Of a DNA stretch of 64,000 nucleotides, positions 1-64,000 are shown piece after piece. How positions within the stretch are numbered: position 1 is the first letter of the stretch; every line of letters begins with the position of its first letter. Position numbers and translations under genes: made by a program. Origin of the DNA: an uncultured Rickettsiales bacterium (lineage in GTDB: Bacteria > Pseudomonadota > Alphaproteobacteria > Rickettsiales > JALZUV01); contig CAZZJS010000005.1 of NCBI GenBank assembly GCA_964654855.1, positions 68,081-132,080 of the forward strand, given 5' to 3'. The notes under the pieces were generated by a model. It was not told the DNA's origin, ran no database searches, and worked only from the letters and a program-made list of their open reading frames with translations.

Positions 1-136
1 TTTCTACCATTTCACCTTCATAATGCTGCACAGTTTCATGATCGTGGTCATGGTCTGTTTCTGTTAATCCGGGGCCGTAAAAACGGATGAGAGTAGAAAC
101 AGCAAGAATGGCGAGAAGAATTTTAAACTTAAACAT
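1..136 (-). CDS. Small exported or membrane-anchored His/acidic-rich protein, truncated by the window edge (possibly DUF6746-like)
   Basis: Not in the ORF track. Manual translation from ATG at 136: MFKFKILLAILAVSTLIRFYGPGLTETDHDHDHETVQHYEGEMVE..., open to base 1, hydrophobic N-terminus, AGGA RBS upstream. Family guess is from memory only. Confidence 0.6.
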   Translation of the reverse strand, partial: MFKFKILLAILAVSTLIRFYGPGLTETDHDHDHETVQHYEGEMVE

Positions 137-148
137 GGTAATTCCTGT

Positions 149-167
149 AATTGATAATCACTCGCAT
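149..167 (-). promoter_or_regulatory. Putative Fur-type box upstream of the truncated gene
   Basis: AATTGATAATCACTCGCAT; 7-1-7 core TGATAAT-C-ACTCGCA resembles the Fur consensus TGATAAT-N-ATTATCA. Confidence 0.5.
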
Positions 168-209
168 CTATCTAGCTGATCTTAACGAAGATGCAAGTGG
201 TATTATGCT

Positions 210-1211
210 TTAATAAGCACGGTTGATGCAGAAATCGGTGATTTCTAGGAGAGCTTGCTTCTCGGGGCTATCGGGTAGAGTTGCAATTTGCTCGAGCGCT
301 TTATCGCAATATGCACGTGCGACACCTACTGTATGTTCTACCGCATCGTATTTTTTGAGAAGTTTGAGTGCTGTTAATAAATCAGCCTCTTCTTGTTCCT
401 GTTCGCCCATGGTGCGTTCCCAAAAGGCTTTTTCTTCCGTCGTTCCTTGGGAAAAGGCATGGATCACGGGCAGGGTAATTTTTCCATCGCGAAAATCATC
501 ACCAATGCTTTTGCCGAGGGCCTCTTGCTTGGCGCTATAGTCGAGGGCGTCATCCATCATTTGGAAAGCGATACCGAGATTCATGCCGAAACTACGCAAG
601 GGTGCTTCCCATTCATCGCGTTCGGTGACGACAGCGCCCAGCTCGCAAGCCGCCGCAAAAAGTGTCGCTGTTTTACCGGTAATCACTTCGAGATACTGAT
701 CTATTGTTGTTTCTAGTGCATTGGCGGTGGTGAGCTGTAATACCTCGCCTTGTGCGATAATGGCCGAAGCATCGGATAAAATTTTCAGTACTTTAAGTGA
801 ACCATCTGACACCATTAGTTGAAAGGCACGGCTTAATAGATAGTCGCCCACAAGCACACTGGCAGAGTTTCCCCAAACTTCATTGGCTGTATCTTCACCA
901 CGACGAAGGGCGGATTCATCTACTACATCATCATGCAGCAAGGTGGCCGTATGGATGAACTCAACGGCGGAAGCAAGCGCGATATGGCGATCACCATCAG
1001 CATAACCCATCATACGTGCCGAGAGTAAGGTGAGGGCAGGGCGCAAGCGTTTACCGCCCGAAAGTACCACATGGCGAATCATCTGTCCGATCAGCGGAAT
1101 ATCACTTTCCGCATAGGCGATAATCAGTTCATTAACGCGCTGAATATCCTCCGCCACGAGTGCACGTGTGTGAGCCAGTTCTTGTGGAGCGTTTGTAGCC
1201 GTTGCGATCAT
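210..1211 (-). CDS. ispB: Octaprenyl/decaprenyl diphosphate synthase
   Basis: GGKRLRP, FARM LLHDDVVD..LRRG, SARM FQMMDD, GDDFRDGKITLP; start moved to ATG 1211 to avoid overlap with the divergent gene. Confidence 0.93.
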   Translation of the reverse strand: MIATATNAPQELAHTRALVAEDIQRVNELIIAYAESDIPLIGQMIRHVVLSGGKRLRPALTLLSARMMGYADGDRHIALASAVEFIHTATLLHDDVVDESALRRGEDTANEVWGNSASVLVGDYLLSRAFQLMVSDGSLKVLKILSDASAIIAQGEVLQLTTANALETTIDQYLEVITGKTATLFAAACELGAVVTERDEWEAPLRSFGMNLGIAFQMMDDALDYSAKQEALGKSIGDDFRDGKITLPVIHAFSQGTTEEKAFWERTMGEQEQEEADLLTALKLLKKYDAVEHTVGVARAYCDKALEQIATLPDSPEKQALLEITDFCINRAY

Positions 1212-1261
1212 AGGGCGATTATCTATAGACTTCCGCCCTTTAAGGCAATAAATAAGGAAGT

Positions 1262-2131
1262 ATGAACCCAGCAAAACGTTGTATTGGCTTTTTATGTAAA
1301 GTCGCAGAACCGGTGCAGAGAAAAGTTATCTCACCTCCAGGAAATGTCGTCGTGATTCGCCTTGAAGGCGTGATTGGTCGAGGCGGACGCTTTAGCAAAG
1401 GGAGGCTTACAGCAGACACTTACGCGCCGCTTATCAAGAAAGCATTCTCAGTTGGCAATTTGAAGGCAGTAGTGGTGGTGATTAATTCACCCGGTGGCTC
1501 ACCTGTGCAATCGGCTCTGATTGCAAAAGAAATCCGCTATCAGGCGGATAAAAAAGAAGTCCCTGTTTTGAGCTTTATTGAAGATTGTGGTGCTTCCGGT
1601 GGTTATTGGCTTGCCTGCGCTGCAGATGAAGTATTTGCAATGGATGCTTCTATCGTTGGTAGTATCGGCGTGATCGCTGCTGGGTTTGGTTTCCAAGATT
1701 TAATTGCAAAGCACGGCATTGAGCGCCGCGTGCATACATCGGGCAAAAGCAAAGCCTTGCTTGATCCCTTCCAACCAGAAAAACCTGCTGATGTGAAGGT
1801 GCTTAAAGAAGCCCAAACTGATATTTATGAAGGCTTTGTTGATTACGTAAAAGAGCGTCGTGGCAAAAAGCTTAAAGGAACGGATGCGAAACTATTTTCT
1901 GGTACGATTTTCTCTGGTAAAAAAGCGCATGAACTTGGTTTGGTTGATGGGTTAAATGATTTCCGTTCAGAATGTCGAGATCGCTTTGGCGAGAAGGTAG
2001 AGTTCAAAACCCTCGTCATCGCCAAAGGCTTCCTAGAACGTAAAATGGGTATGCTATCTCCCAACGTGTGGGCAGATGCTGTGGTCGATGCCGTACAGCA
2101 CCGACTCAATCAGCTGAGATTGCTCTCATAA
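1262..2131 (+). CDS. S49 family peptidase (SppA/SohB-like)
   Basis: INSPGGSP, ASGGYWLA, IVGSIGV motifs. Confidence 0.9.
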   Translation: MNPAKRCIGFLCKVAEPVQRKVISPPGNVVVIRLEGVIGRGGRFSKGRLTADTYAPLIKKAFSVGNLKAVVVVINSPGGSPVQSALIAKEIRYQADKKEVPVLSFIEDCGASGGYWLACAADEVFAMDASIVGSIGVIAAGFGFQDLIAKHGIERRVHTSGKSKALLDPFQPEKPADVKVLKEAQTDIYEGFVDYVKERRGKKLKGTDAKLFSGTIFSGKKAHELGLVDGLNDFRSECRDRFGEKVEFKTLVIAKGFLERKMGMLSPNVWADAVVDAVQHRLNQLRLLS

Positions 2132-2135
2132 AATA

Positions 2136-2906
2136 CTAGTTAGCGCTGCTGCCAATATAGTTGAGAAAAAGAAGCGTACAGTCATTTTCATCGTTTGAAA
2201 GTAGGTATTCTGCCGTGGTATTGACGGAAGTGGTGTTGCAGCTTAAGGACTTTCGGGTGCGGATATTACCATAGGCTGGTCTTCCATCATCCAGTTTTAA
2301 ATCAATGTTTGAGCCTTCTCTAGGGCTTATAACGCCTCCAGACGAACCAACGGGCTTTGCCAATGATAATTCATTATTATAGTCGCCCTCCCACCAAGTT
2401 GCGTCAGCGTCTGAACGTGAACCATAACTAACAACAGCATAGAGCGCTCCATCTATACTGGCCGCGGGGCAAGCATCTTCAGAGCATACACGAGAATTGG
2501 CAGTGGCAGTCGCAGGAACCCCTGTGTAACGTCCTTCAATCAATTCTGAATTGACTAAATGTTGCCAGAATCTAAATATTTCAGAGCTGGTAGCAACGCC
2601 AAAATATTCAATCTTTCCATCACCATCCCCGTTGCATGTGGTTTTATCGGTGCTGGGGGTTGCTACCGTTCCGGGGCAGGTTGCGGCAGTTCCCCAATAG
2701 TCGGTGGCGTCGGGCATATCGCCAGGCAGCGAGGCATATTGGGTTTGGAAGGTATCTACTGCCGTTTTATATTTATTCAAATCAGCAATAATAGTCTGTA
2801 AATTGGCGTTGTGGAGTAAGTTTGCGCCTGCGGTGATTCCGCCAATAATCAATCCGATAATCGTTAATACGACGGCTAGTTCGAGCAATGTAAAACCTTT
2901 ATTCAT
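2136..2906 (-). CDS. Prepilin-type N-terminal cleavage/methylation protein (type IV pilin or pseudopilin-like)
   Basis: Class III signal MNKG|FTLLELAVVLTIIGLIIGGI; LPGD, CNGDGDG, FWQHL, IDLKLDDG motifs; paired Cys. Confidence 0.88.
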   Translation of the reverse strand: MNKGFTLLELAVVLTIIGLIIGGITAGANLLHNANLQTIIADLNKYKTAVDTFQTQYASLPGDMPDATDYWGTAATCPGTVATPSTDKTTCNGDGDGKIEYFGVATSSEIFRFWQHLVNSELIEGRYTGVPATATANSRVCSEDACPAASIDGALYAVVSYGSRSDADATWWEGDYNNELSLAKPVGSSGGVISPREGSNIDLKLDDGRPAYGNIRTRKSLSCNTTSVNTTAEYLLSNDENDCTLLFLNYIGSSAN

Positions 2907-2916
2907 AAGACTCTCT

Positions 2917-4026
2917 CTAGATTTTCTCTAAAACGGTGGCGATACCCATGCCGCCGCCAATACACATGCTTGATACGGCGTAGTTGCCGCCTTTATCATG
3001 CAGGAGTTGCGCGGCTTTACCGGTGATACGTGCACCTGAAGCGCCGAGCGGGTGGCCGAGAGCAATCGCGCCGCCATCAATATTGAGTTTATCGGCTGGA
3101 ATGTCTAACTCCGCTTGCACCGGAATGGCTTGTGCGGCGAAGGCTTCGTTAATTTCCCAAACGTCAATATCAGCGGCGTTCAAACCGGCACGCTCTAAAG
3201 CGAGCTTGCTGGCAGGGATGGGGCCGAGTCCCATAATTTCAGGTTCTAAGCCTGCAACTGCCATTGACTTGATACGTGCAAGTTTTGGCAAGCCCAGTTT
3301 ATCTGCAGCTTCTTCACTAGCGACGATAACGGCCGCAGCGCCATCTGTAAGTGGCGAGCTAGTGGCGGCAGTGACGCGCCCATCAGCGCGGAAGGCAGGG
3401 TTTAATGTCGCCATTTTCTCTATGGTGGAATCGCCGCGGATGCAGCCATCTTTGGTGACGCCGTTAACGGGAACGATCTCTTTGTTGAAATCCGCTGCAG
3501 CTGCTTTTTGATGGCTGGTAAGTGCAAATTGCTCCATCGCTTCGCGCGATACGTCTTTGAGCGTGGCAACTTCTTCTGCTGTTTCACCCATATTCATATA
3601 GGCTTCTGGGTAGCTTTCATAAAGTGCGGGATTTGGCATAGGATTAAACCCACCGATTGGAATACGCGTCATGCTTTCGACACCGATAGCGATGAAAACT
3701 TCACCGGCACCCGTAGCGATGCTACCTGCTGCCATATGGATGGCTTGCATCGAAGAGCCACACCACCGATTAACGGTGCTACCGCCGGTTTGTTTCTCGA
3801 GTTTACTGAGGAATACGAGTTGGCGGCCAAGGTTAAAACCTTGTTCTCCTTCAGGGAAAGCACAGCCGCAGATAACGTCTTCAACGAGTGCAGGATCTAA
3901 TCCTGTTTTTTCGAGTAAGCCATCAATCACTGCCGCGCCGATATCATCTGGGCGTGTTTCAATTAATTCGCCTTTATGGGCGGGGGTGAAAGGGGAGCGG
4001 GCATAGCCACAAATTACGGCACTCAT
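2917..4026 (-). CDS. Thiolase family acetyl-CoA C-acyltransferase
   Basis: VNRWCGSSMQA, NEAFA, GHPLGASG, MCIGGGMG. Confidence 0.93.
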   Translation of the reverse strand: MSAVICGYARSPFTPAHKGELIETRPDDIGAAVIDGLLEKTGLDPALVEDVICGCAFPEGEQGFNLGRQLVFLSKLEKQTGGSTVNRWCGSSMQAIHMAAGSIATGAGEVFIAIGVESMTRIPIGGFNPMPNPALYESYPEAYMNMGETAEEVATLKDVSREAMEQFALTSHQKAAAADFNKEIVPVNGVTKDGCIRGDSTIEKMATLNPAFRADGRVTAATSSPLTDGAAAVIVASEEAADKLGLPKLARIKSMAVAGLEPEIMGLGPIPASKLALERAGLNAADIDVWEINEAFAAQAIPVQAELDIPADKLNIDGGAIALGHPLGASGARITGKAAQLLHDKGGNYAVSSMCIGGGMGIATVLEKI

Positions 4027-4077
4027 AATCTATCCTGTCAGTTTGTATTTTCTCTATCTTGTATACTGTGCTGCTAA

Positions 4078-4094
4078 GGTTAAAAAATCTATAA
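4078..4094 (-). promoter_or_regulatory. Near-consensus CtrA box upstream of thiolase-prepilin unit
   Basis: Minus strand TTAT-N7-TTAACC versus CtrA consensus TTAA-N7-TTAAC. Confidence 0.35.
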
Positions 4095-4127
4095 AAAAAG
4101 GGGCGATATTTAATATCACCCCTTTTT
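4093..4127 (-). terminator. Rho-independent terminator after petC
   Basis: AAAAAAAGGGGCGATATT-T-AATATCACCCCTTTTT inverted repeat with A/T tails. Confidence 0.75.
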
Positions 4128-4151
4128 AATTTAATGCCTATGTAAGACTCG

Positions 4152-4991
4152 TTACTTGATGTCTTTCCAAACACGTTTCTTAGCGACGTAGAAGAAGCCA
4201 GTGAAGACGAGTAAGAAGAGTAGAACCTTTAAGCCCATACGTTTCCGGTCTTCCATTTCCGGCTCAGCAGCCCATTGAAGGAACGTGACCACATCTTTCG
4301 CCATTTGATCAATGCTAGCTTCAGTTTCATCTTCGTAAGAAACTCCGCCTTCAAATAAAGGGGATGCCATCGCAATTTGGCGACCTTCAAAATACGGATT
4401 ATAGAGCATGCCTTCACCCAGAGAGAAGCCTTCAGGGGCATCTTCATAACCGGTGAGCAGTGAGTGCAGGTAATTTGCACCATTGGGGCGCGCTTTGACC
4501 ATCAAGCTTAAGTCTGGAGGGAAAGCGCCGTTATTAGCAGCGCGTGCAGCATCCTCATTTGCAAAGGGGCTAGGGAAACGATCTGATGGTTTGCCGGAAC
4601 GTTCAATGGCTTCACCTTCGCTATCAAATGCCGCGTAGCTATATTCTTCGGCGAGAGATTTCACTTCTGCTTCAGAAAAACCCACTTCTTGCAAGTTGCG
4701 GAAAGCAATACGAGACAGGCCGTGGCAGGCTGAGCAAACTTCTTTATACACTTGAAAACCACGTTGAATTGCCGCGCGATCAAATGTACCGAAATGCCCA
4801 TCAAATGCCCAATTAACAGATTTAGCGTGACGTGCTGTTTTTGTTGCAGGTTTTTCGTCGCCCGCGCCATGCCCACCGCTGAACATAACGTAAGCAAGGC
4901 TTGCCACGATGACAAAGCCGATAAGCATTGCAATGCTTCGAAGTTTTCCGTTTATATTTTGCTGTTTTTTAGCCATTGTCTTTTCTCTCAA
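4152..4991 (-). CDS. petC: Cytochrome c1
   Basis: RGFQVYKEVCSACH heme motif, PPDLSL, C-terminal TM anchor; start may be the second Met at 4976. Confidence 0.95.
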   Translation of the reverse strand: MREKTMAKKQQNINGKLRSIAMLIGFVIVASLAYVMFSGGHGAGDEKPATKTARHAKSVNWAFDGHFGTFDRAAIQRGFQVYKEVCSACHGLSRIAFRNLQEVGFSEAEVKSLAEEYSYAAFDSEGEAIERSGKPSDRFPSPFANEDAARAANNGAFPPDLSLMVKARPNGANYLHSLLTGYEDAPEGFSLGEGMLYNPYFEGRQIAMASPLFEGGVSYEDETEASIDQMAKDVVTFLQWAAEPEMEDRKRMGLKVLLFLLVFTGFFYVAKKRVWKDIK

Positions 4992-6407
4992 TTATGCGCT
5001 TGCACGCTTACGTGTGATGACAGGTTTATTAATGCTATCAGGCAATGGTAGCGGTTTTTCGAAATAACTTACCAATGGCATGATCATGAGAAAATGCGCG
5101 AAGTAATAAGCGGTTCCGATGATAGAAAGTACTACATAAATGCCTTCTGCCGGTTTCGCACCGAGATAACCTAGTAGGATGCAATCTGCCACTAATACCC
5201 AGAAGAAGAGTCGGTAAACCGGACGGAAACGAGCGGAACGAACCTTGCTGAAATCTAACCACGGTAGGAAGAACATTACGATTAGCGCACCAAACATCGC
5301 AAGTACGCCACCGAGTTTTGATTCAATCACCGTTCCCGTAAAGAGCATGATAATGGCGAAAAGGATACCGCCTGTCATTAAGCCTCTTTTGCCGCCTTTA
5401 GTGAGTTCGATAGGAAGTTCAATGCCCATACGTTCAAGCATTTTAATGCCGAATGGAATTGCTGCAATACCTGCACCGATAAGCCAGAGTGGGATATCGA
5501 ATACGACCGCACGAAGGATTGCGTAGAAGGGTAGGAAATACCATTCAGGCACAATATGCGCGGGTGTAACAAGCGGGTTTGCTTCAATATAGTTATCCGC
5601 ATGGCCGAGGCTATTAGGAGAGAAGAATAAGAACCACGCAAATACAAGGAAGAAGATACCAAAACCGAACATATCTTTAACCGAATAATACGGGTGGAAT
5701 GGAATCGTATCTTTATCTGACTTTACATCAATACCGAGCGGGTTGTTTGACCCGTGCGCATTCAGCGCAAGGATGTGTAGCCCGACCACGCCAATCAGCA
5801 AGAATGGCGTTAGATAGTGAAGCGAGAAGAAGCGGTTAAGTGTTGGGTTATCGACTGAGAAACCACCCCAGAGTAGTTGTACGATACTCTCGCCGACCAA
5901 TGGGAAGGCGGAGAATAAATTGGTAATTACCGTTGCACCCCAGAAGCTCATTTGCCCCCATGGAAGCACGTAACCCATAAAGGCTGTCGCCATCATGAGG
6001 ATCAAAATAATCACACCCATCCACCACAGAACCTCACGTGGCCCTTTATAGGAGCCATAATAAAGCCCGCGGAAAATATGGATATAGACGACGATAAAGA
6101 ACATCGAAGCCCCCACTGCATGCATATAGCGGATTAACCAACCGTAATTCACATCACGCATGATACGTTCAACCGAATCAAATGCCATATCGACATGGGC
6201 GGTGTAATTCATCGCCAAGAAGATACCGGTCAAAATTTGCACCACGAGGCAAATGCCTGCCAGTGATCCGAAATTCCACATGTAATTTAGGTTTTTCGGC
6301 GTTGGGTGACGCGTTCCTACGACTTTATCTGCCGCATATAAAACCGGAAGACGTTCGTCGAACCAGCCAACCCAGCCCTTATAAGGAGATTTGTGATTTA
6401 GTGCCAT
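4992..6407 (-). CDS. petB: Cytochrome b
   Basis: [30 protein letters not shown]; long hydrophobic insertion after PEWY. Confidence 0.97.
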
Positions 6408-6413
6408 AAGTCT

Positions 6414-6965
6414 CTATCCGATTTTAATGCGTGTGTCGTTTAAGAAAGTATATTCTGGAATTGCCATATTTGTTGGCGCTGGGCCCTTACGAATACGGCC
6501 TGCTGTATCATAATGTGAACCGTGACATGGGCAGAACCAACCACCGAAATCACCTGCTTCGCCAAGAGGAACACAGCCTAGATGCGTACAAATACCCACC
6601 ATTACGAGCCATTGTTTTTTACCATCAGTGATGCGTTCTTCGTCGGTTTGCGGATCGGGTAGGTCAGCCATATCAGTGGCTTCAGCATCTGCAATTTCTT
6701 GTGCTGTACGGTGACGGATGAAAACAGGTTTTCCACGCCATTTAACGGTGATGCTTTGACCTTCAGCAATCGCGCCGAGGTCAACTTCCGTGGAAGCGAG
6801 TGCTAACGTGTCCGCCGCTGGGTTCATACTGTCGATGAATGGCCAGATGACGCTTGCGCCACCCACAGCTGTAAGAGCCGATGCGGTTAATACCATAAAG
6901 TCACGACGGGTTTCACCTTCGTGTTTTTTGCCAGAGTTTTTAGCGCTTGCGCTTTTTGTAGACAT
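6414..6965 (-). CDS. petA: Rieske iron-sulfur subunit of the bc1 complex
   Basis: Tat motif TRRDF, CTHLGC and CPCHGS. Confidence 0.97.
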
Positions 6966-7008
6966 GCTTCAATCCAGAATAGATTCATTTAATGGGGACA
7001 CTAATAGG

Positions 7009-7449
7009 ATGCAGCTTGCAGTTTTTCAACCGGATATTCCACAAAATCTCGGAACTTTGATACGTTTTTGCGCATGTATGGGGATGCCGTTGCATATTAT
7101 CGAGCCTTGTGGCTTCCCTTTGAATGAAAAAAAGATGCACCGCGCCGCGATGGATTATGCCGATAAAGCTGAGGTTATCCGCCATGTTGACTGGCATGAA
7201 TTCCAAAAAACAACGCTGGGATCACGCCTCATTTTGGCGACAACCAAGGCGGCTAAGCCCTATACAGAAATAAATTATAAAAAAGGCGATATTCTTATTA
7301 TGGGGCGTGAAAGTGCGGGTGTTCCTGATGAAGTTCACGCGGCTGCCGATGAAAGAGTGCTGATTGAAATGCATAATGAATGCCGTTCACTCAATATTGC
7401 GGTTTCCGCTTCAATGATTGCAGGCGAGATGATTCGGCAAGTGAGGTGA
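7009..7449 (+). CDS. trmL: tRNA (cytidine(34)-2'-O)-methyltransferase
   Basis: PDIPQNLG, IIEPCGF, GRESAGVP, RSLNIAVS SPOUT motifs; start placed at ATG 7009. Confidence 0.9.
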   Translation: MQLAVFQPDIPQNLGTLIRFCACMGMPLHIIEPCGFPLNEKKMHRAAMDYADKAEVIRHVDWHEFQKTTLGSRLILATTKAAKPYTEINYKKGDILIMGRESAGVPDEVHAAADERVLIEMHNECRSLNIAVSASMIAGEMIRQVR

Positions 7450-7454
7450 AATTT

Positions 7455-7763
7455 CTACCAGCCGTGGCCAATGCCGAAACGTCCGCCGCGACGGCCACCA
7501 AAACCGTAATCAATACCAAAGCTTGGTCGTAAATTACGTGCGCGGCGGTTAGCCTCAACATTATTCTTCCAATCTTGTGCGAGTTCTTTGCGGCATTCAG
7601 CCATAGCAGTCGTGCCATCTTTAAATCCAAGAACAAGGCATTCAGCCTTCATGCGTTCTAGCACTTCAGGGTGCAATGTACCATGTTCATAGTAATGGGC
7701 ATTATGCGGGTTTGTGCATGCTGCGAGCATAAGAAGGGCAAAAAGTGATAAAATCTGTTTCAT
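7455..7763 (-). CDS. Small lipoprotein with Gly/aromatic-rich C-terminus
   Basis: Lipobox MLAA|C, C-x13-C pair, tail FGIDYGFGGRRGGRFGIGHGW. Confidence 0.7.
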   Translation of the reverse strand: MKQILSLFALLMLAACTNPHNAHYYEHGTLHPEVLERMKAECLVLGFKDGTTAMAECRKELAQDWKNNVEANRRARNLRPSFGIDYGFGGRRGGRFGIGHGW

Positions 7764-7851
7764 AATGGCTTAAATCTAGCGCTTTTTTTGCTTGATTGCA
7801 AAGAGATTAAGCGTTAAACAACCGCCTCGAATAAAACATTAGGAGCGCGCC

Positions 7852-8100
7852 ATGAAAGAAGGCATCCACCCGAAATACGAAGAAATGACCGTTGTTATGA
7901 CTGACGGCACGAAGTTTAAAACACGTTCAACGCTTGGCCAAAAAGAGCTTCGCTTGGATATTGACCCTAAAACCCACCCAGCATGGGTAGGTGGCGTTCA
8001 CTTTAAGAAGACCGGTCAAATGGAGAAATTCAACAATAAGTTCTCTTTCCTTGGCAGCACGGGTTCTACGAAAAAAGAAGATAAAAAAGCCGCAGAATAA
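7852..8100 (+). CDS. rpmE: 50S ribosomal protein L31 (Cys-free type)
   Basis: MKEGIHPKY, TRST, LDIDPKTHPAW. Confidence 0.95.
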   Translation: MKEGIHPKYEEMTVVMTDGTKFKTRSTLGQKELRLDIDPKTHPAWVGGVHFKKTGQMEKFNNKFSFLGSTGSTKKEDKKAAE

Positions 8101-8120
8101 AAGTTTCTTATGCGGATACA

Positions 8121-8153
8121 AAAGAAGCATCGATTTATTCGGTGCTTTTTTTA
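8121..8153 (+). terminator. Terminator after rpmE
   Basis: AAGCATCGA-ttta-TTCGGTGCTT imperfect hairpin followed by a T run. Confidence 0.6.
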
Positions 8154-8210
8154 TGCGTGGCTGTTAGTTATTTGTATATTTGTATATAAGTAAGAAGTGG
8201 TTTCAGTTTG

Positions 8211-9047
8211 ATGTCAGATAAGGGAAAGTTGTTGGTGACTTTTTGGGGAGTGCGTGGATCAATCGCATGCCCAGGTGCTGATACGCTTAAATATGGTGGA
8301 AATACTTCTTGTGTCGAAGTGAATTGCGGCGATTTTAATCTCATTTTTGATGCAGGTACCGGCATGAGAACGCTTGGAGATAAGTTGGCTGGTAAAGAGC
8401 TTAACTATGATATTTTTATGAGCCATACCCATATTGACCATGTATCTGGTTTCCCCTTCTTTAAACCTGCTTATTCAGCGAAAAGTCGTTTGAAAATGTG
8501 GGCAGGGCATTTAAAGCCGCGTGGTCGTACGCTTAAAGGTGTGATGGAAACAGTGATGGATACACCGCTCTTTCCGATTGGTGTGGATGTTTTGGAGTCC
8601 ACCATTATTTGGACGGATTTTGAAGCGGGCGAAACGATTTTCTTGAGTGATGCTGTTACGCTTGAAACTGCGCCGCTGAATCATCCTGAAGGTGCGACAG
8701 GTTATCGTGTGAATTTTGATGGTAAAGCCGTATGCTATGTGACGGATACGGAGCATAAACTAGGCCAGTTGGACGAAAATATTTTGAAGCTCATTAAAGA
8801 TGCGGATCTTGTGATTTATGACTGTACCTATACAGATGATGAATATCTGACTTATACGGGTTGGGGGCATTCAACGTGGCAAGAAGGGGTGCGTTTATGT
8901 GACGCAGCTAATGCAAAGAAATTAGCCGTATTCCATCATGACCCAAGTCATACTGATGGTTTTATGGATGGCGTTGCCCGTGAGCTTGAAGAGATGCGTC
9001 CGGGTGGCGGTTTAGTCGCTCGTGAAGGTATGACGCTAGAGATATAA
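8211..9047 (+). CDS. MBL-fold metallo-hydrolase (phosphodiesterase-like)
   Basis: FWGVRGS, YGGNTSCV, SHTHIDH, TDTEH, GWGHST, FHHDP. Confidence 0.88.
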   Translation: MSDKGKLLVTFWGVRGSIACPGADTLKYGGNTSCVEVNCGDFNLIFDAGTGMRTLGDKLAGKELNYDIFMSHTHIDHVSGFPFFKPAYSAKSRLKMWAGHLKPRGRTLKGVMETVMDTPLFPIGVDVLESTIIWTDFEAGETIFLSDAVTLETAPLNHPEGATGYRVNFDGKAVCYVTDTEHKLGQLDENILKLIKDADLVIYDCTYTDDEYLTYTGWGHSTWQEGVRLCDAANAKKLAVFHHDPSHTDGFMDGVARELEEMRPGGGLVAREGMTLEI

Positions 9048-9091
9048 GCAATTTGCTTTACTAATTTTTCGTAATGGCGTTAGTTTGAACT

Positions 9092-10549
9092 ATGCCACTA
9101 TTATCCCAATTGCTTGAAGCTTTCCCGCGTGACTTAAAACGAGTTGATAAGGGACGTAAAGATCCTGAAATTACGGCACTTACTGCTGACTCACGCAATA
9201 TGGAGGAAGGTTCACTTTTCGCGGCGATTCGTGGGGTAGAACAAAACGGTGAAACCTATATTCCACAAGCGAAAAAGGCGAAATCAGCTGCAGTGCTAAC
9301 ACGTGATGACCTAGAGCCGCTAAAAGGCATTGCGCATGTGGTTACAAAAAATGAACGTCAAGCTTTGGCGAAACTTGCGGCGTATTTTCATCCAAGCCCT
9401 GCACTTAAAACAGTGGCAATTACAGGAACGAATGGCAAAACTTCAACTGCTGAATTTTTTCGTCAATTATTAGAGATTGAAGGCGCAAAGGCAGCAAGTA
9501 TCGGTACGATGGGGTTGGGCACCAATAGCATTCGAGGCTTAAATGTTCCGGCAATCAATACCTCACCTGATCCTGTGCTATTGCATCAAACCTTGCAGCA
9601 TTTAGAAGAGAAAGGTGCCGAAGCGGTGGCGCTTGAAGCTTCAAGCCATGGGTTGCATCAGCATCGTATGGATGGTGTGAACTTAACGGCTGCAGCCTAT
9701 ACGAATCTATCGCGCGACCATCTAGATTATCATAAAACGGAGAAAGCGTATTTTGAAGCGAAGCAGAGGCTTTTTGCCTATGTGTTGCCGCGCGAATCAA
9801 CGGCGGTGCTTAATAAAGACGATCGCTATTATGATGCGTTAAAGAAAATGTGCGATTTGCGTAAGCATAAAATTGTGACATTCGGTTCAGATGAATCGGC
9901 AGATTTATTTATTCGTCGTATTGATCGTACGCCGCATGGAATGGAAGTGCGTTTGAACCTTTACGGACAGGCAGTGGAAGCTTCTTTGCCTTTAATCGGT
10001 GATTTTCAGGTAATGAATTTGCTTGCAGCGCTTGGCCTCGCTGAGGCATGTGGGCATGATATATTAGGGCTGACACATGGATTGCGTGAACTCAAACCTG
10101 TGCGCGGGCGGATGGAGCAAGCGGTAAATGGCATTTATGTGGATTACGCGCATACGCCTGATGCGTTAGAAAAAGCGCTCAATACTATGCGTGCGCATTG
10201 CAAGGGGCGCTTAGGTGTGGTCGTTGGTTGCGGTGGTGATCGTGATGCAGGTAAGCGGGTGCCAATGGGGCGTTTAGCTTCTGATCTTGCTGATTTTGCC
10301 TTCATTACCGATGATAACCCGCGTAACGAAGATGCCTCCGAGATTCGCAAACAAGTGATGGCAGGCGCGCAAGCCAAACATTGTAAAGAAGTAGCAGGTC
10401 GTAAGAATGCAATTGAGGCAGCGATGGGCGAAATGGCACAAGGTGATATGCTATTGGTTGCTGGTAAAGGCCATGAAACGTATCAAATTATTGGCGATAA
10501 AACGCATGATTTTGATGATGCGGCCATTATACGGGAATTGGCCAAGTGA
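9092..10549 (+). CDS. murE: UDP-MurNAc-dipeptide:meso-DAP ligase
   Basis: TGTNGKTS, EASSH, DYAHTPD, DNPR (meso-DAP-specific motif), GKGHE. Confidence 0.96.
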   Translation: MPLLSQLLEAFPRDLKRVDKGRKDPEITALTADSRNMEEGSLFAAIRGVEQNGETYIPQAKKAKSAAVLTRDDLEPLKGIAHVVTKNERQALAKLAAYFHPSPALKTVAITGTNGKTSTAEFFRQLLEIEGAKAASIGTMGLGTNSIRGLNVPAINTSPDPVLLHQTLQHLEEKGAEAVALEASSHGLHQHRMDGVNLTAAAYTNLSRDHLDYHKTEKAYFEAKQRLFAYVLPRESTAVLNKDDRYYDALKKMCDLRKHKIVTFGSDESADLFIRRIDRTPHGMEVRLNLYGQAVEASLPLIGDFQVMNLLAALGLAEACGHDILGLTHGLRELKPVRGRMEQAVNGIYVDYAHTPDALEKALNTMRAHCKGRLGVVVGCGGDRDAGKRVPMGRLASDLADFAFITDDNPRNEDASEIRKQVMAGAQAKHCKEVAGRKNAIEAAMGEMAQGDMLLVAGKGHETYQIIGDKTHDFDDAAIIRELAK

Positions 10550-11889
10550 GCTTTTGGGTATCCGACAAAATTATCGAAGCAACGGGCGGCGAATTAATCG
10601 GTGATGCGTTTGTGACGGGAGTGGTAAGCACGGATACACGCACCATCGGGCAGGGCGAGTTTTTCATTGCACTAAAGGGTAAAAATTTCGACGGCCATCA
10701 TTATTTAGGAAAAGCAGCAGAGCGTGGTGCGATAGCAGCGTTGGTCTCCTATATTCCTGAGGATGCACCGCAAGGAATGGCGCTTGTAAAAGTAGAAGAT
10801 ACGCTTGAAGCGTTGCAAGAAATGGCGCGCTACCGTCGTGCGCATACGCAGACAAAAATTCTGGGTGTGACGGGCAGTGTAGGCAAAACCTCTGCCAAAG
10901 AAATGTTAAAACTTGCCCTATCTGAATATGGCGAAACCTATGCGACGAGCGGCAATTATAATAATCATATTGGCTTGCCGATTACGCTGTGCAATATGCC
11001 TGAGACAAGCGATTATGCGATTCTTGAAATGGGGATGAATCATGCGGATGAAATCTCGTTTCTTTCTAAAATTGCAAAACCCGAAATCGCGCTTATTACG
11101 AATGTGGAGGCGGTGCATTTAGAGTTTTTCGATTCGGTTGAAGGTATCGCCCATGCGAAAGCAGAAATCTTTGATGGAATGGAAAAGGGTATCGCGGTGC
11201 TACCGGCGGATAATGCCCATTTTGAGATTTTAAAGGCGGGGGCATCTCATTGTGAGATTCTAAGTTTTGGCGAAAGTCAGCAGAGCAGCTTGCGTTTAAT
11301 TTCGCCGGATGTGCAATATGAGTATGCTAATCAAACGCGTGAATTTAAACTGGCGACATATGGGGCGCATTGGCCAAAAGCATCATTGGGAGTTTTGGCT
11401 TGTGTTGCAGCGCTTGGTTTGTCGTTAGAGAAAGCGGAAATGGCATTGTCGCGCTATCAAGAACAAAAAGGCCGTGGCGAGGTGGTTGAGCTGCTGTGGA
11501 AAGGCGATAAAATCACCCTGATGGATGATGCTTATAATGCTAGCCCCGTTTCGATGAAAGCGGCGCTTGCGACTTTGGCTACATTAGGGCGGGGGCGTAC
11601 ATTTGCAATTTTAGGCGAGATGTTAGAGCTAGGCGAAACATCTGATCAACTCCATGCTTCTATGGCCGCACCGATCATGCAATATCACATTGATGCGGTG
11701 GTGACAGTGGGGGCGGGAATGCAACCATTGGCCGATATTTTACCTGCAAATGTTCACCTTGCGCATTTCGCTAGTGCAGAAGGTGCATCTGCGAGCATAG
11801 AAACACTAGTCAAAGCAGGTGATGCTGTGTTATGCAAGGGTTCGCATGGAAGCGGAGTACATCGTTTGGTCGAGGTGCTGAAACAATAA
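10546..11889 (+). CDS. murF: UDP-MurNAc-tripeptide:D-Ala-D-Ala ligase
   Basis: TGSVGKT, NNHIGLP, EMGMNH, DDAYNASP; GTG start overlapping the murE stop. Confidence 0.95.
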   Translation: MSFWVSDKIIEATGGELIGDAFVTGVVSTDTRTIGQGEFFIALKGKNFDGHHYLGKAAERGAIAALVSYIPEDAPQGMALVKVEDTLEALQEMARYRRAHTQTKILGVTGSVGKTSAKEMLKLALSEYGETYATSGNYNNHIGLPITLCNMPETSDYAILEMGMNHADEISFLSKIAKPEIALITNVEAVHLEFFDSVEGIAHAKAEIFDGMEKGIAVLPADNAHFEILKAGASHCEILSFGESQQSSLRLISPDVQYEYANQTREFKLATYGAHWPKASLGVLACVAALGLSLEKAEMALSRYQEQKGRGEVVELLWKGDKITLMDDAYNASPVSMKAALATLATLGRGRTFAILGEMLELGETSDQLHASMAAPIMQYHIDAVVTVGAGMQPLADILPANVHLAHFASAEGASASIETLVKAGDAVLCKGSHGSGVHRLVEVLKQ

Positions 11890-11908
11890 CAAGATTAAGA
11901 GACTGTAA

Positions 11909-12997
11909 ATGCTCTATAATTTCCTTTTTCCTCTCGCTGAACAGTTCCCATTATTTAACCTTTTTAAATATTTGACCTTCCGTAGTGGTGGTGCTGTTTT
12001 AACGGCATTGCTCATTAGTTTCATTTTTGGCCCGATGATTATCCGTTGGTTAAAAAGTAAACAAGCGCATGGCCAACCAATTCGTGAAGATGGACCAGAA
12101 TCTCACTTGCTGACAAAACAAGGTACGCCAACTATGGGGGGTGTGATGATCTTGTTAGCGGTGGGAGTATCGACATTGCTTTGGGCGAATTTATCAAACC
12201 CTTATGTGTGGATTACGCTATTTGTGACGTTAGGTTATGGTACGATTGGCTTTATTGATGATTATATCAAATTGACCAAGCGCCATCATGCTGGTTTGCC
12301 TGGTAAGGCGAAATTATTACTGCAATTTATCATTGGTATTGCGGCGGTTTTATGGATTCAAAAAGTGTCATCGCCTGAATTTGCAAGCCATTTAGCTTTT
12401 CCATTTGTTAAAGATTTTATGCTGGATTTAGGCTGGTTCTATATCCTGTTCGCCTCTGTTGTGATGGTGGGTGCAAGCAACGCGGTGAATCTAACCGATG
12501 GCTTAGATGGTCTTGCTATTGTGCCAATTATGATCGCAGCAGGCTGTTTTGCGTTAATTGCCTATTTGATCGGAAATAGCGTTTTTGCCGATTATTTGCA
12601 GATTCACCATGTTGAAGGTTCGGGTGAGTTAGCGGTTTTTTGTGCTGCTTTGATTGGTGCAGGGCTGGGGTTCCTTTGGTATAACGCTCCGCCCGCCATG
12701 GTATTTATGGGGGATACGGGTAGCCTCGCATTTGGGGGAGCTTTGGGAACGATTAGTGTGATCGTGAAGCATGAAATTGTATTGGCGATTATTGGTGGGC
12801 TATTTGTGATGGAAGCAGTTTCTGTCATCTTGCAAGTGGCTTCGTTTAAGTTGACGGGAAAGCGTATTTTCCGCATGGCACCTATCCACCATCACTTTGA
12901 GAAAAAGGGCTGGCAAGAGCCAACCATTGTGATTCGTTTTTGGATTATTGCCGTGATTTTAGCGCTTATTGGCTTAAGTACTTTAAAGCTTCGTTAG
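11909..12997 (+). CDS. mraY: Phospho-MurNAc-pentapeptide transferase
   Basis: [34 protein letters not shown]. Confidence 0.97.
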
Positions 12998-14389
12998 ATG
13001 ATTTTACTTCCTGCATATAAAGGCAAAAAAATTGCAGTGATGGGGCTTGGTGTTTCAGGGCAAGCTACCGTTGCGAGCCTTTCTGCGAGTGGTGCAGAGG
13101 TTTATGCATGGGATGAGAATGAAGATAATCTTGCTATTTGTCAGGCTAATTATCGTGATGTGATTTATGCTGATTATGCTAAATGGCCATGGAAAGAAAT
13201 TGATACTCTAGTGCTAAGCCCAGGTATTCCGTTACATTATCCGCAACCACACCCAATTGTTGGTATTGCGATGGTGTATGGGTGTGAAATTTTTGGTGAT
13301 GTTGAGTTGCTTATGCAAGCGCAGTCAGAAGCAAAATTCGTAGGCATCACCGGTACAAATGGCAAATCAACTACGACGGCGCTCACGGCGCATTTGCTCG
13401 AAAAGGCCGGTGCTAAAGTGCAAGTAGGTGGTAATATCGGCAATGCGGCTTTGTCTCTTGAACCGCTGGGTGAGGATGGCGTTTATGTAATCGAGATGTC
13501 TTCTTACCAAAATGATTTGATGATGCGCAGTACTTTTAATGTATCGGTGTTGTTGAATATTTCACCCGATCATCTGAATCGTCATGGTGGAATGGACGGT
13601 TACGTTGCTGCCAAGAGACGTATCTTTGATGGAATGGGAATCAAAGATACGGCGATTATTTCGGTGGAAGATGAATATTCTAAAAGTATCCTTAAAGATT
13701 TGCGCGATGGTAAGAACCTTTATAGCTGGCAAGATACAAAGCCAAAATTTTTCGAGCTTTCTTGCTGCAAAGCGTCAGATAAAAAAATACCAGTTGATTT
13801 ATCAGTGATTCCAACCTTGCAAGGTAAGCATAATAAACAAAATGCTCTCGCTGCGATCGCTGTGTGTGAAGCGTTGGGATACAAAGCCTCTAAGCTTGCA
13901 AAGGGATTGCGAAGTTTTGCTGGGTTAGCGCATCGGATGCAACCGTTGCAAAAGAAAGGTGATGTGCAGTTCGTCAATGATAGTAAGGCAACCAATGCCG
14001 AAGCTGCAGCACGTGCGTTAGAGACTCATAATCATATTTATTGGATTGTCGGTGGGGTTGCTAAAGAGGGAGGAATCGAATCTCTTGAGGAATATTTTCC
14101 TAAAATCACCAAAGCCTATTTGATCGGTGAAGCGACCGATGAATTTGCTACATTACTCAAAAAGCATAAGGTTAAATGTGTAAAATCTCGCACGTTAGAA
14201 AAGGCAACTGCGGCTGCAACCAAAGATGCGATAAAAGCCCAAAAAGGAGTGATATTGCTTTCTCCTGCTTGTGCATCTTTTGATCAATTTCCCAATTTTG
14301 AGAAACGAGGCGAGGCTTTCGCCACACAAGTGACGCAAATTTTGGAAGACAAAAATGCAGATAATGCCTCAAAAGGTGACGCTGCCTGA
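12998..14389 (+). CDS. murD: UDP-MurNAc-L-Ala:D-Glu ligase
   Basis: GITGTNGKSTT, GGNIG, NDSKATN, SPACASFDQF. Confidence 0.96.
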   Translation: MILLPAYKGKKIAVMGLGVSGQATVASLSASGAEVYAWDENEDNLAICQANYRDVIYADYAKWPWKEIDTLVLSPGIPLHYPQPHPIVGIAMVYGCEIFGDVELLMQAQSEAKFVGITGTNGKSTTTALTAHLLEKAGAKVQVGGNIGNAALSLEPLGEDGVYVIEMSSYQNDLMMRSTFNVSVLLNISPDHLNRHGGMDGYVAAKRRIFDGMGIKDTAIISVEDEYSKSILKDLRDGKNLYSWQDTKPKFFELSCCKASDKKIPVDLSVIPTLQGKHNKQNALAAIAVCEALGYKASKLAKGLRSFAGLAHRMQPLQKKGDVQFVNDSKATNAEAAARALETHNHIYWIVGGVAKEGGIESLEEYFPKITKAYLIGEATDEFATLLKKHKVKCVKSRTLEKATAAATKDAIKAQKGVILLSPACASFDQFPNFEKRGEAFATQVTQILEDKNADNASKGDAA

Positions 14390-14439
14390 AAAATGGCCGA
14401 TGCTAGTTAAGAATAATTAGAAAATAGCGGCGAGATGTT

Positions 14440-15558
14440 ATGGCGACGATAAGGCGCAAAAATCATCCATTAGGACGTTGGTGGTGGGCGATTGACCGCA
14501 CGTTGGTGGCGGCGCTTTTTTTATTGATGGCAATTGGTGCAGTCTTGGTAACAGCCTCTAGCCCTCCGGTAGCGGAGCGTATCAATTTAGATCCTTTCTA
14601 TTTCGTGAAACGCCAGCAAATTTATTTGGCGCTGGCCTTTATTGTGATGATAGGGCTTTCGCTTGTTTCTCTCAAAACGATACGGCGAATTAGTATGATT
14701 GGGCTGGTTGGTAGTTTATTTTTACTGATCTTATTGCCTTTTGTAGGGACGGAAATTAAGGGCGCGGTGCGTTGGATTACGCTTTTTGGAGTGTCGCTAC
14801 AGCCTTCCGAATTTGTGAAACCCTTCTTCGCGGTGGTCACAGCGTGGATATTTTCGATGCAAAATAAGCAACAGAATTTTCCAGCTTTTCGCTTCTCGCT
14901 CATGCTGTATTTGCTCTTTGCGGCTTTGCTCATTACCCAGCCTGACTTTGGGATGACCGTGACGCTTTCTGCGATCTGGGGAGTGCAGGTGTTTCTAGCT
15001 GGCTTGCCACTTATGTGGGTAGTTGGATTATTAGGGCTGGGCATTTTAGGAGGAGTCGGTGCCTATCAGTTTTTGCCGCATGTTACCGCGCGGATTGATC
15101 GATTTCTAGATCCCACAGCAGGCGATAATTTCCAAGTAGAGAAATCGCTAGAAGCGTTTCAAAATGGCGGCCTTTTAGGACGCGGGCCGGGTGAAGGTGA
15201 GGTGAAAATCCATCTGCCAGATTCGCATACCGATTTTATTTTTGCTGTTGCTGCTGAAGAGTTTGGCATGATCTTTTGTTTGCTCATTGCGGCACTTTTC
15301 TTATTTGTCGTTATCAAAGCGGTGGTTCGTTTGTGGGAGGAGCGCGATACCTTCATCATCATTGCCGTGGCGGGTTTATTGACACAATTCGCGATGCAAG
15401 CGCTGATTAATATGGGCGTGGCAGTGCAAATGTTTCCAGCAAAAGGGATGACTTTGCCCTTCTTAAGTTATGGTGGATCCTCCGCACTTTCTATGGCGCT
15501 ATGTATGGGGATGGTGTTGGCACTCACGCGCAAACGTATTGGTGGGCAGTTGTCATGA
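14440..15558 (+). CDS. ftsW: Septal peptidoglycan polymerase (SEDS)
   Basis: QPSEF, QPDFG, HTDFIF, KGMTLPFLSYGGS; position in dcw cluster. Confidence 0.95.
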   Translation: MATIRRKNHPLGRWWWAIDRTLVAALFLLMAIGAVLVTASSPPVAERINLDPFYFVKRQQIYLALAFIVMIGLSLVSLKTIRRISMIGLVGSLFLLILLPFVGTEIKGAVRWITLFGVSLQPSEFVKPFFAVVTAWIFSMQNKQQNFPAFRFSLMLYLLFAALLITQPDFGMTVTLSAIWGVQVFLAGLPLMWVVGLLGLGILGGVGAYQFLPHVTARIDRFLDPTAGDNFQVEKSLEAFQNGGLLGRGPGEGEVKIHLPDSHTDFIFAVAAEEFGMIFCLLIAALFLFVVIKAVVRLWEERDTFIIIAVAGLLTQFAMQALINMGVAVQMFPAKGMTLPFLSYGGSSALSMALCMGMVLALTRKRIGGQLS

Positions 15559-16655
15559 ATCAGACTATTTTACTTTCAGCCGGTGGTACGGGTGGACATG
15601 TTTTTCCTGCGATTGCACTCGCAGAAGAATTACATAAGCGTGGCCATAAGCCCGTTTTAGCGACAGATCCGCGTACAGCTAATTATGATTTTCCTTCATG
15701 GTTGCCAGTGCATGTTTTGCCAGCCAGTAGTCCAAGCGGTGGCCTAACACAGAAGATCAATGCAGTGTTAGGGTTGCTGAAATCATGCGTGAACGTGGCG
15801 ACGATTATGTGCAATATTAAGCCGGATGTAGTGGTTGGATTTGGAGGGTATCCTTCTTTCCCAGCGGTCGCGGTTTCTATGGCGCGCAGCCTTCCACTCG
15901 TGTTGCATGAACAAAATCGTTTTCTTGGAAAAGCCAATCGTATGGGTGCTTCTCGGGCGAAAACCATCGCTTTATCTTTTCCGGATACGCATGGAATTCG
16001 TGAAGAGGATAAAGCCAAATGCCTTGAAATTGGTAATCCTGCAAGACCAGAGATTTTGGCGTTACGCGATATTTCTTATCCAACCCCAACGGCGGATTCT
16101 CCTTTAGAACTTTTGATCTTTGCGGGGTCACAAGGGGCGACAGTCTTTAGCGAAGTGGTGCCTGCGGCGATTGGATTATTGTCACCAGAAATTCGCTCAC
16201 GTTTGCGTATCACCCAGCAATGCCGTGCGGAAGATGTTGTGCGCGTCACGACGGAATATGAAGATTATGGCATTAAAGCAGAAATCAAACCTTTCTTCGA
16301 TGATATGGCAGAACGGTTGAAAAAAGCGCATTTGGTAGTGAGTCGCTCAGGTGCTTCTACTTGTACTGAGATGATGGTGGCAGGGCGTCCGGCGATTTAT
16401 GTGCCTCTAGCGATTGCAGCGGATAATCATCAATATTTAAATGCAGAATATTTAGAGAAAAATAATGCCGGTTGGTTGCTGCCCTCTTCGCAATTTGAGG
16501 TGGAAGCATTGGCGGCACGTTTAGAATATTGCTTAGGCTATCCAGAAGTGCTGGAAAAAACCGCGAAAGCCGCTTATGATCTCGCAAAAGTGAATGCTGC
16601 AAGTGCTTTGGCAGAGGCAGCACTCAATGCGAATAAAAAATTTAAAGTGATGTAA
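15555..16655 (+). CDS. murG: Lipid II GlcNAc transferase
   Basis: GGTGGH, GFGGY, HEQN, GSQGA; start at ATG 15555 overlapping the ftsW stop. Confidence 0.95.
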
Positions 16656-16662
16656 TAACGAA

Positions 16663-18111
16663 ATGCCCCCCAACATGAATGCTATGAAAATCCTTCCTTT
16701 ATCTCACACCATGTCTTTGGAAGTGGGAATTATCCATTTTATCGGTATTGGCGGTATCGGCATGAGCGGCATTGCCGAGGTGCTGCATAACCAAGGCTAT
16801 AAAGTGCAAGGTTCTGATCTGAATGAATCAGCCAATGTAGAGCGTTTGCGCGGTAAGGGTATTGAGGTCTTTATCGGCCAGAAGGCTGAGAATATTGAGA
16901 AGGCCGATGTGATCGTAAAATCGACAGCGGTGAAAGAAGATAATCCAGAGATTATCGCCGCGCGTGAAATGCGTATTCCGGTGGTTCGCCGTTCGGAGAT
17001 GTTAGCCGAAGTGATGCGCCTTAAAATGTGCGTCGCCATTGCGGGTACGCATGGTAAAACGACGACGACTTCATTGACGGCAACCTTGCTTGAAGCCGGT
17101 GGTTTGGAGCCAACGGTTATTAATGGCGGTATCATCAACGCCTATGGTACCAATGCTAAAGTGGGTAAAGGTGAATGGATGGTGGTAGAGGCTGATGAGT
17201 CAGACGGTACCTTTACACGCTTACCTATTTCAGTCGGCATTATCACCAATATCGACCCAGAGCATCTCGATTATTATGGCGATTTTGAAACGCTGAAAGG
17301 TGCTTTCGCACAGTTCCTAGATAATCTTCCATTTTACGGTTTTGCGGCGCTTTGTATTGATCATCCCGAAGTGCAGAAACTAGCCGCCTCGGTGCGTGAT
17401 CGCCGTATCCTTACTTACGGAACAAGTCCGCAAGCGGATCTTCGTGCGGAAAATATTCGCGGTTCGGCAAAGGGGCAAACCTTCGACTTACACTTGAATA
17501 AATCTGGAGAGGAAGAGGCACAAATTTGGCCTGATATGCACCTTCCTATGCATGGCCAGCATAACCTGCTTAATGCGATGGCAGCCATTGCCGTGGCTGA
17601 AGATCTCGGCATGCCAATGACAGAAATTAAAGATGCTTTAGCTGGGTTCGAAGGCGTGAAGCGTCGTTTTACTTTTGTAGGTGAAGTGGATGATGTACGC
17701 ATTATTGACGATTATGCTCACCATCCGGTGGAAATTGCGGCGACCTTAAGTTCGGCGCGCCAAGCGGTTTCAGAAAATGGTGGGCGTGTCATTACCGTAG
17801 TACAGCCGCATCGCTATACCCGAGTAGAAAGCTTGTTTGAAGAATTTTGTACCTGCTTTAACGATGCAGATACGGTGTTCGTGACGCCTATTTTTGAAGC
17901 AGGTGAACAGCCAATTGAAGGTATTAGCCGTGAAAGTTTGGTACAAGGGATTCGTGATGCAGGCCATCGTAATGTGATGCCGATTGATGCACCTGAAAAG
18001 CTCGCAGAAACGATCAAAGCAAACACGCAGCCCAATGATATTGTTGTCTGTATGGGCGCGGGCAGCATCAGTCTCTGGGCGAATAAATTACCGGAAGAAC
18101 TTAGCGCCTAA
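16663..18111 (+). CDS. murC: UDP-MurNAc:L-Ala ligase
   Basis: [39 protein letters not shown]; exact start uncertain. Confidence 0.96.
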
Positions 18112-19004
18112 TGGACGAATCACAACTTCCCAAGGTGCGTGGACGTTATCGCTTTGATGCTGATCTTTCAAAGACGAATTGGTTTCAGGTTGGCGGGCTA
18201 GCGGAGGTGATGTTTAAACCGGAAGATGCGGAGGATTTAGCTTCCTTCATGCGTGAGAGGTCGGAGAATTTACCTGTGACCATTATTGGTGTGGGTAGTA
18301 ACTTGATCGTGCGTGATGGTGGTATTGATGGCGTGGTGATTCGGCTGGGTCGCGGCTTTGCTAAAATGGAACAAGAAGGTGATATACTCACCGTCGGTGC
18401 GGGCTGTTTGGATGTGAATGTTGCGCATTATTCTGCCGATTGTGGATTGGCGGGGATGGAGTTTCTTTCGGGTATTCCAGGTACGATTGGCGGTGCGCTG
18501 GCGATGAATGCTGGAGCCTATGGCAGCGAGATCAAGGATGTTCTGCTTGAAGTGCAGGTGGTAACAGCAGAAGGTGAAGTGAAGTGGGTTTCGCCGGAGT
18601 TATTTAACTACTCCTACCGCCATGCAGATTTGCCCGAAGGGTGGGTTTTCACCGCAGCGAAATTGCGAGGCGCTGTAGGTGATTCGACTGAAATTTCTGC
18701 GAAGATTGATGAAATTCAAAAAGCGCGCGAAGAAACACAACCGATTCGTTCGAAAACAGGCGGCAGCACTTTCCGTAATCCTGAAGGTCATAAGGCATGG
18801 CAGTTAGTGGATGAGGCAGGGTGTCGTGGGTTAGCGATAGGCGATGCGCAAGTATCGAAAAAGCACTGTAACTTTATGATAAATAATGCAAATGCGACTG
18901 CAAAAGATATTGAAGCTTTAGGTGATGAAGTACGAAAACGCGTGAAAGACGCGAGCGGTATCGACCTGCATTGGGAAATTAAAAGGATTGGGAAATCTGT
19001 TTAA
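18111..19004 (+). CDS. murB: UDP-GlcNAc-enolpyruvate reductase
   Basis: GVGSNL, GIPGTIGG, MNAGAYG, GGSTFRNP, HCNF. Confidence 0.96.
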   Translation: MDESQLPKVRGRYRFDADLSKTNWFQVGGLAEVMFKPEDAEDLASFMRERSENLPVTIIGVGSNLIVRDGGIDGVVIRLGRGFAKMEQEGDILTVGAGCLDVNVAHYSADCGLAGMEFLSGIPGTIGGALAMNAGAYGSEIKDVLLEVQVVTAEGEVKWVSPELFNYSYRHADLPEGWVFTAAKLRGAVGDSTEISAKIDEIQKAREETQPIRSKTGGSTFRNPEGHKAWQLVDEAGCRGLAIGDAQVSKKHCNFMINNANATAKDIEALGDEVRKRVKDASGIDLHWEIKRIGKSV

Positions 19005-19013
19005 AGCAGTGAA

Positions 19014-19032
19014 TTGTCATTAAACTGTCATA
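19014..19032 (+). promoter_or_regulatory. Pho-box-like direct repeat (OmpR/PhoB family site)
   Basis: TTGTCAT-TAAA-CTGTCAT with 11-bp period; TATAAT follows at 19055-19060. Confidence 0.6.
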
Positions 19033-19100
19033 TGACTTTGTAAGGCAGTTTGAGTATAATCTTTGGGATTATTTTATTTTTTCATTTAAAAATTTTAGTT

Positions 19101-19367
19101 ATGAACTCTATTAAAAAAACGAAGGTAACGGTCAAACCGACTTTTACCAAAGAGTTTGGGTTGGTTTTGAGCATTTATGTTCACGAAGCACCATCCCTCC
19201 CTGAAAATGTTTCACCTATTCTTAAATTATTCGTCAATGGCGAAGAAGTAAGACAGTGTAAAACAGGAAAGGATGATAAGTTGAAGTTAATGTATAAAGC
19301 AGCCAAAACGGCTGATGATTATGAATTACGCCTCAACGATGTCGCTTTTCATCAAGGGGTTTGCTAA
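19101..19367 (+). CDS. Hypothetical 88-aa orphan protein
   Basis: ORF downstream of a Pho-box-like site and TATAAT, followed by hairpins; no obvious SD; no recognised family. Confidence 0.5.
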   Translation: MNSIKKTKVTVKPTFTKEFGLVLSIYVHEAPSLPENVSPILKLFVNGEEVRQCKTGKDDKLKLMYKAAKTADDYELRLNDVAFHQGVC

Positions 19368-19436
19368 AATTTAATAAACCAAAACTTACCTTTCTTTACA
19401 AAGGTGAGGAAAAAAAATAAAAAGATCGAAATCATT

Positions 19437-19463
19437 TAGGCTCCTCCGGGAGCCTATTTTTTT
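19437..19463 (+). terminator. Rho-independent terminator
   Basis: TAGGCTCC-tccg-GGAGCCTA followed by a T run; a second hairpin lies at 19385-19408. Confidence 0.75.
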
Positions 19464-19502
19464 GCTAACACTTTTTTCACCTTTACCTCTTACACTCACT
19501 CC

Positions 19503-21767
19503 ATGTTCAAATGGCTGACATCACATTTCTTTCTAGGGTTCTTGATGCTAGCAGCATTATTAGTGCTGCATCGTACCGATATGGATTGGATTGAATCCTT
19601 ACGCCATCATACATTTGATTTTTACCAGCAAATTCAGCCGCGTTTTCCTGCACCAGAGAAGCAGGCGGCTCCCGTACGCATTATTGATATTGACGAGAAA
19701 GCTTTGCGTGAAATAGGGCAGTGGCCATGGCCGCGTACTAAATTGGCGCAATTGGTTGATAAACTAACGACTTATGGCGTTGCGGTGACAGGATTTGATA
19801 TTGTGTTCGCCGAGGAAGATCGTGCTTCGCCGCATCAAATTTTAAAACAACGCGATGATATTCCGGAAGTGGTTGTAACCGCACTTAAAGACTTACCCAA
19901 TAATGAAAAAGTTTTTGCTGAGGCAATTGAGAAAGCGCGGGTAGTGGCAGGCCAAATCGGTGTATTTCAAGCAATTCAAAATCATGAATTGCCGCGCAAA
20001 GTAGGGTATGGAATTCTCTCACCAGATGGCGATAGCTTAGTAAAGCCGATGCTAAACCATTATGCAGGGGTGGTTGAAAATTTAAAAATCATTGAAGAAG
20101 CGGCGACAGGAATAGGCCTGTTTTCAACGCGCTCTGGTTATGGCGGTACGATTCGTAAAGTGGCATTGGTGGAGAGGATTAATGATGTAATTTACCCTTC
20201 ATTGAGCTTGGAAATGCTGCGTGTGGCGCTTGGCGGTAAGGATGATTATCTGATTAAAGGCTTTAAAGATGGCACGCCGGGGGTGAAATCGATCCTTGTG
20301 AAAGGCGCAACGCCGCAAGTAAAATTTGAAATTCCAACTGACCCGCAAGCGCGTGTTTATGTGTATTTTGCAAAATACCCGACGGCAAAAGAACCACTGT
20401 ATATTTCGGCAGCGGATGTGCTGAACCCAAAGGATGATGCGACGCGTCAGCGTATCGCGAAATTATTAAATGGGTCGTTAGTCGTTGTGGGAACTTCTGC
20501 TGTAGGGTTGAAGGATATTCGAAAAACACCGATCAATCCAGTATTGCCGGGAGTAGAAGTGCATGCTCAGTTACTAGAGACGATTCTTTCCGATGCGCAT
20601 TTAACACGTCCGTTTGAAGTGATCATGATTGAATGGGCAATTATTTTCATTGGCGGCATGATGATGATTTTACTGATTCCTCGCTTTAATTCACTTTGGA
20701 CTTTTATGCTTACAGGTGCCGTTATTAGCGCGGCGGTCGCTGCCGCTTGGTACTATTATACGCAGTATAACCAGCTCTTGGATGCGAGCTATCCGGCATT
20801 TTCTCTCTTTAGTCTGTTCTTAGTTCTTGGCTACCTCAATTACGCGCGTGAAGAGAAAGAACGAAAGCAGGTGAAAACAGCTTTCGGGCATTATGTTTCA
20901 CCGGCGCTCTTGGATGAGTTGGCAGAAAATCCAGAGAAGCTAGTGCTTGGTGGTGAAACCCGAAATATTACGGTTCTCTTTAGCGATATTCGCGGGTTTA
21001 CGACTATATCAGAACAGTTTAATGCGCAGGAACTTACGGGCTTTATCAATAAATTCCTTACCCCGATGACCAATGTGATTATGCAGCGCCAAGGCACGAT
21101 CGATAAATATATGGGCGATGCGATTATGGCTTTCTGGAATGCTCCGATAGAGGTGAAGAATCATCCGCATGAGGCATGCCATGCAGCGTTGGAAATGCAA
21201 GTGGCCGTGAAAGAGTTGAATGTTGTGTTGGAAGGACTAGCCAAAGAAGAAGGACGAGAACATATTCCAATTCTGATTGGTACAGGCTTAAATACGGATG
21301 ATTGCTGTGTGGGTAATATGGGTTCTGATCAACGGTTTGACTATTCGGCGCTCGGCGATGGGGTGAATCTCGGTGCGCGCCTTGAAGGGCAGTCGAAAAC
21401 TTATGGGGTTGATATTGTGCTGGGTGATAACACAGCGCAAGCGGTGAAAGATGAGTTTGCTGTCATCGAACTTGACCTTCTACAAGTGAAGGGAAAGACC
21501 GAGACGGTTCGGATTTTTGCACTTATGGGCGATAATGAAATGAAGAATTCAGACGCTTTCCAAAAGACACAAAAACTGGTGGGTGAACTGCAATCGACCT
21601 ATCGTGCGCAAGAATGGGATGATGCGAAAGTGCTAGCTGATAAATTAATGAAGCATAATAAGGGCTTGCAATGTTTCGCGGAATTGCTTATATCGCGCAT
21701 TGTTGCTTTTGAGCAACATCCTCCAGCTGCAGACTGGGGCGGTGTTGCCATAGCGATAAGTAAATAA
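19503..21767 (+). CDS. CHASE2-domain class III adenylate cyclase
   Basis: IIDIDE..GQWPWPR and PGVEVHA (CHASE2), three TM helices, FSDIRGFT, DKYMGDAIMAFW, GDGVNLGARLE. Confidence 0.93.
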   Translation: MFKWLTSHFFLGFLMLAALLVLHRTDMDWIESLRHHTFDFYQQIQPRFPAPEKQAAPVRIIDIDEKALREIGQWPWPRTKLAQLVDKLTTYGVAVTGFDIVFAEEDRASPHQILKQRDDIPEVVVTALKDLPNNEKVFAEAIEKARVVAGQIGVFQAIQNHELPRKVGYGILSPDGDSLVKPMLNHYAGVVENLKIIEEAATGIGLFSTRSGYGGTIRKVALVERINDVIYPSLSLEMLRVALGGKDDYLIKGFKDGTPGVKSILVKGATPQVKFEIPTDPQARVYVYFAKYPTAKEPLYISAADVLNPKDDATRQRIAKLLNGSLVVVGTSAVGLKDIRKTPINPVLPGVEVHAQLLETILSDAHLTRPFEVIMIEWAIIFIGGMMMILLIPRFNSLWTFMLTGAVISAAVAAAWYYYTQYNQLLDASYPAFSLFSLFLVLGYLNYAREEKERKQVKTAFGHYVSPALLDELAENPEKLVLGGETRNITVLFSDIRGFTTISEQFNAQELTGFINKFLTPMTNVIMQRQGTIDKYMGDAIMAFWNAPIEVKNHPHEACHAALEMQVAVKELNVVLEGLAKEEGREHIPILIGTGLNTDDCCVGNMGSDQRFDYSALGDGVNLGARLEGQSKTYGVDIVLGDNTAQAVKDEFAVIELDLLQVKGKTETVRIFALMGDNEMKNSDAFQKTQKLVGELQSTYRAQEWDDAKVLADKLMKHNKGLQCFAELLISRIVAFEQHPPAADWGGVAIAISK

Positions 21768-21799
21768 ATACAGGTTTTGTGCTTAAAAGATTGGAAATA

Positions 21800-21814
21800 T
21801 TAAGCTGTTGTTAA
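21800..21814 (+). promoter_or_regulatory. CtrA box upstream of the M23 peptidase
   Basis: TTAA-GCTGTTG-TTAA, exact TTAA-N7-TTAA. Confidence 0.6.
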
Positions 21815-21869
21815 GATTTAGGCTAGTATGGTCAAAGCCATGCAGGTTTAAGACTTCGGAGATGCAGTT

Positions 21870-23381
21870 TTGAAGGATACGTTAGGGCGCTTTGATAAGA
21901 AGCGTATTGAAGAGATGTTGCGAAAAGCAGATGGATCGTTGAATGATGCCGCCTTTATGGGCGTGGGTGCTGTTTTTAGCGCGTTGCTAATGGCGATGAC
22001 TCTATCGATTTCGACCTCAAATCACTCTGATTTGGCGACGGATATAGAAATGGCGTATACGCACTCTCATTCGCATGAATTAGTTGTTGAAGAAGAAACG
22101 CTCAATATTCGTGATGCGCTGGTAGCTGCTTGGGAAAAACTGGAATTAAAAGACCCTATTCAGGACTCTTCAACTGAAACTGTTGAGGGTACGAAAGAGG
22201 AAGTAGTCACTGCGATTGAAGAAGCCTCGACTGAGCCTGAGATCATTTATCCGTTGGATGAAAAAGTCACGGTGAAAGTGAAAACTGGCGATACGATGGC
22301 GGAAATTTTACAGCGTCAAAAAATTGGTATTGATGATACGAATGCGATTATCAAAGCGATGAAAAAGCATTTTAACCCGCGCAATATCCGCGTAGGACAG
22401 AAGTTTGGCTTAGAGCTTACTCGTCAATCGGCGCAGAAGTCGATTCTCAATAAGTTTCAGGTAAAAACAGGCAAGTTAACCCATGTGGAAGTGCTGCCAA
22501 AGGGTGAAAAGTTTGCTGCGAAAAAAGTGAAAATCAAAACAAGTAAGCAAATTGCCCGCGCAGGTGGTGTGGTCAGTTCTAGCTTTTTTGAAGCCAGCGA
22601 TGATGCAGGAATTCCACGTGCTATTACTTCTGAACTCGTAAAAGCTTACAGCTACGATATTGATTTTGGTCGCGATATTAAGCCAGGCCAAACATTAGAT
22701 GTTCTTTTTGAGCAGCTTGTTTCTAAGGAAACGGGTGAAGTCGTTGGCCATGGTGACCTTAAATTTGCTTCTTTCAAATTAAGAAATAAGCCGATTGAGG
22801 TATTTAAATATACAGACCGTACAGGTGATAGCGGTTATTATAAACCTAATGGTGAGTCAGTGCGTAAGGCACTTTTGAAAACGCCAGTGAATGCACGTAT
22901 TTCTTCTAAATTTGGTATGCGTAAGCATCCAATCTTAGGGTATACAAAAATGCATAAAGGAATCGATTTTGCAGCTCGTACCGGTACACCAATTTATGCG
23001 GCTGGTGATGGTAAGGTTAACTATGCAGGTCGTAAAGGCGGCTACGGAAAATACATTAAGATTAAGCATAATAATGGCTATGAAACAGCTTATGCTCACC
23101 TTTCCAAATATGCAAAAGGTATGAAAAATGGCCGCCGTGTGAAACAAGGGCAGATCATTGGTTATGTCGGTTCAACAGGTCGTTCAACGGGACCACATTT
23201 GCATTATGAGATTTTGAAAAACGGTAAGCACATCAACCCAGCGGGCGCTAAGTTCCGTACGGGTCGGGTGCTAAAGGGTAAAGAGCTAGCGGCGTTTAAG
23301 AAAGAAAAAGCCAAGCTTAAGAGCCAAATGGCCAACCTCCCACGTATTCGTGAGCAAGTGGCGCAGGCAAGCGGCGAGTAG
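21870..23381 (+). CDS. M23 family peptidoglycan DD-endopeptidase (MepM-like)
   Basis: HKGID, YAHL, STGPHLHYE zinc motifs; N-terminal TM; TTG start uncertain. Confidence 0.92.
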   Translation: MKDTLGRFDKKRIEEMLRKADGSLNDAAFMGVGAVFSALLMAMTLSISTSNHSDLATDIEMAYTHSHSHELVVEEETLNIRDALVAAWEKLELKDPIQDSSTETVEGTKEEVVTAIEEASTEPEIIYPLDEKVTVKVKTGDTMAEILQRQKIGIDDTNAIIKAMKKHFNPRNIRVGQKFGLELTRQSAQKSILNKFQVKTGKLTHVEVLPKGEKFAAKKVKIKTSKQIARAGGVVSSSFFEASDDAGIPRAITSELVKAYSYDIDFGRDIKPGQTLDVLFEQLVSKETGEVVGHGDLKFASFKLRNKPIEVFKYTDRTGDSGYYKPNGESVRKALLKTPVNARISSKFGMRKHPILGYTKMHKGIDFAARTGTPIYAAGDGKVNYAGRKGGYGKYIKIKHNNGYETAYAHLSKYAKGMKNGRRVKQGQIIGYVGSTGRSTGPHLHYEILKNGKHINPAGAKFRTGRVLKGKELAAFKKEKAKLKSQMANLPRIREQVAQASGE

Positions 23382-23386
23382 GCTTT

Positions 23387-23872
23387 ATGATTCGTATTCT
23401 CGGTATTGATCCTGGCCTTCGTTATTGCGGAGTAGGGGTCATCGAGATGGAAGGCTCTAACTTACGTTACATTCATAGCACGACCATTAAGCCAAAAACG
23501 AATCTAGCTTTAGAGCAGCGTTTGCTGATACTAAATGAAGCACTATTGAAACTGATTGAAGCTTACCAGCCGGATGAAATTGCGCTGGAAGAAACCTTTG
23601 TTTCTGTGAATGGTCAATCCACACTCAAGTTAGGTCAGGCGCGTGGTGCCATTATGCTGACGATCTCTCAAGCGGGTTATCATGTGAATGAATATGCAGC
23701 CAAGCTTGTGAAAAAATCTCTCACCGGATCTGGCGCGGCCGATAAAACGCAAATGATGCATATGGTGAAATTATTGCTGCCGCAATCTGATGCGCAAACT
23801 GAAGATGAGGCGGACGCACTGGCCATTGCCATCACCCATGCACATCACCGCAATACGGTGGCGGCGGCGTAG
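23387..23872 (+). CDS. ruvC: Holliday junction resolvase
   Basis: ILGIDPG, LGQARG, DEADALAIA. Confidence 0.95.
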   Translation: MIRILGIDPGLRYCGVGVIEMEGSNLRYIHSTTIKPKTNLALEQRLLILNEALLKLIEAYQPDEIALEETFVSVNGQSTLKLGQARGAIMLTISQAGYHVNEYAAKLVKKSLTGSGAADKTQMMHMVKLLLPQSDAQTEDEADALAIAITHAHHRNTVAAA

Positions 23873-23958
23873 CGAGCCAGTAGGGCGAGTCAGCCATAAG
23901 CAAGCGAAGCGTCGCCTATCGCGAAGTTAGTAGACCGAGCAGGGGCAATTAAAAACTA
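23873..23958. repeat. Possible short dispersed repeat element between convergent ruvC and valS
   Basis: GC-rich spacer with GCGAG/GCAAGCGAAGCG/GCGAAG units and no T-tailed terminator; single copy in this window, so repeat status is unverified. Confidence 0.25.
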
Positions 23959-26427
23959 AGCCGCGTCGCTTTCTTCTGCAAATTCGAGTGACAAGCTGAA
24001 ATTCTCATCCTCGGTTTTGATGTCACCTTCGCCATGGGTGATGCTGGCGATATTACCGGCACCGGCGAGATCGGCTTTAGCGGAGTCGCTCAACTCTGCT
24101 GAAATCTTCGCTTCCGTAATTGGCCATTTGATCGAGACGCCTTTTTCTGACTTTGCCTTGCGTACCGCTTCTAGCAATTCGACTACGGCAATACCTTCTG
24201 TTTCAGCCGCTTCATCCACCAGATAGTCGGATGCTTTTGGCCAGTTACCACGCGCGTGGATAGAGCCGATAACTTCGGCTTTGCTATCAAAAATATGGCT
24301 CCAAAGCTCCTCAGTCACATGCGGCACAATCGGTGCGAAGAGGCGCAGGATACCATCTAAACAATGATAAATGGTATAAACGGCACTCATCTGGCCTTGC
24401 CTATCTTCGCCTGCTTCGTCATAAGCGCGCTTTTTGACCAGCTCTAAATAATTATCGCAAAAGTCATTCCAGAAAAAATCTTCAATTGCGCGCAACGCAC
24501 TCGCATATTCATAGGCTTCAAATTCTTGCGTTGCTTTTGTTGTGGCGCGGTGCAGACGCGAAAGAATCCATTTATCGAGCGTTGCGGTTACTTCATCCGG
24601 TTCGCCATCGAGTTTCTCTAAGTGAATGGCGGCGAATTTTGTCGCATTCCAAAGCTTATTAACCAGCTTCTTCCCAATTTTCAATAGATCGCGAGAGAAG
24701 GCGGTATCTTGCCCTAATTTTGAAGTGGATGCCCAATAGCGCACCACGTCAGAGCCATGCTCCTCAATCAGTGCGATTGGGGTCACGACATTGCCTTTGG
24801 ATTTACTCATTTTGGTTTTATCTTCTGCCAAGCACCAGCCGGAGATCATCAGGTTTTTCCACGGAATGGTATCGCCGTGAAGGTGAGACTTCACGATGGT
24901 ATAGAATGCCCATGTACGAATAATTTCATGCGCTTGCGGGCGCATATCAGCAGGGAATAATTTATTATGACGCTCTGCATCAATGGCGAGTTCCGGCGTA
25001 ATGGCTTTACTGCTAAGCTGTGGTGAAACGGAAGAGGTCGCCCAAGTATCCATCACGTCCACATCGGCATCGACTTCGTCACGGCTATAGCCTTCAGGTA
25101 AATCAACGAGTGGGTTACAGGGTAGTTGATCGGGCGATGCGATAAGCACCTTACCTTCTTCCCCCGCACGTTTGGAATACCAAATAGGAAACGGAACGCC
25201 GAAATAGCGTTGGCGTGAGATGCACCAATCCCAGCTTAGGCCATCGATCCATTGATCCATGCGTTTGCTCATCCATTCGGGATGCCAATTACATTCGGCT
25301 GATTTGGCTTTGAGGGCTTCCTTTTTATCCATCACGCTAACAAACCATTGTGGTGTTGGTAGAATTTCCAATGGAGCACCGGAGCGCTCTGCACATTTTA
25401 CGGCATGGGTAATGGGTTTTGATTCGACTAAGTCGCCCGAAGCTTCCAGTTGTTTGATAATTTCTTCGCGTGCCATTTTGGCTTTCTTATTCGCCATCCA
25501 TTCCGGCGCGCCTTCGAAATCAATTTTCCCGTATTTATTGAGGATCAGTTTGAGCTCTAACCCATGTTTACGCCATTTCTCGATATCGGCTTCGTCACCA
25601 AAGGTACAGCACATCATAATGCCGGTTCCTTTATCAATTTCGACCGAGTCATCTTCCAAAATAGGAACTTTTACACCGAAAAGGGGAGTGATAGCGGTTT
25701 TGCCTTTGAGGTGCTGATAGCGTTCATCTTCAGGGTGGTAAAATACGCCGACACAAGCGGGGATAAGCTCTGGACGCGTGGTAGCGATGACGAGTTTCTC
25801 ATCAGAACCTTCAACACCAAAATGAATATCATTAAAATGCGATGGCAGCTCTTTATCTTCCACCTCGGCTTGAGCGATGGCGGTTTGGTCAACGGGATCC
25901 CATAGCATCGGCTCTAATTTGCGCGTGACATGGCCTTTTTGGAAAAGGTCGAGGAAGCTAAGTTGCGACATTTTGCGGCTATCTTCCGACACCGTATGGT
26001 ATTCCTGATTCCAATCCACCGAGAGAGCAGTTGATTGGAATAATGCGCGGTAGGCTTTGCGTGATTCATCGGAGACTTCCATACAATCTTCAATAAATTC
26101 TTCGCGGCTATCATATCTAGAAGCCGTTTTCTTTTTCGCCTTTTCGACAAGGCGTTCGGTGGGCAGGCCGTTATCGTCAAACCCCATCGGATAGAATACC
26201 GTCTTGCCATTCATGCGCTGCCAGCGGGCGACAAAGTCGGCTTGCGTATAGCTGAATACATGCCCCATATGCAGATGTCCGGAGACGGTGGGTGGAGGCG
26301 TATCGATCACAAAGGTTTCATCGCGCGGGGCGCTTTCATCCCAGTGATAGGTGCCTGCTTTTAGCCAATGATCCTGCCAGCGTTTCTCGGTCGCGGCGGT
26401 CTCGTATTTCTTCGGTAATTCTTTCAT
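23956..26427 (-). CDS. valS: Valine-tRNA ligase, short archaeal-type form
   Basis: IDTPPPTVSG, HMGH, WCISRQRYFG, PQAHEIIRTW, KMSKS; 823 aa without the long C-terminal coiled coil. Confidence 0.95.
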   Translation of the reverse strand: MKELPKKYETAATEKRWQDHWLKAGTYHWDESAPRDETFVIDTPPPTVSGHLHMGHVFSYTQADFVARWQRMNGKTVFYPMGFDDNGLPTERLVEKAKKKTASRYDSREEFIEDCMEVSDESRKAYRALFQSTALSVDWNQEYHTVSEDSRKMSQLSFLDLFQKGHVTRKLEPMLWDPVDQTAIAQAEVEDKELPSHFNDIHFGVEGSDEKLVIATTRPELIPACVGVFYHPEDERYQHLKGKTAITPLFGVKVPILEDDSVEIDKGTGIMMCCTFGDEADIEKWRKHGLELKLILNKYGKIDFEGAPEWMANKKAKMAREEIIKQLEASGDLVESKPITHAVKCAERSGAPLEILPTPQWFVSVMDKKEALKAKSAECNWHPEWMSKRMDQWIDGLSWDWCISRQRYFGVPFPIWYSKRAGEEGKVLIASPDQLPCNPLVDLPEGYSRDEVDADVDVMDTWATSSVSPQLSSKAITPELAIDAERHNKLFPADMRPQAHEIIRTWAFYTIVKSHLHGDTIPWKNLMISGWCLAEDKTKMSKSKGNVVTPIALIEEHGSDVVRYWASTSKLGQDTAFSRDLLKIGKKLVNKLWNATKFAAIHLEKLDGEPDEVTATLDKWILSRLHRATTKATQEFEAYEYASALRAIEDFFWNDFCDNYLELVKKRAYDEAGEDRQGQMSAVYTIYHCLDGILRLFAPIVPHVTEELWSHIFDSKAEVIGSIHARGNWPKASDYLVDEAAETEGIAVVELLEAVRKAKSEKGVSIKWPITEAKISAELSDSAKADLAGAGNIASITHGEGDIKTEDENFSLSLEFAEESDAA

Positions 26428-26579
26428 TCCGCAGGGATAGCCTGACTGCGCATAAGGTGCAAGTATCCATGAAATAAAAAAGCTGTAATGAAACTGAAAA
26501 GACTGACGAATGATTATTTATAACTGAAAAATATTCCTGAAAAATCAGTTTATCATTTATTAACAAGGAGACTCTCAAA

Positions 26580-26786
26580 ATGAAAAAGAAATCAGTTAAG
26601 AAAACATCTATCGCACTTGCTTCAATGCTAACTGCTGCAGGCACAATCGCGGCAGCCCCAGCAGCATTTGCTGTGCCTTCACAACCAACGTCTATTCATG
26701 CTTGCGGTGGTTGTTATGGTTGTCGAGGTCATAAAGGTGATGATCGCCATGGTTGCCATGGCTGTGGTGGATGTCGCGGTTACTAA
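26580..26786 (+). CDS. Secreted Cys/Gly/His-rich small peptide (candidate RiPP precursor or metal-binding peptide)
   Basis: Strong RBS AAGGAG; Sec-type signal MKKKSVKK..PAAFA; two CxxCxxC repeats HACGGCYGCRGH and HGCHGCGGCRGY. Confidence 0.8.
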   Translation: MKKKSVKKTSIALASMLTAAGTIAAAPAAFAVPSQPTSIHACGGCYGCRGHKGDDRHGCHGCGGCRGY

Positions 26787-26811
26787 ACTTTAAGTTCAAC
26801 ATCACATAGGA

Positions 26812-26839
26812 GGGGAGGTGAAAGCCTCCCCAACTTTTT
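26812..26839 (+). terminator. GC-rich hairpin between the peptide gene and the downstream gene (partial terminator or stabiliser)
   Basis: GGGGAGGT-GAAA-GCCTCCCC followed by AACTTTTT, directly before ATG 26840. Confidence 0.65.
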
Positions 26840-27541
26840 ATGAGTTTTAGCCTTCCAATTTTAAGTGATTATAAACGTGAGAAACTAACGGCATGCGCGA
26901 TGCGTTTATTAGAATCACAGCAACAACTTCATGCCGAACATCAAGGTTTGCATGCCTTTATGTTGGCCAATTCGCTGCATGAAGATGAGGAGCCGTTTAC
27001 GGCAATGCGCCATTACCCAAAGGGTGACCGCATTGATTATGAAAGCGGTGGGCAGTATTTTTACCATTGTCATCGCGAAAATTTTGAAACGGAAGAGCAT
27101 GGGCATTTTCATGTTTTTATTCGCGCAAGTGGATGGCCGAAGAGCTACCGTTTGCCTGCTATTCCTGAACGCGATAAATATAGCGATAACCCGATGACCC
27201 ATGTCATTAGCATCGGACTTAATCGTCATGGACAACCGATTCGTTTATTTACGGTGAATCGTTGGGTTAGTCAGGAATGCTGGTTTGAAGCAGAGCGTTT
27301 GAGGCGGATGAGTCAAAAATTCTCCTTGAATGTGCAAAAGAATGAACAATGGAAGCTGCTTGATGATTGGATAGAAAATTTGGTGCATTTATTCATGCCG
27401 CAAACTTTATGGTTGCAGCAGCAGCGTGATGAGATGGTCAAAGATATTGTTTCGGCGGACCCTTATCATGATACAGATTTTGAAGAATTATCCTCGCTTT
27501 CTATCAATCTAGAGCAACAAATTCAGTGGTTGATGCAATAG
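26840..27541 (+). CDS. Protein of unknown function with clustered His motifs (DUF6969-like)
   Basis: HYPKGD, QYFYHCHR, EEHGHFHVFIR, THVISI, PIRLFTVNRWV; family name recalled, not searched; no signal peptide. Confidence 0.7.
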   Translation: MSFSLPILSDYKREKLTACAMRLLESQQQLHAEHQGLHAFMLANSLHEDEEPFTAMRHYPKGDRIDYESGGQYFYHCHRENFETEEHGHFHVFIRASGWPKSYRLPAIPERDKYSDNPMTHVISIGLNRHGQPIRLFTVNRWVSQECWFEAERLRRMSQKFSLNVQKNEQWKLLDDWIENLVHLFMPQTLWLQQQRDEMVKDIVSADPYHDTDFEELSSLSINLEQQIQWLMQ

Positions 27542-27590
27542 ACGGTAGACAAATCCAAATTCTATGCTAATAAAGCGCTTCCAATTTTGT

Positions 27591-27675
27591 GCGGATGTGG
27601 TGGAATTGGTAGACACGCTAGATTTAGGTTCTAGTGCCGCGAGGCGTGAAGGTTCAAGTCCTTTCATCCGTACCA
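27591..27675 (+). tRNA. tRNA-Leu(TAG)
   Basis: GCGGATG/CATCCGT acceptor stem, D arm TGGAATTGGTAGAC, anticodon arm CTAGA-TTTAGGT-TCTAG, long variable arm, GGTTCAAGTCC, encoded CCA. Confidence 0.97.
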
Positions 27676-27699
27676 TTTATTCTTGTATTTTGACTAAAA

Positions 27700-29646
27700 C
27701 TAGCCGTCTGCAGAGCCGGTGCTCTCATTGATAAGCTCTAATAGAATATCAGATTGCAGTTGGTTCGTTTGAGCCGCTACAGAAATTGCCGCATTATTTT
27801 GAACTTGCAAACTTGCAAATTCAGTTGAAGTTGCAAGGATATCTGTATCCGTTAAAGCGGAATGGGCATTGGTTTGATTTTGTACTAATTGGGCGGCGTT
27901 ATTAGCGATATAATCAGAACGTTGTGCAAGCGACCCTACATAAGCTCGCATGCTAGTCACTGCATTAATTGCTTTATCTATTTCTGTAGAAGCCAGCTCG
28001 GCTTCTTTGCGGGTGCCTAAAATTATATCGCCCGGATCGTCGAAGAGTGAATCGAGTGTTGCATCAACAAAAGTATATTCCAATACTTCAGAGCCGACGC
28101 CAGAAATATCAAAAGTAAGTTGCTCTGGGCCACCTATCGAGCTGCCAATGACTAAACCACCATCATTAAATTGCAATAGCTCTACATTGCTTAATATGTC
28201 GGTTCCGTTCGGGCTGCCGACGCGAGTATCGGTGATGATGTAATCGCCATTAAAATCTTGCTCGATGCTGTAATCTGAAAAATTACCACTATAAGTGACT
28301 GTATCTGTACCTAAACCACCATCAATTGTATCATTGCCATCAAGGCCACCAGAGGCTCCTCCAGGTTGACCAATTGCCGCGGTAATTTGTGCCACTTCTG
28401 CAGCATCAAGTGCATCATTATATAAAGCAAAATCACCAATTTGACCTTTGAAGAAGTCATTAATCGCATTAGTGTTATCAGCGCCGAGTTCGTTATAGCC
28501 TCTTCCCCCGGATGCTCCAAAGGTAATGTCACCTGTATGTCTCGCTTGTGGTTGGTTTACAACTCCCACTCCAATGACGGCCCCATCCAGATAAGCGGTA
28601 AAAGTATTAGCGGTCGAATCAAATACAAAACCTGCGGTGTAGGTAGTGAAAGTGGAAATAGGCACTGAAAGGAAATGATCAAAGTCAGCCCCGTTATTTC
28701 TCCATGCCCCTACATAAAGATTATTATTGTTAATATGAAAGCTGAAGCCATTTACTTGTGCGCCCTCTTCATAAATATACTGCCTGTTGGAAATGTCATC
28801 GCTAGTGGTAAAGTTCAAAAATATGCTGCGTAAAGGATGTATTACATCATTGATATCACCAGTATTATTGACGTTTAGATGGTCATTTATTCCATCAAAG
28901 TCGAGAACGTTACTTCCGCCCTGTGCGATGAGGCGAGGTTGAGAGGATGCTACATTTTGAAAAGCAGTATTACCATTCCCGCTAGTGTCATTGATCGACT
29001 GCACAGCACCACCGTTCAATGTTAAGCTGGAAGCGTCATTGGCTGCGATAACTACCGCTGCGCCTGGAGGTATGGGGACCGTACCATCGCTACCAGCATT
29101 AATGATATCATCACCTGCACCAGCAAGCACAAGATCGTTGCCACCAAAGGCATTAATGGTCTCACCTATTTCGCTTCCTAATACGGTTTCGCCTGCATTT
29201 GTACCAAGGATGGTTTGCGTTATCCCTTCATAGCGATAGCCATTTAGTACTTGGGTGCCATTAAAGTTGGTGGTTTCTGCTAATCGGTCAATTTCTTTTT
29301 TGAGTGCTTGAAGCTCAATATCCAGATAGCCGCGCTCAGTTTGCGTTATGCCATCACTACTTGCTTGAACGGAGAGCGATTTCATACGTAACAACAGTTC
29401 TTGAACATTAGAAAGTCCACTATCAGCAACTTGAAAAAGGCTGATAGCCTGTGTGACATTGGATTGTACTGCACGCGTCGATTCAATATGGTTTCTAAGC
29501 GTAGAGGCAACAGACAGGCTCGCTGTATCAACTTGCGCGCTGGTGAGTCGGTTGCCCGATGCAAGTTGATCAATTGTCGTTTCAATTTTCTTACGCAAAC
29601 GCGAGGTCGAAACATTCAAACGATTATTTAGCGACGTTAAATCCAA
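27700..29646 (-). CDS. Atypical flagellin with RTX-like repeats and a LamG/concanavalin-like insert
   Basis: Flagellin N (LASGNRL, QVADSGL, EIDRLAETTNFNG) and C (RAYVGSLAQR, DTDILATST, AAQTN) domains around GGND/GAGDD/DGNDTIDGGLG repeats and a FDGINDHL..YLDG..GQIGDFALYN domain; TTG start. Confidence 0.85.
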   Translation of the reverse strand: MDLTSLNNRLNVSTSRLRKKIETTIDQLASGNRLTSAQVDTASLSVASTLRNHIESTRAVQSNVTQAISLFQVADSGLSNVQELLLRMKSLSVQASSDGITQTERGYLDIELQALKKEIDRLAETTNFNGTQVLNGYRYEGITQTILGTNAGETVLGSEIGETINAFGGNDLVLAGAGDDIINAGSDGTVPIPPGAAVVIAANDASSLTLNGGAVQSINDTSGNGNTAFQNVASSQPRLIAQGGSNVLDFDGINDHLNVNNTGDINDVIHPLRSIFLNFTTSDDISNRQYIYEEGAQVNGFSFHINNNNLYVGAWRNNGADFDHFLSVPISTFTTYTAGFVFDSTANTFTAYLDGAVIGVGVVNQPQARHTGDITFGASGGRGYNELGADNTNAINDFFKGQIGDFALYNDALDAAEVAQITAAIGQPGGASGGLDGNDTIDGGLGTDTVTYSGNFSDYSIEQDFNGDYIITDTRVGSPNGTDILSNVELLQFNDGGLVIGSSIGGPEQLTFDISGVGSEVLEYTFVDATLDSLFDDPGDIILGTRKEAELASTEIDKAINAVTSMRAYVGSLAQRSDYIANNAAQLVQNQTNAHSALTDTDILATSTEFASLQVQNNAAISVAAQTNQLQSDILLELINESTGSADG

Positions 29647-29691
29647 AATTCTCTCACTAATGTCATTTTACTTTTTCTTACACAAATTCTA

Positions 29692-29708
29692 AGCAAATTT
29701 TGTGCCAA
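29692..29708 (-). promoter_or_regulatory. Sigma54 (-24/-12) promoter of the flagellin gene
   Basis: Minus strand TTGGCAC-AAAAT-TTGCT matches TGGCAC-N5-TTGC, about 45 nt upstream of the start. Confidence 0.8.
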
Positions 29709-29802
29709 TTTGAGCGAGTATGTCTTTTGTAGTTTGCAATAATCTTAAAGAAGAATGAATCAATGCTTTAGAAATGCAAGAATTCCGGTTAAAACCGCTC
29801 CT

Positions 29803-31194
29803 ATGACAGAAGAATCTTCAAATCCAATGTGGGGTGGGCGCTTTACTGGTGGCCCTGCTAAAATTATGGAGGAGCTCAACGCTTCGATCCATTTTGATAA
29901 ACGTATGGCGGCGCAAGATATTGCTGGCTCGCTGGCGCATGCGGCGATGCTGGCAAAAACTGGCATTTTAACAGATGAAGAAGTGGCGCAAATTAGCCAA
30001 GGTTTACGTGAGATTTTGGTGGAGATTGAAGCGGGTGATTTCGTCTTTAAGCCAGAGCTTGAAGATATTCACATGAATGTTGAATCTCGTTTGCGTGAGA
30101 AAATTGGTGCGGTTTCAGGTAAGCTGCACACGGCGCGTTCGCGCAATGACCAAGTGGCGACGGATTTTAAACTTTGGACGCGTGATGCGATTGATGGCTT
30201 GGATAAAGACTTACAATCCGTACAATCTTCTCTGATCGGCCAAGCCGCACAACATGCAGAATCGGTAATGCCTGGTTTTACACATTTGCAGCCAGCACAG
30301 CCCGTCACATTTGGTCATCATTTGCTGGCTTATGTGGAGATGTTTGGCCGTGATCGTGCTCGTTTAAAGGATGCGCGTGCGCGTTTGAATGAATGTCCGC
30401 TAGGTTCGGCAGCTTTGGCCGGAACCGGTTTTGCGATTGATCGCGAGCAAACGGCAAGTGCATTAGGGTTTGATAAACCTACGGTGAACTCACTCGATGC
30501 GGTATCTGATCGTGACTTTGCTTTGGAGTTTTTGAGCGTTGCTGCGATGACTGCGATGCATCTTTCACGGCTAGGTGAAGAGCTTGTCATGTGGGGTTCG
30601 CCTGCCTTTGGTTTTGTGACCCATTCGGATAGCTTCTCCACCGGAAGCTCTATTATGCCGCAGAAAAAGAATCCCGATGCAGCGGAACTAGTGCGCGGAA
30701 AAATTGGCCGAATCGCCAGCCAGTTTGATAGGTTGTTATTGGTGATGAAAGGGCTACCTCTCGCCTATAATAAAGATACGCAGGAAGATAAAGAACCTGT
30801 ATTTGAAGCGGCAGAACAGCTCTCATTGTGCTTGCAAGTAACGGCAGGAATGATCGAAAAACTCACCGTGCATCCAGAGAAAATGCGTGCTGCTTGTGCG
30901 GATGGTTTCCTGACTGCGACCGATTTAGCCGATTGGCTGGTGCGTGAACTTGGACTTCCTTTCCGCGATGCTCACCATGCGACAGCGGCTGCCGTAGAAA
31001 AGGCGCAAGCTGCTAATTGTGAGCTGCATGAACTGCCATTGGAAGCGTTGCAAGAGGTCCATGGCGAGATTACTGATGCGGTGTTTGAAGTGCTTTCGGT
31101 AGAGGCATCCGTCGCCAGCCGTACGAGCTTTGGTGGAACCTCGCCTATACGTGTGAAGGAATCAGTGGAAGCGGCAAAGAAGCGTTATCTCTAG
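29803..31194 (+). CDS. argH: Argininosuccinate lyase
   Basis: [24 protein letters not shown]; start at ATG 29803. Confidence 0.96.
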
Positions 31195-32327
31195 ACCGTT
31201 CGGTTAGAACCAGAAGGCACTTGGCTCGATTTATCAACCCAAGTGTTGGCGGGTGATGGTTTGTGTTTTTCGAGTGCTTCACTCAGTTTGCTAATGGTAG
31301 CCTCTTTGCTGAGCGTTTCGATACCAATTTCTTTTTGATGACTTAAATATTCAGCGGTTTGTTCAATTAATGCCGTTTGTTTTTCTTTAGGCTGAGCCTG
31401 TATGATAGTGCCAAGTTCGTGCAATAATGTTTCACGCGCATCTGCTAGAACATTTGCATCGCCACTCGCGCCTTTTTTCGTTCCCATCAATGTTAGGTTA
31501 CTAAAAACATAACTTGCAGCCGTAAGTGCGCGGAACATCCAAATATTTTTAAAGACAGAGCTTTGACTACGAGCGAGGTTGATTTTTCCTTGTTCAGTTT
31601 GAGGGTCTGCTAAGGGTTTGTTATAGCGATTATAACGCTCAATAGAGCTTTTAGCAGTGAAAAAATTATTAGCAAAGTAAAGGCCACCCGTCACTGCGAG
31701 TGCATTTTTCTGCAAGGTTGCTTGAATGCCCGTAGTGCCAGCTTCTGCCAATTGTTTCGGTGTTTTTTCTTTAATCAGTAACCCTGCTAATGCGCCTGAC
31801 ATAATCAATATGCCCATCCCTAAGGTTCCGACATTAGTTTTACCCTCGGCTTTACCTTTTTGGAAATCTTTCCAGCCATCAGAAATAAGAAGAGTCGATA
31901 AAAGACCGTAACTGGCATTTAAAATTTCAGTTGGGTATTTATAGCAGAAATCCTCAATTTTACCAAAAAAGTTTTTATTGTTTTCGCGTTTTGCTCGCTG
32001 CACATAATCGGTTGATAATTGGATACCTTCTTTTTCAAAATGAGCGGCAAGCTTATCGTGCAGAGCAGAAAGTTGATCTGCAACAGGGCGTTTTCCGTAT
32101 TTTGCCATCGCTGCACCACCAATGGCAAAGCCACCACCAACGGCAAGTTCTTTAATACCACTTGAGAGCGCGTCTTTATCGCCTTCTTTGATGCCTTGGC
32201 GCATATTAATAACGCCTTCAATAGCGAGCGCAGCATCGCCAATGAGGTAGCCAATGCCCGATAGTTTGCGTCGATTCTTATCAAACCAACCGTTTTCAGC
32301 CTCTATATTTGTATCTTTTGAGTTCAT
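31191..32327 (-). CDS. Orphan protein with multiple hydrophobic/amphipathic helices
   Basis: 378-aa ORF, Gly/Ala-rich hydrophobic segments, no signal peptide; resembles 42175-43899. Confidence 0.75.
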
Positions 32328-32351
32328 CTCACTCTCACATTAGCAAATTTA

Positions 32352-32368
32352 TGTTACGGTCTTGTGAA
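32352..32368 (-). promoter_or_regulatory. Shared OmpR/PhoB-type direct repeat upstream of orphan gene
   Basis: Minus strand TTCACAAGACCGTAACA, then 7 nt and GCTA. Confidence 0.5.
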
Positions 32369-32417
32369 GGTGTATGGATTTTGTTAGAAATAACCCCTTA
32401 TTTACAAGGATTTTTTG

Positions 32418-34019
32418 ATGACAGACCCAAAAACACTCGCATTAGAGGCTAAAGCATGGCCATTTAAAGAAGCTGCGAATTTGGTGAAACGCTTTAAAAA
32501 GCAATCCCCTTCAAAAGGTTATGCGTTGTTTGAGACCGGCTATGGCCCCTCTGGTTTGCCGCATTTAGGCACATTTCAGGAAGTGGCGCGTACTTGTATG
32601 GTGATGCGCGCATTTGAAGAAATGTCTGATATTCCGACCAAACTTTTCTGTATTTCGGATGATATGGATGGAATGCGTAAAATTCCGGAGAATTTACCGC
32701 AACAGGAAATGTTGACAGAGCACCTGCATAAGCCGCTAACCCATGTGCCCGATCCATTTGGCACGCATGAGAGTTTTGGTGATCATATGAACGCCAAATT
32801 GAACGAATTTCTTGATCATTTCGGCTTTGATTATGAGTTTAAATCAGCGACTGATCTTTATAAAGATGGCACCTATGATGCGGCGCTGAAAAAAGCGGTA
32901 GAACGTTATGATGCGATTATGAAAGTTATGCTGCCAAGCTTGGGTGAAGAGCGTCAGAAAACCTATAGTCCGTTCTTGCCAATATCGCCCAAAACAGGCC
33001 GTGTACTTTATGTGCCGATGAAAGCGGTGGATAAAGAAAATTACACTATTACCTTTGATGATGAGGATGGCACGGAAGTGACGATGCCAGTGACTGGCGG
33101 CCAATGTAAGCTGCAATGGAAGCCTGATTTTGGCATGCGCTGGGCCGCACTGGAAGTGGATTTTGAGATGTATGGTAAAGACCATCTCGTGAATGGAAAA
33201 CTCTATTCGGCCATCACGCGGATTTTGGGTGGTAACCCGCCGGAGCAGTTTAGCTACGAGCTATTTTTGGATGAAAAAGGCGGTAAAATCTCGAAATCTA
33301 AAGGCAATGGCCTGACGATTGATGAATGGCTCACTTATGCGCCGCGTGAATCGCTTGCTTATTATCTCTATCAATCGCCGAAAAAGGCAAAGCGCCTTTA
33401 TTTCGATGTGATCCCTAAAGCGGTGGATGATTATCGCACGCATCTTGCAAAATATCAGGAGCAGGATGAGCTCGCTCGATTGGAGAATCCTGTGTGGCAC
33501 ATCCACGCTGGCAATCCGCCAGAAGTGGAATTGGCCGATGTGAGTTTTGCCTTACTACTTAACTTGGCGAGCGTGTGTAACCCTGAAGATAAATCCGTGC
33601 TTTGGGGCTTTATTGGGCAATATGCTGAAGGTGCGACGCCGGAGAAATATCCGGCTCTCGATGCGCTGGCAGGCTACGCCGTACGCTATTATCACGACTT
33701 TGTGAAGCCAACGAAATCTTATCGTGCAGCGACAGAAAAAGAACAAAATGCGCTGAATTATCTCGTAGAATTACTGCGCGAAGATACGTCTCCTGAAGAA
33801 GATGAGAGCCTCTCTAGCCATTATATGAGTAAGGTCTATACGGTTGGTCGCGAGCATTACGGCAAAGAGAATATGCGCGAATGGTTCGGCGCGATGTATG
33901 AAGTGCTGCTCGGCCAAACTCAAGGCCCACGCATGGGAAGTTTCATCGCACTTTACGGCAAAAATGAAACGCTAAACCTTGTTGAGAAAGCCTTAAAAGG
34001 CGAGGATATGGCGGCGTGA
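32418..34019 (+). CDS. lysS: Lysine-tRNA ligase, class I
   Basis: ETGYGPSGLPHLGT, KLQWKPDF, KISKSKGN, GPRMGSF. Confidence 0.96.
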   Translation: MTDPKTLALEAKAWPFKEAANLVKRFKKQSPSKGYALFETGYGPSGLPHLGTFQEVARTCMVMRAFEEMSDIPTKLFCISDDMDGMRKIPENLPQQEMLTEHLHKPLTHVPDPFGTHESFGDHMNAKLNEFLDHFGFDYEFKSATDLYKDGTYDAALKKAVERYDAIMKVMLPSLGEERQKTYSPFLPISPKTGRVLYVPMKAVDKENYTITFDDEDGTEVTMPVTGGQCKLQWKPDFGMRWAALEVDFEMYGKDHLVNGKLYSAITRILGGNPPEQFSYELFLDEKGGKISKSKGNGLTIDEWLTYAPRESLAYYLYQSPKKAKRLYFDVIPKAVDDYRTHLAKYQEQDELARLENPVWHIHAGNPPEVELADVSFALLLNLASVCNPEDKSVLWGFIGQYAEGATPEKYPALDALAGYAVRYYHDFVKPTKSYRAATEKEQNALNYLVELLREDTSPEEDESLSSHYMSKVYTVGREHYGKENMREWFGAMYEVLLGQTQGPRMGSFIALYGKNETLNLVEKALKGEDMAA

Positions 34020-34834
34020 ATTTCCTAACGATTGCCGAAAATTATGATGCATTTTTATGTGACCTGTGGGGCGTGATTCATGACGGTGATGAGCTTTATG
34101 ATGGTGTGCTAGAGTCGCTCGAAGCGTTACACCAAATGGGTAAAAAGCTTGTGTTTCTCTCTAATGCACCACGGCTTGCGGAGACGATTTTTACGCGTAT
34201 GGATGGTATGGGCGTTAAGCGCGAATGGTATCTCGGGGGGATGACATCGGGCGAAGCGGCAGTGAAATATTTACAGCAAAAGCCTGAGCGTTTTAGCGGT
34301 AAATATTATTACCTTGGGCTTGAGAAAGATGAAGGCATGTTACCGCTTATCCCACAGCAGCGCGTGGATTCAATCCAAGAAGCGGATTTTCTTTTTAATG
34401 GGAATTTTGAAGCGCTCGGTCAAACTTACCCTGATATCCAGCCTATTGTGGAGGCTGCTATTGCACGTAATTTGCCAATGCTTTGCATCAACCCTGATAT
34501 GGAAGTTACCAAAATGAATGGCACGCAAATTCTATGTGCTGGTTTTATCGCGGAGAAGTATATCGAACTGGGCGGCCAAGTTGAATATATCGGCAAACCG
34601 CATCCCTACGTATTTGAGTTGGGAATGGAGATGCTGGGTAATCCACCTAAAGATCGAGTGTTGATGATCGGCGATAATGTGATGACCGATATTAAAGGCG
34701 GCAATGCCGCGGGCATTGATACGGTGTTTATCACGCAAGGCATTTTGCAAAATCAGAAGTCAGGCGCGCAAACGGCAGAGGAATATTGTGCGGCGCGCGG
34801 TATCACGCCGACGCATATTGTAGAAAGCCTATAG
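34016..34834 (+). CDS. HAD-superfamily class IIA hydrolase
   Basis: CDLWGVIHDG, LSNAPR, NPD, GKP, IGDN..TDI. Confidence 0.9.
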   Translation: MNFLTIAENYDAFLCDLWGVIHDGDELYDGVLESLEALHQMGKKLVFLSNAPRLAETIFTRMDGMGVKREWYLGGMTSGEAAVKYLQQKPERFSGKYYYLGLEKDEGMLPLIPQQRVDSIQEADFLFNGNFEALGQTYPDIQPIVEAAIARNLPMLCINPDMEVTKMNGTQILCAGFIAEKYIELGGQVEYIGKPHPYVFELGMEMLGNPPKDRVLMIGDNVMTDIKGGNAAGIDTVFITQGILQNQKSGAQTAEEYCAARGITPTHIVESL

Positions 34835-36076
34835 CCACTCTGGCATTTGCTGATTGGCAATCATTTCTTCGTAACTAGGGCGTTTGCGAATCACCGCCCA
34901 GTCAGAACCGTTGACGAGCACTTCAGGAATCATCGGGCGCGAGTTATATTCATTGCTCATGCTGCCACCATAAGCGCCGCAAGAACGAATGGCGATGAGG
35001 TCATCTGACTTTGGATTGCTAAGAGGGCGGTCTTTGCCAAAGATGTCACTGCTTTCGCAAACAGGGCCGACAATATGGTGAGGGGTTGGCGTTTCGTTGT
35101 TTTCAACTACGGGCACAATTTCATGATAGGAATCGTAAAGGGATGGTCGCATCAGGTCATTCATGGCGGCATCAACGATCACATATTTATCTTTAAGGTA
35201 AATCACTTTACTTACCAAAATTCCCGCATTGGCGGCGATCATTCGGCCGGGTTCGAATAATAATGTGCCCTCAAATTCGCCAATTTCTTCGCGTACGGCT
35301 TTGGCGTAATCGGTCGGTAAGGGTGGGGTTTGGTCTTCATCGCCATAAGGCACGCCGAGGCCGCCACCAAGATCGAGCGTTTGGATGTTATGGCCAGCGG
35401 CGCGTAGCTCATTGGTCATTCCCAAAATCGCGCGGAAGGCTTGACGGAATGGCGTGAGTGAAGTGAGTTGTGAACCAATATGCATCGACACGCCTTGTAC
35501 TTTCAAGTGAGGCAAGCTGGCGGAGTAATCATAAGCTTCGCGCACCACATCAAAGGCGATACCGAATTTGCTTTCCTTTTGCCCAGTTGAAATTTTCTCG
35601 TGCGTTTGAGGGTCAACCGCTGGGTTTACTCGTAGGGCGACAGGGGCTTTTACATTGAGCGAACCAGCAACTTCATTGAGCGCATTTAGCTCTGCTTGAG
35701 ACTCAGCATTAAATTGAAAAATGCCTTCCTTTAGCGCATAAGCCATTTCCTCTTTGGTTTTGCCCACGCCAGAAAAGACGATGTCAGAGGCAGGGATGCC
35801 GGCTTTGCGAGCTGCCCGAATTTCGCCGGCAGAAACCGTATCAGCACCACAACCTTGTGCGGCGAGTGTTTTGAGAACGGCAATATTGCTATTAGCTTTG
35901 ACTGCGAAGCATACTTTGTGATCATACTCGCCAAGTACATCGTTAAAGACGTTAAAGTGATGAATAAAGGTGGCGCTAGAATAGCAGTAAAAGGGTGTGC
36001 CAACTTGTGCCGCAATGTCATGCAGTGCGATTTCCTCAGCATGTAGCTGGCCCTTTTGATAAGTAAAATGATCCAT
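34829..36076 (-). CDS. lysA: Diaminopimelate decarboxylase
   Basis: FAVKANSN, HIGSQ, EPGR, GPVCESSD, GAYG. Confidence 0.96.
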   Translation of the reverse strand: MDHFTYQKGQLHAEEIALHDIAAQVGTPFYCYSSATFIHHFNVFNDVLGEYDHKVCFAVKANSNIAVLKTLAAQGCGADTVSAGEIRAARKAGIPASDIVFSGVGKTKEEMAYALKEGIFQFNAESQAELNALNEVAGSLNVKAPVALRVNPAVDPQTHEKISTGQKESKFGIAFDVVREAYDYSASLPHLKVQGVSMHIGSQLTSLTPFRQAFRAILGMTNELRAAGHNIQTLDLGGGLGVPYGDEDQTPPLPTDYAKAVREEIGEFEGTLLFEPGRMIAANAGILVSKVIYLKDKYVIVDAAMNDLMRPSLYDSYHEIVPVVENNETPTPHHIVGPVCESSDIFGKDRPLSNPKSDDLIAIRSCGAYGGSMSNEYNSRPMIPEVLVNGSDWAVIRKRPSYEEMIANQQMPEWL

Positions 36077-36177
36077 TACTGGCTCGTGGATTGTTCTATT
36101 TTGGGTAGTTTTAAATCGGTTTTATGTCCGCAAGAGGCGGTAACAGAGAGGATCAGAATAATCAGTAAAAATCGCAT
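36076..36177 (-). CDS. 33-aa lipoprotein, LptM/YifL/LppL-like
   Basis: Below the ORF-track cutoff. MRFLLIILILSVTAS|CGHKTDLKLPKIEQSTSQ resembles the CGxKGxLxLP motif; stop overlaps the lysA ATG, a typical position for this family. Confidence 0.75.
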   Translation of the reverse strand: MRFLLIILILSVTASCGHKTDLKLPKIEQSTSQ

Positions 36178-36185
36178 CGTTATAC

Positions 36186-37652
36186 TCATGCAATCTTGAA
36201 TAAATCAGCTTGGCTTTTTCCGTCTTTTCCACCGTCTTGGTCAGTCAGTGGAATAGCATATTCACCGGTAAAGCAAGCATCGCAATAGGCGGGTGAGTCA
36301 GCATCGCGGCCCTCTTTTCCGAGTGCGCGATACACGCCATCAATACTGATAAAGGCGAGGGAATCGACACCGATATGCTGTGCCATTTCTTCAATCGACA
36401 TTTTTGCGGCGAGGAGTTTTTCGCGGCTTGGAGTATCGACACCATAGAAACAGCTATGGGTGGTTGGCGGGCTGGCAATACGCATATGTACTTCCTTCGC
36501 ACCTGCTTCGCGCACCATATTGACGATTTTTTGACTGGTCGTACCACGCACGATGGAATCATCGACTAGAACCACGCGTTTGCCTTCGAGCATCACGCGG
36601 TTGGCATTATGTTTTAGCTTCACACCGAGGTGGCGCACTTGATCGGTTGGCTCAATAAAGGTACGGCCAACATAGTGATTGCGAATAATGCCGAGTTCAA
36701 AAGGTAAGCCGGCTTGTTCGGCATAACCGATGGCAGCAGGCAGGCCAGAATCAGGAACGGGAGCAACGAGATCAGCTTCTACCAGAGCTTCCTTTGCAAG
36801 TTCAGAACCGATAGATTTACGCGCAGTGTACACATTATTGTCATCAACATAAGAGTCAGGGCGGGCGAAATAAATATATTCAAATACACAGAAACGGCTT
36901 TTTGTACGTGCGTCTGATGCGGTGTCGAATGGACGATAGCTGGTGAGTTTTCCGTCTTTAATCACCACCATTTCACCGGCTTCAATATCGCGTACCAAAG
37001 TGGCGCCGATAATATCTAACGCGCAACTCTCAGATGCGAGTACATACGCATTTCCAAGATCGCCGAGCACTAGTGGACGAACGCCGTGTGGATCACGAAC
37101 ACCAATCATACCATCAGGTGAAAGAGCAATCAGCGAGTAAGCTCCTTGAATTTGCTTTAAACCATCGATGATACGGTCAGCGACGGAGGCTTTACGACTG
37201 CGAGCGATCAAATGAACCATCACTTCTGTATCAGAAGTAGATTGGAAGATTGCGCCGCCTTTGATGAGCTCTTCACGCAGAGTATAGGCGTTGGTAAGGT
37301 TTCCATTATGCGCAAGGGCCAAACCGCCAAATGAGAATTCTGCAAAGAGCGGTTGTACGTTACGAAGATGCGGTTCACCGCTGGTAGAATAGCGATTATG
37401 GCCGATGGCTGAGTCACCCTTTAGGCGTCCGATGGTACTTTTTTTGTTGAAATTATCACCCACAAGACCGAGGGCGCGATGGGTGAAAAACTGGGTTCCA
37501 TCAAAGCTGACAATGCCTGCGGCTTCTTGGCCGCGATGCTGTAATGCGTGCAACCCAAGGGCGGTATGTGCCGCTGCCTCGTCCGTTACGCCACTAATGC
37601 CAAATACACCGCACTCCTCATGGAGTTTATCATCATCTAAGAACATGAACAT
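36186..37652 (-). CDS. purF: Amidophosphoribosyltransferase
   Basis: Propeptide then CGVFG, QHRGQE, VDDSIVRGTT, YCDACF. Confidence 0.97.
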   Translation of the reverse strand: MFMFLDDDKLHEECGVFGISGVTDEAAAHTALGLHALQHRGQEAAGIVSFDGTQFFTHRALGLVGDNFNKKSTIGRLKGDSAIGHNRYSTSGEPHLRNVQPLFAEFSFGGLALAHNGNLTNAYTLREELIKGGAIFQSTSDTEVMVHLIARSRKASVADRIIDGLKQIQGAYSLIALSPDGMIGVRDPHGVRPLVLGDLGNAYVLASESCALDIIGATLVRDIEAGEMVVIKDGKLTSYRPFDTASDARTKSRFCVFEYIYFARPDSYVDDNNVYTARKSIGSELAKEALVEADLVAPVPDSGLPAAIGYAEQAGLPFELGIIRNHYVGRTFIEPTDQVRHLGVKLKHNANRVMLEGKRVVLVDDSIVRGTTSQKIVNMVREAGAKEVHMRIASPPTTHSCFYGVDTPSREKLLAAKMSIEEMAQHIGVDSLAFISIDGVYRALGKEGRDADSPAYCDACFTGEYAIPLTDQDGGKDGKSQADLFKIA

Positions 37653-37698
37653 GATTTAACTCATTGCGTGGCTTTTGTCATCCCAATAGAATGGGCAA

Positions 37699-38352
37699 AT
37701 GAGACAAGATGATAAGATTTTAGACTATATTCGTTCCACCTTCGCGCCAGAGGATGAAATTCTGCAAGATGCCAAGGCTCGCCTATCTGCGCATGACAAT
37801 CATTTAGTGGGGATTCAAGTAGGTGCAGAAGAAGGTAAGTTACTTCAGTTTTTGATTAAATTGGCGGGTGTCAAAACTATTGTCGAGATTGGTTCATTGG
37901 CCGGATATTCAACTGTGTGGATGGCACGTGCGGTAGGTGAAGAAGGTGTTGTGCATGCGATTAATAAAGATACAGCTCATTACGAATTACTCTGCGAAAC
38001 GGTTGAGAAATCTGGTCTGAACATCCAACCACATTTAGGAGATGCGACGGATGTTTTACAGCAATTAGAGCCTCAAGCGCCGTTTGATATGGTGTTTATC
38101 GATGCAGATAAGGGCGGTTATGCTGGGTATCTTGACTGGGCAGAGAAACATGTGCGTAAAGGCGGGCTTATCGTGGGCGATAACACATTGCTATTTGGCC
38201 ATGTTATCGCTGAGCAAAAACCAGAGGGCACCAGCCAAAAAGCGTGGGAAGGTATGCGTGAATTTAATGAGAGATTGGCAGATGAAAGCCGCTATGAATC
38301 GATTTTAATTCCGACAGCAGAAGGCTTAACGGTTGCACGGAAGTTGTTCTAG
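37699..38352 (+). CDS. Class I SAM-dependent O-methyltransferase
   Basis: VEIGSLAGYS, FDMVFIDADK, GDNTL. Confidence 0.9.
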   Translation: MRQDDKILDYIRSTFAPEDEILQDAKARLSAHDNHLVGIQVGAEEGKLLQFLIKLAGVKTIVEIGSLAGYSTVWMARAVGEEGVVHAINKDTAHYELLCETVEKSGLNIQPHLGDATDVLQQLEPQAPFDMVFIDADKGGYAGYLDWAEKHVRKGGLIVGDNTLLFGHVIAEQKPEGTSQKAWEGMREFNERLADESRYESILIPTAEGLTVARKLF

Positions 38353-38642
38353 CGGGATTGTTCAAGTTCTTTCTCGATAGAAAGCTTTTCGAGTAATAAC
38401 TTATCTCGATAATCCGCTTCACGTGCTTTGCTTGCGTAACTAGAAGCGACAAAGTTTGATACTCCACCAGCAAGGTAAAGCAGAGAAATTGGTAGCATCA
38501 CTTTCTTTAATTCAGGGTTATCTATTTGATTTGATAGAAACATAGTGGAGGCTCCTATTGCAGTGAAAATACCTCCAGTAATCATACCAGTCGTTGTAAT
38601 GATGCTGCTGGGAGCTTTGGGGCGTGGAGGTAAATTGATCAT
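38349..38642 (-). CDS. Orphan 97-aa protein with two TM helices
   Basis: Two hydrophobic segments, charged C-terminus; fills the gap between genes. Confidence 0.65.
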   Translation of the reverse strand: MINLPPRPKAPSSIITTTGMITGGIFTAIGASTMFLSNQIDNPELKKVMLPISLLYLAGGVSNFVASSYASKAREADYRDKLLLEKLSIEKELEQSR

Positions 38643-38663
38643 AAAACCAATTTAGCACCTAAA

Positions 38664-38680
38664 TGTTACGATTTAATGAC
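38664..38680 (-). promoter_or_regulatory. Shared OmpR/PhoB-type direct repeat upstream of orphan gene
   Basis: Minus strand GTCATTAAATCGTAACA, then 7 nt and GCTA. Confidence 0.55.
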
Positions 38681-40083
38681 TAAAATAAGCTTTCTTGAAG
38701 TTCATCTATCGCTTTAGGTTTGTTTTTTTTAGGCTGTTTTTTGATGGGTTTAGTGGGCGCGGAGCCTAAAGGCGTATCGCCATCATGGAAGGTGAGGGTA
38801 GCAGCGTTAGCGCCATTAGAAGCGGAGGTGATCAGTTCTCCTTTTGCATTTTTAACGAGAGCAAAGCCACGTTTGAGCACGTGTTGATAATCTAACAGAG
38901 CAAGCTTTCCGGTGAGTTGACTTAATTGATTCTCTTTGCGTTCGAGTAATTGCTTAAAGCGTTCGTTTAACTTGTCGCTTCTTTCATTCAGTTGGCGTGC
39001 TTGCTCTTTGAGCGGATGCTCTAAAAGGTTTGGGCGCAAGCCACTGCTCGCTTGCTGTAATTGATGCTGTTTTGCGGTCACCATCATGCGTAGGCTTTGG
39101 CCTAGTTTATCGCTTAAAATATCGAGCGATTGGCGTGCAGTAGCGAGTATCTCAGAGGGTTTTGGTAATCCACGTGATAAGCCCTCAATGCGTTGTTTAT
39201 AGTTAGATAATTGTGATTGCAGTAAGCTATCCATCCGTTGTTGGTGGTCACGCAATGTATAGAGTAAATCGGCGCGAACAGGTACGGCCATTTCGGCAGC
39301 TGCAGTCGGCGTTGGCGCACGCTGGTCGGAGGCATAATCGATTAAAGTCGTATCGGTTTCATGCCCCACGGCGGAGATAACAGGGATGTTAGAAGCGGCA
39401 ACCGCACGCACCACAACTTCCTCATTAAACGGCCATAAATCTTCAATCGAGCCACCTCCACGTGCAACGATAAGAAGGTCAGGGCGTTGTTCATAAGTTT
39501 GAAAGCTCGTTACCGCATTAGCAATTTGCGCTGCTGCTACATCGCCTTGTACGGCCACAGGCCAGACGAGAACATTACAGGGCATACGGTCTTCTAACCG
39601 GTGTAAAATATCGCGAATCACGGCACCAGTGGGAGAAGTAATCACACCAATGGTTTGCGGCAAGTAAGGCAGTTCTTGTTTGCGGTCTGCATCGAATAAC
39701 CCTTCTGCCGCGAGCTCTTTTTTACGTTTCTCGAGCAGTGCCATGAGCGCGCCTTCGCCCGCTGGCTCCATCGACTCAATCACGATTTGGTAATTACTGC
39801 GTCCGCCATAAGTGGTGAGTTTTCCGGTGGCGATAACTTCTAATCCGTCTTCTGGTTTAAAGCGCAAACGTCCCGCAACGCCTTTCCAACATACGCCAGA
39901 GAGTACGTTCTTTTCATCCTTCAAGCTCAAGTAAACATGACCGGAAGCGGCGATTTTGAGGCCTGAAATTTCACCTCGCACGCGTACGTAAGAGAAGTTG
40001 CTCTCCACCACACGTTTGAGTGCATTTGAGATTTCAGAAACCGAAAATTCCGGTGCATTATGAGTAGGCTTGATGTCTGACAT
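38680..40083 (-). CDS. xseA: Exodeoxyribonuclease VII large subunit
   Basis: [41 protein letters not shown]. Confidence 0.96.
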
Positions 40084-40117
40084 GAGCCAGACTATACAAG
40101 CGTTACGAAGAGGAGCA

Positions 40118-41380
40118 ATGATGAAAATTCTGGTTATCGGTTCAGGCGGGCGTGAACATGCCCTCGCATGGAAAATTAAACAATCACCTTTAGTGAGTGA
40201 GCTCTATTGCAGCCCCGGTAATGGCGGCATTGCGCAAGTGGCTGAATGTATCACTCTAAACGATGAAGCAGCGATTATTGAATTTTGTCAGAATACAAAA
40301 ATTGACCTTGTGGTTGTCGGGCCAGAGGTGCCGTTAGTGGAAGGCCTATCTGATGCGCTTCGTGCCGCAAATATTGCGGTATTTGGATGTTCTCAAGCTG
40401 CCGCGCAGCTAGAAGGTTCCAAAGGCTTCACCAAGGACATTTGCGCGAAATATAATATCCCAACGGCGGGTTATGGTCGTTTTGTCGATGCGCAATCGGC
40501 GAAGGATTATATTGCCGAGAACCCTGCACCTATCGTGGTGAAAGCTGATGGTTTAGCTGCCGGTAAAGGCGTGATTATGGCCGAAACGAACGAAGAAGCT
40601 TTGACTGCGATTGATGAAATTTTTGGCGGTAAATTTGGCGATGCCGGTGCGGAAGTCGTCATCGAAGAGTGGCTGCAAGGCGAGGAATCTAGCTTCTTTG
40701 CCTTATGCGATGGTAAGACCGTTCGCATGCTTGGCTCCGCGCAAGATCATAAACGCGTGGGCGAGGGTGATACGGGGCCTAATACGGGCGGTATGGGTAC
40801 TTATAGCCCTGCGCCGATTATGACCGATGCGATGAATACCCGCGTGATGAATGAGATTATCGAACCCACCATGAAGGCGATGCAGGAAGAAGGTACACCC
40901 TTCCAAGGTATCTTTTTTGCGGGGTTGATGATTACCGCAAAAGGACCGGAGCTTATCGAATATAATGTGCGTTTTGGCGACCCTGAAACGCAAAGTCTGA
41001 TGTTGCGTTTAGAATCCGATATTGTGCCGCTCTTTATGGCATGTGCCAAAGGCGAAGGCCTAGAAGATTACGAAATTAAACTCTCCGATGATGCGGCAGT
41101 TTGTGTCGTCATGGCTGCTAAAGGCTATCCCGGCTCTTACGAAAAAAATACCGAAATTCGAGGACTTGAAACCGCTGGCGGAACTATCTTTCATGCGGGT
41201 ACGAAAGTCGAAAATAGCAAAACCTATGCTACTGGTGGTCGCGTGTTAGGCGTATGCGCCAAAGCCTCTAATTTCGAAACCGCCCGCGTCCAAGCTTACG
41301 CCGCCGTTGAGAAAGTTGATTGGGAACAAGGTTTTTACCGCAAAGATATCGGCTGGCGCGTGGTGGAGCGTGCGGCCTAG
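40118..41380 (+). CDS. purD: Phosphoribosylamine-glycine ligase
   Basis: [34 protein letters not shown]. Confidence 0.97.
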
Positions 41381-42183
41381 TGTTAACTGAAACCACATGG
41401 CAGGCTTTATTCCTCGGCATTATTGAGGGGATAACGGAGTTTTTGCCGATTTCTTCGACGGGGCATTTGATTTTGCTGGTCGAATTACTGGAATTCTCAG
41501 GTCCTCCGGGGCGTGTGTTTGAGATTGTGATTCAGCTGGGTGCGATCCTTGCTATCTGCTGGCTCTATCGTGCGAAACTATTTGGCGCAGTATTAAACGC
41601 GCCGAAAGAAGAGAAAGCTCGTCGGTTTATTTCTAATATTGTGATTGCCTTTTTACCGGCGGCGGTGATTGGAGTATTCGCGCATGGTTTTATTAAAGAG
41701 GTCTTATTCTCGCCGCTAGTGGTGGCCATTATGCTGGTGGTCGGAGGAGTGATAATCTTGCTGGTGGAGAAAGTCATTAAACCTCAACCTATCACGCAAA
41801 CCGTTGAAGAAATGAATTGGAAACTCGCTTTAAAAGTAGGTTTCTGCCAAGTGTTAGCGATGATTCCAGGCACCTCGCGTTCCGGTGCGACCATTATTGG
41901 TGGCATGCTGATGGGACTAGAACGCAAAGCGGCAACCGAGTTTAGCTTCTTCCTCGCCATTCCCACCATGCTAGGTGCGACGGTGTATGACTCCTATAAA
42001 AACTGGGGGCATATGACGCTAGAGAATATGGAAGTGATTGCGATTGGTTTCGTCGCAGCGTTTATCTCCGCCTTATTAGTGGTACGTTGGTTGATTAATT
42101 TCTTAGGCAAACATGGCTACACACCTTTTGCTTATTACCGAATTTTGATTGGTGGAGTGATGCTATTCCTACTCCTAGGATAG
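41380..42183 (+). CDS. uppP: Undecaprenyl-diphosphate phosphatase (BacA)
   Basis: EGITEFLPISSTGH, PGTSRSG, EFSFFLAIP; GTG start at 41380. Confidence 0.95.
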   Translation: MLTETTWQALFLGIIEGITEFLPISSTGHLILLVELLEFSGPPGRVFEIVIQLGAILAICWLYRAKLFGAVLNAPKEEKARRFISNIVIAFLPAAVIGVFAHGFIKEVLFSPLVVAIMLVVGGVIILLVEKVIKPQPITQTVEEMNWKLALKVGFCQVLAMIPGTSRSGATIIGGMLMGLERKAATEFSFFLAIPTMLGATVYDSYKNWGHMTLENMEVIAIGFVAAFISALLVVRWLINFLGKHGYTPFAYYRILIGGVMLFLLLG

Positions 42184-43899
42184 CGAGGTGCCTACACCTG
42201 TTTCAGGTGTAGAATTGATGCGTGGGTGGGGTTTTGCTGTGCGATCTGATAGCTGTATTTCAGTGCTAGCTATTTCTTGTACCTCTTGTTTTTTAGGTAC
42301 GCTTTGCATTTTAGCTGCATTAAAAATGGAGATTGCAAATTCGGCCTCATTCATTGTCTGAGGTGTCATTTTTACTAAATCACTAAGTAATGAATTTACA
42401 TTCTCTATATTCATTTGATCTACAGTAGCGGCTGGCTTTTTCACTGAGAGTGAGTAATTCATCAATTCGTCAATCTCTTCAAAGGTAGCTAAGATTGCTG
42501 GAGAGGATAAGAGTTCTTTTGCGATTGATTTCCGCACATGCTCCTGTTGTTCTTTCGGGAATTGAAGGCTGATATCTGCTACTTTTGCTGCTATCTTGGC
42601 AAGATCTAATGCTTTATGAGGTAGTTGTGTAAGAATGGCATTATAGATATCTGTTTTATATTTGTCTAACCCTTCACTTGAGAGTGTTTTACTATTTTTC
42701 TTTTTTTCAATTCCATTTGCTTTTTCTGCAAGATGGTTTGCTAAGTTTTCCGCAATTTTTAACTTTGCTGATTGCCCTAGTACTGAAGGTACTTTTTTTA
42801 GAAACTCTGAAGCAATTCGAGCCAAGTTTTGTGGATGGGTTGCGCTTTTTGCATCGTAATCCATTGAATCTGTTACAAAAACGGTAACGTCACCTAGTAG
42901 ATAAGCGATGTTACCAGCTAAGTCACTTTTCGCTTCTTCACCAGCTGCCATTTTAGCAGTAGCACCTTTGAGCGCAGCGATAGTAGAGCCTGCATTAAGA
43001 GCGCCGCCAATACGGTTTGAGTATTTTTTGATGTGTGAGAGAATCTTGCTCTCTCCTTCTTTTGCTTGACCGTCACCTTTAACCATGAAGAGCACCCAGC
43101 CCAAAATAGACATGGCAGAATCTGAGATGCGTTCCCAACCGCCCTTAGCGCCGCGTTGTATCTCTTTGATGCCTGCCATCGTCCATAACCCACGGCCAGC
43201 AATTTGCGTCCATGCACCTACATTAATGGCATTTTTTTCTAAAAATTTCGTGGCGGCACTTGCTGGATCTTCCTTATCTAACCAGTCTAGTGAGGTGGTA
43301 ATAGATTTTCCATCTTTGGCATAATTTGCGAATTTTCGATTTATCTCTTTAGATATTTGAGCATCTGCCTCAGTCGCATAATTCATGAAAATCAGAGATT
43401 GTGCAGCACCTAAAATACCATATCCAGTTTTCCACCATTTTTCAGGAGAGGTATCACTGGAACTGTTACTGGTGATAACAAGGTCGCCGACCAGATAGAG
43501 TGAACCGATGCGTTTTGCTTTATTTTCAGTCCAGAAACTCGCAACGTTCTTTATTCCACCGATAATCTTTGAAGCGTTATGTACAGTGCTTTCAAAGCTG
43601 TGTTTAGCTCCTTTAACGAGCCCTAGTTTCTCAATTGCGCTAATGAATGAATCTTCAGTGCCTAGTTTGGTAACGAATAAGACAGGGTTGTTTTCTTTAT
43701 CTGTTCCGATTTTCGTAACGTAACTTTTATCAGCCAGTTTATTCTGTATGGCGCTTAACTCTTGAGCCGAGCTATCTTTGGTAGGCGCATGAACCACTGC
43801 GCTCCACCCTTGATTACCAAGACTGGTCTCCAGAAAATTGATGCGGCTTTCTGGGTCGTCCCAGATATGCACGCGCTGAATGTGGTTCTTTTTCGCCAT
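42175..43899 (-). CDS. Orphan 574-aa protein with multiple hydrophobic/amphipathic helices
   Basis: Long AT-richer ORF, repeated YLxGD motif, no signal peptide; resembles 31191-32327. Confidence 0.78.
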   Translation of the reverse strand: MAKKNHIQRVHIWDDPESRINFLETSLGNQGWSAVVHAPTKDSSAQELSAIQNKLADKSYVTKIGTDKENNPVLFVTKLGTEDSFISAIEKLGLVKGAKHSFESTVHNASKIIGGIKNVASFWTENKAKRIGSLYLVGDLVITSNSSSDTSPEKWWKTGYGILGAAQSLIFMNYATEADAQISKEINRKFANYAKDGKSITTSLDWLDKEDPASAATKFLEKNAINVGAWTQIAGRGLWTMAGIKEIQRGAKGGWERISDSAMSILGWVLFMVKGDGQAKEGESKILSHIKKYSNRIGGALNAGSTIAALKGATAKMAAGEEAKSDLAGNIAYLLGDVTVFVTDSMDYDAKSATHPQNLARIASEFLKKVPSVLGQSAKLKIAENLANHLAEKANGIEKKKNSKTLSSEGLDKYKTDIYNAILTQLPHKALDLAKIAAKVADISLQFPKEQQEHVRKSIAKELLSSPAILATFEEIDELMNYSLSVKKPAATVDQMNIENVNSLLSDLVKMTPQTMNEAEFAISIFNAAKMQSVPKKQEVQEIASTEIQLSDRTAKPHPRINSTPETGVGTSLS

Positions 43900-43945
43900 A
43901 TATATTACTTCACTCTCAAATATACCGCGTTTAAGGGGGTGATTG

Positions 43946-43962
43946 TGTTACAATTTTAAGAC
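43946..43962 (-). promoter_or_regulatory. Shared OmpR/PhoB-type direct repeat upstream of orphan gene
   Basis: Minus strand GTCTTAAAATTGTAACA. Confidence 0.5.
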
Positions 43963-44014
43963 AATTAGGTGGCGAGTTGCTAGGCTAAGTTACTGTTAAA
44001 GAACAAATGAGGCC

Positions 44015-45661
44015 ATGATGAAGCGTGCCATTCTTCCCTTTTTAGTTGCAATTTTTGCCAGTTTTCCCGTTTTTGCAGAGCCAGAAGTGGCTACGAATTA
44101 CGGTATATGGTCGTTGTTACCCGCGGCTTTGGCCATCACGATGGCCTTGCTGACGCGCCAAGTTATTGTTTCTCTCTTCTTGGGGATTTGGTCAGGGGCA
44201 TGGCTGCTTTCAGGAGGTGATTTACCGGCTTTATGGGATGGGTTTTTGCGCGTGATGGATACATGGTTGCTGCAATCGATTGTGCCGACGGATGCCAGCA
44301 CAGATCATATCTCGATTATCATGTTTACGCTTACCGTGGGGGGGATGATTGGTATTATCCGCACTAATGGCGGTATTGATGGCGTGATTGAGTGGATGTC
44401 GAGTCGAGTGAAAACGGCTAAAGGCGCGCAATTTGCGACTATGTTTGCCGGTTTGAAGATGTTTTTCGATGATTATGCTAGCATGTTGATTGTGGGTAAT
44501 ACGATGCGCCCATTGGCCGATGCACGTGGAATTAGCCGCGAGAAGCTCGCTTATATTGTGGATACAACCGCTTCTCCGATTGCGTCCATCGCGCTGCTTA
44601 CTACTTGGATTGGGTTTCAGGTATCGTTGTTAGATACCGCGATGGGAGGGATTTCGACTCTGAATATCCCTGCTTATGAATTGATGATTTCATCAATTCC
44701 TTACAGCTTTTACAGTATTTTGAGTGTGTTATTCATCTTTATGCTGATTAGCACTAACCGCGATATGGGGCCGATGTTAAAGGCCGAACGTGCGGCGCGT
44801 AAAGAGGCGGCCAAAGCGGCAAAACGCAAAACCAGCAAAGCCAAAGCCGTGAAAGTGAGTAAAGGTAAAGCCATTAATGCGGTGCTACCCCTTATGGTGC
44901 TGATTTGCAGTGTGATAGGTGGTCTCCTGCTTACGGGTTGGCCGGAAGAAGGCCAAGCGGTTACGTTGACCGCAATTTTTGGCAATGCAGATCCGTTTAA
45001 GGCGATGCTTTGGGCTTCGCTGCTCAGCGCGACTTCGGCTCTGTTGATGAGTAAGTATAATGCGAATATGAGTATTGGCGAAGTGATTGGTGCACTGGAG
45101 CATGGGTTTGTTCCAATGTTAGGTGCGGTTATTATCCTCACCTTCGCTTGGGGTATTGCGGGAGTGAATGATGCGATAGGCACAGCCGATTATCTCGTAA
45201 ATCAGCTGGAGGGTAACTTATCGCCACAATGGTTGCCTGTTGTCGTGTTCTTGCTGGCTTCGATCATCGCTTTTGCGACGGGAACCAGCTGGGGGGTGAT
45301 GGCGATTTTAGTGCCGCTAGCTATTCCGCTTACATGGGGTGCGTTAGAGAGTGCTGGGATGACCGGTGCTGATGCGATGCCGATTCTCTACGCTTCGGTT
45401 GCCTCTGTTTTGACGGGTGCGGTGTGGGGTGATCATTGTTCGCCTATTTCCGATACAACGATTCTATCCTCGGTTTCATCCGGTTGTGACCATATTGAGC
45501 ATGTACGCACGCAGTTGCCTTATGCGATGCTGGTAGGAACGGTTGCTATCCTCGCAGGCCTCATTCCGGTCGGCTATGGTCTACCATGGTGGATAGGTAT
45601 GGGTGTTGGTGCCTTCTTGCTCTATGTAGTGCTGACCAAGTTTGGTGAGAAGGTGGATTAA
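44015..45661 (+). CDS. NhaC-family Na+/H+ antiporter-like transporter
   Basis: FFDDY, SREKLAYIVD, FATGTSWG, GDHCSPISDTTILSS, HVRTQLPYA. Confidence 0.9.
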   Translation: MMKRAILPFLVAIFASFPVFAEPEVATNYGIWSLLPAALAITMALLTRQVIVSLFLGIWSGAWLLSGGDLPALWDGFLRVMDTWLLQSIVPTDASTDHISIIMFTLTVGGMIGIIRTNGGIDGVIEWMSSRVKTAKGAQFATMFAGLKMFFDDYASMLIVGNTMRPLADARGISREKLAYIVDTTASPIASIALLTTWIGFQVSLLDTAMGGISTLNIPAYELMISSIPYSFYSILSVLFIFMLISTNRDMGPMLKAERAARKEAAKAAKRKTSKAKAVKVSKGKAINAVLPLMVLICSVIGGLLLTGWPEEGQAVTLTAIFGNADPFKAMLWASLLSATSALLMSKYNANMSIGEVIGALEHGFVPMLGAVIILTFAWGIAGVNDAIGTADYLVNQLEGNLSPQWLPVVVFLLASIIAFATGTSWGVMAILVPLAIPLTWGALESAGMTGADAMPILYASVASVLTGAVWGDHCSPISDTTILSSVSSGCDHIEHVRTQLPYAMLVGTVAILAGLIPVGYGLPWWIGMGVGAFLLYVVLTKFGEKVD

Positions 45662-45667
45662 ACAAAG

Positions 45668-45699
45668 AACCCCGAAAGAGTTTCCTCTTCCGGGGTTTT
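45668..45699. terminator. Hairpin terminator between convergent transporter and rpoC
   Basis: AACCCCGAAAGAG-tttc-CTCTTCCGGGGTTTT. Confidence 0.75.
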
Positions 45700-45738
45700 G
45701 TTTTTGCAGTTAGGCTTTAATTGTAAGCTTAACTTATT

Positions 45739-48700
45739 CTAGCTAGCGAGAGACTCGTCGCCGCCGTCGCCATCGAAACCAATTTGTTCTGGCTCTTCTG
45801 GCATAGCTGCTGCGCGTTCATCTTCGATTTCCTTATCACGGACTTGTGCCACACGTTTCATACGATTCATGAATGCACCCGTACCAGCAGGAATCAAACG
45901 ACCCACGATTACGTTCTCTTTGAGACCTTGCAATGTGTCAATCTTACCGGCAACCGAAGCTTCGGTAAGAACACGCGTGGTTTCTTGGAACGATGCTGCT
46001 GAGATGAATGATTTGGTTTGTAGGGACGCTTTCGTAATCCCTTGCAATACCAAGTGACCTTCGGCTGGCTTCTCGCCGGCTTTAGCCGCTTTTGCATTAA
46101 TCTCTTCAAAGTCTTCACGTTCGATTTGTTCACCAACGAGCAGAGTCGTTTCGCCCGGTGCAGTGACTTCAATCTTACGCAACATCATGCTGAGTACGAC
46201 TTCGATATGCTTATCGTTAATGCCTACACCCTGTAGACGGTAAACGGCTTGCACTTCGTGAACCATATATTCAGCCAAAGCTTCGACACCCATGACACGC
46301 AAGATATCGTGCGGTACTGGGTTACCGTCCATCAACAAGTCACCTTTTTCGATGAGGTCACCTTCATTAACGGCGATGTGCTTACCTTTTGGAATCATAT
46401 ATTCCATTGGCTCTGCACCGTCCTCTTCAGGGCGAACAATGATACGACGTTTGGTTTTGTAATCGCGACCAAACTCGATACGTCCACCAATGTCAGAAAT
46501 CACGGCGTGATCCTTCGGCATACGTGCTTCGAATAGTTCCGCTACGCGAGGTAGACCACCCGTAATATCACGCGTCTTAGAAGATTCACGTGGGATACGT
46601 GCAATCACGTCACCTGCGTGGATTTCTTGACCATCTGTAATAGAAAGAATCGCATCTACTGGTAGGAAATAACGTGCTTCCAAACCGTTTGGTAGAGTGA
46701 TGATCTCGCCATCTTTATCGCGAAGAGCGATACGAGGTTTTAGATCCTGACCACGAGCTTGCTGGCGCCAGTCAATAACCACTTTGCTAGAAAGACCCGT
46801 AGCTTCATCCGTTACTTCGCGAAGCGATACGCTATCTACTAAGTCACGATAGTTAGCTACACCGTCACGCTCTGTAATGATTGGAATCGTGTATGGATCC
46901 CATTCAGCAAGTTTATCACCAGCTTTTACTTTTGCGCCTTCTTTCACGGTCACACGTGCACCGTAAGGTACTTTGTGACGACCGCGTTCGTTCTCTTTCG
47001 CATCGCGAATAATGATTTCACAGGTACGGCTCATGACTACTGCGCGGCCTTTTGAATCAACGACCACGTTTTTGTTCGAAAGTTCCAGCACACCATCATG
47101 CGATGATTCAACGCTAGAGGCTTCCGAACCACGCTGCGCGGCTCCACCAATGTGGAAGGTACGCATCGTTAGCTGTGTACCTGGCTCACCAATAGATTGT
47201 GCAGCGATTACACCAACCGCTTCACCAAGGTTCACGGCTGTACCGCGGGCTAAGTCACGTCCGTAACAAGTACCACAGATACCGCCTTCAGATTCACAGG
47301 TTAGTGCAGAACGAATCATGATAGATTCGATACCTGCTTCATCAATTGCATCGATGATATACTCATCAATCAATTGACCTGCTTTAACAATAGGCTTTTC
47401 AGTCGTTGGGTGAATCACGTCGCGTACGGAAGTACGGCCGAGGATTTTCTCAGAAAGTGGGGTTACCACTTCACCGCCTTCAATGACAGGTTTTGCCACG
47501 AGGCCTTTATGTGTTCCACAATCGTGCTCAACGATAATGCAATCCTGAGATACATCTACCAAACGACGTGTCAGGTAACCTGAGTTTGCTGTTTTTAGTG
47601 CGGTATCGGCAAGACCCTTACGCGCACCGTGGGTAGAGTTAAAGTATTCAAGTACGGTCAGACCTTCTTTAAAGTTCGAGATAATCGGCGTTTCGATAAT
47701 CTCACCAGAAGGTTTCGCCATCAAACCACGCATACCTGCGAGCTGTTTGATTTGTGCGGCAGAACCACGAGCACCAGAGTGAGCCATCATGTAAATGGCG
47801 TTCATCTCTTTACCGTTCGCTTGTTTCTCAGCTTTTGCACCCGAGATGACATCCATCATATCTTCGGCAACACGCTCAGAACAATGCGACCATGCATCGA
47901 CCACTTTGTTATATTTCTCACCTTGGGTAATCAAACCTTCAGCATATTGGTTTTCAAATTCTTTCACCTGATCCAATGTACCATTGATGTGACCGTCCTT
48001 CGTTTCAGGAATGATCATATCATCTTTACCGAATGAGATACCGGCTTTTGCTGCATGCTTAAAGCCAAGCGCCATAATGTGATCAGCGAAGATCACGGTC
48101 GCCTTCTGGCCGCAATAGCGGTAAACGTGACCAAGAAGATTTGACAATTCTTTCTTTGTCATCAAGCGGTTTACTTGATCGAAAGCGACATCTGGGTTGC
48201 GTGGTAGGTGCTGTGCTAGCAACATACGACCCGGAGTAGACTCAACCAACGTGACTTTCTCTTTACCGTTTTCATCAACGCCTTTGTAACGGCATTTGAT
48301 TTTCGCGTGTAGAGAGACCACCTTTTGATCAACGGCTTGGATAAGTTCAGCCATAGAGCCGAAAGACATGCCTTCGCCTTCTTCGCCTTCTGCTTCAATC
48401 GTCATGTAATAAAGACCCAAAACCATATCCTGTGAAGGTACGATGATCGGCTTACCGTTAGCAGGCGATAGAATGTTGTTCGTGCTCATGATGAGAACGC
48501 GAGATTCTAGCTGTGCTTCGATTGAAAGTGGCACGTGAACGGCCATTTGGTCACCATCAAAGGCCGCACAAACGAGTGGGTGAAGCTGAATTGCTTTACC
48601 TTCGATAAGCTTTGGTTCAAACGCTTGGATACCCAAACGGTGAAGGGTAGGCGCACGGTTCAAGAGAACTGGGTGCTCACGAATCACTTCTTCGAGAATA

Positions 48701-49932
48701 TCCCAAACTTCAGGACGTTCCGTTTCAACAAGGCGTTTTGCCGCTTTAATCGTAGTGGCAATTCCGTAGATTTCGAGCTTCGCATAGATGAACGGCTTGA
48801 AGAGTTCCAATGCCATTTTCTTTGGAAGACCGCATTGGTGAAGCATAAGCTCCGGTCCAACTACGATTACCGAACGGCCTGAATAATCGACACGTTTTCC
48901 GAGTAGGTTTTGACGGAAACGACCTTGCTTACCTTTAAGCATGTCTGAAAGTGATTTCAGAGGACGTTTATTGTTACCTGTGATGGTACGACCGCGACGA
49001 CCGTTATCGAATAAGGCATCCACTGATTCTTGAAGCATACGCTTCTCGTTACGCACGATGATGTCAGGTGCGCGAAGTTCTAATAGACGCTTCAAACGGT
49101 TGTTACGGTTGATCACACGACGATATAGGTCGTTCAAATCAGACGTCGCAAAACGGCCGCCATCAAGTGGAACGAGTGGACGCAAATCTGGTGGGATCAC
49201 AGGAACAACATCAAGAATCATCCATTCTGGTTTATTGCCAGACTCAATGAAGTTTTCGATGAGCTTCAAGCGCTTCACCAATTTCTTACGCTTTGCTTCA
49301 GAACCCGTTTCACGTAAGTCAGTTTTCGTCGTTTCAAGTTCTGCAGGAAGGTCGAGACCTTGTAGCATCGTCTTGATTGCTTGAGCACCGATTTCAGCCG
49401 TGAAAGCTTCCGCGCCGTAATCATCTTGTGCATCATAATACTGATCTTCCGTAAGCACTTCACCTTTAGTGAAAGGCGACAGGCCAGGCTCAGTTACCAT
49501 GAAGCTTTCGAAATAAAGCACGCGCTCTAGATCTTTTAGCGTCATATCAAGTAGCAAACCAATACGGCTTGGAAGTGACTTCAAGAACCAAATGTGAGCC
49601 ACTGGAGCAGCCAAGTCGATATGACCCATACGCTCACGACGCACTTTAGAAGTGGTTACTTCAACGCCACATTTCTCACAGATAATTCCGCGATACTTCA
49701 TACGTTTATATTTACCGCACAAGCACTCATAGTCCTTTACAGGGCCAAAGATACGTGCGCAGAAAAGACCATCACGCTCAGGTTTGAAAGTACGATAGTT
49801 AATCGTTTCTGGTTTCTTAACTTCACCAAAAGACCAACCACGGATTTTTTCCGGACTCGCGATAGAGATACGGATTTCGTCGAATTGTTCCTGACCTTGT
49901 TCTAGGCCGAAAAATGACATTAATTGTGACAT
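45739..49932 (-). CDS. rpoC: RNA polymerase beta' subunit (catalytic motif lacks NADF in this sequence)
   Basis: Zn ribbon, [29 protein letters not shown]; reads CAAF-DGDQM instead of CAAFNADFDGDQM. Confidence 0.97.
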
Positions 49933-49952
49933 AATATTCTCCTAATCTCTCT

Positions 49953-52900
49953 CTATGCTTCTTTTTCTTGAAGTTCTACGTTCAGGCAAAGGGCGCGTAG
50001 CTCTTTGACCATTACGTGGAACGATTCTGGAATGCCTGACTCGAAACTATGATCACCGCGAACGATAGACTCATAAACTTTCGAACGACCCGCTACGTCA
50101 TCCGACTTCACTGTCAGCATTTCTTGTAGCGTGTAAGCCGCGCCATAGGCTTGAAGTGCCCAACACTCCATCTCACCGAAGCGCTGTCCACCAAACTGCG
50201 ATTTACCGCCGAGTGGTTGTTGCGTAACGAGCGAGTATGGTCCGATTGAACGAGCGTGAATTTTCTCATCGACCAAGTGATGAAGTTTAAGCATGTAAAT
50301 GTAACCAACCGTTACATCACGATCAAACTGCTCACCGGTACGACCATCCCAAAGTGTCATCTGACCAGACTTTGGCATACCCGCTTTTTCGAGATAACCC
50401 TCGATGTCTTTCTCATTCGCACCATCAAATACTGGAGTTGCAAATGGCACACCTTTCGACGTGTTGCTGGCGAGTTCTTTGATTTCACCTTCAGACATTT
50501 TCTTAATATCTGCAGCGAATTCTTTCTCGTCATACACTTCGATCAGCTTATCGCGAACGCCTTTAAGATCACCACTTTCCTGAGCGCTACGAACTGCTTC
50601 AGAAATTTGGTTACCAATACCGGCAGCGGCCCAACCTAAGTGAGTCTCAAGAATCTGACCTACGTTCATACGTGAAGGTACACCCAATGGGTTCAACACG
50701 ATATCAACCGGAGTACCATCTTCAAGGTATGGCATATCTTCCACTGGAATGATCTTAGAGATCACACCTTTGTTACCGTGACGGCCTGCCATCTTATCAC
50801 CTGGTTGAAGCTTACGCTTCACAGCCAAGAAGACTTTCACCATTTTCAATACGCCAGGTTGCAGATCATCACCGCCTTGAACTTTATCTACTTTATCAGT
50901 GAAGTGAGCTTCGATACGAGCGAGTGCATCATCAAGTTGAATTTTCAGACCTTCGATCTGATCCATCACCTTCTTATCAGATACACCAAGCTGCCACCAT
51001 TGACCTTGGCTATATTTCTCGAAATGCTCATCCGTAAGCTTCGCTTTCTTGAAGCCTTTCGGACCCGACGTTGCTTCTTTACCGTTTAGAAGTTTCCGCA
51101 ATTGGCCATACACATAGCCTTCAATAATTGCGCGCTCTGTATCACGGTCTTTTGCAAGTTTCTGAATTTCAGATTGCTCTAATGCCAAAGCACGTTCGTC
51201 TTTTTCGATACCACGACGGCTAAAGATACGAACACCGACAACGTGACCCACCACACCTGGTGGTACGCGAAGCGAGCTATCACGAACGTCAGATGCTTTT
51301 TCACCAAAGATGGCACGAAGAAGTTTTTCTTCCGGCGTCATTGGAGACTCAGACTTAGGCGTCACTTTACCCACCAAAATATCACCGGCTTTTACTTCGG
51401 CACCTACGTGCGTCACACCGATCTCATCAAGGTTACGAAGGGCATCTTCACCGACATTGGGAATGTCGCGAGTAACTTCTTCAGGGCCAAGCTTTGTATC
51501 ACGAGCGACAACTTCAAATTCTTCAATATGAACTGAAGTAAATACGTCGTCAGATACGATACGCTCAGAAATAAGGATTGAATCCTCGTAGTTGTAACCA
51601 TTCCATGGCATGAAGGCCACGAGCACGTTACGGCCTAGCGCCAACTCACCCAGATCAGTCGAAGGACCATCGGCGATGATGTCACCCGAATTTAGCGTGT
51701 CACCTACTTTTACCAATGGACGTTGGTTAATGCAGGTGGATTGGTTAGAACGTTGGAATTTCTGTAGATTGTAGATGTCCACACCCGGCGTGTTGCCTTC
51801 GGTTTCTTTCTCATCCACACGAATCACGATACGAGAGGCATCGACACGGTCAACCACACCACCACGGCGGGCAGTGATGGCCGCGCCTGAATCACGTGCT
51901 ACGATAGATTCCATACCGGTACCTACGAGCGGTGCTTCCGCACGTACCAATGGCACGGCTTGGCGTTGCATGTTTGATCCCATGAGTGCGCGGTTCGCAT
52001 CATCATTCTCTAGGAATGGAATCATTGCCGCTGCTACAGAAACAAGCTGTTTCGGTGCAACGTCAACATAATCGATTTCATTCGGCAGGCTCATTTGGAA
52101 GTCGCCTGACTTACGGCTAGGTACGAGCTCTTCGGTGAACTTATTGTTCTTGTCGAGCGGCGCGTTTGCCTGTGCAACCGTGTATTTACCTTCTTCAATC
52201 GCCGAGAGGTACTGAACGTCATTAGTCACTTTACCGTCAACAACTTTACGGTAAGGCGTTTCGATGAAACCGTATTTATTGATTTGGGCATAAGTCGCCA
52301 TAGAGTTGATCAAACCAATATTTGGACCCTCAGGCGTTTCAATCGGACAGATACGACCATAGTGCGTCGCGTGTACGTCACGTACTTCAAAACCCGCACG
52401 TTCACGCGTTAGACCGCCGGGGCCAAGCGCTGAAAGACGACGCTTATGCGTAATCTCAGAAAGTGGGTTTGTTTGATCCATAAATTGTGAAAGCTGGCTA
52501 GAGCCAAAGAATTCACGAACAGACGCTGCAACCGGCTTAGCATTCACCAAGTCATGCGGCATCACTGTGTCGATATCAACAGAACCCATACGTTCGATAA
52601 TACCGCGCTCCATACGCAATAGACCGATACGATATTGGTTTTCCATCAATTCACCTACGGAACGAACACGACGGTTACCAAGGTGGTCAATATCGTCAAT
52701 CTCACCAAAACCATCTTTCAGACGGATAAGCGTGCGAACAGATTCAACGATATCGTCTTTGGTCAACGTGCCTTGCTCTTCAGGAGTTTCAAGATCCAAA
52801 CGAGCATTGATTTTTACACGGCCAACCGCAGAAAGGTCATAACGCTCTGAATCGAAGAAGAGGCTAGTGAATAACTCACCTGCTGCTTCAGGAGTGGTTG

Positions 52901-54059
52901 GCTCACCTGGGCGCATCACTTTGTAAATGTCGATTAACGCGTCATCTTTAGTCGTGTTTTTATCGGCCATTAATGTGTTACGAAGGTAAGGGCCTACCGT
53001 GATATTATCAATGTTAAGCGTTGGAAGTTCTTTTAAACCTGTCTCAACGAGAATGTTAAGAAGTGCTTCAGTCAGCTCAGCACCAGCATCCGCCAATACT
53101 TCACCTTCTTTATTCACGAGGTTCTTCGCGAGGAAACGACCCATCACCTGCTCATCAGTGAGCTGGATTGTTTTCGTGCCATCTTCAAGAATTTTCTTCG
53201 CTTTACGCGGCGTGATTTTATCACCCGCTTTAACCACGACTTTGCCGGTTTTACCGTCAATCAGGTCTTCATTAAGTTTCACACCGCGGTACTGAACAGG
53301 GTTATAAGGAGCAACCCAGCCTTTTTTACCTTTAGTGATAGAAACCGTCTCGTAATACGTATCAAGAATTTCTTCTGTACCCATATCTAGAGCACGAAGA
53401 AGCGTCGTTACTGGAAGTTTACGACGACGGTCAATACGAGTGTTAACGAGATCTTTCGGATCAAATTCGAAATCCAACCACGAGCCACGGTAAGGAATCA
53501 CACGAGCAGAGAAGAGGAGCTTGCCTGATGAGTGAGTTTTACCTTTATCATGGTCGAAGAAAACGCCAGGAGAACGGTGCATTTGCGATACGATCACACG
53601 TTCTGTACCGTTGATTACAAAGGTACCGTTTTGCGTCATCAAAGGAATATCACCCATGAAGACTTCTTGTTCTTTAATATCACGAATTTCGCGAGATCCT
53701 GTATCTTCATCCACAATCCATGTGATGAGGCGGAGAGTCGCGCGCATTGGAGCGGCGTAGTTAATGTCACGCTGGCGACATTCTTCCACGTCAAATTTTG
53801 GTTTGTCGAAATCGTAAGATACGAATTCTAATGTTGCTGTTTCAGCAAAATCATTGATTGGGAAAACGGATTTTAAAACCGCTTGTAAGCCAGTATCAGT
53901 ACGTTCAGCAGCAGGTACATTAATTTGTAGGAACTGATCATAAGAGTTCTTTTGAACCTCAATAAGGTTCGGCATTTCGGTCACAGATTCAATGCGGCCA
54001 AAGCTCTTACGGATACGTTTACGGCTAGTGAAATTAAGGGTTTGAGCGGTTTGAGTCAT
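49953..54059 (-). CDS. rpoB: RNA polymerase beta subunit
   Basis: [31 protein letters not shown]. Confidence 0.99.
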
Positions 54060-54132
54060 CGCGGGTCTCTTCTCAACATTTAATTAAAGTGCCGCACCGC
54101 CCGTTATTTTGGGGGTACGAAAAAAACAGAAA

Positions 54133-54161
54133 GAGGCGGCAGGCACAAGGCCCGCCACCTT
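54133..54161 (-). terminator. Probable attenuator hairpin between rplL and rpoB
   Basis: Imperfect GC-rich inverted repeat followed by a T-rich tract on the minus strand. Confidence 0.45.
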
Positions 54162-54182
54162 ATTCTAAAAGGCAGTTAGAAG

Positions 54183-54566
54183 TTACTTAACTTCAACTTC
54201 TGCACCAGCTTCAGTGAGTTTCTTCTGAATCTCAGCGGCTTCGTCTTTAGACACGCCTTCTTTAACTGGTTTTGGAGCACCTTCCACTAGGTCTTTAGCT
54301 TCTTTCAAGCCTAGGCCAGTGATGGTACGTACTTCTTTAATTACGTTGATCTTCTTGTCGCCAGCAGCTTTCAAGATGATATCAAACTCATCTTTTTCAG
54401 CAGCTGCACCAGCGTCACCGCCAGCAGCAGGAGCAGCACCTGCAACAGCAACTGGTGCTGCAGCGGAAACGCCCCATTTTTCTTCAAGAAGTTTTGAAAG
54501 CTCTGCAGCTTCCATTACTGTTAGTGCTGATAGATCATCAGCGATTTTTTCAATATTAGCAGCCAT
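54183..54566 (-). CDS. rplL: 50S ribosomal protein L7/L12
   Basis: [10 protein letters not shown] hinge, [20 protein letters not shown]. Confidence 0.98.
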
Positions 54567-54605
54567 GGTTCTCGTCCTCTTCCTTAAAACCTTTAACTTT
54601 ACTTC

Positions 54606-55115
54606 CTACGATTTCGCACCGTAAGCACCACAAACACGCGCTAGCTGACCAGCAGGCGCTTGCAACACACCGGCGATGCGAGTCGCAGGCGTATTCAACA
54701 TACCAACAATCTTGGCACGTAACTCGTCAAGTGATGGCATTTTCGATAGATCTTTAATGCCATTCACATCTAATGGCTGATCGCCAAAGGCGCCGCCAAG
54801 TAATTGTAATTTATCATTTTCATTGGCGAATTCTACCAATGCTTTTGCCGGAGCTACAGGATCTGTACTGTAACCGATCGCTGTTGGGCCGCTTAGGAAC
54901 TCACTGATAGATTCGTAAGTTGTTCCTTTGAGTGCGCGCTTAGCAAGAGTGTTTTTTGTTACTTTGAAAGAACCACCCGCTTCACGTACTTTAGCACGAA
55001 GGTCAGTAATTTCATCAACGGTTAGTCCTTTATAGTGAACCACTACGATTGAAGCTGCATCAGCAACTTCAGTGTTCAGTGCTTGAACGTAAGCTTGTTT
55101 TTGTGCGCGATCCAT
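54606..55115 (-). CDS. rplJ: 50S ribosomal protein L10
   Basis: YKGLTV, KNTLA; operon position. Confidence 0.96.
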   Translation of the reverse strand: MDRAQKQAYVQALNTEVADAASIVVVHYKGLTVDEITDLRAKVREAGGSFKVTKNTLAKRALKGTTYESISEFLSGPTAIGYSTDPVAPAKALVEFANENDKLQLLGGAFGDQPLDVNGIKDLSKMPSLDELRAKIVGMLNTPATRIAGVLQAPAGQLARVCGAYGAKS

Positions 55116-55139
55116 TACCTTTGCTCCGTTTTCTTTTAA

Positions 55140-55838
55140 TTATGCTGCTTGCTTAAAGCTGCTTAAATCCAATTTAACGCCGCCGCCCATAGTAGAGCTA
55201 ATAGCAGCACGCTTCATATAACCACCTTTAGCACCTGATGGCTTAGCGCCTTGCAATGCTTTGATGACTGTCGAGATATTTTCAGAAAGTTTCTTTGCAT
55301 CGAAACTTGCTTTACCCACGCCCACGTGAACGATACCGGCTTTTTCAACACGACATTCTACTTCACCTGCTTTTGCTTTAGTGATGGCTTCTTCCACATT
55401 TGGAGTCACCGTACCAAGTTTAGGGTTAGGCATTAGACCTTTAGGGCCAAGAATTTTACCTACACGGCCAACAACGGCCATCATATCAGGCGTTGCAATC
55501 ACGCGATCATAGTTAAGATCACCTTTTTGCATGCTTTCCATAAGGTCCTCAGCACCAACAACATCGGCACCTGCTTTTTTAGCTGCTTCTGCTTTATCGC
55601 CTTTAGCGAAAACAGCGATACGTATTTTTTTACCTGTACCGTTTGGTAGTGCTACCATTGTACGTACTTGTTGGTCAGCGTGACGTGGGTCAACACCGAG
55701 GTTAACGGCAAGTTCGATCGTTTCATCGAATTTTGCTGTTGCGTTATCTTTTACAAGCTTTACCGCCGCATCAAGATCGTAAAGCTGAGTGCTATCGATA
55801 TTCGCGAGAATTGCTGTTTTCTTTTTGCTTAGTGCCAT
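55140..55838 (-). CDS. rplA: 50S ribosomal protein L1
   Basis: [23 protein letters not shown]. Confidence 0.98.
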
Positions 55839-55851
55839 GATGAACTATCCT

Positions 55852-56289
55852 TTACGCTGCGTCCTCGAGCACTTCAATGCCCATTGAAACCGCAGAACCT
55901 TTAATCATATTGCAAGCGCCTTCCATATCGTTGGCGTTGAGGTCAACCATCTTCACTTCCGCGATTTCGCGAACTTGCTTCATAGTAACTTTACCTACGA
56001 TTTCTTTGCCGGTTTCGCCTGCGCCTTTTTTCAACTTCGCAGCTTTTTTCAGGAAGTATGAAACGGGAGGAGTCTTTGTGATGAACGTAAAGCTACGGTC
56101 TGCATAAGCTGTAATGACAACCGGAATCGGCGTGCCAGGTTCAGACTTCTGAGTTTCCGCGTTAAACGCTTTACAGAATTCCATAATGTTCAAGCCTTGC
56201 TGACCTAATGCAGGGCCAACTGGAGGAGAAGGGTTTGCCTTACCTGCCGCAATTGTTAGCTTGATGTATCCAATAATTTTTTTAGCCAT
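55852..56289 (-). CDS. rplK: 50S ribosomal protein L11
   Basis: [22 protein letters not shown]. Confidence 0.98.
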
Positions 56290-56374
56290 AAATATACCTT
56301 TTGCCCCACTGGGGAGCTAGGCTTTTAGGCCAAAGGGATTCTATTGGCAACCCCTTTTTTGACAGTTTTGTCAG

Positions 56375-56932
56375 TTATTTTACGACTTTGTTCATGAACT
56401 CTGCATCATTGCCACTTACGAGTAGTGAAATATGGTGGATAATACCGTCAATTAGAGTGTCGATCTGCTCGCGTTCTGCCTTGCTAAAATCATGTAAAAC
56501 ATAGCCGCTAACGGCATCTTTGTGACCTGGGTGGTCAATGCCGATACGCACGCGGTGATAATTTTTGCCAATTTGTGCATCAATATCACGTAAGCCGTTA
56601 TGGCCGGCATGGCCGCCACCTGTTTTGGTACGAATTTCGCCGACAGCAATATCAAGCTCATCATGAAATACGGTAATATCTTCTGGCTTTAATTTATAAA
56701 ATGCCATGGCAGCCTGAACTGACTTACCGGATAGGTTCATATAGGTTTGCGGTTTAAGTAATAAGACTTTTTCGCCCTCTAGGGTGATTTCGGTGACTTC
56801 TCCTTGAAATTTCTTGCTCCATTTGGGCGCGTGATTATTTGCCGCGAGCGCGTCTATCACCATAAAGCCGACATTATGGCGATTCTTTTCGTATTTTGTG
56901 TCGGGGTTTCCGAGTCCTACAAATAATTTCAT
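56375..56932 (-). CDS. pth: Peptidyl-tRNA hydrolase
   Basis: GLGNP, RHNVGF, KPQTYMNLSG, HDELD, GHNG. Confidence 0.97.
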   Translation of the reverse strand: MKLFVGLGNPDTKYEKNRHNVGFMVIDALAANNHAPKWSKKFQGEVTEITLEGEKVLLLKPQTYMNLSGKSVQAAMAFYKLKPEDITVFHDELDIAVGEIRTKTGGGHAGHNGLRDIDAQIGKNYHRVRIGIDHPGHKDAVSGYVLHDFSKAEREQIDTLIDGIIHHISLLVSGNDAEFMNKVVK

Positions 56933-56960
56933 GGCGCTAACCTAGCGTGATTTTTGAAAT

Positions 56961-57002
56961 AAAAAAAGGGCGTGAACTGTAAAAGTTGCACGCCCTTTTT
57001 TT
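56961..57002 (-). terminator. Terminator after rplY
   Basis: AAAAAAAGGGCGTG..CACGCCCTTTTTTT inverted repeat. Confidence 0.75.
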
Positions 57003-57016
57003 CAAAATGGCGAGAT

Positions 57017-57697
57017 TTACTCGTCGCCACCTTCAGTTGTTGCTTCAGCGCCTTCAGCACCTTCAGCTGGCTCTTCACCACCCACAGGAACTTCGCTTGC
57101 TTCAGGAGCCACGCTAGTTTCTTCCTCTTTCTTGAGGCGACCGGCGATGGTCACAATCGTAAAGTCACGATCTTGAATTTCAGGGCGCACGCCTTCTGGA
57201 AGTTTCACCGCGCTAATGTGAATTGAATCACCGATACCGGCTTCTGTCACATCAACTTCTACTGAAGTTGGAATGTTTTCAGGGTTACATACGAGGCGAA
57301 CATGGTGTTTTACCACGTTGATTGAACCACCGCGTTTCACGCCAACAGATTTCTCTGCACCTACAACACGTAGTGGAACGGCAACAGAAACAACGCTATC
57401 AGACTCTACTTGTAGGAAGTCGATATGCTCTACTTTTTCGCTCACTGGGTGTGCTTGAATTTCACGTGCGAGCGCGAAGTAGGTTTCTTTACCCACTTTA
57501 AGCTCGGCCAATTTAGAACGGAAGCCACCTTTATGGTAAACCTTCACGAACTCATTTTCCGCAATTGAGAAGCTTACTGGCTTCACTTTGTTACTGTAAA
57601 GAACCGCTGGAATACGGTTGTTGCGACGAAGCTCACGTGCGGCGCCACGGCCGAGTTTTTCGCGTGCTTCTGCTTCAAATGTATAAGCTGCTTTCAT
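57017..57697 (-). CDS. rplY: 50S ribosomal protein L25/Ctc
   Basis: RIPAVLY, HIDF, GVKRGG, acidic tail. Confidence 0.95.
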   Translation of the reverse strand: MKAAYTFEAEAREKLGRGAARELRRNNRIPAVLYSNKVKPVSFSIAENEFVKVYHKGGFRSKLAELKVGKETYFALAREIQAHPVSEKVEHIDFLQVESDSVVSVAVPLRVVGAEKSVGVKRGGSINVVKHHVRLVCNPENIPTSVEVDVTEAGIGDSIHISAVKLPEGVRPEIQDRDFTIVTIAGRLKKEEETSVAPEASEVPVGGEEPAEGAEGAEATTEGGDE

Positions 57698-57711
57698 AAT
57701 TATAATCTCCT

Positions 57712-58650
57712 TTATTCAAATAGGCTCGAAACCGAGTCCTCGTTACTAATGCGCTGCATTGCTTCGGCCAAAAGTGGCGCGATGCTGACAGTGCGGATTT
57801 TTGGATGATCCTTAACAGAATCGGGTTGTTGGATTGAATCAGTAATCACCAACTCATCCATTTTCGATTTGGCAAGCCGATCAAAGGCAGGGCCTGAAAG
57901 TACACCATGTGAAATATAAGCGGATACGCCAGTAGCGCCTTTTTCAAGCAGGGCATCAACACCGTTGCAAAGCGTTCCAGCTGTATCGACGATATCATCG
58001 AATAGGATACAATGACGGCCATCGACTTCGCCGATAACGTTCATCACTTCAGAGATGCTGGCTTTTTCACGGCGTTTATCAATGATAGCAAGATCAGCGT
58101 TAATGCGGCTTGCGAGTGAACGCGCACGAACTACACCACCAACATCGGGTGAAACAACTGTGAGCGGTTTATCGCCATATTTTGTTTTAATATCATCGAC
58201 AATCACTGGGCGAGCATAAAGGTGATCCACCGGAATATCGAAAAAGCCCTGGATCTGACCGGCGTGAAGATCAAGCGTAAGTACGCGATCTGCACCAGCA
58301 GAGGTGATAAGGTTTGCGACTAATTTCGCTGAAATTGGCGTGCGAGGGCCTGGCTTACGGTCTTGGCGTGCATAGCCAAAGTAAGGGATTACCGCCGTAA
58401 CGCGGCGTGCCGAGGCGCGCTTTAAAGCGTCCAACGCGATGAGAAGTTCCATGATATTTTGATTGGCGGGGTTAGAAGTGGATTGTACTACGAATACATC
58501 CTGTCCACGCACATTTTCATGAATCTCAATGAATACTTCCGAATCGGGGAATTTTTTAACATCCGCTTTGGTAAGGCTTGTACCTAAATGCGAGGCCATT
58601 GCCCCAGCCAACGGGATGTTGCTATTACAGCTAAGTATTTTCATTTTCAC
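57712..58650 (-). CDS. prs: Ribose-phosphate pyrophosphokinase
   Basis: [37 protein letters not shown]. Confidence 0.97.
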
Positions 58651-58819
58651 CTCTCACAGCACCATCGCGGGCTTCATTGCCCAAGCGCTTTACTATGAAG
58701 AGGGGGTGTATAGGCGAGTCGTAGGTGAGTGTAAAGAAAATAAATGGGATTAATTTACATTATTTCTACACAGTTTTTGTAGGAAAATGGCCGCTCTCAC
58801 TCTGTTTTTCTCAAATCCA

Positions 58820-58834
58820 TTAGCAAATTGTTAA
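58820..58834 (+). promoter_or_regulatory. Near-consensus CtrA box upstream of the second flagellin
   Basis: TTAG-CAAATTG-TTAA (N7), followed by a GCTATGAT -10-like element. Confidence 0.45.
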
Positions 58835-58906
58835 TGATTCGTGTGCTATGATGGAACTTAGTATAGGGCAAGTAGTCCTTTCGATAAACATTACAGGTAG
58901 TGATGA

Positions 58907-61300
58907 ATGGTAACGATACAACCAACATTTGGTCTTAGGACGGGACAGCTCGCGCGTCAGATAGTCCAGTCGGCTGATTCAGTCGGAAGGTTGTCTTCGG
59001 GTAACCGTATCCAGAATGCTGGAGATGATGTTTCAGGTCTTTCCGTTGCTACCCAATTACGAGCACAAACCACCACCTTGCGCCAAGAACTTGAAAACGG
59101 TGTTCAAGCTTCTTCTCTTTTACAGGTTGCGAGTGATGGTTTCTCAAGAGTTCAAGATATTTTACAACGTCAGGCCACGTTGGCAACTCAAGCTAATAGT
59201 GGTAGTATTACCGATGTGGAGCGTAGCTTCTTAGCGCAAGAATTTAGCGCTTTGGGTGAAGAGTTAGATCGGATTGTTTTAGGGACTAATTTTAATGGTA
59301 TCACCCTTTTAAATGGCATCGATAATGTGAATTTCAACGATACTATCGCGCAAAAAGCCCGCGCTGTTATTGAATGGACGGGGAATCCGACTAATGGGCA
59401 AACGTTCCGTACTCAAGATACGGCCTTCCGTTTTCGTACTGTTCCTATTCCAGGTGATCCGCTCAGTGTTGAGATTGGTGCAACGATAGAAGAAACCGTC
59501 CTTAATTTGGCTGAGGCTATCCGTACTTTTGATCAGCATGATAATTTAAAAGCTTATGAATATACTGTTTCGGGCACTGAATTACGTATTGCCTCTATTT
59601 CAGGTGGAAAAGATGCTCGGCGTTTGGTGATCGAAGATCAAGGCTCCAGCTCTCGTGATAATTTTACGGTCACGCAAGGTCAGCGTATCTTAAATACAGC
59701 GCAAGGTTATTACACGTTAGAAGCGGTAGATGAGGATTTAGCTCTTGGTGCCAATAGTGTAAAAGTGACTGGAATAACCGATAGTAGCTTTGTGGCTGCT
59801 CAAGCTCAAACCTCTTCAGAAGTACGTTTGACGATTGCAAACCCAACGGGTGGAATTAATCATAATGACGAAATTCGTATTGATAGCGGCTTTGGGCCTT
59901 TCTTGAATTTTAGGTTCAGAGATATCCCGTCACCCGGTAATTTCTTGCATATTGAGATTGGTGATAATAACGAAGAGACCTTGGCTAATGCGGCTGAAGT
60001 GTTGAATAATTTCCAAAATGCTCCTTTAATTGATACAAGTTACTTCCGTAAATATGTCATACAGCAGTTAGAGTTTTCACGTGATGGGTTAGACCTAGTG
60101 ATTCGGCATAAAGGCACAGGCGATGTGCCTGATGCACAGTTTGATATCTCACTTGTAGATCAAGCGGGTCTGGGGGTTTTATCTTCTAGTACTTTAGATA
60201 GCGGTACGGATAGTGGGGTTAATACAAATGGTATTATAAATCCTGATTTTGTAGGAAAAGTCAGTGGGTTTGAATCAACTTATCTCGCGGATAACCTTAT
60301 CGAAACTTCGCTGAAAGTGGGAGATGCTACTTACAGTGCCACTATCTCCGACACGAGTTTTGCAGGTGGCGACCAACGCATTTTCTTTACCTCGGAAGAT
60401 AATGGCTATTTTACGGTCGATTTTGTGGGTGGCGCAGGGCCTAACGTAACCAATCAAAACCAAGCTGATCTTTTTGCTCAAGAATTAGATAGTGTATTTA
60501 GTGCGTTAAACTTTAATCAAGAACGTTCTGTATTGGGCTATAACGGTGCGGGTGAACTTGACGGTTCGAGCTTATTCTATGAAACAGATGATTTCACAGG
60601 GGGGCTGAATGTGACCAATATCGAGGTTCAATCTGCCTCGGAGCCAGGCCAAGATGCGCGGGTGATTATTGAAGCTAGCGGTAAGACATTCGAATATATT
60701 GAGCGTGATTTTGGCAATAATGAGGTCGTTAGTAATGACAGCATTGTGTTTAGAAGCATTGCGGGTGGCCCCGGCCAGTTAACGCTCACAAATGTGAATC
60801 AGAAATATGATTTGAACACGAAGGCTGGCGCACAAGATTTTGCTCAAAATCTGGCTGCGTCTCTGGTTAATTTAAGGGGATCAGGCGTTCAGGTTGGAGT
60901 GAATGATGCTGATGGAAGAGTGAATCTGGGGTATGAAGGCTTCTCCGTAAATGACTTATTCCGCGCAAATGATTTATCTATTGGCACTCAGGCAGAGGCT
61001 GTAGATGCCCTTGAAGGGATTAAAGAGCTCATTGAAAAAGTAACGGCACAACAAGCGGCTGTGGGTTCTTCGCAAGCTCGATTGGAGTATATTATTGCAG
61101 AAAAAGAAGGCACTTTATTAGCGACCGATAGTGCGCGTGCAGCCTTTGCGGATACAGATATTGCGGCGGAATCTTCACTCTATGCTCAATTACTCGTACA
61201 GCAAAATGCTGCGATTGCTGTATCGGCGCAGGCAAATATCCTTAACACGCAAGTGCTTGCGTTATTATCTGCTGAAAATAGCGCTCTTACAGAATCCTAA
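58907..61300 (+). CDS. Giant atypical flagellin (797 aa)
   Basis: RLSSGNRI..DDVSGL, LLQVASDG, ELDRIVLGTNFNG; C-terminal QAAVGSSQARLE, DTDIAAES, AQAN; central insert of roughly 500 aa. Confidence 0.88.
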   Translation: MVTIQPTFGLRTGQLARQIVQSADSVGRLSSGNRIQNAGDDVSGLSVATQLRAQTTTLRQELENGVQASSLLQVASDGFSRVQDILQRQATLATQANSGSITDVERSFLAQEFSALGEELDRIVLGTNFNGITLLNGIDNVNFNDTIAQKARAVIEWTGNPTNGQTFRTQDTAFRFRTVPIPGDPLSVEIGATIEETVLNLAEAIRTFDQHDNLKAYEYTVSGTELRIASISGGKDARRLVIEDQGSSSRDNFTVTQGQRILNTAQGYYTLEAVDEDLALGANSVKVTGITDSSFVAAQAQTSSEVRLTIANPTGGINHNDEIRIDSGFGPFLNFRFRDIPSPGNFLHIEIGDNNEETLANAAEVLNNFQNAPLIDTSYFRKYVIQQLEFSRDGLDLVIRHKGTGDVPDAQFDISLVDQAGLGVLSSSTLDSGTDSGVNTNGIINPDFVGKVSGFESTYLADNLIETSLKVGDATYSATISDTSFAGGDQRIFFTSEDNGYFTVDFVGGAGPNVTNQNQADLFAQELDSVFSALNFNQERSVLGYNGAGELDGSSLFYETDDFTGGLNVTNIEVQSASEPGQDARVIIEASGKTFEYIERDFGNNEVVSNDSIVFRSIAGGPGQLTLTNVNQKYDLNTKAGAQDFAQNLAASLVNLRGSGVQVGVNDADGRVNLGYEGFSVNDLFRANDLSIGTQAEAVDALEGIKELIEKVTAQQAAVGSSQARLEYIIAEKEGTLLATDSARAAFADTDIAAESSLYAQLLVQQNAAIAVSAQANILNTQVLALLSAENSALTES

Positions 61301-61321
61301 GATCATCTGCCTTAATCAAAC

Positions 61322-63550
61322 CTAAGCGGTTTTACGCTTTTTAGCTTTTCCTGTTAGCTCTAACACCGCTTCCACGATCGTTTCCTTGCTTGGTAGAGTC
61401 GCTGTTGCAGCCTTGCCAAGCGGAATGAAGGAGTCATCCGCTGCGATGCGTTTTAGTGATGGTAGTGGCGATAGTTTCTCCATCAGTAGTGCCATAAGCT
61501 GTTCACTTAGGCTTCCCGTCACGCGGCATTCATCGACAATTAAAATATGATCACAGCCTTTAACGGCGCTTAAAATAGCCGCTTCATCGAGTGGGGCGAG
61601 CCAGCGTAGGTCAATGATGCGCGATTTTATGCCGTGTTTTGCAGTCAGCGTTTTTTCGGCTTGGCGCGAGAGGTAAGTGCCATTTCCATAAGTGAGGATG
61701 GCCAGCTCCTTGCCTTTGCCATATTGGCCTAATTGCCCGAGTGGGATGTCATCTTGCTGGTAGGTTTCTTCGTAAGTGAAGCTCCACAACTCATCCTTTA
61801 GTTCATGAAGATCGCGCGTCATATACAGCGCGATTGGTTCTAGGAAAATGACCACGCGTTGTTCTTCGCGGGCAAGGCGTACGCATTCGCGTAGCATCCC
61901 CACGGCATCCGCCCCATTGCTAGGGCAGGCGATGATAACACCTGGAATATCGCGCAAAACGGCGAAACTATTATCGTTATGGAAATGCCCGCCAAAGCCT
62001 TTTTGGTAAGCCAGCCCAGCGATACGTACCACCATCGGGTTAGTATATTGGCCTTCGGAGAAGAAGGGTAGGGTCGCCGCTTCGCCGCGCAATTGATCTT
62101 CCGCATTATGTAGATAAGCGAGGAATTGGATTTCCGGAATCGGTAGGATGCCATTTTGTGCCATACCAATGGCGAGGCCAAGAATGGATTGCTCGTCCAG
62201 CAATGTATCAATCACGCGATGCGCGCCGAACTGGTCAAAAAGGCGTGAGGTGACGGAATAGACGCCGCCTTTCTTGCCGACATCTTCACCTGCTAGCACG
62301 ATATTGCCTTGTTCCAGCATTAAATCTGCCAGCGTCCAGTTGATAAGGCGTGCCATATTTTGTGGGCGGGTGATGCGTGATTTATCGGCTTTGAAAAGCT
62401 CGGTGCGTGCGGCATTCGTTGGCTTTTGTAGCGCAGGTAAATCCAGCTTTGGCGGAATGATGGAGGCCATCACTTCCTCAGATGTTTCCAACTTCGGACG
62501 TTTAATGGCGAGTTCAGCTTTGGCTTCTACCTCTGCTTGAATGTTTTGGTAAAGTTCGAGCACTTGGGTATTTGTCATATCGCAATGATCGATAAGGAGC
62601 TGTGCCGAATAAAGCAGAGGATCATGCGCTTCGGTTTCATTAATGGCGTCCATGCTCATATAGACGTGTTGAGCATCCGCTCCGGCATGGCCGAAGAGTC
62701 GGATACAGCGCATATGCAAAAAGGCTGGCATACGGGTTTTGCGAATATAAGCTTCCGCCTCGCGTGCTGTGCGGTAAGTATCCAGCGCATCTAGCCCATT
62801 ACAGGTGAAATATTTAATGCCAGGTTTGTTGCTCATGCTGGCTTGTACCCATCCATCGGGTGTGGCTGTGGAAATGCCGATGCCGTTATCTTCGCAGATA
62901 AAAAGGATGGGCATATGAATCTTTTTATAGGCTGTCCAGCTCGCTGTATTGATGGCGCCTTGCGCGGTGGAGTGATTGAGTGAGGCATCGCCAAAGCTAC
63001 ACATGACGATACTATCGCGCGGCACTTCTCCCTCTTGTTTTAGCCGACGATTAAGGCCGATAGAGCTTGCCATGCCTACTGCTTTGGGCAGATGCGAGGC
63101 GATGGTGCTGGTTTGTGGAGGAACGAAAAGTGGTTTGCTTCCCAATACCTTATGGCGCCCACCAGAGATGGGGTCATCTTTACTAGCAGCAAAGCTGAGG
63201 AGCATATCTTGCGCAATATCAATCGAAGGATCCTTCTTTGCGCGCTCGATAAAGAAGGCCGCCCCGCGATAATGTAGGAAGGCCATATCATCAATACGGA
63301 AGGCACTAGAAATAGCGGCGTTACCCTCATGCCCTGAGGAGCCGATTGTATAGAAGCTCTCACCGCGATCCTTCAATTTGCGCGAAGTATTATCCAAATG
63401 GCGGCTGAGGAACTGGCTCTCCACAATTTGACGAAGCTGCGCGGCTGAGATGCCTGCACTATCAAGGCTAGTGGAATTAGGGGTGGGGAGGTTGCCCTCG
63501 CTCACACGTTTTAGAAAGTTCTCATGAACAATGGTCGCTCTATCTTGCAT
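61322..63550 (-). CDS. Fused E1 alpha/beta 2-oxoacid dehydrogenase (TPP-dependent)
   Basis: YTIGSSGHEG, FGDAS..EDNG TPP motif, GEDVG, DTLLDE, EIQF, GGHFH, DLRWL; start at ATG 63550. Confidence 0.9.
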   Translation of the reverse strand: MQDRATIVHENFLKRVSEGNLPTPNSTSLDSAGISAAQLRQIVESQFLSRHLDNTSRKLKDRGESFYTIGSSGHEGNAAISSAFRIDDMAFLHYRGAAFFIERAKKDPSIDIAQDMLLSFAASKDDPISGGRHKVLGSKPLFVPPQTSTIASHLPKAVGMASSIGLNRRLKQEGEVPRDSIVMCSFGDASLNHSTAQGAINTASWTAYKKIHMPILFICEDNGIGISTATPDGWVQASMSNKPGIKYFTCNGLDALDTYRTAREAEAYIRKTRMPAFLHMRCIRLFGHAGADAQHVYMSMDAINETEAHDPLLYSAQLLIDHCDMTNTQVLELYQNIQAEVEAKAELAIKRPKLETSEEVMASIIPPKLDLPALQKPTNAARTELFKADKSRITRPQNMARLINWTLADLMLEQGNIVLAGEDVGKKGGVYSVTSRLFDQFGAHRVIDTLLDEQSILGLAIGMAQNGILPIPEIQFLAYLHNAEDQLRGEAATLPFFSEGQYTNPMVVRIAGLAYQKGFGGHFHNDNSFAVLRDIPGVIIACPSNGADAVGMLRECVRLAREEQRVVIFLEPIALYMTRDLHELKDELWSFTYEETYQQDDIPLGQLGQYGKGKELAILTYGNGTYLSRQAEKTLTAKHGIKSRIIDLRWLAPLDEAAILSAVKGCDHILIVDECRVTGSLSEQLMALLMEKLSPLPSLKRIAADDSFIPLGKAATATLPSKETIVEAVLELTGKAKKRKTA

Positions 63551-63667
63551 AGAACAGATGTGCCAGCAAAAAATTGCCGAGTCAAACAAGCAGTCACATT
63601 GCGGTTGAGAATCTTATATGAGGAAGAAAAATAGCCCCCGCATATGAGGTGTATCTTTTTGTTTAGA

Positions 63668-64000
63668 CTAAGAAGTCTCATCCTTACCTAAGACAACGAT
63701 CTTGCGGATGTCATCTTTTTGTACGCCGTAAAGAAGGGGCTGTAAGCATTGCTCTAAGATAGTCACGTCATATATTTCTTTCACAAAACCCGTAATACTT
63801 AGAGTGTGGATGACTTCCATAGTTTTGAGGTCGATAATATCGATGCCGCAAATGGCCTCTTCGCTGCGTTTATCAAGCTCGTCTTGTAGAGGGAGCCCAT
63901 CAAACACTTTATCACGCGGGGCCGAGCTACAGACAAATGCATAATTTTTATAAAATCTCAAGCCGCGCAAGAAGCCCGGACGCCAGAGGACTTTTTCGAC
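63668..64000 (-). CDS. TIGR03032/DUF4915-like protein, C-terminal part (5' truncated)
   Basis: Frame open to the window end; PGFLRGL, FDGLPL, CGIDIIDL, EIYDV recalled as typical of this family. Confidence 0.7.
   Translation of the reverse strand, partial: VEKVLWRPGFLRGLRFYKNYAFVCSSAPRDKVFDGLPLQDELDKRSEEAICGIDIIDLKTMEVIHTLSITGFVKEIYDVTILEQCLQPLLYGVQKDDIRKIVVLGKDETS

Follow-up and report, generated by a model that had tools for sequence, protein, structure and literature searches.

The region described here holds two genes that form a module of their own, acquired horizontally and belonging to a family not previously described, in which a short peptide carrying a signal peptide and a Cys-repeat core is encoded directly upstream of a DUF6969 protein, and the pair probably handles metals outside the cell. 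At a probability of about 0.45, the best reading is that the peptide is an exported, metallothionein-like product and that DUF6969, as a metal-dependent protein, would act on its Cys core in the cytoplasm. The peptide-DUF6969 family is not named in any paper of the literature searched. The window, meaning the whole 64,000-nucleotide stretch of DNA that was analysed, displays the following features at this locus:

23956–26427, minus strand: valS, an 823-aa ORF named from reading of the sequence, divergent left neighbour
26451–27544, strand not applicable: inserted module, absent from two genomes of the same genus (G002 and G003)
26565–26570, plus strand: Shine-Dalgarno-like AAGGAG, 9 nt 5' of the peptide ATG, read from the sequence
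26580–26786, plus strand: precursor peptide gene, ORF of 68 aa, with homologs P0001 and L026:273-467
Residues 1–31 of the precursor, plus strand: signal peptide, assigned from sequence features
26673–26783 (residues 32–68), plus strand: predicted mature core of 37 aa with overlapping CxxC spacing
26812–26839, plus strand: terminator-like hairpin and T-run, reaching up to the start codon of DUF6969
26840–27541, plus strand: DUF6969 protein gene, 233 aa, matching Pfam PF22308
27591–27675, plus strand: tRNA-Leu (anticodon TAG), found with ARAGORN, right neighbour of the insertion

The N-terminus of the precursor comprises a Lys-rich n-region and a hydrophobic stretch (maximum 15-residue hydropathy of 1.78), followed by A-F-A preceding Val-32, and by the −3/−1 rule, applied by eye, cleavage would be expected after A-F-A. 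The predicted site lines up with an AYA or AFA site in 28 homologs, which share the signal peptide of the window ORF. The 37-aa core contains 6 Cys, 4 His and 10 Gly. The initial annotation, which had described a 68-aa ORF with a strong ribosome-binding site, a Sec-type leader and a mature part of this composition, thus agrees with what is found: ORF, AAGGAG, n- and h-regions and A-F-A are all in the sequence and the recount gives the same numbers. Among the 681 stop-to-stop frames of at least 40 aa in the whole window, six hold at least 6 Cys inside 28 aa, and of these six the 26580–26786 ORF alone has a signal-peptide-like start. The profile A3, built from an alignment of 29 peptides (that of the window and its 28 homologs), has the window peptide as its sole match in that genome (E 2.7e-22), while no Pfam or NCBIfam family reaches its cut-off with this peptide. 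Members of the peptide family display low-complexity cores of 30–60 residues with no predicted fold. The related peptides carry a CxGC repeat with two-residue spacing, and the cores of the window peptide and of the peptide at locus L026 additionally carry His and Glu. Pfam Collagen matches 10 of the 29 aligned peptides (best E 1.2e-7), and we take this likeness of the (Gly-Cys-Lys)n repeats to collagen as an artefact of periodicity. Attachment of c-type heme was rejected, CxxCH being present in P0001 and the L026 peptide and absent from the window peptide and the CKGC-type peptides.

The second ORF starts 53 nt 3' of the first, on the same strand. A profile search with 26840–27541 retrieves DUF6969 (PF22308) at E 3.6e-56, with a score of 190.4 bits where the cut-off is 27, spanning profile positions 7–201 of 201, in a family of 1155 representative clusters. 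The protein has no hydrophobic N-terminus (maximum 15-residue hydropathy of 0.78) and is predicted from its sequence to be cytoplasmic. Its His motifs are located at His-58–Tyr-59, Tyr-73–Arg-79, Glu-86–His-91 and Thr-120–His-121. In a comparison of 112 DUF6969 sequences, His-76, His-89, His-91 and His-121 are conserved in all 112 and His-78 and Glu-86 in 111, and the complete invariant set (HxH, E, HxH, H) is present in the window protein, making these six residues candidate metal ligands. Both the DUF6969-like assignment and the cytoplasmic 233-aa partner with clustered His motifs proposed earlier are borne out, and the His residues singled out then coincide with the invariant positions of the family.

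The AlphaFold2 model of the window DUF6969 (pLDDT 95, pTM 0.91) displays a single sheet of five main strands with flanking helices, and the candidate ligands sit on strands 71–81, 86–95 and 119–127, all in this one sheet. The strand layout does not support the cupin or thiol-dioxygenase idea suggested by the HxH motif, and cupins are absent among the fold-search matches listed. Foldseek against the PDB gave nothing at E ≤ 0.001 (best E 0.35, TM < 0.2), and VIA-align, run on 48,161 representative chains, found 193 at Z ≥ 2 and none at Z ≥ 5, the best having Z 3.4 and an rmsd of 6.4 over 107 residues. A sequence profile search of the PDB reached E 0.13 at best. The ESM Atlas gave no usable match by features and, by structure, the DUF6969 cluster only (TM 0.88), the following rows having TM 0.28–0.32 by query. 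The modelled fold thus appears to have no match among solved structures, blank searches of this kind not being proof of novelty. Prediction of the complex between DUF6969 and the peptide had a median score of 0.38, with one control reaching 0.71, values that speak neither for binding nor against it. A scan of nine longer DUF6969 proteins for fusions gave no functional lead: a second Pfam domain is present in P0277 only, as an SH3 at the C-terminus, preceded by a coiled coil and a membrane segment, and the others carry N-terminal extensions with no Pfam match.

The pairing of peptide and DUF6969 is real and conserved and does not result from chance. The nearest DUF6969 relative, in L026 (70% identity), displays the same order as the window, with peptide, DUF6969 and tRNA-Leu. 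A homologous signal-peptide CxGC-repeat ORF lies directly upstream, on the same strand, in 30 of 34 metagenome loci sampled from Legionellales-like contigs with DUF6969 at 39–70% identity (27 distinct peptides; of the other four loci, three have no peptide ORF and one too little DNA), and an intact DUF6969 lies directly downstream in 24 of 28 assessable Legionellaceae peptide loci, although these counts are not independent events because the loci are related and partly redundant. The peptide profile matches 43 of 81 Legionellaceae genomes (E ≤ 1e-6). The 31 Legionellaceae peptide loci examined comprise the 24 with intact DUF6969, one with fragments, three at a contig edge and three with none. 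In two Legionella genomes with two DUF6969 genes each, the peptide adjoins one copy. Cys repeats and DUF6969 are lost jointly: peptides with DUF6969 have a median of 10 Cys (range 3–16, n = 49 distinct peptides), and the homologs with no intact DUF6969 nearby have 3, 3, 0 and 0. The question of whether DUF6969 homologs co-occur with similar peptides, raised as a check on the proposed pair, is thus answered in its favour. In the phylogeny, the peptide-linked DUF6969 proteins, including that of the window, form one clade of 45 rows (SH-aLRT 99) in which the window and L026 proteins pair with support of 100. The peptide-less paralogs form a single nested group (support 96), and FastTree on 112 rows agrees with the clade structure. 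A module of the Legionellales type is defined here by two genes on one strand, DUF6969 and, immediately 5' of it, a Cys-repeat ORF with a signal peptide and homology to A3, and the window pair belongs to it through its A3 match and the position of its DUF6969 inside the peptide-linked clade.

The pair sits between the divergent valS and tRNA-Leu, as the initial annotation had it, and valS is conserved in G001–G003. In G002 a match to window 25600–26450 is followed by a gap of 38 bp and then by a match to window 27545 onward, and G003 displays the same empty junction with a 48-bp gap. This defines an insertion of ~1.1 kb holding the peptide and DUF6969 genes, around which no flanking direct repeats were found. 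A search of 41 genomes related to that of the window found DUF6969 in one, the window's own genome (G000). The module is mobile across classes and widespread, and the window pair is no lone oddity but a divergent member of it that was acquired horizontally. The initial interpretation is partly supported: it stands in its DUF6969 identity, its conserved pair and its absence of adjacent MNIO, YcaO and radical SAM genes, none of which occurs within 23000–31000 or, at related loci, among the families listed for the 75 flanking ORFs.

Between the two genes, the hairpin at 26812–26831 is formed by 8 pairs (6 G-C) and a loop of 4, followed by AACTTTTTAT. It has a centroid energy of −17 kcal/mol, and z is −3.24 for the 62-nt spacer. 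A hairpin and T-run lie between the genes in 35 of 53 distinct pairs, the mean of shuffles being 1.4. With its G+C-rich stem and T-run the element has the features of an intrinsic terminator or attenuator. A search for sigma-70-like promoters was negative for both genes, and no Shine-Dalgarno lies directly 5' of the DUF6969 ATG. The hairpin may lead to much peptide mRNA and little DUF6969 mRNA, a ratio that would fit a product and its catalyst or handler, and it could also act as a full terminator, leaving two separate transcription units.

These observations are consistent with a mechanism in three steps. DUF6969 would remain in the cytoplasm, with a mono- or dinuclear metal site made from the five invariant His and one Glu, and would meet the precursor there and act on its Cys-rich core, either through a metal-dependent modification of Cys or by holding the core metal-free or metal-loaded for export. 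The precursor would then be exported by Sec and cleaved by signal peptidase, and removal of the signal peptide would leave a short, unstructured peptide of overlapping CxxC units. Once in the periplasm or beyond it, this peptide may bind soft metals (Cu, Zn, Ni). That metal is bound, that DUF6969 acts directly on the peptide and that any residue is chemically modified are inferences. A bolder version, which we hold only as a tentative and somewhat doubtful proposal, sees in DUF6969 the first representative of a metal-dependent enzyme family, new in kind and with a fold unmatched among solved structures, that modifies Cys of Sec-exported low-complexity repeat peptides. It would offer a second, MNIO-independent route to ribosomal metal-binding peptides, widespread in Legionellales and passed horizontally to other host-associated bacteria, the present alphaproteobacterium among them.

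The two proteins may instead be co-inherited with no contact between them, the peptide being an unmodified exported metal sponge and DUF6969 an independent cytoplasmic metalloenzyme or metal-binding protein serving under the same stress, adjacent for co-regulation or co-transfer only. An adjacent Cys-rich ORF is present in 2 of 46 soil-type DUF6969 loci (4 of the 46 have <300 bases upstream), and one Legionella paralog near hemF has no adjacent peptide, and DUF6969 keeps the same invariant residues in these settings. Because most soil-type genes and the Legionella paralog have no such neighbour, the family is not bound to an adjacent peptide gene and DUF6969 chemistry need not involve one. In the contexts sampled, soil-type DUF6969 is accompanied by MlaD and ABC_trans_aux upstream and by DUF2336 downstream, and these high-GC contexts, only sampled, offered no clear functional lead. 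The hairpin separating the two genes also suits an arrangement of this kind, as does the absence of RiPP-type accessory genes: around related pairs, no accessory or known maturase family is found among the families listed (the first 25 of 54) for the 75 flanking ORFs. However, the pair is maintained as a tight two-gene unit through many different genomic contexts, and loss of the Cys repeats coincides exactly with loss of DUF6969. Furthermore, DUF6969 of other clades repeatedly adjoins unrelated secreted Cys-repeat ORFs, of NPC-repeat type in L016, L018, L024, L025 and L092, of CCAAEG type in L021 and L022 and of CGASAN type in L104. Independent action of the two proteins is thus rather unlikely.

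The neighbours of the pairs bear on a second alternative, in which the peptide is a sulfane-sulfur carrier or a periplasmic thiol-redox buffer and DUF6969 a metal-dependent enzyme oxidising or transferring thiols or persulfides. The DUF6969 gene of L024 stands in an operon-like row with genes for a rhodanese, a sulphur-transport (YeeE-type) protein and an ArsR-type regulator, L018 displays a SoxA/TsdA-type cytochrome c domain fused to NPC repeats, and DsbD adjoins the pair in L108 (1 of 75 flanking ORFs). Such neighbours occur in few distant loci, however, and neither beside the window pair nor among the commonest neighbours of Legionellales-type pairs, which are PHP (12), adh_short (11) and YbeY (11 of 75). 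Metal-related neighbours are rare (CopB and DsbD, each 1 of 75); CopB adjoins L026, and the His and Glu of the window and L026 cores suit metal binding. A role in sulfur chemistry is therefore considered improbable.

It is very unlikely that the peptide is an antimicrobial, bacteriocin-like or heterocycloanthracin-like, with DUF6969 as its maturase or immunity protein. Bacteriocin operons commonly consist of a precursor gene, a hairpin and then an enzyme gene, a layout that the pair resembles, and relatives of the peptide match the heterocycloanthracin/sonorensin profile at 12.5–20.4 bits, below the cut-off of 35. Collagen-like and His-Xaa-Ser repeat families appear in the same rows as these matches, which thus reflect low-complexity composition. 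The window peptide itself has no NCBIfam match at E ≤ 1, its export would proceed through a Sec signal peptide, and cyclodehydratase, dehydrogenase, ABC exporter and protease are all absent nearby among the families listed. That 26580–26786 is a non-coding frame arisen by chance 5' of a lone DUF6969 gene is scarcely credible, since this short, low-complexity ORF of no recognised family is preceded by a strong Shine-Dalgarno, keeps its signal peptide and cut site through 29 aligned sequences and has homologs in an equal position beside DUF6969 at dozens of loci.

The module would represent a second case in which an exported Cys-repeat peptide is coupled to a His-rich, putative metalloprotein of the cytoplasm, unrelated to the MNIO systems, and a common one given the presence of the peptide in more than half of the sampled Legionellaceae genomes. 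Should DUF6969 prove to be a maturase, it would constitute a new enzyme family and probably bring with it a peptide chemistry that is also new. As a handler or chaperone, it would still assign a role to a domain of unknown function, with a hint at how intracellular bacteria may cope with metal stress. With two genes in ~0.9 kb, the system is directly testable in E. coli.

Among known systems, bufferins and oxazolins offer the closest layout. In their products, Cys is converted to thiooxazole or oxazolone-thioamide. PMC12452194 describes them as recently recognised Sec-exported copper-binding RiPPs modified by MNIO/DUF692 enzymes, with a Sec signal peptide in place of the leader peptide, Cys as the functional residues, a role in the periplasm and a gene adjoining that of a cytoplasmic metalloprotein. 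According to the same paper, all known Sec-exported copper-buffering ribosomal peptides depend on MNIO enzymes, oxazolin precursors display low-complexity Gly/Lys/Cys repeats (EGKCG motifs), and the profiles Buf_6/12Cys and Buf_EGKCG are the work of its authors (PMC12452194). Like these systems, the window pair, judged by its sequence features, has a small Cys-rich precursor with a Sec signal beside the gene of a cytoplasmic partner. In contrast, the bufferin/oxazolin partner is an MNIO TIM-barrel enzyme (PF05114) encoded next to the precursor, whereas that of the window peptide is DUF6969 with no adjacent MNIO gene, and the oxazolin EGKCG repeat is replaced by CxGC with two-residue spacing. 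DUF2063 and DoxX genes, found in bufferin/oxazolin clusters, do not adjoin the window pair and are absent among the families listed (25 of 54) for the 75 flanking ORFs. The window peptide does not match DUF2282, and the genome has a separate, ordinary DUF2282 and MNIO locus away from the pair, its single PF05114 match lying on contig C1 beside its own DUF2282 precursor ORF.

Heterocycloanthracin/sonorensin precursors (TIGR03601) are similarly small and built of repeated short Cys-containing units, but they carry a leader peptide instead of a Sec signal peptide, and no cyclodehydratase or dehydrogenase of their type is found beside the window pair or among the flanking families listed. Copper storage proteins (Csp) are Cys-lined, exported copper buffers folded as four-helix bundles, in contrast to the 30–60-residue low-complexity cores described here. 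Periplasmic copper-resistance sets, to which CopB belongs, touch the module at one locus, and the copper link comes from this one neighbour, the CopB beside L026. Metallothioneins are short proteins with no aromatic core and with many Cys, in C-x-C and C-x-x-C arrangements, separated by Lys, Gly and Ser. The likeness of the peptides to those of the SmtA/BmtA type and of eukaryotes is one of composition only, no Pfam metallothionein family being listed for the window peptide or the 29 aligned peptides. To our knowledge, the bacterial metallothioneins described so far are cytoplasmic; in contrast, the peptides of the present family possess an export signal and a dedicated partner gene.

The pair consists of a precursor gene encoding a signal peptide and Cys repeats and, after a gap of 53 bases, a gene for a 233-aa protein of the DUF6969 family (Pfam PF22308), and it lies among the following window features.

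23956–26427, minus strand: valS, divergent, upstream of the pair
26565–26570, plus strand: AAGGAG preceding the peptide ORF (from the sequence)
26580–26786, plus strand: peptide ORF, 68 aa (ORF scan)
26812–26831: intergenic hairpin with T-run, ending 8 nt before the DUF6969 ATG
26840–27541, plus strand: DUF6969 gene, 233 aa (Pfam match, E 3.6e-56)
27591–27675, plus strand: tRNA-Leu, downstream of the pair
27703–29646, minus strand: flagellin, 648 aa, with Flagellin_N and Flagellin_C domains around a central concanavalin/LamG-like insert

The peptide product, MKKKSVKKTSIALASMLTAAGTIAAAPAAFAVPSQPTSIHACGGCYGCRGHKGDDRHGCHGCGGCRGY, begins with a Lys-rich segment, continues with a hydrophobic stretch and has A-F-A ahead of residue 32, a layout that by the −3/−1 rule predicts a Sec signal peptide at residues 1–31 and a mature peptide of 37 residues containing 6 Cys, 4 His and 10 Gly. 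Re-reading of the sequence upheld the initial annotation of the pair (ORFs, leader, composition and flanks) in all details, and the profile search assigned the 233-aa protein to DUF6969, as that annotation had supposed; neither product matched any NCBIfam model. A tandem 13-nt repeat, TATAACTGAAAAA / TATTCCTGAAAAA (26519–26544), lies 36–61 nt 5' of the peptide ATG as a candidate operator. No sigma-70-like promoter was found in 26380–27720. No Shine-Dalgarno sequence lies immediately 5' of the DUF6969 ATG (26806–26840), and the sole GGAGG before it is located in the hairpin 5' arm, about 28 nt upstream.

A metagenome scan with the DUF6969 alignment returned 80 loci. L026, which ranks first at 70% identity, repeats the gene order of the window: a homologue of the peptide gene, then DUF6969, then tRNA-Leu, with a CopB gene beyond. 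At 39–70% identity, a homologous ORF is positioned directly upstream on the same strand in 30 of 34 loci (27 distinct peptides), encoding a signal peptide and a CxGC-repeat core, mainly Cys-Lys-Gly-Cys. This conservation excludes a chance frame. Three loci (L036, L042, L050) lack the peptide and carry a coproporphyrinogen oxidase gene upstream of DUF6969, and L044, one of the 34, has only 111 bases upstream. Similarly, a profile built on 29 peptides matches 43 of 81 sampled Legionellaceae genomes (E ≤ 1e-6), and at 31 such loci the peptide is directly followed by intact DUF6969 (24), DUF6969 fragments (1), a contig edge (3) or none of these (3). The co-occurrence expected by the initial annotation is thus seen from both genes. 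Five named Legionella/Fluoribacter DUF6969 loci have no peptide gene alongside; two of these genomes carry a second DUF6969 gene, which the peptide gene adjoins. In the phylum sample an unrelated secreted Cys-repeat ORF neighbours DUF6969 in 6 of 11 other loci, with Asn-Pro-Cys (NPC) repeats in L016, L018, L024 and L025 and lipoprotein-like CCAAEG-type ORFs in L021 and L022, and at soil-type metagenome loci in just 2 of 46 (L092, Asn-Pro-Cys repeats; L104, CGASAN repeats). In L018 the repeats form a fusion with a SoxA/TsdA-type cytochrome c domain, and L016 shows a weak Cytochrome_P460 match. At L136, peptide-like but Cys-poor ORFs (1450–1830 and 2690–2938; 3 and 4 Cys) lie on both sides of one DUF6969 gene.

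Several signs suggest functional coupling between the two genes; a rival reading is that peptide and DUF6969 never meet and are only co-inherited. Cys repeats and partner are lost together: the four peptide homologues without an adjacent intact DUF6969 keep the signal peptide and have 3, 3, 0 and 0 Cys; peptides with DUF6969 have a median of 10 (range 3–16, n = 49 distinct). In an IQ-TREE phylogeny of 60 rows, peptide-linked DUF6969 proteins form a single clade of 45 rows (SH-aLRT 99), inside which those of the window and L026 are paired (support 100). Seven peptide-less Legionella paralogs are nested there as one group (support 96) and thus represent a later duplicate; FastTree over all 112 rows agrees. 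The hairpin with T-run, scored by a simple rule, occurs in 35 of 53 distinct pairs; 40 shuffles gave 1.4 on average and never more than 4. Stems of at least 10 occur in 26 of 53 against a shuffle mean of 0.0. Its sequence varies among loci, so that the structure is what is kept. The 75 flanking ORFs of the pairs display housekeeping synteny only (PHP 12, adh_short 11, YbeY 11), with CopB and DsbD once each; as noted initially for the pair of the window, no gene for MNIO (the DUF692 enzyme maturing bufferins and oxazolins), YcaO or radical SAM is present among the matches listed.

The peptide-less paralog of Legionella-type genomes (L001–L005, L036, L042, L050; L108, L109) is typically located right after a gene for coproporphyrinogen III oxidase and may be linked to heme synthesis or oxygen. 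Four of the five named loci (L002–L005) also have, further upstream and on the other strand, an ORF whose N-terminus bears a Cys cluster. Near the pair at four loci (L037:4550–4864, L038, L041:4743–5078, L109:2764–3096), the opposite strand encodes a secreted Tyr/His/Arg-rich protein of 104–111 aa with a C-terminal Cys cluster, which matched no Pfam family.

The DUF6969 family comprises 1155 representative clusters (E ≤ 0.001). Residues His-76, His-89, His-91 and His-121 are invariant in 112 distinct sequences, as are Pro-60, Gly-88, Phe-137 and Asn-140, while His-78 and Glu-86 are kept in 111. The confident AlphaFold2 model (pLDDT 95, pTM 0.91) displays a long N-terminal helix, a sheet (strands 59–65, 71–81, 86–95, 119–127 and 133–139) and a helical C-terminal half. 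Metal sites in sheets are commonly built from an HxH on one strand, an E...HxH on its neighbour and a His on a third, and the conserved His/Glu set forms a putative one in the model. No clear relative was found among solved structures or in the ESM Atlas. In a rare fusion, P0277 (625 aa), DUF6969 is followed by an extended coiled coil, then a membrane segment and finally a bacterial SH3 domain.

The peptide core has a metallothionein-like composition, with His and Glu also present in the cores of the window and L026. We favour peptide and DUF6969 as product and catalyst (or handler), since an exported core of this kind, a cytoplasmic partner with a putative metal site and the ratio suggested by the hairpin, peptide far above partner, point to such a relation. 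DUF6969 would stay in the cytoplasm and act on the Cys core ahead of Sec export, and the exported peptide would bind soft metals. A rival reading assigns the module to sulfur or thiol-redox chemistry; the hint comes from distant DUF6969 members with neighbours of the rhodanese, sulphur-transport and SoxA/TsdA types. The peptide could, finally, be read as a bacteriocin.

In G002 and G003, two genomes of the same genus, valS-matching DNA meets tRNA-Leu-matching DNA after 38 and 48 bp, respectively; window 26451–27544 is thus an extra segment. G001 carries a different, membrane-protein-like 293-aa ORF in the same gap (L009:566–1447). Since the site differs in three of the genus's four genomes, it looks like an insertion hot spot. 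In G003 a 138-aa ORF matching DUF2282 (L008:764–1177, E 4.7e-22) is a few hundred bases away from the tRNA-Leu/valS junction. Among 41 genomes of the window's relatives, DUF6969 was found in one, its own (G000), and in 12 of 401 sampled across the phylum. The named relatives of the window RuvC (51–57% identity) are Alphaproteobacteria, whereas those of DUF6969 are Legionella, Fluoribacter and Legionellales, a contrast between sequences that fits transfer between classes. On contig C3 of G000, at about 28–63 kb, small His/Cys-rich secreted or lipoprotein-like ORFs (104, 110 and 127 aa) are clustered and may form a metal-related island.

In the library searched, no paper mentions DUF6969 or the CKGC-repeat strings, and the accessible parts of the literature on bufferins, or linking Legionella to metallothionein, showed nothing on this pair. 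We regard it as a new form of the recently recognised arrangement that pairs a Cys-rich peptide exported by Sec with a metalloprotein in the cytoplasm; should DUF6969 prove a maturase, it would constitute a new enzyme family. By analogy, the logic appears similar to that of bufferins and oxazolins, as far as the accessible text of PMC12452194 describes them. In contrast, the MNIO, DUF2063 and DoxX genes that define those systems there are absent from the surroundings of the pair among the matches listed. The single MNIO of G000 sits beside its own precursor in an ordinary bufferin-type locus on contig C1 (192438–193495; L106, L107). There, MNIO (PF05114, E 4.2e-107) comes immediately after a DUF2282 ORF (E 1.2e-22) and occupies a 535-aa open frame, suggestive of a fused partner domain. 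Thus, with these genes absent and the only MNIO located elsewhere with its own precursor, the pair falls outside the bufferin/oxazolin family.
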